Assembly (NCBI GenBank): GCA_951406725.2
Contig: OX597818.1
Span: 46,996,001 to 47,060,000, forward strand
Length of the DNA: 64,000 nt
Source of the DNA: Octopus vulgaris
Taxonomy: Eukaryota
Direction of reading: 5' to 3'
Positions within the stretch are counted from its first letter, which is position 1. Each line of letters opens with the position of its first letter. Both the position numbers and the translations under genes were made by a program. Positions 1-64,000 of the stretch are shown here, piece after piece. The notes below the pieces were generated by a model, which made no database searches, was not told the origin of the DNA, and worked only from the letters and a program-made list of their open reading frames with translations.

Positions 1-2372
1 GCCAGTCATCACCTACTCTCACCTATCTCCTCCCAACTATTGTATCATTGATCACCCCTTCCATCCTTGTTCACCATCCCCCTACACAATCCCTATAATC
101 ATCACTTACTCTTCCCTAACTTTCCTCCTGCAACATACCACCCTCATCTATTCACTTGGCCTATGTAGAAGAGACTTAATTGAACCATTCTCATGTCTCT
201 ATATAATTCCTTCTCTAGTGCATCTTTTTTTACTTTCCTTGCTTTTCTCTATGACTAGCCATCACACTCTCGCCCACCAACCTACTTAGACCCACTACAC
301 TTGTGGCCCCTCATCTAATCTTTATCCTATCCTCTCATGCACCTTCACCTTTGTCCACCTCTGTTCTTGACAACTCCGCTTCAAATAATCTTTTGCTAAT
401 AACTACATACTACTGTTTCTTTCTTTCTCCCAGCAGCCAACCAGGGCCCTTCTGACATCGTCATCATCTCTCTCTCTCCTCAAGATTATAGAGTACTCTC
501 AGCACTTACTAGCTCTATTCACCCACACCTAGCTTCACTGATGGCATTGTTCCATCCTGTTTCCTCCCTGTAGTGGGTGCTTTTTATTTGCCACCGGTAC
601 AGGAGCCAGTCGGGAGATACTGAGTACTCCCTTACATTGTATTGTGTACAAGGTACTACAGGGCTTATAGTAAAAGGTACTTGCCCAAAATACTATTCAC
701 TGAGACTGTACAACATTGTGAACAAGCGTAAGATTTTTATCTGAAATATTTGACATAATTAAATTCAAGGATCAAATTTGCTATTACTTTAACATATATG
801 TATCATCTTTTTTTTTTTTCAATTTTCTACAGATTACTCAAAAAGTCTTCAGTAAAATCACAAATCATAAAATGAAGACAAAACGGTATTTGGAAAATTA
901 TCAATATTGTCAATTTTGTACAATTGGTAAGTGTATTTAACCATTTTTTTCAATTTCGGAACACTTTTTCTCATACAGTGTGCGTGTGTGTGTGTGTTAT
1001 AGCGTTTCTTATTCCCCTCCAAACAAATATTGGGTCTTTCTGTTATACCAGCATATTTTATGTAGTTATCCCCCTTAGTAGTTATTCCCCTTTGAAGGTT
1101 TTGCCATGCCTTTGAATAACGTAATGTGAAACCTGTTTTCCCATTGACTTCCATGTTGTAAGTTTGCAACCATTTCTATGCATGAAAATACCCAGTACCC
1201 CCTGACTGGCTCGTAAAAAGTACCATCCGAATGTAATCGTTGCCAGGCCCGCCTTACTGGCTCCTGTGCTGGTGGCATGTAAAAAACACCCACTACACTC
1301 TCGGAGTTGTTGGCATTTAGGAAGGTCATCCAGCTGTAGAAACTCTGCCATACCAGATTGGAGCCTGGTGCAGCCGCTGGCTCTCCAGACCTCAGTCATG
1401 TTGCTCCAGTCCACTCATTTGGCAAAAATGAGTAATCCTGTAATAGACCGGCGTCCTGTCCAGGTGGGGAATATTTACACCCTGGAAACTGGGAAACTGG
1501 CCCCTATGAGTCTGTATGACTCAGGAAGGAACTTTGCTACTCACTTAACTAGTTCACGTATCGCGCACTCAGTACATCGCAGAGATTTCTGGTTAATGTA
1601 TATAAATTTATGTCACAGACTCCTCAGTATATCGAGGGTTTCTGCAACCAATAGGTATTTATATTTTTTTTAGATTTTAATTATTTCTGTGGTAAAATAA
1701 GCATTTTCATGCCTAAAAATTAATAAATAAAAATAGAGTACAGTACTGCACATTAATTAAAATATATTAAAAGAAAATACTTAGTGTACTGTAGATGAAT
1801 AAACAAAGAACCGCACATACTGTATGAAAAACGAAACTCAGGAGTGTGTGGTATTGTTCTGCATTTATGATATAACTAGCACTATGACCCAGCAACGCCG
1901 GGTCATAGTGCTAGTGCATGCATATACAGCTGCGTGTGTGCGCACATACACGCGAGTACTGTCCAAATCTCCGACCAATCACATACAGCTAGCTGGCATT
2001 CAATTGGCATATCAAGTTTCGGGTATTTTGATTGGGTTTTGGATAGAAAATTCACAAAAAAGTCACTTGTATTGATTTTTTAATGGCTTTGTGGGGTGAC
2101 TGGGGAAATGTAAAGATGTGGACGACCACCCTTGGACGGTCTTGAATGACCATAGAAAGTGTGAGCCCTCTAACTGAAAAATTGTGGATTTGTATAAAGG
2201 ATACACACACATACAGACAGACATTTTGCCATTTATATATATAGAGATAAATAAATACAAATTATAAAAATGATTAAAAATATATACAGTACAGTACTGT
2301 TTCTATTTTGCGGGTTTTCACCTACTGCGGGAGGTTTTGGAACATAACACCCGCGATAGTCGAGGGATTACT

Positions 2373-2403
<31 letters not shown>

Positions 2404-2825
2404 AGCTTCCTCAGAGTTTCTATCTACCAAATAATACACTTGCATGGCATTGGTTGGCCTGGGGCTATAGTATATAGCCCCAGGCCAACCTTGGCTCTTG
2501 CTCAATCTGCTGCATAGTTGGACTGAACTCAAAGCCACTTTATTATAAAGCAAGCTTCTTAACCACAAAGCCATATAAAATTCCACTTTGATTTTTCTGG
2601 TTATACAGTTGTCTGTTAATTCACCTTAGCAAAACTAATTGCATCAAGATGTAAATTCTGTTGGTTATGTTCTTTTATTTATAATCTCTGAACACTCCTG
2701 TTCACTCCTAAATATTTTTTAGAAGACTATTCTGCTTCTTAACTACAAAACAATTCAATTTAATGACTAAGTCTCTCTCTAATGAAATACTTTCGTTGGA
2801 TTTTTTTTCAGTCATTTCAGGAAGG

Positions 2826-2849
2826 ATGATACGTAAATCAGCTGAGTAA
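2826..2849 (+). promoter_or_regulatory. Upstream ORF (MIRKSAE*) ending 1 nt before the NF-YA ATG
   Basis: ATG ATA CGT AAA TCA GCT GAG TAA, then A, then ATG at 2851, downstream of both candidate acceptors. Confidence 0.55.
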
Positions 2850-2850
2850 A

Positions 2851-3048
2851 ATGGAGCAGTGTCAGTTGACCACAAACTTACTCAATGCAGCAGCAGCTGC
2901 TGGCTGCGATGTTGTTGATCCTTCTCAACAACAACAGATCCAGCTTCTCGCAAATCAATCTCTTCTATCCGCCCAACCTCAACAGCTAACTTTTGTTCAA
3001 AATGTTCCTAGTGGTGCCGTCCAGCTTCAACAAGCCATGCAACCTCAG
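2851..3048 (+). CDS. NFYA: Nuclear transcription factor Y subunit alpha, coding exon 1 (Q-rich N-terminus)
   Basis: ATG at 2851 (MEQCQLTT..., like the MEQ start of NF-YA); pyrimidine-tract acceptors ending at 2811 or 2820; donor CAG|GTAAGT after 3048; 198 nt, phase 0. Confidence 0.85.
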
Positions 3049-3079
3049 GTAAGTTTATGTTCACAAAATTTATCATTAA

Positions 3080-3300
3080 CCCTTTAGTGTTCGCATTATT
3101 CTGCCTAAATTAATCCTTTTTCATCCACATTGTTTTGAACTAATCATGCATTATCTTGTAGCTATGAGATTTTGATGAGGTAGCTGTTAATTTTTAAAAC
3201 GATATTGTAGGGTCGGTGTGAGAGACCAGATCTGGCCAGTTTGAACATAAAACAGGCAGAATACTTTTGGCCGAATATGGCTGGTTTAAATGCTAAAAGG
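3080..3300. mobile_element. piggyBac-type MITE family A (TTAA-flanked, CCCTTTAG termini); other copies ~35237-35450 and ~48891-49111
   Basis: ttaa-CCCTTTAG...CTAAAAGG-ttaa; near-identical copy in the opposite orientation at 48.9 kb. Confidence 0.7.
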
Positions 3301-3750
3301 TTAAGGTTGAATGCTAGTCAAGTCTCAAATTCAACTCTGTTCATTTCTATATTTTCATAATCCTTAAGATTAGTTTAAAGTCCTTTTTAGATATTTTTAT
3401 TGCTTCTCTTTTGACTCTTTATAAAAAAATCAGTGCTTTCCATTAGCCTGCCAAGCTATAAATGTGTATCATAGGTGGATTCTGTTCGCTGCTGTAAACA
3501 GCAGAGGATTGTATAATTGATAAGTATGTTATTAGCTTGCAATGTTCAGTTCAGTTTCTTAAGCTAATAAGGGCAAGATTCTGAAGCTCTAGACATGAAG
3601 ACAATGTTTAGTTAATCTAATTCTGATATTAAATTCATTGTAACAATACATTTTGTACCGTTGTTGTCATTTTAAATAAAACTATTTGTTCTTCATAAAT
3701 TTACATAACGAATAAAAATTGATTTTCTCTCGTGTATTTTTCTTATTTAG

Positions 3751-3906
3751 ATGATTCAGTTAAACCAGGGTGCTTTAGTAAATGCCCCTAATCAACAACT
3801 TATGTTCCAAGCTCTACCTCAAGCAGCCAACCCACAAACAATCCCCATACAAACTGTACAAGGAGGACAACACCCAGCAATTGCTTCAGCACAAACATTG
3901 CAGGCG
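3751..3906 (+). CDS. NFYA: NF-YA coding exon 2 (Q-rich)
   Basis: tttag|ATGATT acceptor, GCG|GTGAGC donor; 156 nt, MIQLNQGALV...QTLQA. Confidence 0.85.
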
Positions 3907-4868
3907 GTGAGCAAACCTTTCATAATTTCTGTTAAATTATGCTTTCTCTTGTATACTTTTACTCCTGAAACTTATTCTTACAAGTTTTGCAGTATTAGCA
4001 ATGTCAGCATACAATAAAAATAATCAAACTGCAGCATGTATGGCTGATATTTTTACCTTATATTGCAAATTGAATTCTGTACAAACCTGACCATTGATAA
4101 TACAAGAAATATTCTATTCCTTTAAAATAATTTTTTAAAAAACTAGTTTGCAGGATTAATAATTTTCTGTAACTGCTATTATAAATACTATTAGCTGTAG
4201 AACACTTATGTTTAAAAAGAAAAACATTGTGGAAAAGAATTGTGGTTATAAACAAAGGAACAGTTTCTAATGGGATTTTAAAATCTTTTGTGACTGTATA
4301 TTTGTTACCATGCAATTGAAATCGACCAAAAATCAATGGAAATTGTAGTTGTGATACCAGTGCCAGTGGCACGTAAAAGAACCATCCAAACGTGGCCGTT
4401 GCCAGCGCCGCCTTGACTGGCCTCCATGCCAGTGGCACGTTATAAACAACCCACCAACCAATCGTGGCCATTGCCAGCTTCGCCTGGCACGTAAAAAGCA
4501 CCCACTACACTCACAGTGGTTGGCATTAGGAAGGGCATCCAGCTGCAGAAACACTGCCAGATCAGACTGGAGCCTGGTGCAGCCTCTTGGCTTCCTAGAC
4601 CCTGGTCGAACCATCCAACCCATGCTTGCATGGAAAGCAGACGTTAAACGACGACGCACTGACTTTGTTTCAATAAATTTTGAAAATAATGATAATTTAC
4701 TAAAATAACTTTGGTGTTATTAAGCTGGTGTTTAGAACATAAATTAACATGAAATTTTGAAGGGAGATTTTAGATCACTTTCAAACAGAATTTATTACAT
4801 GGAAACAAAGAGTGGTTTAGGGATCATTTTCTGAATATTCTTTAACTGTTTGTTTTATTTTCTTACAG

Positions 4869-4925
4869 ATTGATATGTTTTCCACTGGCCAACAGTTTCC
4901 CAACCAATCATTACAACCACAGCAG
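4869..4925 (+). CDS. NFYA: NF-YA coding exon 3 (57 nt, phase 0-0)
   Basis: ttttcttacag|ATT...CAG|GTAAAC; encodes IDMFSTGQQFPNQSLQPQQ in frame. Confidence 0.75.
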
Positions 4926-6555
4926 GTAAACACAGCAGCAATTATTAATTCAACTCTTTCTATTAAATAGTTAGGGCCAAAGAAGTTTGTCATGTGTGTG
5001 TGTGTCCTTGTTTTGACATTACATGATGTTTGCAAACAAGCATCATTTTCATATAAGTGATGTTGTTCATCTCCAATCTTTTATGAAAAACATGTCTAGC
5101 CATGGGAAAATATTCCCTTGCTTGGAAACAGTTGAGGGTAGGCAACTGGAAGAGCATTCAGCTGTAGAAAATCTGCCTCAGCAAATGTCATCTAACCTAT
5201 GTAAGCATGGAAAAGTGGACATTAAACCTTTTGTTACTATATTTCTTTTGAGATGCTCTGTGTTTCTTTCAATTAATTTTAAATATAACAAAGAATTTAG
5301 TAAAATAACTTAGTTATCATTAAACTAGTGTTAGGAACATAAATTGTGACTAAGGTTTGTTGGAAGATTTTAATTCAGAACTTTTGAAAAAAGACATTTG
5401 TACTACAGAGTCAGAATCAGTTTCAGCCGGGTTGGTATCAAAAGGGTTAAATGATGATGATCATGATGATTCTGAGTGTTGACCAATTCAGTAATTTTGT
5501 AGTTGAACATCATTTTATGACAGAGGACTTTCTGCACGAGTCCTTCAACTTTAGGCATACTATGGGAAAATAATTAATTAGCTTTCTGCCTTGATATTTC
5601 TAGATTTGGTTTAAGCTTTCATCCTTTCAGAATTTGGCACATAATTCTTTGCAGTGTTGTAAAGTAAATAATTTAACAAAATAGGAATTTTTTATTTACT
5701 CTAAACCGATCTCCCTCAATATAATTGTCATATCGCACAATTCTAACAAATATGTAATATAACATAATGAGAAACATTTATTCAACTGGAAAAGGCTGCA
5801 AATTCTAATACATAAGAATCATTTTGGAAATTGTCCAGATCCCATTATTACTTATAGCCTCCTGTAGGCCATTATGTACATGCGTGCATGCATGCATATG
5901 TTGTGGACATGCATGTGTGTGCTTGTATTATATACACTGTATGTATACTGAGTTTTATTATTACTGACAATTTTATACTGATTCCTCTAACTACTCATTA
6001 TAATTCATATTGTATTTGAAATCCTTGCCTAGTTCAACACTTCCAATGCTTGTTTGGTCTACTTCTTTTTTTTTTTTAAACCATAATTAAGAAAAAAACA
6101 ATAGATAGTGACTGTGTGTACAAATGTTCAAATGGTACTGCATGAAGAGTGGGGCCCATGCAGCCATTCATCTTTCATTATTATATAATTTATATAATAT
6201 TCATACTCATTCGTTTTGTGTTTTTTGTCCCCACTGTGGTGTTGTGTCTATCCTTGTAGTGTCCCCTCTGTGTTAGTGGCCTGAGTGCCAAATAAAGAAA
6301 AATGTTTGGCCTTCTTTAACTTCTCTTGAAATCCTGCATCTTACAGTTGTCTGAGCATATGGAAACTGAACCTTGTATCAGTGTATATTCTATCACTCAA
6401 AGACTGATTCATCATTTACATTTATTCAAGAAATAATTGCTCTCAGTGTAAATAGATAGTTTGTGGATTGTATGTATGGAGAGTTTGTGTAATGTATATA
6501 CGAATTGTTTATGCATATGCTGACAGTTTTCGGACTTTGTTTTCATTTCTTTTAG

Positions 6556-6712
6556 TTTGTGATTCAACCTGCTCCTAATCAATCATTCATCCCTACTGGA
6601 CAACTTCCTGGTGGCCAGCTCATTCAGACTCAAGATGGTCAACTCATCCTTTGCCAGCCCTTTGTTAATGATTTGATAAAACGTTTACAAACCCAACAAC
6701 AGCAGAGTCCAG
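6556..6712 (+). CDS. NFYA: NF-YA coding exon 4
   Basis: ttcttttag|TTT...CCAG|GTGAGT; GQLIQTQDGQLILCQP resembles the vertebrate NF-YA GQQVAQTAEGQTIVYQP segment; ends in phase 1. Confidence 0.85.
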
Positions 6713-7011
6713 GTGAGTTTCTATTATAATTCATACTCTGTTTTATTTTCCATATTATATCCACACACAGGCATGGATGTGTGGTTAAGAAGTTTGCTCT
6801 GGAACCATGTGGCTTAAAAACCACAAAAAGCCTTGTAAAATGCAGCTACCCAGGGGTTCTTGGCTGAAATATAAATTTATTTTGCCAGTCATCAAGCTGG
6901 TGAAAACAAGACAGTTTAGCAACTGTGTTTGATGTATAAATTTAAAAAAAAAAAAAGAGAAAGAGAGGAATCAAGGGGAGATAATTAACTGTATAGGAAA
7001 AGATAGTCAGT

Positions 7012-8672
7012 CATCATCATCATCATCATCATCATTTAGCGTCCGTTTTCCATGCTAGCATGGGTTGGACGGTTCTGCTGGGGTCTGTGAAGCCAGAAGG
7101 CTTCATCAGGCCCAGTCAAATCTGGCAGTGTTTCTACGGCTGGATGCCCTTCCTAACGCCAACCACTCCGTGAGTGTAGTGGGTGCTTTTTACGTGCCAC
7201 CCGCACTGGTGCCAGACAGAGCTGGCAAACGGCCACGAACGGATGGTGCTTTTTATGTGCCACCGGCACGAGGGCCAGGCGAGGCTGGCAACGGACACGA
7301 AACGGGGCGGTGCTGGCAACGGTCGCGAAACGGAAAGTTCTCTTACATGCCACCGGCACTGGTAACACATCTGCAATTTCCATTGATCGATTTCCATTGA
7401 TCGATTTCGATTCTGATCCTCACTTGCCTCAATGGGTCTTCACAAGCAGAGTTTCGACATGCCACCGGCACTGGTAGCACATCCGCAATTTCCATTGATC
7501 GATTTCGATTCTGATCCTCACTTGCCTCAACACGTCTTCACAAGTAGAGTTTTGTGTCCCAAGAAGGGAAGGTATGCATACGTAGGCTGGCTCCATCCCA
7601 TGTAGAAGGCCACGGGTTGTGGACTCACTTGTCCTGCCGGGTCTTCTCGCGCACAGCACACTTCCAGAGGTCTCGGTCTCTAGTCATTTCCTCAGTGAGA
7701 CCTAAAGTTCGAAGGTCGTGCTTCACCACCTCGTCCCAGGTTTTCCTGGGTCTGCCTCTTCCACAGGTTCCCTCAACCGCTAGGGCGTGGCACTTTTTCA
7801 CACAACTATCTTCATCCATTCTCGCCACATGACCATACCAGCGCAAACGTCTCTCTTGCACACCACAACTGATGCTTCTTAGGTCCAGCTTTTCTCTCAA
7901 GGTACTTACACTCTGCCGAGTGTGAGTACTGACATTACACATCCATCGGAGCATACTGGCTTCATTTCTAGCGAGCTTACGCATATCCTCAGCAGTCACG
8001 GCCCATGTTTCACTGCCATGTAGCATGGCTGTTCGTACACACGCATCATACAGTCTGCCTTTCACTCTGTGCGAGAGGCCTTTTGTCACCAGCAGAGGTA
8101 AGAGCTCTCTGAACTTTGCCCAAGCTATTCTTACTCTAGCAGTTACACTTTCAGCACACCCGCCCCCGCTGCTGACTTGGTCACCTAGGTAACGGAAACT
8201 ATCAACTATTTCTAGTTTTTCTCCCTGGAAAGTGACAGAAGTTGGTCTCAGAGCATTTTCAGTGTTTATTGTTCCTGAGCATCTGCCACATACAAAAACC
8301 ATCTTCCTAGTTAGCCTTCCTTTGACATTGCTGCATCTCTTATGTGTCCATAGCTTACACTTGGTGCATCTTATAGAGTTTCTACCTACACCTTTTCTAC
8401 AGATCGAGCAGGGCCATCTACCTGAAGGTGTTTGTGATTTGTCAACCTTCCTACTGATTACGACTTTGGTTTTAGCTAGATTGACTCTAAGGCCCTTCGA
8501 TTCTAATCCTTGTTTCCACACCTGAAACTTCTCCTCCAGTTCTGATAGCGACTCAGCAATTAGAGCAAGGTCATCAGCATAGAGGAGCTCCCAAGGGCAT
8601 CCTGTCTTGAATTCCTCCGTTATTGCCTGGAGGACTATGATAAATAGGAGGGGGCTGAGTACTGAGCCTTGG
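7012..8672 (-). mobile_element. 5'-truncated RTE-clade LINE (RT C-terminal half plus 3'UTR with (GAT)n tail) in NF-YA intron 4
   Basis: Open frame ~8670-7625 with QGSVLSPLLF, LLYADDLAL, FRYLG and GRGRPRKTW motifs; 3'UTR ends in a (CAT)n run on + at ~7012-7035; short internal tandem duplication ~7345-7550. Confidence 0.93.
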
Positions 8673-8679
8673 TTTTATG

Positions 8680-10690
8680 AATATCAAAAATTACATAAAT
8701 CAACATTGGAATACATTGTGTCCAATACCTACTAAGATGTATTTTGTAAAATGCAGACATGAAGAAAAAAATCTTTCTCTTAGTATTTATACTGTCACTG
8801 GAAATTCTTAAGTCTTTTAAAAAGTATAGTTTTTCAAGTGACTATATGGAACGTCTTTTTGGCCTGTTAATACAAGATTTAGTCTTAAAAAAAGATTATC
8901 TATCTGATGTTGTAGTTGATGTTCTTGTCCTTAAGTCTCACAATTAATACCAAGAGGGTTGTTTCATGTCTTTTCTTGGAATGTCTAAAGGTTGAAAGAT
9001 GATTGTTGTATCTGGATTTAAATTTGCCTTCCATGGATCCGATAAAATGTTTGGTCTCTGTTTGTCTGTTGTCATAGTTTGCTGATATTTATGCTTCATA
9101 AACAATGGAGGATATATCATATGCTTGCCCTAGAGGAGATTTAAATTTATCGCAGGACAGGTCTGAGTTATCAGTTGTTTATTGATATAGGCCTTTAAAT
9201 AAGGTGGGGTATGAATATGTGATTTTTATTGTGAGCCTATTAAATATCTTTCTATACCTATGGTTGCTGGGAAAATGTGATTATATAATAAGAATTGTCT
9301 ACCTATATTGTTCTAATACTTAGGGAGAAGGTTAGGGCAAACCATAAAATATTCTTTTCTATTCTAGGCACAAGGCCCAAAATTTTTGGGGAGGGAGCCA
9401 GTTGATTGGATCAACCCCAGTATGCAAGTAGTACTTAATTTACAACCCCGAAAGGATGAAAGGCAAAGTCGACCTTGGTGGAATTTGAACTCAGAATGTA
9501 AAGACATGAAATACTGCTAAGCATTTCACCTGGTGTGCTAATGTTTCTGCCAGCTCACCGCCTTAGGGCAAACCATAAAATATTGCAGAACCTATTCTTA
9601 TAACTAGATGGTTGAGGAGGTGGAGGGTTATAGAAGATTTTATCAATGAAGCTGTTATCTTGTAAAGTGTCGTTATAATATGAGGATGCCTTTTCAAATA
9701 CTTCTCTAGATGAAGAAAGCCATGTGACTCTATGGCTAATGTTAGGAATTAAGTTCCTAAACATTATAGATAAGTAGCAAGAGTATTTAGTAATATAGTT
9801 TAGATTTTTATTGGGTTTGTGGAAGGGTTTATAGGAATTAGAACTGAGGTCTAAAGAAATATCTAAAAAGTCATCCCATGTTAGATTAGTGACAATAGAA
9901 ATTCTAAGTCCTGGAAAATTAACAGTTGAAATCATTTGTTTTCTGAAAGAGTCCATAACATGGCCATCACAATCTTGTGACTCAGCCAATATAGTATATA
10001 TCATTGCTGTGGTTGAGGAATTTTTAAATAGGATTGTTTAATGTGCAAATTCCAATGCATAATGCAGCAGGGATTTGGTTATTGATGAGTAGAAATCCAC
10101 AATATCAAACTGAATTTTGCTTTACTTTTATTGTGGATGGATTTGAACCAAGATATCACTGAAAAGCTATTGGTCCATAGTAACAGGCTGGAAGATTCCT
10201 TAATTTTATTATTAATCATCATCATCGTCATCGTTTAACATCCGCTTTCCATGCTAGCATGGGTTGGACGATTTGACTGAGGACTGGTGAGCCAGATGGC
10301 TGCAACAGGCTTCAATCTTGATCTGGCAGAGTTTCTATATCTGGATGCCCTTCCTAACGCCAACCACTCCAAGAGTATAGTGGGTGCTTTTACGTGCCAC
10401 CGGCACAAGGGCCAGTCAGTCAGTGCTGGCAATGGCCACGCTCAAATGGTGTTTTTTTACGTGCCACCAGCACAAGAGCCAGTCCAGCGGCACTGGCAAC
10501 AACCTCTTCCCATAAAATAATTTTTTGCTTGCTAAACCTAACTCTGTCTTAGTTGGGTTAATTAGTCTGCATTTTGGTCTATTGTGAAAGTCAGGGTAAT
10601 AAAAAGCTTCCCTCTTAGCTAGACATTCAGTTCTCTCTGTATTAAACTTTTTGGCAAGGGCTTTAGCTCCCACGTTTTTGATTAATAAAG
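8680..10690 (-). mobile_element. Decayed Penelope-like retroelement fragment interrupted by a SINE and an RTE tail
   Basis: Residual motifs PKCRLINPTKTELG (ORF 10416-10802) and FLDISLDL...YKPFHKPN...YI (ORF 9555-10004), typical of PLE reverse transcriptases; many frameshifts. Confidence 0.65.
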
Positions 10691-10705
10691 TTGTGTGCAT
10701 GTTTT

Positions 10706-10750
<45 letters not shown>

Positions 10751-11004
10751 CTGTGTGTGCATGACAGACTTCTTTCAGTTTCTGTCTACTTAATCCACTC
10801 ATAAGGCTTTGGTCACCCTTGGGCTATTGTAGAAACACTTGCCAAGGAGCCATGCAGTTGGACTGAACCTGAGACCAAATGATTGGGAAGCAGACTTCTT
10901 TACCACACAGCCATGCTTGCGTACTATGACAGAATAATACTATACTCTTCCATGCCTATTTGAAATTGTTAATCTAAGTATGTACTTTCTCACAATATTT
11001 TCAG

Positions 11005-11282
11005 GTATTGTCCAGTTAAATAACGGATTAAACTTGGCCTGTACCAGTCCAGCTCCAACTGCTGTTCAACCCGTGACATCATTACAGACAGTTGGTCAAC
11101 TTGCAACAGCTATTGCATCTTCCATGACGTCAGACTCAGTTGTCAATAGTACTAATAATAATAATAATAATAATAGTAATAATAATCATTCTCCACCTGT
11201 AACATCACCCATGCCACCAGACTGCTCATCTCCAGATATTTCTTCATTATCTACCGTTCCTAATGTAAATAACATAGTTATG
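11005..11282 (+). CDS. NFYA: NF-YA coding exon 5 (S/T-rich with poly-Asn)
   Basis: ttttcag|GT ATT joins the phase-1 end of exon 4; ends NIVM|GTAAAA; 278 nt. Confidence 0.85.
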
Positions 11283-12393
11283 GTAAAATATTTTCTATTC
11301 TTTAATGAATATTGTAATTCTTTTCTTTGAAGATTCTAACTGTACTTATTTATTGAAATGTATCGATATTCTTTGTTGAATCAGCCATCATAATATGTTG
11401 TTTAACCTTTTAACATTCACATTCTGTTGTGTCTGGGGAGGGTCATTTTCTTTTTGTGCCTTATAATATAACACACTCACCTGTAAAATTTCCTCTTTTT
11501 TCTTATTTTTATTGTCCTATAAAAATAAGAAAAAAGTGGAAATTTTTATTGTCCACTAAAAATAAGAAAAAAGTGGAAATTTTACCGGTGAGTGTGTTAC
11601 ATTATAAGGCACAAAAAGAAAATGACTCTCCCCAGACACAACAGAATATGCTTCAACACACGAACTCATATAAAGAATCATGCAAACCAAATACAAAAAC
11701 GAAACATTCACATTATTCTATCAAAAATGCTACTTACTTATTCACATTGTTTCGAATTAATCATGCATTTATCTTGTAGCTACGAGATTTTGATGAGATA
11801 ACCGTTAATTTTTAGAGTGATATTATAGGGTTGGTATGAGGGGCCAGGTCTAGCCAGTTTGAACATAAAACAGGTAGATATTTTATATTCCTAGTTTCTT
11901 GCAGGATATTTATGCAATATCATTGGTTTTAATTGCCGAAAATGTACAGCTGAACTAATCAATATTTTGTATCATGAGTCCAAGTCCCCTAAAAGCCAGT
12001 ATGTTGTCCCTATTCAACTCAAATTAACTACAAAATCCCATTTTACAATATGCAAGTTAGTACAAAGAAGTGCATCCAACATTAGAGTGCATATTCTATG
12101 AAAATCTTTTGTTATCTTTTGCTTATTTCAGTCATTGGACTGTAGTCACGCTGGAGCACCATCTTAAATGGTTTAGTCCAGTGGTTCTCAACTAGGGTCC
12201 ACATTCAAGATTGATAAAATAAGTACCAGTCAAATACTAGGGCTGATATAATCAACTAACCCCCCTCTAATATTGCTGACCTTGTACCAAATTGTGCAGT
12301 CATTAGTCAATTTGGTTTTGGGGATTAAGTATTAAATCTTCTGCAAGACACTGGCATCATTTCCAGGGAGGAATTTATCTTTCTTCTGCTTAA

Positions 12394-12615
12394 CCCTTTC
12401 ATTACCAACCTGGCTGAAACCAGCTCTGGCTTTGAGTACAGATATCTTGTTTTCATAAGATTTTGAATTAAAATCTTCCACCAAACCTTAGTCACAATTT
12501 ATGTTCCTAACACTAGCTGAATGATAACTAAGTTATTTTTCTAAATTCTTTGTCTATTTTTAAAGTAACTTAAAGAAACACAGAGCATCTCAAAATATAT
12601 ACAGTAACAAAAGGG
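12394..12615. mobile_element. piggyBac-type MITE family B; other copies ~5226-5445, ~38327-38545, ~48546-48755
   Basis: ttaa-CCCTTTCATTAC...GTAACAAAAGGG-ttaa with a shared internal sequence. Confidence 0.7.
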
Positions 12616-12739
12616 TTAATACCTTGAAACCTAAATTTTGCATTTAACTTGGCTTTAACTATTCAATTAGTCTTACTATTATTACTGTTATTATTTTTTT
12701 TCTTTTTGTATTTTTAATGTCTATTTTCTGTTGTTATAG

Positions 12740-12949
12740 ATGGTACCTGCTGAAAGTTCTAACTCTACAAACTCTAACAGTGGATCTATCTCCAGTGCAA
12801 CAACCATTCAAAGAATACCGATTCCAGGCTCAGATCTTATGGAGGAAGAACCTTTGTATGTTAATGCTAAACAATATCATCGAATACTAAAACGGCGACA
12901 GGCTCGAGCAAAACTTGAAGCTGAAGGAAAATTAAGAAAAGAAAGAAAA
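12740..12949 (+). CDS. NFYA: NF-YA coding exon 6 (HAP2/CBF-B domain, subunit-interaction helix)
   Basis: IQRIPIPG...[30 protein letters not shown] is the diagnostic NF-YA motif; tatag| and AAA|GTAAGT splice sites. Confidence 0.97.
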
Positions 12950-14371
12950 GTAAGTAAATAAGAGAATCGGTTAGATATCTTGGAAGAAATACTTCTCATA
13001 TTTCATATTAGTTTTGATAGGTGTCAACAAATAATTAAGAAACTGTTTTGGTTTCACACATAAATTTATAAGGAACCTTCAAGAAAGATTTTGTAAGCTT
13101 ATAAAAATCCTGACTAATTTGGTAATTTTCTTGAGAAAAATTCTTATTTGTAGTGTAAAGTTATATGCCATTTGGCTTACATTTATAAGATATTTCTCAA
13201 TTCTCTCTCTGCTAGTTAACTGGCACTGTTGGTTATGACAATGAAGGTTCCAGTAGATCTGATTGATGGAACACCCTGCTTGTGAAATTAATGTGCAAGT
13301 GGCTGAGCACTCCACAGACACACACACTCTTAATGTACTTCTCAGGGAAATTCAGCATGACACAGAATGTGACAAGGCTGACCCTTTGAAATACAAGTAC
13401 AACTCACTCTTGCCAGCTGAGTTGATTGGAGCAATGTGAAATAAAGTATCTTGCTCAAGGATGCAATGCACTGCCAAGTATTGAACTCATGATCTTACAA
13501 TCATGAGCCAAATGTCCTATCCACTTAGCCACATGCCTTCACACTAGTTAACTACTATCCTTTATATTTCACGCACATCTCATTACAAGGATACATTTCA
13601 CAACTATTATATAACCATTTAGCATTAATACAAACAATGTTGACAATACGCTTTTACGTGTTTCAGTCATTTGACTGTGGCCATGCTGGAGCACTGCCTT
13701 TAGTCGAAAGCAAATCAACCCCAGGACTTATTCTTTGGAAGCCTAGTACTTTTTCTATCGGTCTCTACTGCTGAACTGCTAAGTTACTGAGACATAAACA
13801 CACCACCATCGGTTGTCAAGAGATATTGTGGGGACAAACACAGACACACAAACATATACACACACACATATATATATACACACACATATACACAACGGGC
13901 TTCTTTCAGTTTCCATCTACCAAATCCACTCAAGGCTTTGGTGGGCCCGAGGCTATAGTAGAAGACACTTGCCCAAGGTGCCAAGCAGTGGGACTGAACC
14001 TGGAACCATGTGTTTTGTAAGCAAGCTACTTACCACAAAGCCACTCCTACTCTTTTTTTTTTCAACTTGTCATCCTCATCTTCATCTACATTAAACCATA
14101 ATGCTACTAAAATCTCATCATTTTCTGGTCTGGTTGCTCTTTGTATATGATGAGTGATTCTGGGTTATTATTCTGTTCTTGTGGGTTGAAGCATATAAAT
14201 GAATATTTTCAATAAATTTCCATTTTTATAATCTCAGTAGTAACCCATTGTTAAATTTATTCCCTTTCCGCCACCTGCCACATTTAATTCATTTCAGTAT
14301 TCAAATTTAATGATATAGTTTATAACTAAACATTGAGACATTTTATATATTTGTCATCATCTTTGTGTCAG

Positions 14372-14494
14372 AAATACCTGCATGAATCGAGGCATCGACA
14401 TGCTATGAATCGGATACGAGGAGATGGTGGTCGTTTTTATTCAATTAAGAAAGACGGGCCTTCTGAGTTTAAATTTTCACCTAAACATGAAGAG
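14372..14494 (+). CDS. NFYA: NF-YA coding exon 7 (CCAAT DNA-binding subdomain)
   Basis: KYLHESRHRHAMNRIRGDGGRF motif; tcag| and GAG|GTGAGT splice sites. Confidence 0.97.
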
Positions 14495-15415
14495 GTGAGT
14501 AGATTTTTTATTATTCTAAAATATCGTTTTTTTATTTCTTTTTGGGAAGCTACTAGTGAAAGCAGAATTCATATTTGATTGATGAATTTAGAAGAGATGT
14601 CTTCTAGTATACACTTGTATCAGATAGGAGGAAACATGTATATAATTATTAAAGTGCTTGCTGGAAGATTTCTAAATATTTTGTTGTAGTCTGAGAAGAA
14701 ATCCACCACTTTTTAAATCTTTCTAGATTGTGGAATAAGGCAGCTAGCTGACAAAATCATTGGCACATTTAGAAAATGTGCCCAATGGCATTTCTTCCAC
14801 CTTCTGAGTTCAAATCCAGAGGTCAACTTTGCTCTTCATTCCTTTGTGGTTGGTAAAATAAAGTACCAGTTGAGTACTGAAGTTAATATAATTAACTTGA
14901 CCCCCTCCCCTTAAAATTGCTGGCCTTCAAACCTGCAATGAACCTTCATCCCATTCAGAGGGAATGTTGTAATCTCAGTCACTCATTCATCATGGAAACT
15001 GGGTAACTAACACTATGAGTGCTAGGGTTCAAGAAAAGAGAATTGTGGAATAAGAACAACTGGATAAACTAATTAAAGATAATATTCAATTCAAATTGTT
15101 GGGGGGAAAATATAAGATTTGTAAATGTCAGTATGGTAGATGAAGAATATCTCACTAGAAGACATAGAGAATTGTTTTATTTCTTGACTGTGATAGGATC
15201 ATATTTTAGCAAGAATTTGGAGGGAAAAAGAAACACATCCATTTATTTGACTACAAATTATTGTTCTGTATTGCAAATAATATGGAAGGCGGACGTTAAA
15301 TGATGATGATATATATGCATGTATATGTACACATATACACCTATGCGTTTATACATATATATATGTGTGTATACTGAATTTCAAATCATTGCAATTGTAA
15401 TCTTTCTTTTTCTAG

Positions 15416-15523
15416 GATGATTCACCGGTTTGTGGTATGTTGGACATAGGTGACACTCATCTTGCATCTGTCAACTTCCTTTCTACCAATGGATCTACAC
15501 TCACTGACACCAAATATAATTAA
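15416..15523 (+). CDS. NFYA: NF-YA terminal coding exon
   Basis: ctttctttttctag|GATGAT...TATAATTAA; in frame, giving a total CDS of 1287 nt; followed by a long repeat-poor AT-rich 3'UTR-like region with AATAAA near 17134 and 17218. Confidence 0.75.
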   Translation, partial: DDSPVCGMLDIGDTHLASVNFLSTNGSTLTDTKYN

Positions 15524-17436
15524 GATATAATACATATATTTTTATATTTTTTTATGTTTTTCTTCTTCTTCTAGGTAACATTCTTTTTTATTATACATTG
15601 GCTGTTTAAGAATTACATATTTTTTAATAAAGAACATCTTAACAGTCAAGAATTAATGGCAGCTTCAATAATTTCTCTGTAATAATATATATATAAAAAA
15701 AAACAATGTTTGTTAGATATATCTTAATTAATCAGATCATGTAGCATTTTAAAACCTTTCGAATTCATATCATATCTTGAAAAAAAAAATGATACAATGT
15801 AGACATTTACCAAACTGTAAACAATTAAATATGTTTATAGAGAGATTCTACAAGCAAATCGTGTATAAAATTAAATGTGGACTTTCCTTAAATTCTTTAT
15901 ATATGTCCTATATATATATACTCTTTTCCTCCTCATCTTAGCTATGTTGTTGTCATTTATCGTCATCATCACTATCATCAATATTTATACATTTATTTAT
16001 TGACATTTATTTAATTTCCTTCGGATATTCATTCTCCTGTGTGAAATGCTTTATTATAATTATCAACTTCAAACCAAGTTATGTCTTTACAGAATGATTA
16101 ATGAGTGAATGTATGCCTCCTTGCCTTCTATCAACAGAATTTTCAATTAAAAAAAAACAAAAAAAAAACTGCTCCCTCTGTGTTTTTTCCCCTGCCATCT
16201 AATTTCATAGCATTCAATAATAAGTATAGAAAAATGATAAAACTTCGTATTTTTAAACCAATGAAATTTAAGTTAACCCTTTGCATGACTAAAGTATTTT
16301 CATAAATTTTTACTAAATATCGATGCTTGTTTTAAGATTTTTAGGTAGTAGGTTTTAGTAGTTGTTTTGTAGGTTTCTCAGTAATATAAAGCTTTCATAA
16401 GTCCCAAGTTGCTCTGGTGGTTGAAAGAAGATTAGGAATGTGTATCATATATATGATGCATGGACACCAAGGAAATGTCCTGTATATCACGATACATAAG
16501 AGGCAAAGGGTTAAAAAATCTTGCAATATTATAGTTTTATATATATATCTTCATATACCTTTATATGTCTATATAGCTATAACCTTTTTTTTTCTTTCCT
16601 GAAATGGATTAAGTAGTTTATACATCATTTTTCCTTCCTACCACAACTGTTTCATTGAAGAAAAATATTTATAGTATTACCATTTAAGAGTTTGTGGAAT
16701 ATTCCTGTAAATTAATTAGTAATTACAATCTGAAACAAAAAAAGAGCTTTGTTGAACCTTCGGAAATCACATTATTTAAATTGGTTTTCCATAAGCGCCT
16801 TTCCATTTGAGCTACACAGATACATTCTCCACACCTTTATATTTGTTTATATGTAAAAAAAAAAACCAAAAAAACTATGTAATTTATATTTAATCATATT
16901 GTATTCGTACTGTATTACACATTTAACAAGTTATCATAGTTGTCATCATACATTTTCAAAGATGCTCTTTCTCTCTCTCTTTGAAATTCTTTGATCATAA
17001 GAAAGAAAAAAAAATTCTCAAAAGTTTCTTTGCACAGTTATTTATTTAACATTTCCATCTTCATGTCATAATATTCCTTTTTCATTTTAACACAAAATTT
17101 AAATCAGTGTAATTAAATTACCACGGAAAAAGAAATAAATAAATAACAGGCATTATTTATTTTTCTGTTAACTTTATTTTAACTGCTAATATTTTTGACC
17201 TATTTTTTATATCTTCAAATAAAAAAAATATATGATACTAGATCATAATCTTTTATAAAATGTCTTTTTTGTTATTTCATTCCTATTTCTTAATCCTTCT
17301 TGCTTTCCTTTATTTTGCTTCCATGATAACCTGCAAACCTATGGAATACTTACCTCCGTTTTATAGTTTTTCAACCCAATAGTAACATGGAAGGAAAACC
17401 ACTTAAATGTCATTTTAACAGAAAATAAATATATAT

Positions 17437-17805
17437 AGGCGTAGGAGTGGCTGTGTGGTAAATAGCTTGCCTACCAAGCACATGGTTCTGGGTTTAGTCC
17501 CACTTTGGGCAAGTGTCTTCTACTATAACCTCAGGCCGACCAAGCCTTGTGAGTGAATTTGGTAGACGGAAACTGAATGAAGCCCATCGTGTATATATAT
17601 ATGTTTGTGTGTCTGTGTTTGTCCCCCAATGTCGCTTGACAACCGATGCTGGTGTGTTTACGTCCCCGTAACTTAGCGGTTTGGCAAAAGAAACCAATAG
17701 AATAAGTACCAGGTTTACAAAGAATAAGTCCTGGGGTCGATTTGGTCAACTAAAGGCGGTGCTCCAGCATGGCCACAGTCAAATGACTGAAACAAGTAAA
17801 AGAGT
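17437..17805 (+). mobile_element. tRNA-derived SINE family 1; other copies ~13650-14050(-), ~57850-58215(-), ~63730-64000(+) and fragments
   Basis: Head GGCGTAGGAGTGGCTGTGTGGTAA...GGTT(T/C)AGTCCC with pol III A/B-box-like motifs; many dispersed copies. Confidence 0.75.
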
Positions 17806-18599
17806 ATATAATGAGAAACAGTTATGGATAAATAAAACTTGAGAAACAAACACATTTGCTTCAAGGTATTGTGGAATCGTATTCTTAAATCTTACAACAG
17901 CCATTATGTAGTGCCTCTAAGCCCATTGTACAAACAAGCTTTATTTCTCAATTGAGGGTGACAAACAACTGGCCCAGAATCCCAGCATCTGACTCAACAA
18001 AGTTTGTGCTGCTGTTCTTCTCTTCTTCCAATCAGGACTCACGCCATTAGCCACAAAGAATAATCTCTAATTTGAGCCTGCTCTAAGCTACTAAGAATGC
18101 ATGTGGCAACCTGAAGATCAACCCACCACAAGTGATAGATTGGCAGTTGTACGGGCCTGAAAGCTACGTTGTTACCCTCATTCCGTAAACGGTGGCTTTT
18201 AATGGGTGGAGAGCTGAACAATCCTTGTGTACAGAGGATTTGCAATCTAGACTACGGTCTGAAAGTTTACCACACCATAGTTCCTCTGCTTTGTGGTAGA
18301 AGTAGGAAGAAAGAGAGAAAGTTGTGGTGAAAGAGTACAGCGAGGTTCACCACCCACCCCTGCCAGAGCCTTGTGGAGCTTAGGTGTTTTTGCTCTATAA
18401 ACACTCACAATGACCAATCTGGGAATTGAAACCACGTTCTTACGACCACAAGTCCGCTGCCCTAACCACTGGGCCATTGCGCCTCCACTACTGGCTGTGG
18501 GCAACTCTGGTGTTGCAGTCATGGTGTCAAAACCCCTAGAGCTTCCTTAGCAGATAAAATGTTGGCCATTTGCATACACAGATTACAACTTGTGTGCCT

Positions 18600-19870
18600 C
18601 ACAGGGGTCCAAGACCTCTTAGAGTTTGCTGTGCTTGAGAAGACACGTCAAGCTAAATAAAATCAAAGTTGTCCCAGTATCCTTCTCCAGCTGAGCATTC
18701 CTGATCTTGTAGCATGTAAAAAGCACCCATTCTGGTGCCATGTAAATGCATCCATGCTGGTGCTTCGTAAAAGCACCCAGTACACTTTCTAAAGTGGTTG
18801 GTGTTAGTAAGGCATTCAGCCATAGAAACCATGACAAATCAGGCATGGAGCTTGGCCAGCTCCAGTCAAACTGTCCAACCCATAACAGCATGGAAAACAG
18901 ATGTTAATGATGATGATGTGGTGCACAGAAGGGCCTTCATCTATAAAAGTTTTTACACTTTCCTTGCTGGGTTTTCTCCATCACAGCAGATCTTCAGGTC
19001 TGTCTTTCATCATTGCCTCCATGAGGCCCAACATTCGAAGGTCACACTCCACCACCTCATCCTGTGTCTCCCTCTTCCACTGTTAGGGAGTGACACTTCT
19101 TCGTACAGCTCTCCTCATCCATATGTAGCCCATGACCATACCAGCAGTCATTTCTCTCAGGGCACTTACACTGATTACACATCGAGCAGATCATACTAGT
19201 TTCATTTCTTTCGAGCCTATGCAGTCACAGCCCATGTTTCACTGCAGTGTAGCATGACAGTTTGCACACATGCAACATACCTTTCACCCCGAGCAGGTCA
19301 CCAGTAGAGGTAGGAGCTTTCTGAACTTTGCCCTGGCTATTCTTATTCTAATGGCGACACTCTACAGAATAGGTCACCTAGTTAACGAAAGCCCACAACT
19401 ACTTTTAGTTTCTAACCCTGGCATGTGATGGAATCAGTTTTCTGAATATCTGCCACACATTAAAGCTATCTTCCTTTGATGTTGCTACACACACCTCTTA
19501 TGCACCCATAGCTTATACTGGGTACATCTTATGGAGTTTCCACCTTTTCTACAAATTGAGCAGGGCCATCTACCTGAAGGGGTTTGTGATGTGTTTGCCC
19601 TCCCACTTACTAGGACTTTGGTTTTTGCAACATTGACACACAGCTGAAATTTCTTTAGTTTTGGTAGGGATTCCGCTATGAGAGCATCGTCATCAGCACA
19701 GAGGAGCTCCCAAGAGCAGCCCGTCTTGAATTCCTCTGTTACTGCCTGGAGGACTATGATGAATAAGAGGTGGCTGAGGACAGATCCTTGGTGAACCCCT
19801 ACTTCTACCAGGAATTCTTCGCTATACTCATTACCGACCCATACCTTACTAATGGCATCCCTGTACAGCT
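18600..19870. mobile_element. Degenerate RTE LINE fragments, tail-to-tail
   Basis: Nucleotide similarity to 7012-8672: a + strand 3' end with (GAT)n at ~18600-18920 and a - strand RT remnant at ~18920-19870. Confidence 0.75.
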
Positions 19871-20809
19871 ACTCTTAACCACTTGTCACTCCCCAGGTAT
19901 ATTTTAAATTTCAGAGACAAAGGAAATTTGTAATAAGACACAGGTACCTATTGGTAATTTGAACAGTTAAAGCACTAAACTCTTCTTTCTGTGTTGATGT
20001 TTATACCACTCTAAAAACTACCCCATCATTATACATTGTGCCCCTTTATATCCTGTAACCTAGGATTTCATTAGAATAAGCCCAATAAATATCAGTCGAT
20101 ACAATCAAATAAAACCTTAGAAAATGATGCCTTAACACAGCCACATATCAGTTAACAAAAACCAGTGCAGCAATACTGGTGACGAAAAAATCCTAGAAAC
20201 CAGAGTAATTGTCAGAATTATGTTAATGCAAGAAAACAATCAAGTCTTTTACTATATATTTTAAGTCAAAGATATGCCATATTTTGGGATTACCTTTCAT
20301 AATCATTGCTGTTATTGACTATGTGAAGTGTGGGCTGTTACACCCAAGCCATAATATGCCTGACCTAATTGACAAACACACTTCAGCGACTTTTTTCGTT
20401 GAGCTAATTATAACAGCCAACTCACAAGCCATAACACTTAATTTGCATATTACAATCTTAACTCCTAGTTGTAATGGACCTGTGTTCAGTCTGCAGAGCA
20501 CTGCAGCAAGCTACATTGTATGGAAAGCCTATGAATTGCAACAATTGCAAGTACTCTTACATTGAATAAATACATGAAACTTTACAGACATATTCCATAA
20601 ATTAATTTTGCACCAACATACAACAATCAACCCTCCATTGGTCTAACTAGTAGACATCTTAAAAGAAATTGTAAAAATCTTTAAATGAGCCCAGCCAGAC
20701 ATAAGCTCATGTCCTACAGTTTTTCTGATTCATAACTTTAAGAAACAAAACAAAACAAGACAAAAACTACTTTTTAAGACATTTATTACTCTGAACTCAA
20801 ACTGAGTGC

Positions 20810-20938
20810 TCATGGAACAAGAAGACAAGCTCCACCAGCAGCCTTGATTTTCTGTTCAGCTAGTTTACTGAAAAACTTAGCTTTCACAATAACTGGGGCT
20901 TTAGGAATTTCTCCCTTACCAAGTACTTTAAAATAACC
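20810..20938 (-). CDS. RPL27A: 60S ribosomal protein L27a (uL15), last coding exon
   Basis: tttgcag|[42 protein letters not shown]; AATAAA at 20787-20782. Confidence 0.97.
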
Positions 20939-21957
20939 CTGCAAATAAAACAAAATGAAAATTAACAAAAATTTAGGTACAGAAAACAAAACGAAAATTA
21001 CTTGTGTAGAATATTTGAAAACATAAATTTACTTGCAGAAACAACTAAAAATACAAATTATTGATGAACTAACGAAGTACTGGAACTAATCTCGGTTATT
21101 ATATTTTGAGATCCAAAGTTGTCACCATGATATCCTTGGGAATAAGACAGTTGCATCAGTAAAAAGAAAAATTTAGGTGTCGAGTAGTTTCATAAGACAA
21201 ACCCTAGTATTTCGTTTTACCTTTATGGTACACCTGCCTTAAGTGTATGAGGTTCAACTGATAAATAATCCAATAATTTGCATAATTCTCCACTATTAAA
21301 ATTTTGTTGTGTACTCATTGAATATTAACAAATAATTAATTTCCTAAGTTGATGCTTAAACAAAATTTTAATCTTATATTTTGTTGAATTTACCTGTAAT
21401 TAAATTTGCTTTCAAACAGGAAGCTTTTCAATTGTAATCCAAAAATCATGCTAAGTAAAAGTTGTATTTTGTAACTTGTCTAAATTTACGATTATTTTAG
21501 AATTGAATTGGATTGAAACGCATACGGGATGTATCTTGGTTAGAAATATAGTAACAAAAGGGTTAAATTTGGATAGTCTCTAGCATTTTGGTATCACAAA
21601 ATGACAAACAGCATACTAAATAATTTTAAATAGTGAATTCCAATCAACATGTAATTTCAGAACTTGATGGCTCTACTTCCTCCATTAGGTGGCATTTCTA
21701 CCAGTTTGAAAATACCTCCTTACATCAGGTGGATAATGTAGGATAAACACTCTTGAACAGATTGATATCAAAAATGTTGACAAATATGAATATATGTTTG
21801 AGGCTGAAATAGCAACTATAAATTCACTTAGTTACTTTGGATATTCCCCAATATTGCTGTAGCATTACATAATAATATACAAGTTAAAAACTTGCATTAG
21901 TTTTAAGAAGTAATGCATATGAGAGACATGTTAAGAACACTGTACGTAGGAACTTAC

Positions 21958-22135
21958 ATGTTTTACACAATCAATAACTGCTGCTCTTTTGTCACGCCGA
22001 CGTGTCATATAATTAGTTCGGATGTTTTCTGGGACCAAATTCCACAATGAGTCTATATTGATGATTGGGCAATAATAATGGTGTTTTAATAAATGGTAAT
22101 GCCGCATACCAACTTTACCAAAATATCCAGGATGG
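21958..22135 (-). CDS. RPL27A: RPL27A coding exon 4
   Basis: ttccag|C HPGYFGKVGMRHYHL...DCVKH|GTAAGT; 178 nt. Confidence 0.97.
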
Positions 22136-23011
22136 CTGGAAAAGAAAAGAAAAAAAAAGACATTGAAGAATTCCATGATCAGGCTGAAAACACAGGTAAT
22201 AACACTGGATCAATAATTCACCTTTTAACTTGAGAGTACTCTCTGGCACACCACCAGCACTTCTCTTGCTGACTGGGGTAACCATGCGCTGAATCCCCCA
22301 CATGGGGATGCAATGGCAGCTTCGATATTGGTTTGAGTTATTCCAATATTACCTTTCCAATGTTTGTGAAGATACTAACACAAAATGACTATTTTGCTCC
22401 AGTTGACCACGATGTTTGTCCATGCTTGCATGAAGAACATTCTAATATTCTAACGTGATCAATGAGATTGGAAGGGCATCAAACTATAAAAACCATGCCA
22501 AAGCAGATGGTGGAGCTTGGCACACGATCAGTCCTCTGGCATACCAGTGCCTGTTGAACCAACCAACATGATAGCATGGAAGAGGGACGTTAAGTGATGG
22601 TGTGTGCAGCACTATGTACGTCTGGAAATCACATTGTAAATGAATGAATCATGCAGTGTCATTCGTTTGTAATCTTCATGAAAACATGTCCAGCTGTAGA
22701 AGAATATTGCCTTGCTTAGGTCAGTTAGCAAATTTGTACAAGCATGGAAGAGTGGATGTGAAAACCGAAGTTTCATTGAGACAGACATGTGGCCAAACAG
22801 CAGCCTCCAACATGAAGGTGCCAGTTACAACAATAGTTTGAATTATTGATTCAAATACTACTGTTATGATGTGAATGTTGAGGACCATTACAAGAATGCC
22901 AATTGTAATCTGTCATGTAAAACTTGTTTTATGGAACTAATCTGAAGCCCTGAATATAGTGTGTATTTCAGTTATAAGTGTACTGATGAACAGATGAAAA
23001 CATTACGGTTA

Positions 23012-23140
23012 TGATGTTGTGAACATTGAGGACCGTTACAAGATTAATGACTGACCTTGTAGCCGAAGACAGAACACATTTGATGTAGCCCAGGATGTAA
23101 TGATAAACATTCTAGTAATGCCATCACATGGAACTGGACA
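23012..23140 (-). ncRNA. Intronic box H/ACA snoRNA, type A
   Basis: Hairpin GTCCAG/CTGGGC with GTGATGGCATT/AATGTTTATCAT upper stem; H box ACATCA (23086-23081); second hairpin TGTG/CACA with TACAAGGT/ATCTTGTA; ACA box 3 nt from the end; 129 nt; sense to RPL27A. Confidence 0.8.
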
Positions 23141-23271
23141 AAGAATATGAATAATACTGAGAACCTTCAATTATCAACTACCTGACATCATGGAGATACA
23201 ATACCTGATGCTAAACGATGATGATGATGATGTTACACCAGTGTGAATGGTTTATTAAAAAATAGCTATTA

Positions 23272-23402
23272 TGATGTTGTGAACTTTGAGGACCGTCACA
23301 AGATTAATGACTGACCTTGCAACCGAAGACAGAACACATTTGATGTAGTCCAAGTAGTTATGATAAACAATACTTAATAATGTCATCACATGGAAATGGA
23401 CA
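23272..23402 (-). ncRNA. Intronic box H/ACA snoRNA, type B
   Basis: Same architecture; pairing-preserving changes in the stem (GTTGCAAGGT/ATCTTGTGAC); H box ACATCA at 23346-23341; 131 nt. Confidence 0.75.
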
Positions 23403-23780
23403 GAAACAAAACAATATCCTACAACAGGATTCAACAAATTATTTTACACATTTATCACCAAATAATAAGCATTCTAATATTTAATGTCATAGTATGGATC
23501 TGGACACAAACATGGACAACACTCTCTACGAAATCTCAATCACCACCAAGCTAATGATACACGTCTGTTCTGAGTGAAGAAAACCAATGCAAAATAGCTT
23601 CAGGAACTTAATTTACACACCAAAGAAGATTACAAATCGTGAGAACACTGACCTATTAAAAACCACCTAATTTCTCAACATCATATTCACTCTGGAATTA
23701 ATTATGCAACATTCACCATGTATACAAAGAAACAAATTTCCTTCGAACATGCGTGTATACCAGGTGTGGTAACAAGTTAG

Positions 23781-24040
23781 GGTACTACTTGCGATCAGTG
23801 GTCCCAGTGCATGCACACACACAAGCTAGTCCTAAGTCGACTTTTTAACCCTAACTCTAACCTTAGTTTGTTTATAAAGTTTAAAAATTATTTACTTTGT
23901 TCGAAAAATATTATTTAATTTTCTTTGACATGTATTCAGCCCTGAAATACTAAACATACGCACAAGTAGCTGTAGGATCAACCACTTACGACTAGCTATG
24001 GCGGATGCGCACACCGGGACCAGTGTTCGCTAGTAGTAAC
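23781..24040. mobile_element. GGTAC-terminated MITE with 9-bp TSD (Merlin/MULE-like), inserted in a SINE
   Basis: TIR GGTACTAC..CAGTGGTCCC; flanks acaagttag / ccaagttag. Confidence 0.75.
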
Positions 24041-24864
24041 CCAAGTTAGCTTCCCAATGACAGTCCAATCTGTCCCACTGTATGGCACTTGGTGAAAGTA
24101 TCTTCCACTCAGCCCTCGAGACAACCAGTCTTGTCAGTGGAATTGGCAGATGGAAACTGAATGAAGCCTGTCCTTTTGTCCACCACGACTACTTGAAAAC
24201 CAATGCTGGTGTATCTAAGTGCCAGTAAATTAGCAGTCCAGCAAAAGGAACTAATAGAATAATATCAGACTTCCATGCTGGCATGGATGATTTAACCAAG
24301 AAATGTCAAACGCAACTGAACTTTCTTGCCATTTCAAAGAGGGAACTGGAAAAACATATGACCATATCAACATTGCATACATTTAAATGGATGCAAAAAT
24401 CATTGCCTAATGTACATAACTATTTCACTCAAACATCATCATTTTACCAGCTACCATGAGATGCACAACTTATACAAGATTTTTCAGATACTGACCCAGT
24501 GCAATCTACCTGATGACTGAAAACAGATCATTTATTTCCCACTGCAATATTTTAGATGATAACGCTCCAATTTGTATGATAGTCATCATATAGGCAGAAA
24601 CAAAACAGTAGCCAAGGAGAGGATCAAACACAATTTGACATGTTTATCAATATTTAATGCCACAAACATAATATTCTCCAGTCCGTTATCAACAACCTAA
24701 CAAGGAACTATTGTGATTGAAAACCATTGCAAAATAGTTACAGGAATTGACTTTTCATACCAAAAAGCATTAGAAGTTGTGAGAACAATTTCTTTTGCTA
24801 TAACAATTTAGAGCACAGCAGGCAGTTTCATGTACTGGTTTGAATTAATTCAATATTATAGTTT

Positions 24865-24991
24865 TAGTGTTTGTGGTCAAGATCATCAAGACGACGAATC
24901 TTGCGGGACAGCGATTGACCACACTTGATGTTGTCCACATGATTAATGATGAACATTCTAACATTTTAATGCCATCACAGGTAATTGGACA
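24865..24991 (-). ncRNA. Intronic box H/ACA snoRNA, divergent type D
   Basis: TGTCCA/TGGACA hairpin 1, H box ACATCA (24931-24926), 9-bp TGTGGTCAA/TTGACCACA hairpin 2, ACA-CTA end; different pocket sequences. Confidence 0.72.
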
Positions 24992-25395
24992 GATACATGA
25001 ATCTTATACAAATGTTGTAAATGAAAAAAAAGAAAGCAAATAGTTTCAGGACATTTCTTTTGTACTAAACAGCATCACAAATAACAAGGTGTTACCATTT
25101 TAAAGTGGATACAAGCAGGCATACACACACAAATCTGTATATCATCATTTATATATTACACACACCTGTACACCTTAATGCAGTCCCTAACAAATATATA
25201 AAAACTGATGTCATAACAACTACTTTTTAATCAGTAGATCTGCTTAATCAGAAGAAAAATGCAACAAGCATAACTGCTTGTTCAATTTCTAATATTGTAA
25301 GCAACAGAACAAGTGAAAATCTTAAAAAATACTGACCTTGTGCAATCCAGCTACTAACTGAAAACTGACCTAGTATTTACTAAAATATTATAGAA

Positions 25396-25570
25396 CAGTG
25401 GTTCCCAGCTATGAGTCGCGAACGGAATCTTAGTGGGTTGCAAAAAGTTATAAAATTACGTATTAGCTTTAACTGCTGTCTATTGAGATAGCTCAAGACT
25501 TCTAAATGGGCCGTCATGAACTGGTGTGATAAATAGTGGGTCGCGACTCTAAAAAGTTTGGGAACCACTG
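25396..25570. mobile_element. hAT/Charlie-like MITE
   Basis: CAGTGGTTCCCA...TGGGAACCACTG; 8-bp TSD ttatagaa / ttttagaa. Confidence 0.75.
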
Positions 25571-26296
25571 TTTTAGAAGATAACTGCAGTAATCACGTAA
25601 AAAATAAATTGATACAGCTAGAGACCACGGATTCTTATTTTCAAGAGCTCTTTGCTATAAATTGAATGAGTTTTAAGAATCTGCCTCAATGGAACACAAG
25701 TGAACTCTTCACATCTGCAATATCATGACCAGCAGGCTGCCCATTGCCTTAGGGGTGACGAGATAAAATGACAAGATATAATTCTAGCTGCATGTGCCAA
25801 ACAGGCCAGCAAAATGGGACATCAAACTACTGCAGATTTGTGAAATTAACATCAAGTACTACTAATTGAAGGAACTTGGCTAGCAACCCCATCAGGACAA
25901 AGGAGCAAATAGAATACTCTATTCACTTGTGCCCAACAGCATCTAAATGATACACACCATCCATAAACTTCTAACTTAACAGCTACATGGGTAGTATAAA
26001 TCAGCTCATGAGCTGTGAAAATAGTTTGCAAAACAAGTATTAGACATCAGCTTTTTATGTAGTAAATATGAGTAACGTCATAAATATTTAAGTGAACCCA
26101 CTTTCAAATATGCATTCGGCTCAAGAAATTCATGACTACTCTCCAAGCAGGAGCGGTTCATTTCAGGATACTTTATTTAATTTTATAAGACTGTCTTTCT
26201 ACCCATAAAAGACTAAAGTCATGAATTTGGTTGAAACAAGTATTTTAATTATAAAAATAGTAATATGATATAGAATTGGTTAAAATATTGTCATCA

Positions 26297-26425
26297 TGAT
26301 GTTGTGAACATTGAGGACCGTTACAAGATTAATGACTGACCTTGTAGCCGAAGACAGAACACATTTGATGTAGCCCAGGATGTAATGATAAACATTCTAA
26401 TAATGCCATCACATGGAACTGGACA
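26297..26425 (-). ncRNA. Intronic box H/ACA snoRNA, type A
   Basis: Nearly identical to 23012-23140, boxes intact. Confidence 0.78.
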
Positions 26426-26529
26426 AAGAATATGAATACTGAGAAGACTCAATTATTGACTACTTACAATTTATTCAAGATTTATCCAGATTTACCATGG
26501 TAACAATGTATGTTTGGGTAAAATATTAA

Positions 26530-27890
26530 CCCTTCTGTAGAGCACCCATTGTTATTTAAATGTGAATTTGAACACAAATCTCAGTACATTCGTGAAAACA
26601 CGATTTCACTTTTCCCCCACATTTTTGCAGCACCAATTTTTTTTTTTTTTTTTTTTTTCTTTTCCAACTTTGAAAATGGATAGGAGTTTCATGCTATCAT
26701 CAAGCAGTGATTCTGAATTTGAAGGGTTTTCAATGGAAGATATGGAGATATAGAGAAAAAGAATGAGGTACAAAAGCACGTGGTGTATGAGAATGAATAG
26801 GATATTTCTGTATCCGAAACCAGTAATTCTGAAGAAACTGAAAGCAGCAATAGCGACAGAGAGGACAATTTTACATAGGAATGGAGTAAAAAATTTTGAA
26901 ATGCTTCTATCAACAACTTTTCTGGGGAAACGGAGCCAACCCATAGTCTTTCTTAGGAAGCGAAACTGCTAGACTTCATTTTCTTATTTTTCCAGTATGC
27001 TTGTTTAAAGCTATCACTGCGGAAACAAACCATTATGCAGAATGTAAAACAGTATATGCTAGGAAAGCCCATGAAATGGGAGATCAAAGTTTGTGAGTAC
27101 TGCTGTGGATTTAGTTTTTATACAGGGAAGAGACAATAATGCTAGTCAGCATGGCCTAGGGTACGATGTGGTGTGGAATTTATCAATTCCATGCTAAAAC
27201 CAGGACCTTATATTATTTTTGGACCAATTTTTTTAGTTCAGTCAAACTTGCAGTGGAGTTAGAAGCTGTGGCAACGTATACATGTCCTACAGTAATTGCT
27301 AGTAGAAAAGGGCTGCTGTTGGATATAAATAAAAGCAAAATGAAAAGATGAAATAATCCAATGGCAGAAAGGAAATCTGCTAGCAACCACATACTCTAGA
27401 GATAAGCGACATAAATTTCCCATCTTAATACTGCACAACCATGTGTTGATGAAAATGGCACCCCGTTTGTGAACCTTGATAATAACAGGTACATGGATGG
27501 TGTGGATCGGCTGAACCAGGTGAAGAGGTATTATCCGGTTGGCAGACTGAGTAATAAATGGTGGCGATACCTGGTGTAATATATAGTGAACATGAGCATA
27601 GCAGTGTGACCCTCTGCAGTTCCAAGCAGATGTAGCAACGCAGTTGAGGACAGGCTATTCCTCCAAAAAAAATAACTAGAGGAAGAAAAAGCAAAGCCTG
27701 CCAGAGAGATATCCCCGAGTTCAGTCAATCTCCATAAATTAGAAAAAAATTCAAGGGTCACAAAAAGCAGTGCCGTGAATGTCTATCAATAAGGAAAAAC
27801 TCCCAGTGGACAGCCGGTTGAAAGGTCTTTCCAATGTGCATTCTGCAAGGTTGCAGTATGTACAGTGGGATGTTTTACAACTTTCCATGA
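26530..27890 (+). mobile_element. Decayed, internally deleted piggyBac (PGBD-like) transposon
   Basis: TTAA-CCCTT left end; SSDSEFEGFS acidic N-terminus; NFFSSVKL; NRYMDGVDRLNQ...KWWRY; Cys-rich C-terminus (C..C...C...CF..FH); several frameshifts. Confidence 0.85.
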
Positions 27891-28141
27891 TAGAAATATT
27901 GTATATAGGTATGATTAGATTGTATAAATACTTTTCAAATCTATTTCGTTTTACCTTTTATTTACTTGCAACTTTAAATGTCTCATCTCTGCACAGTTGT
28001 TTTCTTTATTACAAACAACAAGCTCCAATACAACCTACTGCCATATTTATGCTATATTCAACGTTTCCACAACATAAAACGTCATGGAGATACAGTACTT
28101 GTTACATCAGTATGAATGTTTTTTTAAAAAAATAGCTATTA

Positions 28142-28270
28142 TGATGTTGCGAACATTGAGGACCATTACAAGATTAATGACTGACCTTGTAGCCGAAGAC
28201 AGAACACATTTGATGTAGCCCAGGATGTAATGATAAACATTCTAGTAATGCCATCACATGGAACTGGACA
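28142..28270 (-). ncRNA. Intronic box H/ACA snoRNA, type A
   Basis: Copy within the duplicated block 28140-28770; boxes intact. Confidence 0.75.
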
Positions 28271-28395
28271 AAGAATATGAATAATACTGAGAACCTTCAA
28301 TTATCAACTACCTAACATCAAGGAGATACAATACCGGATGCTAAACGATGACGATGTTACACCAGTGTGAATGGTTTATTAAAAAATAGCTATTA

Positions 28396-28526
28396 TGATG
28401 TTGTGAACTTTGAGGACCGTCACAAGATTAATGACTGACCTTGCAACCGAAGACAGAACACATTTTATGTAGTCCAAGTAGTTATGATAAACAATACTTA
28501 ATAATGTCATCACATGGAAATGGACA
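28396..28526 (-). ncRNA. Intronic box H/ACA snoRNA, type B
   Basis: H box variant ACATAA still fits ANANNA; ACA box intact. Confidence 0.72.
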
Positions 28527-29320
28527 GAAACAAAATATCCTACAACAGGAATCAACAAATAATTTTTACACATTTATCACCAAATAATAAGCATTCTAAT
28601 ATTCAATGTCATAGCATAGATCTGGACACAAACATGGACAACACTCTACGAAATCTCAATCACCACCAAGCTAATGATACACGTCTGTTCTGAGTGAAGA
28701 AAACCAATGCAAAATAGCTTCAGGAACTTAATTTACACACCAAAGAAGATCACAAATTGTGAGAACACTTTCCTTGCTATCACAATTTAGTGCACAGCAT
28801 GGATATGCACCGATAGTTTCAATATTGGTTTAAATTATCTCTATTACAGTTGACATCTGTGAGCAAACAACATACAGACAAAAGGAATATCTTGCTGGCT
28901 GCTTTAGCACATTTGATTCCATTCAAGTTTTCATGAGTATTCCAATATATTTACGTGAACATTTCTCTGGACAGAAGCATGAATAATTTCAAGATTCAAT
29001 TATCACGAAACTAACAATATACAAGTTTGAGAATATAGAAAACTGACAAATTACATTAGGACACATTTTCTTTGTAATAAACATGAAATCAAAGCACACA
29101 AGTGTATATAGATTGTTATTGTTGTAAAGAGGCTGGATATAGGTGGACACACTCACATTTTTAAACTGTCACCTATTTCTCTCATTCCGTTTGTGCTATT
29201 TTACCAATAAAATATTGAAGTTGTTTCACAGAACCAGTCTGGAGTCTTGACTATTTGAAACAAATATCTTAATTAGAAAAATGGTAATATGATATAGAAT
29301 TGGTTAAAATATTGTCATCA

Positions 29321-29420
29321 TGATGTTGTAAACGTTGAGGCCCGTTACAAGATTAATAACTGACCTTGTAGCCGAAGACAGAACACATTTGATGTAGTCC
29401 AGGATGTAATGATAAACATT
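29321..29420 (-). pseudogene. 5'-truncated type A H/ACA snoRNA copy
   Basis: Keeps hairpin 2, the H box and the 3' arm of hairpin 1; the 5' arm is replaced by the edge of the tandem repeat. Confidence 0.65.
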
Positions 29421-29568
29421 TACATATTTATGAATATTTAAGTAAATTTGTGCTATTTTACCCAACGAAAAATAAAAGACGTAGTCTAATGTCTTGAATT
29501 TAGTTGAAACACAATTTGTGTATTTCAGTTCGATGTACGCTAATGAACAGGTCAAAACATTACTGTTA

Positions 29569-29697
29569 TGATGTTGTGGACATTGAGGACTGTTACAAGA
29601 TTAACGACTGACCTTGCAGCTGAAGACAGAACACATTTGATGTAGTCCAGGTTGTAATGATAAACACTCTAGTAATGCCATCATATGGAACTGGACA
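29569..29697 (-). ncRNA. Intronic box H/ACA snoRNA, type C
   Basis: Perfect GTCCAG/CTGGAC lower stem, ACATCA H box, ACA-TCA end. Confidence 0.75.
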
Positions 29698-30426
29698 AAA
29701 AATATGAACAATACTTCCGAATCTGCGAAGAAAAATCAGCATTTCAAAATCTTAATTCTTCCCACCTACCAAGTTTTCACTTTTTTAAAAAGAAATCCTG
29801 GGACTAATGCAGTTTCGCACCTATCTTTGAAAAATGCATTTATTTGAAAAGTTTTTTTTCCAGATTCCTACGTTTTAGACGTCAGAGATTACGAATATGC
29901 AAAAAAAAAAAAAAACCCTACCACCACTCCCATTTAAAATTTTGAACTTTTTCGAAATTTTTTTGCCTATGGTTTAGATGACAGATTCTAGATGTGCAAG
30001 AAACCACGTTTTGAAACTTTTAAAATCAATAAGTATATAGAAAGGTGTATAAAGAGATAGATATGTCTTCCTGTGGCTAAAAACAACAGTAACACCGTCT
30101 TGTATAGGACCACCACATTTTAGTTGACTATGGAACAAGGAGGGGTAGATAGAGAAATAAATGAATAAAAATGTTCAAAATATAAAATAGAGCAAGGGGT
30201 GAAATTTGAGCCCCTTATAAAATTTTACAACATTATTAAATGTTTGTTTCTCATAAAATGGCTCACATGGGGATGTGGTATATACTTAATTTACCTATTT
30301 ATGAATTTGTGCTATTTTACCCAACGAAAAATAAAGACGTAGTCTAATGTCTTGAATTTAGTTGAAACACAATTTGTGTATTTCAGTTCGATGTACGCTA
30401 ATGAACAGGTCAAAACATTACAGTTA

Positions 30427-30555
30427 TGATGTTGTGGACATTGAGGACTGTTACAAGATTTACGACTGACCTTGCAGCTGAAGACAGAACACATTTGATG
30501 TAGTCCAGGTTGTAATGATAAACACTCTAGTAATGCCATCATATGGAACTGGACA
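30427..30555 (-). ncRNA. Intronic box H/ACA snoRNA, type C
   Basis: Tandem-unit copy, boxes intact. Confidence 0.75.
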
Positions 30556-31304
30556 AAAAATATGAACAATACTTCCGAATCTGCGAAGAAAAATCAGCAT
30601 TTCAAAATCTTAATTCTTCCCACCTACCAAGTTTTCACTTTTTTAAAAAGAAATCCTGGGACTAATGCAGTTTCGCACCTATCTTTGAAAAATGCATTTA
30701 TTCGAAAAGTTTTTTTTTCCAGATTCCTACGTTTTAGACGTCAGAGATTACGAATATGCAAAAAAAAAAAAAAAAAAAACCTACCACCACTCCCATTTAA
30801 AATTTTGAACTTTTTCGAAATTTTTTTGCCTATGGTTTAGATGACAGATTCTAGATGTGCAGGAAACCACGTTTTGAAACTTTTAAGTTCAATAAGTATA
30901 TAGAAAGGCGTATAAAGAGATAGATATGTCTTCCTGTGGCTAAAAACAACAGTAACACCGTCTTGTATAGGACCACCACATTTTAGTTGACTATGGAACA
31001 AGGAGGGGTAGATAGAGAAATAAATGAATGAAAATGTTCAAAATTTAAAATAGGGGAAGGGGTGAAATTTGAGCCCCTTATTAAATTTTACAACATTATT
31101 AAATATGTTTGTTTCTCATAAAATGGCTCACATGGGGATGTGGTATATACTTAATTTACATATTTATGAATATTTAAGTAAATTTGTGCCATTTTACCCA
31201 ACGAAAAATAAAAGACGTAGTCTAATGTCTTGAATTTAGTTGAAACACAATTTGTGTATTTCAGTTCGATGTACGCTAATGAACAGGTCAAAACATTACT
31301 GTTA

Positions 31305-31431
31305 TGATGTTGTGGACATTGAGGACTGTTACAAGATTAACGACTGACCTTGCAGCTGAAGACAGAACACATTTGATGTAGTCCAGGTTGTAATGATAAA
31401 CACTAGTAATGCCATCATATGGAACTGGACA
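31305..31431 (-). ncRNA. Intronic box H/ACA snoRNA, type C (2-nt deletion at the hairpin-1 apex)
   Basis: Tandem-unit copy, boxes intact. Confidence 0.72.
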
Positions 31432-32172
31432 AAAAATATGAACAATACTTCCAAATCTGCGAAGAAAAATCAGCATTTCAAAATTTTAATTCTTCCCACC
31501 TTCCAAGTTTTCACTTTTTTTAAAAGAAATCCTGGGACTAATGCAGTTTCGCACCTATCTTTGAAAAATGCATTTATTCGAAAAGTTTTTTTTTTTCCAG
31601 ATTCCTACGTTTTAGACGTCAGAGATTACGATTATGCAAAAAAAAAAAAAAAAAAAAACCCAACCACCACACCCATTTAAAATTTTGAACTTTTTCGAAA
31701 TTTTTTTGCCTATGGTTTAGATGACAGATTCTAGATGTGCAAGAAACCACGTTTTGAAACTTTTAAAATCAATTAAGTATATAGAAAGGTGTATAAAGAG
31801 ATAGATATGTCTTCCTGTGGCTAAAAACAACAGTAACACCGTCTTGTATAGGACCACCACATTTTAGTTGACTATGGAACAAGGAGGGGTAGATAGAGAA
31901 ATAAATGAATGAAAATGTTCAAAATTTAAAATAGGGGAAGGGGTGAAATTTGAGCCCCTTATTAAATTTTACAACATTATTAAATATGTTTGTTTCTCAT
32001 AAAATGGCTCACATGGGGATGTGGTATATACTTAATTTACCTATTTATGAATTTGTGCTATTTTACCCAACGAAAAATAAAGACGTAGTCTAATGTCTTG
32101 AATTTAGTTGAAATACAATTTGTGTATTTCAGTTCGATGTACGCTAATGAACAGGTCAAAACATTACTGTTA

Positions 32173-32301
32173 TGATGTTGTGGACATTGAGGACTGTTAC
32201 AAGATTAACGATTGACCTTGCAGCTGAAGACAGAACACATTTGATGTAGTCCAGGTTGTAATGATAAACACTGTAGTAATGCCATCATATGGAACTGGAC
32301 A
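32173..32301 (-). ncRNA. Intronic box H/ACA snoRNA, type C
   Basis: Copy closest to the intron 5' end, boxes intact. Confidence 0.75.
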
Positions 32302-33442
32302 AAGAATATGAACAACATTCTGAGAAGATTCATTTACAAACCTCACCAAGTTAATGGCATTCATCTATTGTAAATGATGAAAACTACAACAGTTTTGAGA
32401 AATTTTGTTTTCATCAAACAAAGTTTTAGCATTTTATCTAAAATTTAGTCTGATGTTCTGAAAACTCTCAAAACTAAAAACAGTACATAACCTGTTTATG
32501 ATTGACTTTCCAAATACCTAATATCATATGCTGTAAGAACTTAAATATATTGCTGCAAAAGAGGACTTTTTGCAAGACTAATGCAGATTCGTATCTCCCT
32601 TTGAAAAATGCATTTTTCTGGAAAAGCTTATTTGAATTCCTAAGTCTTACATGTCGGAGATTATAAATATGCAAAAAAAAAAAAAAGTTACACCCCACCC
32701 CATTCTAAATGTATAGTGTAGAAATTTCATTAAAGCAGGTTTTTCACACTTTCTATGCTCATTTGGTTAAACTATAGAAACTGTTTCGATATTGCTAAAA
32801 TCCCTATATTTTTCCACATTTACATACCTACGTTAATGAAATTTCCACAATGTAAGATACATTTAAAACGGGGGGGGGGGGGTTTTGCATATTCATAATC
32901 TGCATATTCATGTAAAAACTAGGAATCCTATTTTAAATTTTTTCAGAAAAATGCACTTCTCAAGGTGAGGCATGAATCTGCATTAGCCCATTTGCTATAC
33001 TGAAGGGAGCCTTTCCGATTCCAGCAGCATCATATTTAGTATGTTGAAGACAATACAATTTTTACAGCACAAAAATGCTAGACCAATCTAACGCAACTGA
33101 TTTCTGTGATAAGATTCCATCACAACCATATGACCCAAGACTGATAGAGAAAAGAAACAGGAGCACTTAATGCCAAAAGACCAAATTTATAACAAGAAAA
33201 ATAAATTGCATGCTATACAATACCAACAGATAGATCTGGACAGAAGCAGCAATAAAAGTACATGGGAACTCTTTACACGTACTGCACCTCATACGATGAT
33301 TCAAGTATCTATGCTTACTAATTCAATCTGGTTCTCCTGGTCAATAAAAGCCCTGCATTCCACCACTCCAGCACCAATGAGAAGCATGCTAACCACCGTC
33401 AGCTTTTGTACTACGCAATAATTGAACCAATCAGATACTTAC

Positions 33443-33552
<110 letters not shown>

Positions 33553-33564
33553 CTAGAAATATAC

Positions 33565-33762
33565 GGTACCCCTAGCGAAGACTGGACCCGGTGCGCGCAC
33601 ACGCGCTAGCTAGTCGTAAGTAGTCGATCCTACGACTTGCGCGTATGCAAATGAGTTGATTTTACAGAATAAAATAAAATAATTTTTTAAAGAAAGTAAA
33701 TAAATTATTTCTTAGAACAAATATGTGTGCGCGCTCCGGGTCCAGTCTTCGATTGTAGTACC
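33565..33762. mobile_element. GGTAC-terminated MITE with perfect 9-bp TSD
   Basis: GAAATATAC on both sides; long imperfect TIRs. Confidence 0.8.
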
Positions 33763-33976
33763 GAAATATACATGATCTAACTATTGATTGTTCAATTGTT
33801 ACAGCCTAATTCCACTCTTAAATCTCAAACACATTTTCATGATGGTATTTATAAACTCATAAATTATAAATATAACAAAGTAATAAGCTATTGATATTGT
33901 ACGTTTGAACTTTCAAAACCCCCAGCTGAATTTTTTGAAAATGTAAAATTAAGAAGAAAAAAAACCATTGTCTTAC

Positions 33977-34040
33977 CAACTCGACCGTGTCCGTGACTCA
34001 CGTGTCCTCTTAATTTTCTTGTCTTCTTCCTTTTTGTGGC
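33977..34040 (-). CDS. RPL27A: RPL27A coding exon 2
   Basis: ctcttag|[22 protein letters not shown]|GTAAGA; 64 nt. Confidence 0.97.
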
Positions 34041-34368
34041 CTAAGAGAGAAAATACGAAATCTGACACTCTAGGACTTAGCAAAGCATACTTTGGGGAAG
34101 GAAAAAAAAACGTTTTGGATGATTTATGAACACAAAGATTTATTTTGTAAATATAATTTAGTATAAAACAGCCGTACATTAAAAGTTTGATACAGTGCAC
34201 CTGAATATGCATGCAGCAAACCAACAACTTGTTCAAATTCCTACTTGACTGTATCGTCTTTATTCCATTATTTCCCTTAGAACCAACGAGTTGAAGCACC
34301 ACGCCAGGTACTCTTAGTATATTGTCTCTCCACACACGTCTGAATGTTAACTGCAGGATGCTCTAACC

Positions 34369-34569
34369 GGTACTACTTGAGAACAGTGGTCCCGATGCGC
34401 GCCAGCTAGTCATAACTAGTCGATCCTTACTTTGTTTTTGTTATTTACTTTGTGTAAAATTTTTTATTTATTTTGTGTTTTATTTACTTTGTTACATAGT
34501 CGTAGGATCGACTACTTACGACTGGATACGCGACTGCGCGTACCGGGACCACTGTTCGCTAGTAGTACC
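34369..34569. mobile_element. GGTAC-terminated MITE with 9-bp TSD
   Basis: Flanks gctctaacc / gctataacc; TIR GGTACTAC...GTAGTACC. Confidence 0.8.
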
Positions 34570-36039
34570 GCTATAACCTGGTTTGCAACAGTTTTCAAAA
34601 TAAATGCGTATGGCAAGACAATCCTCGCTAATAAGTGCAACTATTTTGTAAATACCTGTGCAAAATAATGAAAGCAATGTTTATTCAGTGCACATGGTGG
34701 AGACAATCCCACTTTTTCAAAGAAAAGTGCGAAACTGCATTAGTCCCTCAATATGTTATGTCTCCACTGCCCTGGAAAGTAAACAGTGCCCGTTTCTTTA
34801 ATCTTTCGCTCCCTAACAGAGCAATGCAGATGCTATTTCTAAATACCTATTCCTTTATTACCCACAAGGGGCTAAACAGAGGGGACAGACATAGGTATTA
34901 AGTCGATCACATCGACCCCAGTTGCGTAACTGGTACTTAATTTATCGACCCCGAAAGGATGAAAGGCAAAATCGACCTCGGCGGAATTTGAACTCACAAC
35001 CGATATCCAAAATATTGGTGCAAAGAAAATTATTCTGCCGATATTTGACGTGTAATTTTTCACGACTATTCCAAATAATTATGTAGAGCAGAGAGTTTCT
35101 CATATAATTGCAGAAGGCGGTATGAAAACAAAAATATATTTTATACCATATATATACAAATTGGAGCAGTGAATTCGACAGAGCTGACTTTAAAAAATGG
35201 AAATTAGGCAAAGATAGTTGTACAGATGAAGCTTAAGGCCTTTAGTATTTAAACCGGCCAAAATATTTAATTTGCTTTATGTTCAAATTGACCAGATCCA
35301 GGCTCTCACACCTGCCCTACAATGTTATTCTACATTCAGTAATTACACCATCAAGATCTTGAAGATATGAGATAATGCATGATTAATTCAAATCATTGTG
35401 AATTAATTAATAAGCATTAGGTTTGATAGAATAATCAGAACACTAAAGGGTTAAGGCCTTTACTGCCTCCCCGAAAACTGAGAAATGGCTAAAATTACAA
35501 GTTCTGGAGCCATAGATGTGTAGATAAATTTCACATACGTATTCTTAATAAATATAAGATCGCCATAAACATAAGTCCAACATTGCTGTGTTAATAAATT
35601 AAGAGTCTATTTACACAATAATGTTTGAATGTATATTTATGAAACACGTGAATCTGCTCAGGTTTAGTAAGAACTTATATTGAGGATATAATTAAGATTG
35701 AATTAACGATAAACTAAATCTTTGAATAGTGAACGGTCATTTAAAGTAAAAAGCAAAGTTTTAAATAAATATGTAGTACTTCAGGATACTTATCAAAAAA
35801 TTATATATCGCAGTTTTATAAAAGGACGTAAATTTGTAACGAATGCGAAGGGATTATGGCTACATGTGTTTAAAGCAATTTAAAATAAAATCTAAGGCTC
35901 AAATAACAGAAATAATAAACTAGTTAAATACAATATACCATAATGAGTTAAAATATAGTGGATAGGCAAAAAATAATATTTCAAAACAATATGATTGAAA
36001 TGGATTTCATGCCAGATACGATTCGACAAGTGTACTCAC

Positions 36040-36042
36040 CAT
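36040..36042 (-). CDS. RPL27A: RPL27A exon 1 coding part (ATG only)
   Basis: ...ttctttctcataATG|GTGAGT; completes a 450-nt CDS (149 aa). Confidence 0.85.
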
Positions 36043-36135
36043 TATGAGAAAGAACTCAAAAGGAATACACAACGGAAGTTACGATATATTTTGACATGCC
36101 TAACGCTGACTTCCTGTAAAGAGCTTCCGTTTTAC
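36043..36135 (-). promoter_or_regulatory. RPL27A TCT/5'-TOP start and ETS-like promoter motifs
   Basis: Minus strand ATTCCTTTTGAGTTCTTTCTC pyrimidine-rich start (TSS about 36063-36062); CGGAAG/CTTCC motifs near 36073, 36110 and 36124. Confidence 0.7.
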
Positions 36136-36227
36136 TGCTTTGCGCAAGGTGCTTGCACGCAATTAGTATGTACCTCTGGGTACCGTAAAATAAACGTCTT
36201 CGGATAGGTTATTATTTTTATTTATAT

Positions 36228-36612
36228 ACTAGCAGTATAACCCAGCGTTGCTCGGTCTTTTCGACCCTTTAGAATTGGAATTTTTGAAAACTAAAAATGT
36301 TGCATTATGTAGCTTGTTTATTCTAATTAAGTGAACATTTTTCATACACCAAAAAAATGACGACACAGCAGTCAAAAAATCGTATAAAATAGGGATTTTC
36401 ATAGAAAAAAAAGCATCTTTTTGATGTAAATAATTTTTGGTGTTAACATGGACCGATTTGAATTTTTTTCTTCGACGGAAGGAAGAGTAAGCCTTCTATC
36501 ATACTCTCAATTTTAGTCAACTTGTGTCACAGGGTCTTGGAGGAGATAGCGTTAGTTGAAGGCTACCAAACCTGCCATGCACAGACAACTTCAGCTTTAT
36601 ATTGAGAGAGAT
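36228..36612 (+). mobile_element. Non-autonomous Helitron/Helentron (DINE-1/HINE-like) element upstream of the RPL27A promoter
   Basis: ACTAGCAGTA start with a GC hairpin, cagacaacttcagctttat...gat end; second copy at 40269-40662. Confidence 0.55.
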
Positions 36613-37068
36613 ATGAATAAATTATTTCCCCTCATCAATTTTAATGTCTTATTTTCCTTAGTTCTCTGGAAAATCGTGTAAGCGTTCCCTGACAAAGTAC
36701 ATGCCGGAACTACTGATATAATCGTCTGTTTCACAAAAAAATATTTATTTGATCGTTTTCAGATGTAAAACGTGAAGGTAATGCTAGCGAAAATTGGAAG
36801 TATTTAAGTCAGGGTAAAAGCAGAATTCCGCCCCAAAAAGTTGTGCCATTCAGAAAGTTCCCCGACTGCAGTTTTGCCCAAACTGATTTAGATTCTGAAT
36901 GTAAGGGGAGGAAAATGCACGGCATTTTGATCTGGAACTGTACTGGATATCTGCGAAAAAATATGACCCTTTGATTACAAGCAATATAATCCAGTTACAC
37001 CATACCTGCACAAGTGTGCTCTCTGATCGAGTTTGTTTCCTCATAACTTGCAGAAGACTGGGTATCTT

Positions 37069-37480
37069 TTTAATGAAATTTACTACAAATATACTTCAGA
37101 TGGTGGAGATTCCGATTATATCGGAATTTATGGTGAAAATATTTTTCCGAGGATGGGGAGAGGAGTTTCGGAAAATTCATACTGGTCGGCTTTGTTTCCT
37201 CATATCTTTCAGGAAAATGTATATATTTAATAAAATTTTCTACAATTACCTCTCAGAGTGTGTAAATCTTATATTTTTTAATGAAATTTACTACAAATAT
37301 ACTTCAGTTGGTGTAGATTCCGATTATATCGGAATTTATGATGAAAATATTTTTCCGAGGATGGAAAAAGAAGTTTCGGAAAATTCACACTGGTCGGCTT
37401 TGTTTCCTCATATCTTTAAGGAAAATGTATGTTTTTTAATAAAATTTTCTACAGTTACCTCTCGGAGTGTAAATCTTATA
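37069..37480. repeat. Direct tandem duplication of ~207 bp
   Basis: TTAATGAAATTTACTACAAATATACTTCAG...CCTCTC occurs twice; a related inverted segment lies near 38080-38190. Confidence 0.85.
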
Positions 37481-40153
37481 ATAATTCTGCTTGTCACTCT
37501 GTTCCGTAGCCCGTCCGTAACGCTTCCACGTAATTAGTTTAAGGGGAGGGAAGGGAAAGATGGTGGTGAGTGAAATGTGTAATTTCGCTTTTTAACTAAG
37601 TTATTTTTTTCTCCGTTATATTGTCCGTCTGTAATACTTTCATGTGATTAGTTGAAGGGAAAGCAAAAAGCAAAAGAAAATGGAGAGAGAAAAAGAGGGT
37701 AAGGCAAATAGGAAGAGTGGTATGCATTAAGTCTATAGAATTGTGCAGTGCATTAAGAAATCATCATATACCAGTTTCTTTCACTTTTCAATGATTAGCA
37801 GATGAGCAACTATCTTTTGAAACAGGCTGCGCGCTTGAGTTTTTTGGATAAAGTTTTCAGAATTAAGCAAATAAGTTTACCATTAATTCTGTGAAATTTA
37901 ATATGATAAACAAAATTGGTGGGCTCATACACATACATACTGACAAATCACAAAATGAAACTCGAAATTTAGAAATAGAATTGTGAAGTATGTCAATACG
38001 TATATATATGAGACCACCAATTTTCTTTTTCATATTGAATTCACATATTCTAATCTACACACTCTAGAAGGTATTTGTATAAAATTTCATTTAAAAATAC
38101 CAACTTTTCTGAAAGATATGAAGAAACAAAGCCAACCAGTGTGAATTTTCTGAAACTCTGGTCTTAAAAATATTTTCACCACAAATTCCTATAGTCTGTG
38201 CAAGATAATATCTTCTAGAGTAGAGATTAAGGGCAAGGAATCTTGTTTAATTCAAAGGTCAACCGCATTAAAAAATTTTATCAATTATATGTAAAAATGT
38301 AATTATATTTATAGTGAAAATGTTAACCCTTCCGTTACCAACCCGGCTGAAACTGGCTCTGGCTCTGAGTACAAATGTCTTGTTTTCATAAGTTTTGAAT
38401 TAAAATCTTCCACCAAACTTTAGTCACAATTTATGTTCCTAACACAAGCTGAATGATAGCTAAGTCGTTTTACTAAATTCTTTGTTATATCTAAAGTAAT
38501 TGAAAGAAACACAGAGCATCTCAAAATAAATACAGTAACGAAAGGGTTAGATATTCAAGGAGCTAGTTAGACCAATATCCTGTTTAGATGCAATCTGAGA
38601 TATCTGTGCATGGAGCGACAGCTTCATTCCAGATGTGAGAGCAATTGTTCATTGTGGGTCTTGAACCATATACATAGAGGGCTTGTAATTGTTGGGAGCT
38701 GAAGTATTAGCTCATTCTGAAGAGGAACATGAGTGATTGATAAGACAGGTATGTGATCATCATCATCATCATCATCATCGTTTAATGTCCGTTCTCCATG
38801 CTAGCATGGGTTGGACGGTTTGACCAGAAGGCTGCACCAGGCTCCAGTCTTATCTGGCAATGTTTCTACAGCTGGATGCCCTTCCTAACACCAACCACTC
38901 CGTGAGTGTAGTGGGTGCTTTTTACGTGCCACCTGCACAGGTGCCAGGCGAGGCTGGCAACGGCCACGGTCGGATTGGTGTACTTTATGTGCCACCGGCA
39001 CGGAAGCCAGTGGAGGCAGCGCTGGCATCGGCCACGAGTCGGATAGTGCTTTTTACGTACCACCAGACCAGGGATCCTGGCTGGTTCAATTCGATTTCGC
39101 TTTCGCTTGCCCCAACATGTCTTCGCAAGCAAAGGGGGTTGGCATGGGTGCCTGTCGTCGGATGAGGTTCTATATCGACTTCGCTTGCCTCAACAGGTCT
39201 TTGTGTCCAAGGGAGGAAAAGCATTCATAAGTGGGCTGGGCTCACTTGTCCTGCCTGAACTCAACCATATACATACAGATTATATAACATCATTTTATGT
39301 CTAATTTCCATACTGTCACAGTTTGTTACATCATCATCATCATCATTTAACATCTGCCTTCCATGCTAGCATGGGTTGGATGATTTGACTGAGGACCGGT
39401 GAACCAGATTGCTGCACCAGGCTCCAATCTTGTTCTAGCAGAGTTTCTACAGCTGGATGCACTTCCTAACGCCAACCACTCTGAGAGTGTAGTGGGTGCT
39501 TTTATGTACCACCAACATGAGGGCCGGTCAGGCGGTACTGGCAACAGCCATGCTCAAATGGTGCTTTTTACATGCCACCTGCACAGGAGCCAGTCCAGCG
39601 GCACTGGCAACAACCTCGCTCGAATGTTTTTTCACGTACCACCGGCACAAGTACCAGTAAGGTGACACTGGTAACGATCACGCTCGAATGGTGCTTTTTA
39701 CGTGCCACCAGCACGGAAGCCAGTTAGCTGCTCTGGTAACGATCACGCTCGGATGGTGCTCTTAGCGTTCCACTGGCATGGATGCCAGTCATCAAATTTC
39801 ATTCCGAATAGTCCAAGATATTTCTAACAGGAGCCCCTGTTTCACATAAACAAGTCAGAGGATCATATGTTTTGTTTCCAGCCTGATTTCAATGGCTGGA
39901 TACCCTTCCTATTACTATCCACTTGACAGAGTGCACGAAATACATTTTATTATGGCACCAGCTCTAAAGAGACTGTCGTGTCCTCAGCAAGACTGGATCA
40001 AAGAGTTTGTAGTGAGACTTAGAAGTGAACCTCAGATTTTCAATTGCAGGGTCCATACCACACATAAATCATGCTCAAATTATGCAGCATGTTCTGATCA
40101 TCAACAAATTGGTTTGCAGCAATATTAAGTCATACCATCAACATCATCTACAA

Positions 40154-40781
40154 CAGTGGTTCTCGACATCTTTTAACTATGGAATCCTTTGATTCCTATT
40201 TTACTCTACAGGACCCTTATAGCCATTCGATGTTTAAAAAAAATCTCATATTTTCGTAATTAAATATTACTAGCAGTATCGCCCGGCATTACTCGGGTTT
40301 GTTTCGACCCTTTAGAATTGGAATTTTTGAAAAGTAAAAATTTTGCTTTATGTAGCTTGTTATTCTCTTTAAGTGAACATTTTTCTGGTTGAAATACACC
40401 AAAAAATGACGACACAGCAGTCAAAACATCGTAAGAAATAGGGATTTTCATAGAAAAAAAGCACCTTTTTGATGTAAATAATTTTTGGTGTTAACATGGT
40501 CCGATTTGAATTTTTTTGTCAACAGAAGGAAGAGCAAGCCTTCTTCTATCGTACTCTCAATTTTGGTCAACTTGCACCGCAGGGTCTCGGAGGAGATAGT
40601 GTTAGTTGAAGGCTACCAAACCTGCTATACACAGACAACTTCAGCTTTATATATATAGAGATAAGGAATTGTATTTAAAAAAATATATCAAAATATTTTG
40701 TGTATTGTAGAAGTAAAACCAATTTATTGCAAATAAATTTTAAGAACAAAATCTCATGTGGACCCCTGTTGAGAACCACTG
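40154..40781. mobile_element. hAT/Charlie-like MITE carrying a nested Helitron/HINE-like element (40269-40662)
   Basis: CAGTGGTTCTC...GAGAACCACTG with perfect TSD atctacaa; the insert matches 36228-36612. Confidence 0.75.
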
Positions 40782-43700
40782 ATCTACAATGTTCTTCAGG
40801 TTCCCATAATTTTGGTGTATTAGAACGAAAGCCCATGAAGGACAACTGTAGATGTTGAGAAAGCTACCAGAGAACACATCCTGACATCTCACCAAAAGCA
40901 AGCACACATGCAGAGTCCACCGCAGTCTTAATGAAGCAATTAGCTAATTACAGTGTCCAGTTTCCTGTGCTGAATCCAGCTAGAAGCAAGAAGAATTCTT
41001 CCTAATTTCAGGCCAAGTCTTTCCAATTTCTCAAGCCTTGATATTAGTTTCATGAAGCTCAGTTCTAACCTCCCACATCTCCAGCAATCATTAGAAATTT
41101 TATATAAATATGTACAATAGACCTTAAAATAAATATATTCTATTCTGTTTGCATTTGTCATGTATGAATAACATGCAGCACAGCTAACTTATAAACAACT
41201 ATGCATAACAGCATAACATGAGCTTGCAACAAATTCTGTCAACCCTCTGCTTTCTTCACACTTTCTGTCAACTCTTTACAGAGTGCATCCTATAAAGTGG
41301 GGCCCTTGCGTACTTGGTTTGGGGAATCCTTACGATTTTGTAAATGTTTTCAGAACTTATTTTCAGGAGGAAATATATTTTCAATATTCATCATCATCAT
41401 CATCATCATCATCATCGTTTAACATCTGCTTTCCATGCTAGCATGGGTTGGACGATTTGACTGAGGATTGGCGAACCAGATGGCTGCACCAGGTTCCAAT
41501 CTGATCTGGCAGAGCTTCTACAGCTAGATGCCCTTCCTAACGCCAACCACTCTGAGAGTGTAGTGGGTGCTTTTATGTGCCATGGGCATGAGGGCCAATC
41601 AGGCAGTACTGGCAACAGCCATGCTTAAATGGTGTTTTTTACATGCCACCTGCACAGGAGCCAGTCCAGTGGCACTGGCAACGACCTTGCTCGAATGTTT
41701 TTTCACATGCCAGTAAGGCGATGCTTGTAACAATCATGCTTGAATGGTGCCTTTTACATGCCACCAGTACGGAAGCCAGTTAGCTGCTCTGGCAACAATT
41801 TAAAAAGGCATTACTCAAAGGTGAGCAAGTTCAAAATATAATACGATAATAAAGAGAATCTCAAATAGTTTTAAGAGGCCACAAAACTTAAAAGAGTCTC
41901 AAAAAGGGCCCTAATAAATAAAAGAGGCTTGATAATTTAAAAAAAAAACACAATTGGATTTTTAAAAATTTAAACAAGTGAATAAAATGTTACAAATTAT
42001 TTATTTGATTGCTGTAAGTATATTTTTTTATATATAACTCCAAGCTTTTGGCTTCTCTGAATAAAGAAATCCCTGGGCCATGACCTATATTGGCCCATAC
42101 ATAAATGTGACCCTGCTGTCATGTGATCAACATTTGAAAGATTGTTATATCCCCCATAAAGCAAGGTTAAAGGGTCTTCTTGAGCTTATACTTCTCTGCT
42201 CATTCTCCAACCATTCGAAAAAGTGACATCAATACAAAAAGAATTTCCTGGTACCCTGACAGAGTAAAATGGTACTCAGTACTCTGAGATACATATGAAT
42301 GCTCTGGGCAACATAATCAAAGAAATAATAGGAGAGAGAGAGAGAGAGCAATGATAATAGAAAAGTGAGGATGGATGGATGAAAGGAGCAAGAGTGTAAT
42401 GGTAGAAACAGAGTAATTGAGATGAGAGAGAGAGAGAGAGATGATTGTTAGTATAGAGAGGGTGAATGTAGAGCATATTGAGAACAAGTTCAATGCAATC
42501 TCATACTTAGATCTCGTGGTGGGCAGGGGAACTAAAGTGACAAGGATGGTAGTAGGAGATAAAATGAGGGAGGATTCTGTTCCATCTGTCATTGCATGAG
42601 CAGTGAGTAATAGTGAGATGAATGACTGAGATAAGGAGACAGAGAAAGGAGTGAAATGGGAGATAAGGGGGTGTCAAAATGCAGGGGAGGCAACAAAAGT
42701 AGGTTTCACAGAACATACACCATGCGCACACACACACACACACTCTCTCTTTCTTTCACTTTCTTTTTTTCTCTCTCTCTCTCTCTCCCACACACATTCA
42801 TACATGCACATACACATACACAAACATAGATTATACCTTTCAATCTTTATTTATAACATTTCTCTAGCCATGTTTGCACTAATGTTGGGGTCTTTTCCAT
42901 GGTAGGCGGTCCTTATACCTATTTCTTTATTACCCACAAGGGGCTAAACATAGAGGGGACAAACAAGGACAGACATAGATATTAAGTCGATTACATCGAC
43001 CCCAGTGTGTAATTAGTACTTAATTTGTCGACCTCGACGGGATTTGAACTCACAACGTCCTTATACCACCAATCAACACTCCTCTTTGACATCTCTTTCA
43101 TGAGATGTAACTCTTGAGATCTGTCTTCAAAATTTCATTCCAAGTCTTTCTTATTTCTTTATTGCCCACACGGGGCTAAACACAGAGGGGACAAACTAGG
43201 ACAGACAAAGGGATTAAGTTGATTACATCGACCCAGTGCATAACTGGTACTTAATTTATCAAACCCGAAAGGATGAAAGGCAAAGTCGACCTTGGTGAAA
43301 TTTGAACTCAGAACGTAACGGCAGATGAAATACCTATTTCTTTTACAACCCACAAGGGGTTAAACACAGAAGGGACAAACAAGGACAGACAAACGGATTA
43401 AGTCGATTATATTGACCCCAGTGCGTAACTGGTACTTAATTTATCGACCCCGAAAGGATGAAAGGCAAAGTCGACCTCAGCGGAATTTGAACTCAGAATG
43501 TAACAGCTGACGAAATACTGCTAAGCATTTCACCTGGAGCGCTAAAGTTTTTGCCAGCTTGCCGCCTTTTACCAAGTCTTTCTTTGTAAATGGAACCTCT
43601 TTCACCATTTCTCTTTTTTTTTTATTGTGATTCACTGTTCACTTCCTGTGCATATTCTATATACTGTTCATGCAGTTTGGGTCACTTTTACTAATGAGTT

Positions 43701-44554
43701 GTAGTGCACCTGAGAACTACAATAAGTTCATTATAGATATTATAATATAAGTTCTATTCACTTTCAGCATCTGACACTTCTTTATACAGCTTCCTTTCTC
43801 TTTACACATCACAGGCCTGTACCAGCACAGTCTTTCTTTCTCGCATGCTACATCTGATTCATCTAACATCCAGTTTTTCTTTCAACTCATTTACAAACCA
43901 TCATTCATGTACTCTAACATTGCACATCCAGCAAAGCATGCTGGCTTTGTGTCTTCCTAGATTTTGCTAATCCTCTGCATTCCAGGTTGCATCTCATTAG
44001 TATGCAGCATCACGGTTTGTGGTTAGGCATTCTGTCAGTTACAATGAGTGTCCCGGTTGATCCAATCAATGGAACAGCCTGCTTGTAAAATTAGCATGCA
44101 AATGGCTGAGCACTCCACAGACACTTGTACCCTTAATGTAGTTCACAGGGATATTCAGTGTAACACACAGAATGTGACAAGAGTGACCTTTTGAACTACA
44201 GGTACTACTCATTTTTCGTCTGCTGCTACATTCTGAGTTCAAATTCCGCCAAGGTCGACTTTGCCTTTCATCCTTTCGGGGTCGATAAATTAAGTACCAG
44301 TTATGCACTGGGGTCGATGTAATCAACTTAATCTGTTTGTTTGTCCCCCCTATGTTTAGCCCCTTGTGGGTAATAAAGAAACAGGTACTACTCATTTTTG
44401 CCAGCTGAGTTGGCTGGAGCAATGTGAAATAAAATTCTTGCTCAAGGACACAACACACTGCTGAAAATTGAACTCAGGATCTTATGATCATGGGCTAAAT
44501 ACACTAACCACTAAGCCATGTGCCTTCATATCACACTGTGTATTAATATATCAA

Positions 44555-45105
44555 AATCAAATTCGATGGCTGGCATCTGTGTTAGCGGGGTGCAAAGAGC
44601 ACCATACAAGTGTGATCGTTGACAGAGCGGCTAACCGGCTTCCGTGCCAGTGGCACATAAAGGGCACCATTCGAGTGTGATTGTTACCAGCATCGCCTTA
44701 CTAGCACTTGTGCCCGTGCTAGTAGGGTACCAAGAGCACCAGCCGAGCGTGATCGTTGCCAGAGCAGCCAACTGGCTTTCGTACCTGTGGCACATAAAAG
44801 GGCACCATTCGAGTGTGATCATTACCAGCGTTGCCTTACTGGCACCTGTGCCGGTGGAATGTGTAAAAAGATTCGAGCAAGGTCGTTGCCAGTACCGCCT
44901 GACTGGCCCCCATGCCAGTGGCACGTAAAAAGCACCCACTACAATCTCGGAGTGGTTGGCATTAGGAAGGGCATCCAGCTGTAGAAACTCTGCCAGATCA
45001 GACTGGAGTCTGGTGCAGCCATCTGGTTTGCCAGCCCTCAGTCAAAATCGTCCAACCCACGCTAGCATGGAAAGCAGACGTTAAACGATGCTGATGATGA
45101 TGATT
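44555..45105 (+). mobile_element. RTE-LINE 3'UTR fragment; other copies ~1170-1400, 4320-4655, 10217-10505, 38755-39250, 39330-39800, 41390-41800, 46890-47185, 50725-51203, 51890-52165, 61535-62005
   Basis: Shared GGCATTAGGAAGGGCATCCAGCTGTAGAAAC...GCTAGCATGGAAAGC.GACGTTAAA(GAT)n, matching the 3' end of the LINE at 7012. Confidence 0.85.
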
Positions 45106-48100
45106 GTGCAATCTGCGCTTCCTTCCTTCAGAAGAAGCCTTTGTTACCAGTTAAGATAGAAGTTCATTGAACAGTTTCCATCCCATTCTCACTCCAGCTT
45201 CAATGCTTTTAGAACATCCGCCTGCTCTGTTACTAAAATCACTTGAACATCAAAAGCTAAAGTTCTTCTAAAAAACCTTCCAAGCATTTGTTAGAATAAT
45301 TTTCAGTGAGCTCTTAGCACTTACTGTTCCCATGCACCTGTCACGTATGAAGTGTCCTTTCTCTGTATTCACACTGAATCTCTTGTGTCTGTAGTCTACA
45401 CTGGCTACACTATATGGAATTTCTACCAGCTCCTTTTCTGCATATTAGGTATGGCCATTTCCCTAATGATCATAAGGTCCTATTTTCTTTCCTACTTACT
45501 AATACTTTTTTACTAAGTTAGTTTTGAAACCTCTCAATTCTAGCTTTTGCTGCTCCAGTTGGAAGTTCTTCTTTAAATCCATTTGTGATTCAGTTTTAGG
45601 ATGGCCATCAGACAGCTAGCTGGTTTTAATTTCTCTGTTATGACTGGGAGCATAATAATGAACTGAAAGGAGCTGAGGACAGAGTTCTGATGAGCCCCCT
45701 ACTTAAATATTAAGTTCATTGCTGAACCCATGACTGACCTGTGCCTCTGAGCATGGCTTGTATGGCTTTCATAAGCCATGCATCTAACTCAACATTAGGT
45801 CACATATGGAAGCATGCTCCATTTCAGTGCATTGCTGTATCCACCATTTGTCAGTATTTGCTTGGGTTGTTCCAGGCAACCCTCATTCTCCATCTCTGCA
45901 AGATAATTCGTCATCAGTCATGAGCATGTGGTATTGACCAACATGAGCTGTCACTCAAGTAATATCCTCAAAGAAGAGAACACAATAGGCAGGTTCCAAC
46001 AAAGAAGATTGAGCAACATGACAAAACAGTTTGAGCTGCTACTCTCAAAGCATGCAAGTAACAAGATGCCTTTCATTTTCTGAGTAGAATAGTTGGTTGT
46101 GTACAAAATCTGAGCAATGGTAAGCCATAATCTTGCAAAGTGTCCTGGTACTAAAGGAGTTCAGGTGGCTCCTAAGGGCCTCAGATAGTGTCATAGTCTT
46201 GCTACAAGACAGAGAGGATCAGAAACCTGAAGACACAAACCTTAGTTCTCTTGCTCAGATATTGGCAATGCCAAACTTCCTTGCCCAGTCAGTTCACAAC
46301 TGTACCAACATGTTCAAGTCTTTTTAAGACTTTAGACTCACAGCTAATGCTGCTATGGATCACACTGCAAAGATAAGAGAAGCAGTCAACAACTTCAACA
46401 TTCTCACCTGTAAGAGAGACAGATGAAATCGAGTTTCCCAGTAAGCTAACAAGAGAATGGATCTTTGTTTTCACATAAAAAAACCTCTAAGGCAAATGGT
46501 TCCACTTCCTCACTCTGTGAAAGGAGTGTGGTCCTTAAGACACCCAGAGACTCAGCAAGAATAACTGCATCATCAGCAAAATCCAAGTGTGTAATCCTAG
46601 TTTCACCAATAAGCACATCACAGCTTGATTAAAGCACCATCTGGTCAACAAATATGATGTAGAGTGGCTTATGCCAGGTTAAGTACTTCTCCTACAGTTA
46701 CCTATCAAAGAAGATTGAATCAGTACTGCTTCTAGGTTTAATGTTGAACTGCATTCCATCTAGGTAAATTGCCATCTTAAAATGAGCTATAACTCCTGTA
46801 AGTTTCGTAACCTTGTCCTAAAACAAGCAAAATGTACTTCAGTTTGAAAAGAGATTTGAATTTGATAAATACAAAAGATCTTTGTCTTGCAAGTTACTTG
46901 GTGCTGATGTCATGTAAAAAGTATCCAGTCCACGGTTGGCGTTTGGAAGGGCATCCAGCTGTAAAAGCCTTGCTAAAACTGACCTTGCCTGTGCTTGTGC
47001 CATGTAAAAAGCTCTCAGTCCACTCTGCTGAGTGGTTGGTGTTAGGAAGGGCATCCAGCTGTAAAAATCCTGCCAAAACAGACACAGATGTCTGGTGCAA
47101 GCTCCTGCTTGGTTGGCTCCTGTCAAACTCTCCAACACATGCCAGCATGGAAGGCAGATCTTAAATGATGATAATGATGATGATGAAGAATCTTCTGTTT
47201 TTTTTTCTGTAGGAGCTGGTGGAAGTTTGTTTCAGAAGAGTAAGACTAACTGAATTATTTTGGATTTACTTAGAAATTAATGAACTGATTGCAGGTCCTC
47301 CAGTATTATCCTTTCTACTATAGGCACAAAGCCTGAAATTTGGAGGAGTGGGACAGTTGATTATATTGACCCCAGTGTTTCACTGTTACTTAATTTATCG
47401 ACCGTGAAAAGATGAAAGGCAAAGTCAACCTTGGTGGAATTTGAACTAAGAACGTAGCAACAGGTGAAATACCGCTAAGCATTTCGCCTGGTGTGCTAAT
47501 GATTCTGTCAGCTTGCCACCTTGGTCCTCTGGTATTATCAAAATCAAATTACTTAGCAGAGATAAATCTAATGCATTGTTACTTTCCAATAAAAAATACT
47601 TTTAAAATATTGATTTTGTGTTGTCTCTCAAAGCACCTGTCAAGAAAGGTGTGAGAGTAAAAGCAACTCTGTTTTAACCACAGATTTTAATCCTAGCGTG
47701 ATAAAAATTTCAGTGCTTGAAATATCTTCCACATTCTTATGATAGGGATTTCCTGGTCCTTATATTTTGATAATATTTCTATTTCTTGTATTCTCATTTA
47801 GTTGGTATGGGCACATTGATCACAGTACTAATCCTTATATGTTTGGTTAACTTTGATAATATAAAAATGGTGATCTCTTGTATTTTTTTAAGTGTATGCT
47901 TGAGAAAGGAAACATGTAGCAAGAAAATAAAGCAAAGAAAGGTAAAAACAACTTAAAAGCAGTAAACTTAATGATCATTTATGCATGATTGCATAACCTT
48001 CGGTATTTCCCCGTATCTTAACATCATTATATCTTCTTGAATAAACTACATTTTATTCAGCAAGTCCTACTAACAGAGCATGAAATTAATTACACTCGCT

Positions 48101-51100
48101 ACTTGTTTTGGAAAGGTGAAGAGAGATGAAAACTCTCTAGGTGGGTTTCAAATTACAAACTTTCCCACTTGGACATTCTCATGATAAATTACAACTTGGT
48201 TTATCATTTCACCTAACTGAGAAAGTACATTCTAGCACATGGGAAAGTTTCCAAGATCTCTCCTCATTTATGATAGCAATTAAAATAGTATATCATAGGT
48301 GGTCTTAATAGTTTATACAACAAAAATATTATTGAGTGGAGATGCTGATAGAACTATAAGCAAAGTCTGACTTTATATTTGTCAAAAAAATTTGATTACA
48401 TTCATCATATAAACATTAGCAGTTGTAAGGCTTCAGTTTAGTGCACCAAAAATATACACAATATTCTATCACAAAAGTCATATCCAATGCTGATTTTTTT
48501 TCTAATGGCTTACGAAAAGAACAAGCAGCACTTACAACCTTTTTAACCCTTTCATTACCAACCCGACTGAAACCAGCTCTGGCTCTGAGTACAAATGTTT
48601 TGTTTTCATAAGTTTTGAATTAAAATCTTCCACCAAACCTTAGTCACAATTTATGTTCCTAACACCAACTTAATGATAACTAAGTTATTTTACTAAATTC
48701 TTTGTTATATTTAAAGTAATTGAAAGAACACAGAGCATCTTAAAATAATGAAGGGGTTAAGAAATTCTGAGATTGGCAGGAAGGAGATGTTATCCTTAGC
48801 CTGGAGACATGAACTGAATGCTTCAGATAGAAGGGTTTGTTAAAGGCACTTGAGACTCATATTATAATGTTAAACTGGTCAGTAGATTAACCCTTTAGCA
48901 TTTAAACCGGCCATATCCGGCCAAAAGTATTTTGCCTGTTTTATGTTCAAAATTGCCAGATCTGGTCTCTCACACCAACCCTACAATATCGTTCTAGAAA
49001 TTAACAGCTACCTCATTAAAATCTCATAGCTACAAGATAATGCATGATTAGTTCAAAACAATGAGGATGAAAAAGCATTAATTTTGGCAGAATAATGCGA
49101 ACACTAAAGGGTTAAGCATGTCACCTATATACAGGGAATGGCAAATACTGAGAAAAACTGGTTGCTACAATGAGAGTAATAGAGTAAACAAAAATTTACT
49201 CCAAACGAAACGTTTCTGTTCATTCAAAACTGCTTGCTATCTCGATGACAAAGCAGCCAAAAGAGTTTCAAGATGCTTTAGTATCTTGCAATGTAAACAC
49301 AGGGTGGAGAAACAAGAACAGCTGCTGGATGACAGTAGCAGAAAGAACACTGGAAACATTACAACTTCTACTGTTTCTTTCTATGATCTTCACCTTCAAG
49401 GTTAATCTTCTTTATACTCATCTAAAAATACCTGACAAATAAAGGCATCATTTTACAATGGTAAAGACAGAAGGTATATACAGGTGTCCTTCACTGTAAT
49501 CATCAAAACAGGTTGATAGCCTTTAACCAAATTCATTAACCAGGTTAAAATGAGTCAAAGTATTGCACACCTGGAAAATCCAAAGCTTCTGGTTATAATG
49601 CTTAACAAAGCAGAAAGGAATACTGTCACAAGCCTGTTTACCCTGTTCTTGAAGAAAGTTATAATACTGATTTCAAATTTTGGCGCAAGGCCAGCAACTT
49701 CGAAGGAGGAGTAGACCAATAACATCAATCCCAGTGTTCAGATAGTACTTATTTTATTGAGCCCAAAAGGATGAAAGGCAAGGTTGACCTCAGAAGAATT
49801 TGGATTCAGACCTTAACAGACGAAATGTCACTATGCATTTTGCCTGATGTGCTAATGATCCTGCCAGCTCACCACCTTGAGAAAGTTGTAATATTACAGG
49901 ATTTTAGAGGCTGTGATTGTCTTTCTAACAAAAGTTACCCCAAACTGCTTCATCTACCAAGGATTTATCATACTTCTCATCACAGATGTCTTACTTATCC
50001 ATATTCTATTTGACAATCTCATTTTCATAATTGCTAAAAAAAAAAAAAAAAAAAAAGAAATATCTGAGCTACCAGAAACAGATACAATATTTAAATTGTT
50101 AATTACGAAAGAATGGTGTTCTGTTCAGGAAGGTCTTAGCATTTATTTACTTAACACCATAAAATCAGCTCAGTACAAGTCTCAGCACATTCACATTTCT
50201 GTTTTTGCTGCCTATCTACTAAAATATGTCAGATAGAACCGATTATGAGGTACACCTACCTGGATCTTGGCCAAATTTGATAACTGGAGCTTATGTTTAA
50301 AAAAAAATGTCAGCGTATCCCAGCAAAATGACTTAACTGTCATTAGCGTACACCATCTGTCTGTATCAATGTTGTTTTTTGCTGCTGTTCATTCCTAGAT
50401 CAGTTTTGATTTAATAGGTCTATAATCAAAAGGGTTCCAGTTATGACCATCCCATTTTTCTCAAGGGCTATGTATCTAATATTACATTACCCAATGTAAT
50501 ATTATTGTTTTTAAGATGATGGGATGTGATTTAAGGGGAAATTTGGCTACTGTTTCTATTTCTCTTTAATCTTTACAGAAGCTCCCATGTTTGCTTGAGC
50601 TGTAAATACTTAATTTTTGAAAGCATTGATCCCAGTCCTTAGGAGTAGGGATATTGTTTAACTGATGTACAGTTTGTTAGCTTAGACATTTGATCTTAAA
50701 AATCTGCTCTGGATTCAGAAAAAATATCAAATTCGATGACTGACATCCGTGCTAATGGAGCGTTAAGAGCACCATCTGAGCGTGATCATTGCCAGAGCAG
50801 ATAACTGGCTTCCGTGCCGGTGGCACACAAAAAGCACCATTCGAGTGTGGTAATTATCAGCGTTGCCTTACTGGCACTTGTGCTGGCGGCACGTGAAAAA
50901 ACAATCGAGCGAGGTCGTTGCCAGTGCTGCTGGACTGGCTCCTATGCAGGTGGCACATAAAAAGCACCATTTGAGTGTGGCCGTTGCCAGTGCCACCTCA
51001 CTGGTCCTCGTGCCGGTGGCATGTAAAAGCACCCATTACACTCTCGGAGTGGTTGGCATCAGGAAGGGCATCCAACTGTAGAAACTCTGCCAGATCAGAT

Positions 51101-51679
51101 TGGAGCCTGGTGCAGCCATCTGGTTCGCTAGTCCTCAGTCAAATCATCCAACCCGTGCTAGCATGGATAGCGGATGTTAAATGATGATGCTGATGATGAT
51201 GATATCCTTTTTAGAGGAGAGATATATCTTTTTATGGAATCCAAAGAGCTAATGAATCAGTATGGATTTTTATATAAAACAACAATTCTACTAAATCTTT
51301 CAGATATACAGTGTCATTTCTAGACATTCGGGTACTGGAAGTTCTTGATATAGATATTGATAAACTTGTTTTGAAATTTGTATTGCTATATTTGATGGCA
51401 CATAAGAAGCACTTTTTTCCAAACAAAATATCTTTAAAAATCCCTGCAGTTTGTGAAGATTTTAAAAATATAAGATTTATGTCTTTAAAAAAATGTCAAT
51501 TATCTTTACAGAAAATAGAATATTATTAAAATTACATAGGTGCGGGTGTGACTGCGTGATAAGAAGCTTGCTTCCCAACCACATGGTTCCAAGTTCAGTC
51601 CCACTGCATGGCATCTTGTGCAAGTGTCTTCTAAAACCTTGTGAGTAGATAGGATAGATGGAAATTGAATGATGCCTGT

Positions 51680-51714
<35 letters not shown>

Positions 51715-51842
51715 GTAGGTCCCGGGTTGATTCGGGGTTAACCACAGTAAATAAGGTACTCAATACATTGTACTCAATACAATGTCATTTCTCTTGAATA
51801 TAAATAAAACAGTTCTAGTCCTGTAGAAGCTCCTTCTATATA

Positions 51843-51882
<40 letters not shown>

Positions 51883-53311
51883 TCATTATCAGTCGCGGCG
51901 GCGTTGTTTAACGTCTGCTTTCCATGCTGGCATGGGTTGGATGGTCTGACTGAGGGCTAGCAACCCAGATGGCTGTGCCAGGCTCCAATCTGATCTGACA
52001 GAGTTTCTACAGCTGGATGCCCTTCCTAATGCCAACCACTCCAAGAATATAATGAGTGCTTTTTACGTGCCACCGGCACGGCATTGACCATGCTGGAATG
52101 GTGCTTTTAACATGCCAAGGGCATGGGAGCCAGTTAGGCGGCACTGGCAATGATCATGCTCGAATATATAATTGTTAAGGAAGACGACAAATATTAAGGC
52201 AAGAAAAACATCTCAAGTCATATACATTATTATTATTGGAAAAAAAAATCCAAGTCTTACAGCTGTTTCTGGGATATCCCAGAGAATGGGATATTCCATC
52301 ATCAGAGACAAATAGGGAAAATGAGAAGGGTATAGATTTATGAAACTACGACATAGAGGACAGGAATAAAGAGATGAAAAAGAAGCATAAAAGTTCACAG
52401 TTCTTGTAGAAATAAATCCATAAGTCTCGGAGTTCAATCCTGCAGGAATCCATGTAGGTTAAATCCCCTAATATTTAATTCTAACTCCTACTCTTAAATA
52501 ATTTAACATTCAACTAGTTTCTCCATTCACAACTACCAACACACCCATAACCCCATTGCTAAAAATAACTCAACAGCCACTGACCTTAGCCAGAATGGAC
52601 ACAAGTATTTGCTACTAGATTTCCTCTCCAACCCCTATAGACGAGAAGAATGTCACTGGCACCTACTATTCTCTTTAAATTTCTTTCATTTTACTCTATT
52701 TTTTTTTTTTTCGTTATCTTCCTTTACTTTCTCCTGCTCTCTTTTATCTTCTTGGTTATCTTTGTATACTATGTTCTTAGACACTATATTTTCTTATACA
52801 CCTTACTTTATCTTTAACGCCAATCCTTAACTGATTGCAGCCCTCCCGTGATATCTGGCTTCGTGCAGCTCTCGGCGAACAGTTTTTGTGGAAACTGGGT
52901 TCTCGAGGTGGTCATTAGGCTCTGCAGTAATTTTGGGAGGTGTACTTTTGTGATCGAACAGGTTAATTTGGTTTTTCATAAAAGATAACCTACCTTTCTA
53001 CATTATCAGCTATCAATTCAAAGTAACGCAATATTACTTATCAAAAAATGTACACAGGATAGGTAATATTTACACACTGGAAGGCGGCGAGCAGAATCGT
53101 TACTAAGCCAGACAACATGCTTAGCGGCATTTCGTACGTCTACTTTACATTTCAGCCTTTCGGAGTTGATAAAATAAGTAACAATTAAACACTGGGATGG
53201 ATGTAATCGACTTACGTCCTCACCCAAAATTGCTGGCTTTGTTCCAAAATTTGAAATCACTATTTACGTACTAGTGGTACCAGTGGAAAACCCATGGGTG
53301 TTAAATATTTT

Positions 53312-53701
53312 GGATCTTTTTGGTTTGAATGGCAGTTTTTAAAAATAATTTCCACGTAACTAAACACTTTTAAACTTCGTATACTGGTAGAATGTGTTTA
53401 TAAAACATCTTTTTCTCTTGGCTTTATTGAGAAAATTCTATAGTTTGTAAGATATTTGTTGTTTTTTTCCTGCAATTTCTGCAATTTCAACCAATCATTG
53501 ACGTCTGTTGAGGTGAAAATGTCCCTTGTTTAAGAAACAGATTGGGTTTATTTACATTTCAGAAGAAAAAAAATACCTTTCTCCCACCCCTAACCCTAAA
53601 ACAGATTGAAATGCAATAGATCGATACTAGGGTCATAATTATGGGTGACAATTTCACATGACACCGCTAGAAAAAAACTGTCGTTCAAACCGAAAAGATC
53701 C
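53312..53701. mobile_element. GGATC-terminated MITE, 8-bp TSD (Merlin-like)
   Basis: TIR GGATCTTTT.GGTTTGAA; perfect TSD aatatttt; second copy at 60375-60786. Confidence 0.8.
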
Positions 53702-54095
53702 AATATTTTTCGTCTCCAGTTTTCACCGAAAGTTTTTTTCCCTACAAAATGAAATTACTGAGGAACGAAAGCTAATGAATAGAAAGAAAAAAAAACTAAT
53801 GAACTACAGAGGACCGCCTCGCTATTATAAAAGCATCTAGTGTGAAGTTGTCATTAAAGTTGGTTCCATCAAAATATACTGATAGCATTCCTAATCAGCG
53901 TAAACAAAGCATGATTATTAACTAAGTGTACCGGATACTTTTTAGAAGATAAGCAAGTACTGGAGACAATTATTTCCTTGTAAAACATCCTTCTTCGTCT
54001 CTACTATTCTATTTATTCCCCCATCCACCTCGCAAGCACTTTCATTTTTTTTTTAAATACTTAAAACCTCCACATGTGACAAGATAAGATAAATA

Positions 54096-54770
54096 CAGTA
54101 ATGCCTCGATATACGAGTTAATTTACCGCTCGTAAAGAGAAAACTGGAAAACAGAGCAATAATTTCACATACTTCGTAAAGCAGAGCAATAATTTCCAGT
54201 AGTAGCAATGATATAAATTGTAATTCGTTCCTAGAAAAATATTTTATCGATTAAATTTATAATACTCGTAAATAAATGGCAATAAAACAACAGTAGAATG
54301 TGAAGTAAAAAGAATGTAAATTAAAAGAATCATTTATAATAAAATGGTAATCGTTTTCTGAATCACTTTCCCTCGCATTAGACTCGCGCACACCCCTTGT
54401 AGATGCTATCGCCGATTCAAAAGCACTTGTGCACGGACTTATAAATTTTTTTCTAAAAAACAAGTCTAGAGTTCTCAGACACAACAGAATATGCTTCAAC
54501 ACACGAACTCACACAAAGAATCTTGCAAACCAAATCCCAAAACGAAATAAGTCTAGAGTTGTTTACTTAGAAAAAGCTTTTTTCGCCCTCGATAAATTTC
54601 TCGGTAACATGCAGAAGTATTTGTTATGGTAGCAGAATCTTGTGCCCTTCGTTCAGAGTTTGGTTCTTGTGCTTCAAAAATTTCAGCTCACCATACAAAA
54701 GTGAGCTGAAAAATAAGACTCGTAAACCCGGGTCCCGTAAAGCGGACCCTCGTAAAGCGAGGTAATTCCG
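54096..54770. mobile_element. Tc1/mariner Tigger-like MITE
   Basis: TA-CAGTAATGCCTCGATATACGAG ... CTCGTAAAGCGAGGT imperfect TIRs. Confidence 0.5.
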
Positions 54771-54966
54771 CACTTGCATTTTCTTAGGTTCCTGAAAACG
54801 AAAAAGTACGCAGTTTTGCAGGTAATAACTTGCGGCAAGCAGTGTTTAACAGGATTAATTGGATATATTCGTTTCTAAAGATAAAAGATAATAACAATCT
54901 TTTCTACAACAGGCATAAAGACCTGAAATTACGTCGACCCCTGTGCTCAACTGGTACTTGTTGCAA

Positions 54967-55200
54967 GGCGGCGAGCTGGCAGAACGGTTAGCACGCCGGG
55001 CGAAATGCGTAGCCGTAATTCGTCTGCCGGTACGTTCTGAGTTCAAATTCCGCCGAGGTCGACTTTGCTTTTCATCCTTTCGGGGTCGATTAAATAAGTA
55101 CCAGTTACGCACTGGGTCGATATTGTCGACCTAATCCATTTGTCCGTCCTTGTTTGTCCACTCTGTTTTTAGCCCCTTGTGGGTAATAAAGAAATAGGTA
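54967..55200 (+). mobile_element. tRNA-derived SINE family 2; other copies ~9357-9561, ~34845-35000, ~43159-43567, ~47311-47522, ~62510-62727 (all -)
   Basis: GGCGGCGAGCTGGCAGAA...GAGTTCAAATTCCGCCGAGGTCGACTTTGC; the 47.3-kb copy is flanked by a target-site duplication (ggtcctc..gtattatc). Confidence 0.75.
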
Positions 55201-57808
55201 CTTGTTTCATCCCTTCAATTATGAAGGGATGAAAGGTAAAGTCTACCTCGACGGAATTTGAATTCAAAACGTATAGATTGCCAAGCACCATTGTCACGTA
55301 ATAATAATAAAAATCACACGCATTCAAGATTTGGCTGAGTGATCTGTTAGTGTTAAGTTCAAATATGGTAAAGTATTATTGAAGCCAATTGCGTTTGATA
55401 CACATGTCAAACGAACAGGGGGAAGAGCGAGAGAGAATGTGTGAAAGAGAGAGAGAGACGAAGTAATAGAGTGAATGAGAGACACGAGGGAGAGGGAGAA
55501 ATTGCTGATACCCGGCATTAATAACTGGAGGGCCAATACACCGTGTGACATCATACTATCATCTGAGTAATTCATCTCAAGTATGCTAATATGCTAATTT
55601 TCGCGTCTACTCATACACGGCATTGCACATCCATACATTGGTTCCCTCATTATTTGGCTGCTAATACATTGAGGCCTTATGCTTCGCTGACGAGGTCTAA
55701 TAAGACTGAAATATACCCAGGCCTGTGACACGTATTTGCAGAAATGCTTAAAATAATATTTAGCAATTAAGTTTTGTTAATGTTATCTTCTCCTCATCTC
55801 ATGCAAGCATTTCTAATTCGGCGTTTTGAAGCTAATTACATTAAATAAGCTAATGCTAATGCGAATTTTAACTATTAAGGAGTGTAAAGTTTTGGTAGTT
55901 TATTTCCGGTTTACTTTCTGCGCATGTGCCAACAACTACAACTGTCAACCGTTGTTTCGCGACGTTCAGCTCCGTCGGTGATGAGGAGTACACCAAGTTG
56001 AAGACGGGATGATAGTTTTTACAAGTTATCACAGCATCATGCAAGGTAAAACTCACATAAATTTTGGCTCTACTCACATCTCTTTCGTGCGAAACATGCA
56101 CTGCACTCTAAATTCTGACAAGAAATTAAAAACGACGATAATTTTTAAACAGCATCTCATTCATAACAAGGGATTCATTTGCATTGGTTAAACGATGTTT
56201 GGAACAGATTAGGGGAGCATCTGTAATCTTTTTTCTTTTTCTCATGTATGAGTGTGTGTGTGTTTTGTATTTTCGCCTTGTGACTGAGATTTTATTCAGA
56301 TCAACTCTATTCGCTATGTAAGTAATATATCCTTGCATGCATTTGTTATGCCTCATTGTATTATCTATTTCCCCCCCACATCTCCTTATAGCCGTGTATT
56401 TGAGAAATCACACCATGGGTGTAAAGACACATACATTATATATATATATATATATATCTATATCTATAAAATAATATGTTACATTACTCGATAGTCAAGA
56501 TAAAACTCTGAGTTTCAGATGCCGAAGTGGGAATCCACAACACCATCTCTTCGGTTATCTGGCTATCTTTCCTCTATTTACATAATGTTGAGGTCTCTTT
56601 CTTTCTTTTGTTATCTTACCGTTTTACCAATATATATATTATATTATATTATATTTACGGTTGAGTACATCTGCAAATGCCAAAGAAAAACGCAAAAGTT
56701 TTCCCCGTTGCTTTTTCAGTTATTAAATTGGATACTTAGGTGACTCCTGTTAATTAAATATTCCCAGTGTGAAATATCCTCTGTTGACTCAGAGAATAGA
56801 TTTTCATATATTAAATACATTGTTATTAGAAGAACGATCACAAAAGATATTGACAAAATACACCTTATTTGTATTGGTTGTATGTAATGAAAGATCTGAA
56901 TTTATATTTTGACAGGCACATTGTCACATAGATATTATGTGTGTGTACAAACACACATATATATACAAACCCGACTGAAAATTTGTGTATATGCATACAT
57001 CACGCACAATACATTTACAAGAAAAGTGGTCTGTCTCCACTATTTTTGTAAATATATAATAAATATATAGTCTACAAAAAGTATTGAGTAAATCCTTCAG
57101 TTTAATGTTAAATTGTATTAATTATAACATTAGGTAAAAAAAAACAAAAACATTACGTTATCTATATATCCACCGAAATGTACAATATTATATATCAATT
57201 ACGGGCGTAATGAACATGTATCTATCTATCTATCCATCTGTCTGGAAGTGTACAGTATTATATATCAATTACGGGTGTAATGGACATGTATGTATGTATG
57301 TATCTATCTATCTATCTATCCATCTATCTGGAAGTGTACAGTATTATATATCAATTACGGGCGTACTGGACATGCATGTATGTATGTATCTATCTATCCA
57401 TCTATCTGGAAGTGTACACTATTATATATCCATAATGGTCATAATGGATATATAATAGACCCTTTAGTTTGACCATATAACACTGTATATACTTCGATTA
57501 ATATACTTATGGACTCTTAGACGGCACACACACACGTATACTATACACATGTATAGACTACTTCCATTTTCGCTTTTTGTCTTCGTTCGCATCTAGGATG
57601 TTCTATAAAAATATTACATCGACACTACGACTTGTACATTATTTTATCAACCTGTCGGAGGTGATGATCTCGGCAGGATTTGAACTTAGAACGTGCAAAA
57701 GCAACTGAATGGAGACGTCAGTTGTGTGTGTGTATAAACATGAATCTATGTATACATATGTATGTGCGCATATATATATATATGTGTGTGTGTGTTTACG
57801 CATGTATG

Positions 57809-57847
<39 letters not shown>

Positions 57848-58369
57848 ATGTTCTTTTATTCTTTTACCTGTTTCAGTCATTTGACTGCAGCCATGCTGGA
57901 GTACTGCCTTAAATCGAACAAATCGGCCCCAGGACTTATTTGTAAGTCTAGTACTTAATCTATCGGTCTGTTTTGCCGAACCGCTACATTACGAGGACGT
58001 AAATACACCAGCATATCGGTTGTCAAGCGATGGATGATCGATAAACGAAGGCACATGCATACACACACACACATATATATACTATAGGCTTCTTTCAGTT
58101 TCCGTCTACCAAATCCACTCACAAGGTTTTGGTCGGTCCAAGGCTATAATAGAAGACACTTTCCCAACGTGTCACGCAGTGAGACTGAACCCGGAACCAT
58201 GTGATTGGTAAGCAGAAATTATACAAAATATATTAGTAGATGATGAGTAAAGCATTGGCTCAGTTTGGATTACCTGTTGTTATCCATAGATTTATTACAG
58301 GAACTTCTAAGTGGTAGTTGAGGTAACAGTATTAATAAATTAGATGAAATAAAAGATTTTATTGAGTAC

Positions 58370-59155
58370 ATACATACACATATACGTATGTATATGTATA
58401 TGTATGTATATCTATATGTATGTGTATGTATATCTATATGTGTGTGTGTGTGTATATATATCATCATCATCATCATTTAGCGTCCGCTTTCCATGCTAGC
58501 ATGGGTTGGACGGTTCTACTGGGGTCTGTGAAGCCAGAAGGCTTCATCAGGCCCAATGTTTATATATATATATCTATGTATATATGTATGTATGTTTATA
58601 TATATCTATGTATATATGTATGTATATTTATATGTATCCATATATGTGTGTATATATATATGTGTGTGTGTATGTGTATATATATGTATATATATATGTG
58701 TATATATCTATATGTATGTAGGTGTATATATATCTATATGTATGTGTGTATATATCTATCTATATGTATGTATGTGTGTGTATGTACATCTATATGTATG
58801 TATGTGTGTGTATATATATGTGTGTGTGTGTGTGTGTATTTAGGTGTATATATATGTGTGTGTGTGTATATATATGTGTCAATATATGTATGCGTCTATA
58901 TATATATGTATGTGTGTATATATATACATATGCATGTGTATATATATATATGTGCATATATATATGTGTATATATATATATATGTGCATATATATATGTG
59001 TATATATATATATATGTATTATATATATATGTGTGTATGTGTATATATATATATATGTGTATGTATGTGTATATATATATGTATATATATATGTGTGTAT
59101 GTGTATATATATATATATGTATATATATATGTATATATATATGTATATATGTATG

Positions 59156-59202
<47 letters not shown>

Positions 59203-59223
59203 ATATATATATATGTATGTATG

Positions 59224-59256
<33 letters not shown>

Positions 59257-59349
59257 GTATGTATATATATATATATGTATGTATGTATATATATATGTAT
59301 GTATGTATATATATATGTATGTATGTATATATATATGTATATATGTATG

Positions 59350-59381
<32 letters not shown>

Positions 59382-59519
59382 TGTATATATGTATGTATGT
59401 ATATATGTATGTATGTATATATATATGTATATATGTATGTATGTATATATATATGTATATATGTATGTATGTATATATATATGTATATATGTATGTATGT
59501 ATATATATATATGTATGTA

Positions 59520-59552
<33 letters not shown>

Positions 59553-59745
59553 ATATATATATATAAATGGCGGTGCCCCAGCATGGCCACAGCTCATTAG
59601 CTGAAACTGGAAAATCAAAATCAAAATCATATGTATATATGTATGTATATATATATGTGTGTGTATGTATGTATGTATGTATGTATGTATATATATATAT
59701 ATATATATATATACACAATGTATGTCTGTATATACGTATGTATAT
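58370..59745. repeat. Long compound (TA)n/(TG)n/(TATG)n microsatellite
   Basis: Visible directly; source of the spurious YICM-rich ORFs. Confidence 0.97.
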
Positions 59746-60276
59746 GTCGCCATTGATTGTTTTAAGATTTGTGTGGTGTTATCCTTATATTTACTTCGTT
59801 TAATTTCCACCTGGATTAGTAATTAAGTGTGTGACTAAGTCGGAAGCCATGTGAAAGAAAACCTAATTACAACTCTTGATTTAATGTTTATTACAGATCT
59901 ATTATTATTGTTTCAAATAATTTAAAATCGTGGAATGCACGAAACATACTATATCGGAATATGCAACAAACAGTACTATGGATTTGCGCTGTTGTGTTTA
60001 TATAGTTCTCGTATGATTGAATAGTCTTCTGTGGTTAATGTGGTCATACATTGTATCAGCAGTGTTCTGTTGTCGATAATTTAAGTTCAAGGAATATACA
60101 TTCATGGCATAGCATTCTGCATATAATTTGTAGAATCTCCTGGTAAACAGATTACATTTCAATCGGCATATCTGAAGTCGAAACTCAAAGTTTTACTTCG
60201 TCTTGGGTTGTAAACACGCACGTCCACACATACACACACACACACCTCTCTCTCAGTATGTGACTATTCTGAAATA

Positions 60277-60972
60277 GGCATTCCTTCGATATAACTCGAC
60301 AAAATCAAAACATTTCACTCCAGGTATTTCCATGGGTTGTGAAGTATAGATATAACGAAATTATGCCAGCAATGGGATCTTTTCGGTTTGACCGGCAGTT
60401 TTTAAAAATAATTTCCACGTAAACTAAACACTTTTAAGCTTCGTATACTGGTAGAATGTGTTTATAAAACATCGTTTTCTCTTGGTTTTATTGAGAAAAT
60501 TCTATAGTTTCTAAGATATTTGTTTTTTTTTTCTTCAATTTCTGCAATTTCAACCAATCAATGACGTCTATTGAGGTGAAAACATTCTGTGCCATATGAA
60601 TATGTCCCTCGTTTAAGAAACAGATTGGGGTTATTTACATTTCTGAAGAAAATAAGATACCCTTCCTCCCACCCCTAACCCTAAAATAGATTGAAATGCA
60701 ATAGATCGATATTAGGGTCATAATTATGGGTGACAATTTCATATGACACCGCTAGAAAAAAACTGCCGTTCAAACCGAAAAGATCCCGGCAATGTCTCAT
60801 TTTAAACTTTAAGAAAAAAAAGCCTTGCATATTTGTTCTTACCTGTTTCATGTGTGTGTATGTAAAATCCGCAAATTTCCAAACAGAAAACAGAATCGAA
60901 CTGTCATTTGCTTCCATGGAGATACCCGAAGTGAAATGTTTTGATTTTATCGAGTTATATCGAAAGAATGCC
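60277..60972. mobile_element. GGCAT-terminated MITE (8-bp TSD) with a nested GGATC MITE (60375-60786)
   Basis: ~60-bp TIRs, perfect TSD ctgaaata; inner element TSD cagcaatg / cggcaatg. Confidence 0.82.
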
Positions 60973-61186
60973 CTGAAATATTATTTAGCAATACTTCGAT
61001 ATTGGTATACGACATAGATGAAAAGGCTAGACACGACTGCAAAAGAGACTGAATCACGTTGTCTCCTCATACCGACACTTTGTAGACCAATATCGAAAGA
61101 GAAGCAATGAAAATAATAGAGCTAGTAGATGTTGCATTCCCATCAAAGGGACTCTGAAAATGGTTTAATTATGCATCTATTTAACG

Positions 61187-61405
61187 CAGTGCTTTTCAAC
61201 CTTTTTGCTGGAGCGGAACCCCAAGGAAACATTCCACAGGCTCGAGAAACCCCTGTACAATAATTTAATAGTCTTATGCACACATATCTGCACAGGAGAA
61301 TTAAAAACTACTGCCGATTTTAGCAGCTTTGTAACTTCTTGCGGAACCCCTGGGCTGTACTGGCGGAACCCTAAGGTTCCGTGGAACCCTGGTTGAAAAC
61401 CACTG
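61187..61405. mobile_element. hAT/Charlie-like MITE
   Basis: CAGTG.TTTTCAACC...GGTTGAAAACCACTG; perfect TSD atttaacg. Confidence 0.8.
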
Positions 61406-62002
61406 ATTTAACGTAACAATTATCACTTACAAAATATTTCTTTCAAAACTTAAAAAAGTGCTCTCGTTTCAGTTATTAGCTTTTTAAATATTATACACGC
61501 ACACACACACATATGTGAAATCGACATTGAACAAAATTCGATGACAGGCACCCGTGCCAATGGAGCGCTAACAGCTCCATCTGAGCGGGATCACTGCCAG
61601 AGCAGCTGTCTGGCTTCCGTGCCAGTGGGAACGTAAAAAGCACCATTTGAGCGTGATCGTTACCAGCGTCGCCTCACTGGCACTTGTGCTGGTGGCATGT
61701 GAACAAAATATTCGAGCGAGGTTGTTGCCAGTACCACTGGACTGGCTCCTGTGCAGGTGGCACTTAAAAAACACCATTTCGAGTGAGGTCGTTGCCAGTA
61801 CTGACAGACTGGCCCTCGTACAGGTGGCATGTAAAAGCACCCTCTACACTCTCGGAGTGGTTGGCATTAGGAAAGGCATCCAGCTGTAGAAACTCTGCCA
61901 GATCAGATTGGAGCCTGGCTCAGCCATCTGGTTCGCCAGTCCTCAGTCAAATCGTCCAATCCATGCTAGCATGGAAAACAGACATTAAAAAGATGATGAT
62001 GA

Positions 62003-62036
<34 letters not shown>

Positions 62037-62940
62037 TCAAGTTAAATATATTGTCGTGAGGGAAGGTTGCGTAGGTGAATGACGTCGTGCACCAGTGTCG
62101 AAAGACTGCTCATTGTTGTTATTTACCTCTAGATAAGACTTAATCTGTTACAAAGACTTTTCTGTTATGACTCTTTTCCTGTTCTTATGCAGGGCATTCA
62201 AAACCTCATTATCCATGGTATTTCTTTTAAAGACGTATCCACACCTTTACATTGACGTGTTTACCAGTTACAGTATTTATAGGAGCAATAAAATGCATTT
62301 ATTTTTTCATTGAACTGCTTGTACAAAAAGAAAATTATTTGTATATATCATGGCTACCCTGAGAACTTATGGCTGCAATATTTAAAAGTTCAGTAAATCA
62401 AAATAACTAATTTTAGTAATCTATGTCAAAAGAGTTGCCGAAACCAAAGGACATGGACGCACATGTTAGTTTTCATGAATAGGGGAGTTCTCAATATATA
62501 TTTTTTTTACTACCCACGAGGGGCTAAACACAGAGGGGACAAACAAGGACAGACAAAGGGATTAAGTCAATTACATTGACCCCAGTGCTTAACTGGTACT
62601 TAATTTATTGACCCTGAAAGGATGAAAGGCAAAGTTGACCTTGGCGGAATTTGAACATGGAATGTAACGACAGACAAAATACGGCTACGCATTTCACCTG
62701 GCGTGCTAACGATTCTGCCAGTTCGCCAAAGAGGTAGAGTTGTCAAAAATTCAAACGAACTCCTAGTTTAACCTAGATCTACACATCACAAACTAACACA
62801 AATGTATATCCTGTTTCTCTCTGACACTCTGTATTCAAATTTCACTCTGAAAGGTGGTGTCTGTACATATGTAGGCTCTCTCTTTCACCTGGATGTCAGC
62901 AATCAATATTTCCTAAGTCTGTTGCTTCCACTCCTACAAA

Positions 62941-63499
62941 TACGAGGGTAAGTCAAAAAGTAATGCCATTTTGTTTACGACAGGTATAGTTACCAACACA
63001 GGAACATGTATCATACATCAAAATGAAGCTCGTCCTCTGTGGATCACATCCCTACTTCTCAACATAGTCACTGTTCCTCTCAATAGCAATGTTCCGCCTT
63101 TGAATGAGAGCATGTATCCCTGCCTGTAAAATTCTGTTGGCTGTTCTTTGAGCCACTTCTTCACCACCTCCACACTCACCAGATTTAGCGCCTCCAGACT
63201 ATCATCTTTTTGGCGCCATGAAAGAGAGTTTGAGAGGCAAACATTATTCGAGTGATGAGGAAGTGAAAACTGGAGTGAAGAAGTGGCTAAAAGAACAGTC
63301 AACAGAATTTTACGGGGCAGGGATAAATGCTCTCATTCGAAGGTGGAACATTGCTATTGACAGAAACAATGACTATGTTGAAAAGCAGGGATGTGCTCCA
63401 CAGAGGACCAGCTTCATTTTGATGTATGATACATGTTCCTGTGTTGGTAATTATACCTGTCCTAAACAAAATGGCATTACTTTTTGACTCACCCTTTTA
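62941..63499. mobile_element. Palindromic mariner derivative built from two transposon 3' ends
   Basis: TA-CGAGGGTAAGTCAAAAAGTAATGCCA TIR; central SPDLAPPDYHLF mariner motif followed by the C-terminal transposase ORF 63218-63487; the left ~225 bp are the reverse complement of the right ~225 bp. Confidence 0.85.
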
Positions 63500-64000
63500 C
63501 CTCTGTTTTCCTTGTCATTTTTCAAACTCTTCCAACTAGTACCACTCTTTGACCACATCTCTTGCTTCATCAAAGACATCTAACATGTAACTCAGTGGTT
63601 CTCAACTGGGGTCCATCTGACCCTTGGATGTTTGTATGAAATTTAGTTATTAAAATTTATGTGCAATAAATCAGTTGTACTTTTACAATACACAAAATAT
63701 TTTAACAATTTTTTTATACAATCCCTAATAGGCGTAGGAGTGGCTGTGTTGTAAGTAGCTTGCTTAACAACCACATGGTTCCGGGTTCAGCCCCACTGTG
63801 TGGCATCTTGGGCAAGTGTCTTCTACTATAGCCTCGGGCCAACCAAAGCCTTGTGAGTGGATTTGGTAGACAGAAACTGAAAGAAGCCCGTCGTATGTGT
63901 GTATGTTTGTCTCCCCCAACATTGCTTGACAATCAATGCTGGTGTGTCTACATCCCTGTAACTTAGCGGTTTGGCAAAAGTGACCAATAGAATAAGTACT

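Follow-up and report, generated by a model that had tools for sequence, protein, structure and literature searches.

The window, by which we mean the whole 64,000-nucleotide stretch of Octopus vulgaris DNA analysed here, carries on its minus strand the gene for the ribosomal protein RPL27A/uL15, whose five exons (Table 1) together make up an open reading frame of 149 amino acids with GT/AG junctions. A Pfam search with exon 4 alone returned no family, and the identity came from a PDB search, in which its translation matched uL15/RPL27A chains (best PDB 9EHO, E 2.7e-37). Only one intact RPL27A gene was found in the genome, and in a processed pseudogene (L026) the exons are already joined. The initial annotation had placed a cluster of snoRNA genes within the third intron of this gene, and the exon model bears out both the host and the limits of the intron. 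In sequencing runs taken as RNA, which no record names as such and which were recognised by their spliced contigs, the end of exon 3 is joined directly to position 22135 at the loose ends of two contigs (X1 and X9). Intron 3 is transcribed and spliced out whole, and all the copies described below lie inside this single intron. Dispersed repeats are abundant in it, and in several bins the DNA contigs are orders of magnitude deeper. Intron 4 holds a separate H/ACA-like RNA whose score against SNORA14 falls below the Rfam cut-off of 36 bits (E 0.067), with both guide arms kept and 6+6 Watson-Crick pairs possible around the octopus's own 18S U1474 (human Psi966); this putative RNA shows RPL27A to be a snoRNA host.

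Table 1. RPL27A, its intron 3 and the H/ACA elements in the window
Feature	Position	Strand	Remarks
RPL27A exon 1	36040..36042	-	
RPL27A exon 2	33977..34040	-	
RPL27A exon 3	33443..33518	-	exon model
RPL27A intron 3, cluster host	22136..33442	-	11,307 bp; GT..AG ends
H/ACA copy, subtype A, 129 nt, transcribed first	32173..32301	-	155.6 bits
H/ACA copy, subtype A, 127 nt	31305..31431	-	nhmmer + covariance model
H/ACA copy, subtype A, 129 nt	30427..30555	-	nhmmer + covariance model
H/ACA copy, subtype A, 129 nt	29569..29697	-	nhmmer + covariance model
Tandem repeat, ~3.3 units (858-878 bp each; identity 96-97%)	29418..32315	.	each unit carries one A copy
C-like copy, truncated at its 5' end; intact H box, hairpin 2 and ACA	29321..29420	-	cut at tandem-repeat edge
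H/ACA copy, subtype B, 131 nt, H box ACATAA	28396..28526	-	covariance model + anatomy scan
H/ACA copy, subtype C, 129 nt	28142..28270	-	nhmmer + covariance model
H/ACA copy, subtype C, 129 nt, recombinant	26297..26425	-	covariance model + flank comparison
Diverged intact paralogue D, 127 nt	24865..24991	-	both hairpins, ACATCA and ACA kept; z -2.26
Possible decayed copy	24460..24600	-	by-eye resemblance; covariance model finds none
H/ACA copy, subtype B, 131 nt	23272..23402	-	covariance model + anatomy scan
H/ACA copy, subtype C, 129 nt, last intact	23012..23140	-	876 nt above 3' splice site
Decayed copy	22867..22973	-	20.7 bits, E 0.016; second search E 0.011
Probable decayed copy, D-like	22358..22474	-	11.2 bits, E 1.4 (by itself not significant); by-eye resemblance
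RPL27A exon 4	21958..22135	-	exon model + PDB match
Separate SNORA14-like H/ACA RNA, outside array, intron 4	21792..21917	-	Rfam SNORA14 21.3 bits
RPL27A exon 5	20810..20938	-	

Nine close full copies of one element, 127-131 nt long and 85-100% alike, occur in intron 3 and fall into subtypes A, B and C, and beyond them we find one diverged intact paralogue (D), one 5'-truncated copy and decayed relics. The ten full copies originally counted are reached only when D is included; the truncated copy, a decayed one and the host-sense orientation of the whole array were recovered with nhmmer and the covariance model. Paralogue D, present once, is 66-70% alike to the other copies and has altered guide arms. 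The recombinant C copy combines a C-like 5' flank with a 3' flank common to the truncated copy, and a fragment at 25329-25378 is related to the possible decayed copy that neighbours it (76% alike over 50 nt).

All full copies present the boxes and a two-hairpin fold in the layout hairpin-ANANNA-hairpin-ACANNN, an anatomy already recognised in the initial annotation. The hinge between the hairpins reads ACATCA or ACATAA in 10/10 full copies, and in all 11 full or truncated copies an ACA follows hairpin 2 three bases from the end. Conservation ends 3-4 nt past this ACA, at the predicted 3' end. The element very probably belongs to the box H/ACA class, even if the z-scores for folding are modest, between -0.6 and -2.3 in the host orientation and between +0.7 and -1.0 in the reverse one, and the lower stem of hairpin 2, with only 4 bp in A to C, is absent from the minimum-energy structure of A. 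A generic scan for H/ACA anatomy, run over both strands of all four introns, picked up nothing but the two B copies, the SNORA14-like RNA and a single match on the plus strand, the A and C copies failing its strict criteria. Differences between subtypes had been described as mostly preserving the stems and the hinge box. The ANANNA box is indeed kept and 96.4% of cells are paired over 28 pairs, in copies too alike to give power, but the stem changes are one-sided only (eight of them), with two-sided changes in 0/28 pairs; covariation among such closely alike copies is no higher than in shuffles. Phylogenetic covariation was of no use either, because three further organisms (organisms B, C and D) are nearly identical to the window, with few differing sites per kb over 20700-28100 (4/23 runs).

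As initially proposed, the cluster has grown by local duplication, seen in the tandem units, which differ mutually by 14-19 substitutions and 5-7 gap events, and in a 640-bp block formed by the first B copy and the C copy that follows it, 96% alike to 23009-23649. The suggestion that the intron owes its 11 kb to the cluster is not sustained: the elements amount to 1420 of its 11307 bp and locally duplicated sequence to ~3458 bp (31%). Spacers between copies measure 119-1716 nt, the inner ones being duplicated or repeat-filled and unconserved. Flanks were said to differ among copies. This holds between subtypes, where most flank pairs are 45-69% alike against 85-93% for the elements, whereas the flanks of recent duplications are 90-100% alike. 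Even in these duplications the element changes more slowly than its flanks, with 4/387 varying sites in elements against 36/1098 in flanks (pooled Fisher p=0.017; separate tests each not significant, p 0.16 and 0.17).

Regarding targets, the pocket of hairpin 2 (TGTCTTCG / CCTC) can form 4+8 pairs at 18S U1553 in B, C and the truncated copy, and the pocket of hairpin 1 (TTCCAT / TTACAT) 5-of-6 + 6 pairs at 18S U1364 in C, both fits lying at the canonical 14 nt from the box. Hairpin 2 would probably guide pseudouridylation of U1553, the equivalent of human Psi1045, whose context is given as GGAGG-Psi-UCGAAGA in the Taoka 2018 supplement (PMC6182160). For hairpin 1, a predicted role at U1364 (human Psi863 equivalent) stands in even balance, with U882 (Psi681) as the alternative; the human Psi863, 866 and 681 sites were mapped by sequence motifs. 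Subtype C fits both sites, A is weakened in both and D has lost both, B lacks the hairpin-1 3' arm, and the pocket scan gave paralogue D no convincing target. The arms of hairpin 2 and the boxes are intact in 10/10 close copies. These targets emerged under a relaxed pocket geometry, a stricter one having yielded different and weaker sites in their place; in the relaxed scan hairpin 2 ties with 28S U1957 at a 17-nt spacing. Taken as scores, the fits do not stand out, since 29-96 of 100 shuffles of the rRNA score as well. In a shuffled-pocket test, designed after the results of the pairing scan were known and confined to 18S, with the arm threshold lowered and 32 sites mapped by eye, the real pockets fell on known sites more often than shuffled ones. 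The top 18S match of shuffled pockets coincided with the equivalent of a human Psi in 12-17% of trials; where the real top match of a hairpin falls on such a site, as it does in four, 6-19/300 shuffled pockets reached the observed score there, and in the other 4/8 hairpins (A hairpin 2, B hairpin 1 and both of D) the top match lies off these equivalents. Among candidates discarded, a site taken for human Psi572 was wrong, the motif of Psi572 being CTTTA and its stretch being changed in octopus 18S, U1836 was dropped, and so was U1795 (human Um1288; 4+6 pairs), still the second best site for hairpin 2 and the best for subtype A. The octopus 18S is itself 2.64 kb long, GC-rich and strongly remodelled.

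At U3512 and U3551 of the octopus's own 28S rRNA, which on human numbering we take to be the SNORA3 sites, the 3' arm forms 0-2 contiguous pairs in 8/8 hairpins. Those positions were mapped with the chicken spacing, SNORA3/ACA3 being reported to guide two 28S sites 39 nt apart (PMC2653536). Rfam, queried at gathering score and with E up to 10 for the window, for the gene and for two single copies, places no H/ACA family over the copies, so the comparison proposed in the initial annotation gave no match and its suggested link to SNORA3 falls; judged by sequence, the octopus element is not SNORA3. Vertebrate SNORA3/ACA3 and SNORA45 are likewise hosted by RPL27A, chicken ACA3 being described in introns 2 and 3 (PMC2653536; PMC13736004; PMC1636440), but there they come one per intron with 28S targets, whereas the octopus has an array with predicted 18S sites. 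Closer in its targets is SNORA24 (ACA24), which is reported to guide human 18S Psi863 (PMC6776443) and proposed as the Psi1045 guide (PMC6182160 supplement), and thus shares the two predicted sites. SNORA24 also guides Psi609, however, its proposed action on 1045 uses the H-box hairpin and not the ACA hairpin as in the octopus, and there is no Rfam match between them; on predicted pairing, it is at most a functional analogue.

The arrangement is known from Drosophila, where many near-identical H/ACA genes are reported to share introns of protein-coding hosts (PMC11028025; PMC3089462), with clusters in Arpc2 (Psi18S-525a-j, Psi18S-640a-g), dom, RpS5a, RpL17 and RpL22 (PMC11028025 supplement). 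As in those clusters, several predicted H/ACA genes share one intron here, on the same scale and with ribosomal protein genes among the hosts. The octopus array differs by belonging to another phylum, by having no Rfam match to a fly family and different predicted sites, and by its long spacers and growth partly through 640-870-bp segmental duplication; the putative guide sequence is absent from Rfam. Two U17 copies predicted in RPLP0 intron 1 of the same genome show that the intron-sharing layout is not unique to RPL27A here. In the literature within reach, subscription papers lying outside it, neither this cluster nor any intronic snoRNA cluster of a cephalopod was found described. The surprise is only moderate because the arrangement itself was known; what is added is an H/ACA guide outside Rfam with two predicted 18S sites, and an extension of multi-snoRNA introns from insects to a mollusc. 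Such introns in a mollusc would imply a release route beyond vertebrate-type trimming. The array also documents, within a short stretch, how snoRNA genes arise, recombine and decay, and the diagnostic bases of subtypes A-D distinguish the products of individual copies. The octopus ribosome is under active study (PDB 9EHO; PMC13321053), and the words 'snoRNA' and 'pseudourid' are absent from the text of PMC13321053.

Altogether, we favour with reasonable confidence a box H/ACA gene that multiplied within one intron by local duplication and unequal crossing-over, its copies being born, diverging and decaying. The guide RNAs would be made from the RPL27A pre-mRNA, dyskerin, NHP2 and NOP10 would load on the copies in the nascent intron, and cleavage within the spacers could then release them for trimming to 127-131 nt, as in the intronic H/ACA clusters of Drosophila. 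The release of several copies from one intron appears marginally favoured. An ampler proposal is unlikely: the octopus would have evolved independently a Drosophila-like, splicing-uncoupled excision of several H/ACA RNAs (RPL27A, RPLP0) that freed the family to expand and divide its work, with A-D re-tuning their pockets to the remodelled 18S, D acting at a new site and the amount of small-subunit pseudouridine (linked to decoding accuracy in humans) being governed by copy number, while the outer copies could bound a 9.3-kb snoRNA-ended RNA.

The most serious competitor, though unlikely, is that only one or two copies work as guides, the others having arisen neutrally through duplication in a genome rich in repeats. 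Each lariat would then yield at most one mature RNA, from whichever copy assembles an RNP, released by exonucleases alone. Release of one snoRNA per intron is described as the rule in most animals (PMC11028025), the four A copies with their two weakened duplexes sit in nearly identical units of 870 bp, B lacks a guide arm, and truncated and decayed copies exist. The slower change of elements than of flanks in recent duplications speaks against it, however, as do the boxes and hairpin-2 arms kept whole in the close copies and the hairpins and boxes that D retains despite ~30% divergence. Quite improbable is a reading with exonucleolytic trimming only, where the outermost RNPs would protect a long RNA of up to 9.3 kb (32301 to 23012) and shorter nested forms. 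Two snoRNAs in one vertebrate intron are reported to yield such an RNA (PMC11028025; PMC10557570), and intron 3 is spliced whole; SLERT, a sno-lncRNA, likewise comes from an intron shared by snoRNAs, but there two snoRNAs bound one long RNA, whereas the octopus has an array of ten, known from genome sequence. Against it, the predicted pockets are kept and aimed at known Psi sites, the inner spacers are not conserved, and Drosophila is reported to express snoRNAs from clustered loci (PMC13228274).

Equally improbable are H/ACA-fold RNAs with other targets, either scaRNAs for spliceosomal RNAs or orphans. The CAB box has the consensus ugAG, and the hairpin-1 loop ends loosely like it in CUAG, UUAG or UAAG; the rRNA pairing scores alone are not significant and D has no good target. 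Yet among the snRNAs compared, the octopus's own U1, U4, U5 and U6, the best pairing scores 5.5-8.0 against 9-11.5 at 18S, and the host gene encodes a ribosomal protein and carries another predicted rRNA guide in intron 4. It is very hard to see the array as poison cassette exons autoregulating RPL27A: A and C copies have a pyrimidine tract followed by AG at base 7, together with a donor-like AAG|GTCAGT within hairpin 2, and inclusion of the resulting 76-78-nt exon would bring a stop in the fourth codon, but both signals coexist in only 6/11 copies (AG is missing in B, D and the truncated copy, the donor in one A copy), and conservation extends 44 nt beyond the donor to ACA+3 and tracks hairpin pairing. 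In RNA contigs, which drop rare forms, exon 4 has canonical joints only; contig X1 runs unbroken over 22106-23878 without a cassette-exon branch, to which, for the same loss of rare forms, no weight is given.

Within the 2.8-Gb genome, at least 12 matches to the element were obtained, 10 of them in intron 3 and host-sense; outside this intron, the matches listed include two fragments, again the only ones given by the covariance model over seven loci, and the genome search returned no second copy of paralogue D. The copies are not a transposon, because among the matches listed only those two fragments lie elsewhere, and the many dispersed copies in either orientation expected of a SINE or MITE, to whose spread the initial annotation had drawn attention, are absent. 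A 22-base pattern searched in metagenomes gave one match, inside a bacterial ORF, which is chance. A small transposon, satellite or assembly artefact resembling a snoRNA is scarcely credible, for all the dispersed repeats of the intron and a tandem 870-bp block known from the assembly, since the tandem units each carry their own substitutions and the flanks of the second B+C block are present in contigs X9, X16 and X18.

The H/ACA-like array in intron 3 of RPL27A is real, its arrangement is already known, and its guide sequence is absent from Rfam. Nine closely similar full copies, 127-131 nt long, were identified in agreement by nhmmer, BLAST and a covariance model trained on the copies themselves; they fall into three subtypes (A, four copies; B, two; C, three) with identities of 98-100% within and 85-93% between subtypes. 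Besides these, the intron holds a copy truncated at its 5' end, a full but diverged copy (D, 66-70%) and a decayed one (E 0.016), as well as a second relic scoring E 1.4 and two more recognised by eye only. The ten full copies counted in the initial annotation thus stand for the nine close ones, whereas the tenth holds only with D, there taken as full or decayed; the host-sense orientation was confirmed for every copy. The layout of a full copy comprises a lower stem, internal loop and upper stem (hairpin 1), ACATCA (once ACATAA), a second hairpin, and ACA followed by three bases. D keeps its boxes intact, and its second hairpin folds better than that of any other copy (z -2.26), in a set of modest z-scores ranging from -0.6 to -2.3 on the host strand versus +0.7 to -1.0 on the opposite one. 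Stem pairing is retained in 96.4% of alignment cells, but through eight one-sided and no two-sided stem changes, with covariation not above shuffles. A blind scan for H/ACA anatomy over the four introns of the gene and both strands returned the two B copies, one intron 4 RNA and one plus-strand match, missing the A, C and D copies.

Features of the RPL27A locus and its surroundings (window coordinates)
Feature	Position	Strand	Remark
RPL27A intron 3	22136-33442	-	
Single SNORA14-like H/ACA RNA, RPL27A intron 4	21792-21917	-	below Rfam cut-off, both guide arms kept
RPL27A exon 3	33443-33518	-	
Diverged full copy D	24865-24991	-	
Truncated copy	29321-29420	-	
MITE-like element	32578-32986		410 bp, inverted ends
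Piece related to the MITE-like element	34713-34747		
Palindromic repeat elements	33572-33768, 34371-34575, 23955-24046		mutually related; introns 1, 2 and 3
Simple-repeat tract	57800-59720		long, strong GC skew

We regard it as reasonably probable that the copies are transcribed together with RPL27A, assembled into RNPs, separated, trimmed and used to guide 18S pseudouridylation. H/ACA RNPs would assemble on them co-transcriptionally, a process independent of splicing according to PMC10557570; cuts in the spacers would then separate the copies, which would be trimmed, and the mature RNAs are predicted to modify 18S. The spacer cuts are inferred because exonucleases alone would leave either a snoRNA-ended long RNA, as stated in PMC11028025, or one RNA per lariat. 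One product per lariat from mostly neutral duplicates is an unlikely reading, although it keeps some weight. In this regard, the element is 85-93% alike between subtypes versus 45-69% in most 100-nt flank pairs, and variable sites in the recent duplications number 4 of 387 in the element versus 36 of 1098 in the flanks (pooled p=0.017; 0.16 and 0.17 in the separate tests); such slower change fits either selection or gene conversion. That the outer copies delimit a sno-lncRNA, the long RNA that trimming alone would leave, is considerably less likely.

Guide targets were predicted on sequences from the octopus genome itself (18S, 2643 nt; 5.8S; 28S; U1, U4, U5 and U6), allowing the pockets a few spare bases. 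Hairpin 2 of B and C shows 4+8 pairing around 18S U1553, 14 nt from the ACA, with a score equalled by 28S U1957 at 17 nt. The context of U1553, GGAGG-U-UCGAAGA, is that of human Psi1045 (PMC6182160), which is 92% modified. In C, hairpin 1 makes 5-of-6 + 6 pairs around 18S U1364 with 14 nt to the H box; this U is equivalent to human Psi863 by the motifs in PMC11541003. The second choice for C, and the first for A, is U882 (human Psi681). Scores as high as the real one arise in 29-96 of 100 target sets after shuffling, hence complementarity alone proves nothing; extra weight comes from top matches falling on known Psi sites. With 32 of the 497 U of the octopus 18S assigned by eye to human Psi sites, the top 18S match lies on an equivalent in four of eight hairpins, the others being A hairpin 2 (U1795, human Um1288), B hairpin 1 and both D hairpins. 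In a test designed after the first scan and covering 18S only, a mapped site was hit in 12-17% of trials with shuffled pockets, 6-19 of 300 doing so while scoring no lower than observed. All 10 close copies retain intact hairpin-2 arms, the A copies losing one pair; in B, the 3' arm of hairpin 1 is disrupted. Human SNORA24 guides Psi863 (PMC6776443) and has been proposed for Psi1045 (PMC6182160); with these predicted sites in common, the octopus element would be at most a functional analogue. Pairings with U1, U4, U5 and U6 are weaker (5.5-8.0), and a scaRNA or orphan H/ACA RNA appears about as improbable as the sno-lncRNA. The 18S itself (L013, contig C20) is very GC-rich, and on the by-eye map several sites modified in human, such as the equivalents of Am1031, Psi801 and Psi822, are no longer U or A; rDNA copies occur on at least four contigs, one of them being 2565 nt long.

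The initial annotation had also pointed to human RPL27A as a host of SNORA3-family RNAs, but a link of the array to that family was not supported. Vertebrate RPL27A hosts SNORA3/ACA3 and SNORA45, with 28S targets (PMC13736004, PMC1636440, PMC2653536). Rfam gave no match to the array at the gathering score, at E up to 10 over 17 kb or on 431 bases, and at matching octopus 28S sites, placed by the chicken spacing and human numbering, no hairpin makes more than two contiguous 3'-arm pairs.

On contig C5 of the 2.8-Gb genome, five minus-strand exons in the window give a 149-aa RPL27A reading frame. In the PDB, 62 distinct uL15/RPL27A sequences match exon 4, the best being 9EHO chain a (E 2.7e-37, 2 differences in 59 residues), from the octopus ribosome structure (PMC13321053). 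A protein search of the genome returned this exon and one other match, a 3'-truncated processed pseudogene with stops and exons 1-4 joined (L026:1340-1620, C2). In exon 3, uL15 reads GGLLHHR, with Leu at the position of human His39, the RIOX2/MINA53 hydroxylation site; the octopus chain of 9EHO has the same Leu. Strong divergence also marks exon 4 in its C-terminal half. In contigs of X1 and X9, two sequencing runs, position 22135 is followed directly by the 30 final bases of exon 3, and therefore the main mRNA loses the 11.3 kb as a single intron; these runs contain the spliced exon 4-5 joint, absent in runs X16 and X18. Poison exons, suggested by 6 of 11 copies in which a usable AG and GT enclose 76-78 nt and a stop comes early, are very improbable.

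Dispersal in random orientation, as expected of a transposon, was sought genome-wide at the DNA level: of at least 12 matches, 10 lie in intron 3 and only two fragments elsewhere (C27 and C3), so the transposon reading was rejected, and a repeat or artefact is scarcely credible. A search with D gave no copy elsewhere; the counts from both searches are lower bounds. The C27 fragment (L011:1501-1601) holds bases 1-100 of the element among SINE pieces and without intron flank; it starts near the predicted 5' end and mixes B and C bases, and the SINE pieces around it include a duplicated 20-base stretch. It may be a chimeric copy derived from RNA and, if so, would be a hint at the existence of the element's RNA. 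Within the array, the four A copies lie in about 3.3 tandem units of 858-878 bp differing by 14-19 substitutions, and the B+C pair was duplicated as a 640-bp block (96% alike), a duplication that is real and shared since X9, X16 and X18 contigs contain the flanks of the second block. The C copy at 26297 combines a 5' flank of C type with a 3' flank like that of the truncated copy, which points to crossing-over inside the element. The cluster did enlarge the intron, as suggested initially, but does not account for most of its 11 kb: elements make up 1420 of 11307 bp, and sequence with local redundancy some 3458 bp (31%). Dispersed-repeat behaviour was seen in several other stretches. Pieces related to the MITE-like element occur in each 870-bp tandem unit.

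In animals, one snoRNA per intron is mostly the rule (PMC11028025). H/ACA loci of Drosophila are generally clustered (PMC3089462), and clustered loci express snoRNAs (PMC13228274). Among the matches listed from PMC11028025, Arpc2 intronic clusters hold at least 10 Psi18S-525 and at least 7 Psi18S-640 genes, others lying in ribosomal protein genes. The octopus array resembles these in having several H/ACA genes in one intron of a protein-coding host. No cephalopod intronic snoRNA cluster was found described in the freely accessible literature searched; the giant squid paper gives Rfam counts only.

The SNORA14-like RNA of intron 4 forms 6+6 pairs at 18S U1474, equivalent to human Psi966, which marks RPL27A as a snoRNA host and Rfam as nearly blind to octopus H/ACA RNAs. 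On contig C3, three U17/SNORA73 genes lie in one gene, presumably RPLP0 as named from its N-terminus (L034:4293-6271), two in intron 1 and the third in intron 2. The former two sit between exons 1 and 2, which a processed pseudogene joins directly, less four bases; multi-snoRNA introns are thus present at 2 of 2 host loci examined. An RPLP0-like processed pseudogene on C1 (L037) has its 5' part inverted. The genes for U1 (C18), U5 (C25), U4 (C4) and U6 (C1) likewise form tandem clusters, so that local amplification of small RNA genes is general in this genome.

What the first reader, a model, noticed from the sequence alone, without database searches (positions are those of the whole stretch)
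23012..23080. 3' hairpin pocket predicts an 18S rRNA pseudouridine at GAGG-U-U-CGAAGAC
Seen: in types A and B the 5' pocket strand is GTCTTCG and the 3' strand is CCTC, starting exactly 14 nt before the ACA box. Known (rRNA sequence recalled, not retrieved): metazoan 18S contains GAGGUUCGAAGACGAUCAGAUACC, pseudouridylated in human at about U1045/U1046. The pairing fits canonical geometry: GAGG with CCUC, two unpaired U, CGAAGAC with GUCUUCG. Type C has GTCTTCA, which loses one pair or shifts the register.
Basis: partly seen in the sequence, partly recalled or inferred. Interest (0 to 1): 0.7.

Follow-up and report, generated by a model that had tools for sequence, protein, structure and literature searches.

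The report
Octopus intronic guide for 18S pseudouridine
One long intron of an octopus ribosomal-protein gene carries ten copies of a small hairpin RNA that pairs with the animal's own 18S ribosomal RNA and is predicted to mark a uridine there for pseudouridylation, likely the same job that the guide SNORA57 does in vertebrates; it is a new member of a well-known RNA class.

Summary
Confirmed. Ten minus-strand copies of a ~129-nt two-hairpin RNA with H and ACA boxes lie in the 11.3-kb intron 3 of RPL27A. CCTC starts 14 nt before ACA in 10 of 10. The genome's own 18S carries the motif; U1553 is the top pocket hit of 1,363 uridines. Chance of 11 Watson-Crick pairs: 5/2000 shuffles in this register, 70/2000 over 25 registers; an energy-based null was not significant (11/60). 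The site is pseudouridylated in human (SNORA57, knockout-proven) and strongly in fly Psi-seq. There is no Rfam match, so SNORA57 orthology is unproven. New twist: the same pocket, with its upper stem slid by 3 nt, pairs equally well with 28S U1957, whose fly equivalent is also a top Psi-seq site, but at a non-canonical 17 nt. Type C keeps 11 pairs to 18S and loses the 28S pairing. Neither the mature RNA nor the octopus modification is shown. The scan noted a similar multi-copy C/D snoRNA intron elsewhere in this genome (unchecked).

The parts
23012..23140 (-). H/ACA RNA copy, type A (the copy of the finding), about 129 nt; ends inferred
   Evidence: fold and boxes; model hit
23064..23070 (-). 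5' strand of the 3' pocket (GTCTTCG), pairs with 18S 1555-1561
23028..23031 (-). 3' strand of the 3' pocket (CCTC), pairs with 18S 1549-1552; starts 14 nt before ACA
23032..23063 (-). upper stem-loop with two registers: slid (3-nt bulge, 14 nt to ACA) or 8-bp (17 nt to ACA)
23015..23017 (-). ACA box
23081..23086 (-). H box (ANANNA) in the hinge
23089..23139 (-). 5' hairpin; no significant target found
23272..23402 (-). copy, type B
26297..26425 (-). copy, type A
28142..28270 (-). copy, type A
28396..28526 (-). copy, type B
29321..29420 (-). 5'-truncated type A copy, probably a pseudogene; has G at -15 from ACA
29569..29697 (-). copy, type C
30427..30555 (-). copy, type C
31305..31431 (-). copy, type C
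32173..32301 (-). copy, type C
24860..24992 (-). divergent paralogue (type D): related 5' hairpin and H box, different 3' hairpin
22136..33442 (-). RPL27A (uL15) intron 3, 11,307 nt, host of all copies
   Evidence: GT-AG ends; exon 3-exon 4 join seen as loose end at 22135 in runs X1 and X13
36040..36042 (-). RPL27A start codon, end of exon 1 (inferred)
33977..34040 (-). RPL27A exon 2
33443..33518 (-). RPL27A exon 3
21958..22135 (-). RPL27A exon 4
20810..20938 (-). RPL27A exon 5, coding part (end approximate)

Best explanation
These are ten copies of a hairpin-hinge-hairpin RNA with H and ACA boxes inside intron 3 of RPL27A, likely a box H/ACA snoRNA whose 3' pocket pairs with the genome's own 18S rRNA and is predicted to guide pseudouridylation of U1553 (human U1045). 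Shown: copies, boxes, spacing, host gene and its splicing, complementarity. Inferred from the class: the RNA is cut out of the spliced intron, bound by dyskerin/NOP10/NHP2/GAR1, and on binding 18S its loose upper stem slides into the register that puts U1553 14 nt above ACA. It works like the 3' hairpin of vertebrate SNORA57 and may descend from the same ancestor. Type C likely still works on U1553 with three unpaired target bases; whether U1554 (human 1046) is also modified by it is open.
For: 10 of 10 copies keep CCTC at 14 nt from ACA and an ANANNA hinge. 18S U1553 is the best site of 1,363 U in 18S, 28S, 5.8S, U2 and U6: 12 pairs against 8 for the runner-up in that register; 5 of 2000 shuffles give 11 Watson-Crick pairs in this register. 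The identical substrate stretch was modified by SNORA57 in yeast (PMC6984369 supplement); SNORA57 knockout abolishes Psi1045/1046 (PMC8763049). Both uridines are rank-1 Psi-seq sites in fly 18S (CMC stop ratio 0.23-0.71 and 0.44-0.73 against mock 0.02-0.04 and 0.01; PMC9997552 Table S3), so the modification reaches protostomes. Host is sense-strand, spliced and abundant in runs X1 and X13; human RPL27A is also an H/ACA host (PMC13736004). Copies are more alike in the RNA than in 60-nt flanks (e.g. 117/129 against 42/54 and 33/54). Type C and the truncated copy keep the 18S pairing but break the 28S pairing.
Against: No Rfam match at gathering or at E up to 10; RF00191 finds nothing in the genome, though only 42 candidates were scored and no control rang. 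Nulls are modest once registers and G-U pairs are free: 70/2000, 5/100 and 6/100, 11/60. Folding z-scores are weak (-1.30, -1.80, -0.61). No pair shows a two-sided compensatory change. Guide positions vary at 1 of 11 against 15 of 64 elsewhere, too few to be significant. The canonical register is not the lowest-energy stem, above all in type B (-11.5 against -21.1 kcal/mol). The lower stem has only 4 pairs. The fly study over-calls (735 rRNA sites), and adjacent stops can be stutter. No mature RNA or octopus pseudouridine is shown.
Confidence: 0.75

Rival explanations
1. The pocket also (or instead) guides 28S U1957, using the unslid 8-bp upper stem; paralogues divide the work (B leaning to 28S, C to 18S only, A both).
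For: 28S U1957 gives 11 Watson-Crick pairs (4 + 7) flush against the lowest-energy stem; complex energies equal the 18S ones for A and B (-18.0 and -21.4 against -17.7 and -21.1). The positionally equivalent fly 28S uridine (M21017 4976) is a rank-1 Psi-seq site (0.31-0.63 against mock 0.04-0.10). Type B has a perfect 8-bp stem.
Against: 17 nt to ACA is outside 15 +/- 1, and one added nucleotide killed a SCARNA15 pocket (PMC5733568). Human 28S has no pseudouridine between 1849 and 2495 (PMC6182160). The two sites share 9 bases, and a second 11-pair site arises in 3.5% of shuffles. 5 of 10 copies have lost the pairing.
Confidence: 0.12
2. Real H/ACA RNA, but most copies are redundant or decaying duplicates and only one or a few are active; several RNAs in one intron may yield snoRNA-ended long RNAs rather than mature guides.
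For: Tandem 860-880-nt duplication units and a truncated copy; remnants near 22860 and 23440; two snoRNAs in one intron can give sno-lncRNAs (PMC11028025).
Against: 9 of 10 copies keep both boxes and both hairpins; RNA part conserved above flanks. This rival is compatible with the best explanation for the active copies.
Confidence: 0.3
3. Not a guide RNA: an ordinary intronic repeat whose rRNA match is chance, or a plus-strand C/D-like RNA.
For: No Rfam hit; weak folding z-scores; energy null 11/60.
Against: Boxes, two hairpins, 14-nt spacing, sense orientation in a ribosomal-protein intron and a hit on a known modified site all coincide. Plus-strand C/D matches are all E > 1 and antisense to the host.
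Confidence: 0.05

Closest known systems
Vertebrate SNORA57 / U99 (Rfam RF00191)
   Same: 3' pocket aimed at 18S 1045(/1046), same substrate stretch. Loose upper stem with alternative registers. The paper's 124-UUC-126 deletion and U125A change would fall at -20 to -18 and -19 from ACA if ACA starts at nt 144 of the 149-nt RNA (length); the octopus bulge and mismatch lie at exactly those places. This is inferred from numbering; the figure could not be seen.
   Different: No Rfam match; about 129 against 149 nt; 5' pocket does not pair with the 1004-equivalent (18S U1512 not among top hits); host RPL27A rather than the non-coding gene antisense to C11orf48 (PMC1687206); ten copies rather than one; base at -15 is U, so no Watson-Crick register for 1046.
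Human SNORA3A in RPL27A
   Same: H/ACA guide in the same host gene (PMC13736004).
   Different: No Rfam match in the window; its 28S targets (recalled) are not the predicted ones here.
Intronic snoRNA clusters
   Same: Several snoRNAs in one intron are a known minority arrangement (PMC11028025); multi-copy H/ACA clusters in Drosophila introns (recalled).
   Different: Ten near-identical copies of one guide in an 11-kb intron, against the usual one per intron.

Membership tests
box H/ACA snoRNA | hairpin-hinge-hairpin-tail fold | tested here: met
   MFE and centroid for types A and B; type C MFE misfolds the 3' lower stem; z-scores weak
box H/ACA snoRNA | H box ANANNA in the hinge and ACA near the 3' end | tested here: met
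   10 of 10 copies
box H/ACA snoRNA | bipartite guide, at least 8 pairs with at least 3 each side of an unpaired U-N | tested here: met
   4 + 8 with 18S U1553; rule from PMC7991803, PMC6049503
box H/ACA snoRNA | 15 +/- 1 nt from box to target | tested here: met
   14 nt between stem base and ACA, needs the slid stem register
box H/ACA snoRNA | sense-strand in an intron of an expressed host | tested here: met
   RPL27A intron 3, spliced in X1 and X13
box H/ACA snoRNA | compensatory changes in stems | tested here: inconclusive
   0 two-sided changes, 95% of cells paired; copies are young
box H/ACA snoRNA | mature RNA ending 3 nt after ACA, bound by dyskerin | not testable with these tools
   only assembled contigs were offered
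box H/ACA snoRNA | target U is pseudouridine and depends on the guide | not testable with these tools
   shown in human and indicated in fly only
SNORA57 (RF00191) | match to the Rfam model | tested here: not met
   no hit at E up to 10; weak test
SNORA57 (RF00191) | 3' pocket guides 18S 1045 | tested here: met
   by complementarity
SNORA57 (RF00191) | same pocket also guides 1046 | tested here: inconclusive
   needs a U-U mismatch in 9 of 10 copies; pairs only in the truncated copy
SNORA57 (RF00191) | 5' pocket guides 18S 1004 | tested here: not met
   octopus 18S is diverged there and the site is not among top hits
SNORA3 (human RPL27A-hosted) | match to the Rfam model | tested here: not met

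The most novel reading that the evidence does not exclude
A protostome SNORA57-lineage guide whose single 3' pocket slides its upper stem by 3 nt to serve two different rRNAs (18S U1553/1554 and 28S U1957), with the tandem paralogues splitting these jobs between them.
Probability: 0.1. Interest if true: 0.65.

Novelty: new member of a known kind. Interest (0 to 1): 0.38.

Why it matters
It supplies a candidate invertebrate guide for a modification pair so far tied to a guide only in vertebrates (no paper found), and with the fly data suggests the pair is older than vertebrates. It gives a natural allelic series (types A, B, C) for testing pocket rules and dual guiding. The class, mechanism and host type are all known, so the general surprise is modest.

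Tried and rejected
Rfam scans of the window, the cluster, two copies and flanking loci: nothing significant. RF00191 on the genome: no hit, weak test. Metagenome pattern scan: one hit, a chance match at the end of a bacterial-type ORF. Sequencing runs: no RNA holder listed on record; X1 and X13 behave as RNA (spliced joints), but contig depth over the copies is inflated by collapse and says nothing on the mature RNA; reads were laid on 20000-29860 only, so three type C copies and exons 1-3 were not covered. 5' pocket: best sites 18S U1854 and U1364 (equivalent to human 1347 and 863 by recalled numbering) are matched by 10-23 of 100 shuffles, rejected as evidence. Type D 3' pocket: best site matched by 13 of 100 shuffles. 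U1, U4, U5 and minor snRNAs were not scanned. Pfam on single exons: 0 of 3 hits; host named by PDB match instead. SNORA57 sequence could not be obtained: Fig. S4 of PMC8763049 is a picture, primers lie outside the RNA, PMC1687206 supplements held no text, two of the PMC4914119 files were not searched. The octopus ribosome preprint has no word on pseudouridine or snoRNA in its main text; its supplements were not seen. No homologue from another mollusc genome could be searched.

Full report
Observation. The described strands are on the minus strand. A pattern for the two pocket strands finds 10 copies between 23028 and 32231, all minus, against 0.70 expected. In 10 of 10, CCTC starts 14 nt before ACA; 6 have GTCTTCG and 4 GTCTTCA. 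Upstream lie an ANANNA hinge and a second hairpin, giving a ~129-nt hairpin-hinge-hairpin-tail RNA. Nine copies are complete and one lacks most of its 5' hairpin. A model built from the copies also finds a divergent paralogue near 24860-24992 and three weak remnants (the paralogue was in the training alignment). Two partial copies lie on other contigs.

Host. The copies sit in an 11,307-nt intron of a five-exon minus-strand gene with GT-AG junctions. Exon 4 matches uL15/RPL27A, best to PDB 9EHO chain a, 57 of 59 identical, E 2.7e-37; 9EHO is the octopus ribosome (PMC13321053, passages). Runs X1 and X13 show the exon 4-5 joint at depth 6518 and 5211, absent from X18 and X19, and a loose end at 22135 that reads as the end of exon 3, so this intron is spliced out. 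Human RPL27A hosts the H/ACA guide SNORA3A (PMC13736004, one passage).

Target. The motif occurs 25 times in the genome, 8 in an array on C20. One array unit holds 18S (2,643 nt), 5.8S and 28S; the target U is 18S 1553. Scanning 1,363 uridines of 18S, 28S, 5.8S, U2 and U6, the 14-nt register gives U1553 with 4 + 8 pairs, the next site 8 pairs. Dinucleotide shuffles give 11 Watson-Crick pairs in 5 of 2000 cases for that register and 70 of 2000 over 25 registers. Looser scores are weaker: 5/100 and 6/100 for types A and B and 11/60 by stacking energy with free G-U pairs. The statistical case alone is therefore modest; it becomes strong because the site is a known one. Human 18S has Psi1045 (92%) and Psi1046 (100%) (PMC6182160, table passages). 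Deleting SNORA57 abolishes both and its 3' loop guides both by alternative pairings (PMC8763049, passages and sections 8 and 11). The yeast test substrate equals the octopus stretch (PMC6984369 supplement rows). In fly Psi-seq both uridines are rank 1 in all 11 libraries shown (PMC9997552 Table S3 rows); that study calls far more sites than were known, so only the top rank counts.

Geometry. For the canonical pocket the upper stem must slide by 3 nt, leaving a 3-nt bulge at -20 to -18 from ACA; the lowest-energy stem instead has a mismatch at -19 and leaves three guide bases unpaired. The SNORA57 paper describes a loose distal stem and mutants at 124-126 and 125 that favour either configuration. 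With the 149-nt length and ACA assumed at nt 144, those are the same offsets. This hints at common descent, but it rests on an assumed numbering, and Rfam shows no match, the 5' pocket does not address the 1004-equivalent, and the host differs (PMC1687206, passages). So: works like SNORA57's 3' hairpin; membership not established.

Type C. The G-to-A change removes the pair next to the unpaired dinucleotide, leaving 4 + 7 pairs and three unpaired target bases; a second change strengthens the slid stem. Pockets tolerate up to four unpaired bases and modify the 5'-most U, and one flanking mismatch is tolerated with extensive pairing but not at 9 pairs (PMC6049503, passages). Type C is thus likely still aimed at U1553, perhaps less efficiently. 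A strict scan finds no target for it.

Rival target. The unslid stem gives 11 Watson-Crick pairs with 28S U1957, with energies equal to the 18S complex for types A and B, and the aligned fly 28S uridine is also rank 1. Against it: 17 nt to ACA where 15 +/- 1 is the rule and one extra base can kill a pocket (PMC5733568, PMC7991803, PMC8522698, passages); no human pseudouridine in that part of 28S (position mapped by a recalled landmark); and loss of the pairing in the four type C copies and the truncated copy. I rate it about 0.1.

Selection. Copies are more alike within the RNA than in 60-nt flanks, but flanks are partly non-homologous; guide bases vary at 1 of 11 against 15 of 64 (not significant); no two-sided compensatory change exists.

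Literature. Searches for snoRNA + octopus + pseudouridylation, SNORA57/U99 conservation and fly or orthologue names found no invertebrate guide for this site; subscription journals are not covered. Clusters of snoRNAs in one intron are known as a minority pattern (PMC11028025, passages).

Verdict. Real feature, prediction well supported, new member of a known kind; interest 0.38. The sliding-stem, two-rRNA reading is the one worth a bench test.

Noticed in passing
window 24860-24992 (-): Divergent paralogue with the same 5' hairpin and H box but a different, well-folded 3' hairpin (9-bp lower stem, z -2.45); looks like a distinct orphan H/ACA RNA.
   Followed up: partly
L025 2746-3101 (G000:C27): 3'-truncated copy fused to a common repeat, the whole ~340 nt flanked by a 17-nt direct repeat; looks like a chimeric retroposed copy.
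   Followed up: partly
L026 about 2933-2989 (G000:C3): Decayed fragment of the 3' hairpin elsewhere in the genome.
   Followed up: no
window 23099, 23106, 23160: Runs of organisms C and D differ here; two changes fall in the 3' side of the 5' hairpin, fitting a weakly constrained 5' pocket (table cut).
   Followed up: no
L007 6689-9331 (-): 18S is 2,643 nt and diverged around the human 1004 site, which would demand co-changed guides.
   Followed up: no
window 29469-32372: Type C copies lie in tandem units of about 860-880 nt, up to 97-99% identical, a very recent amplification.
   Followed up: partly
window 36040-36070 (-): Pyrimidine-rich 5' end before the start codon, as expected for a ribosomal-protein (TOP) mRNA.
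   Followed up: no
G000: Many dispersed 18S fragments and at least 48 scored U2 and 48 U6 matches across contigs.
   Followed up: no
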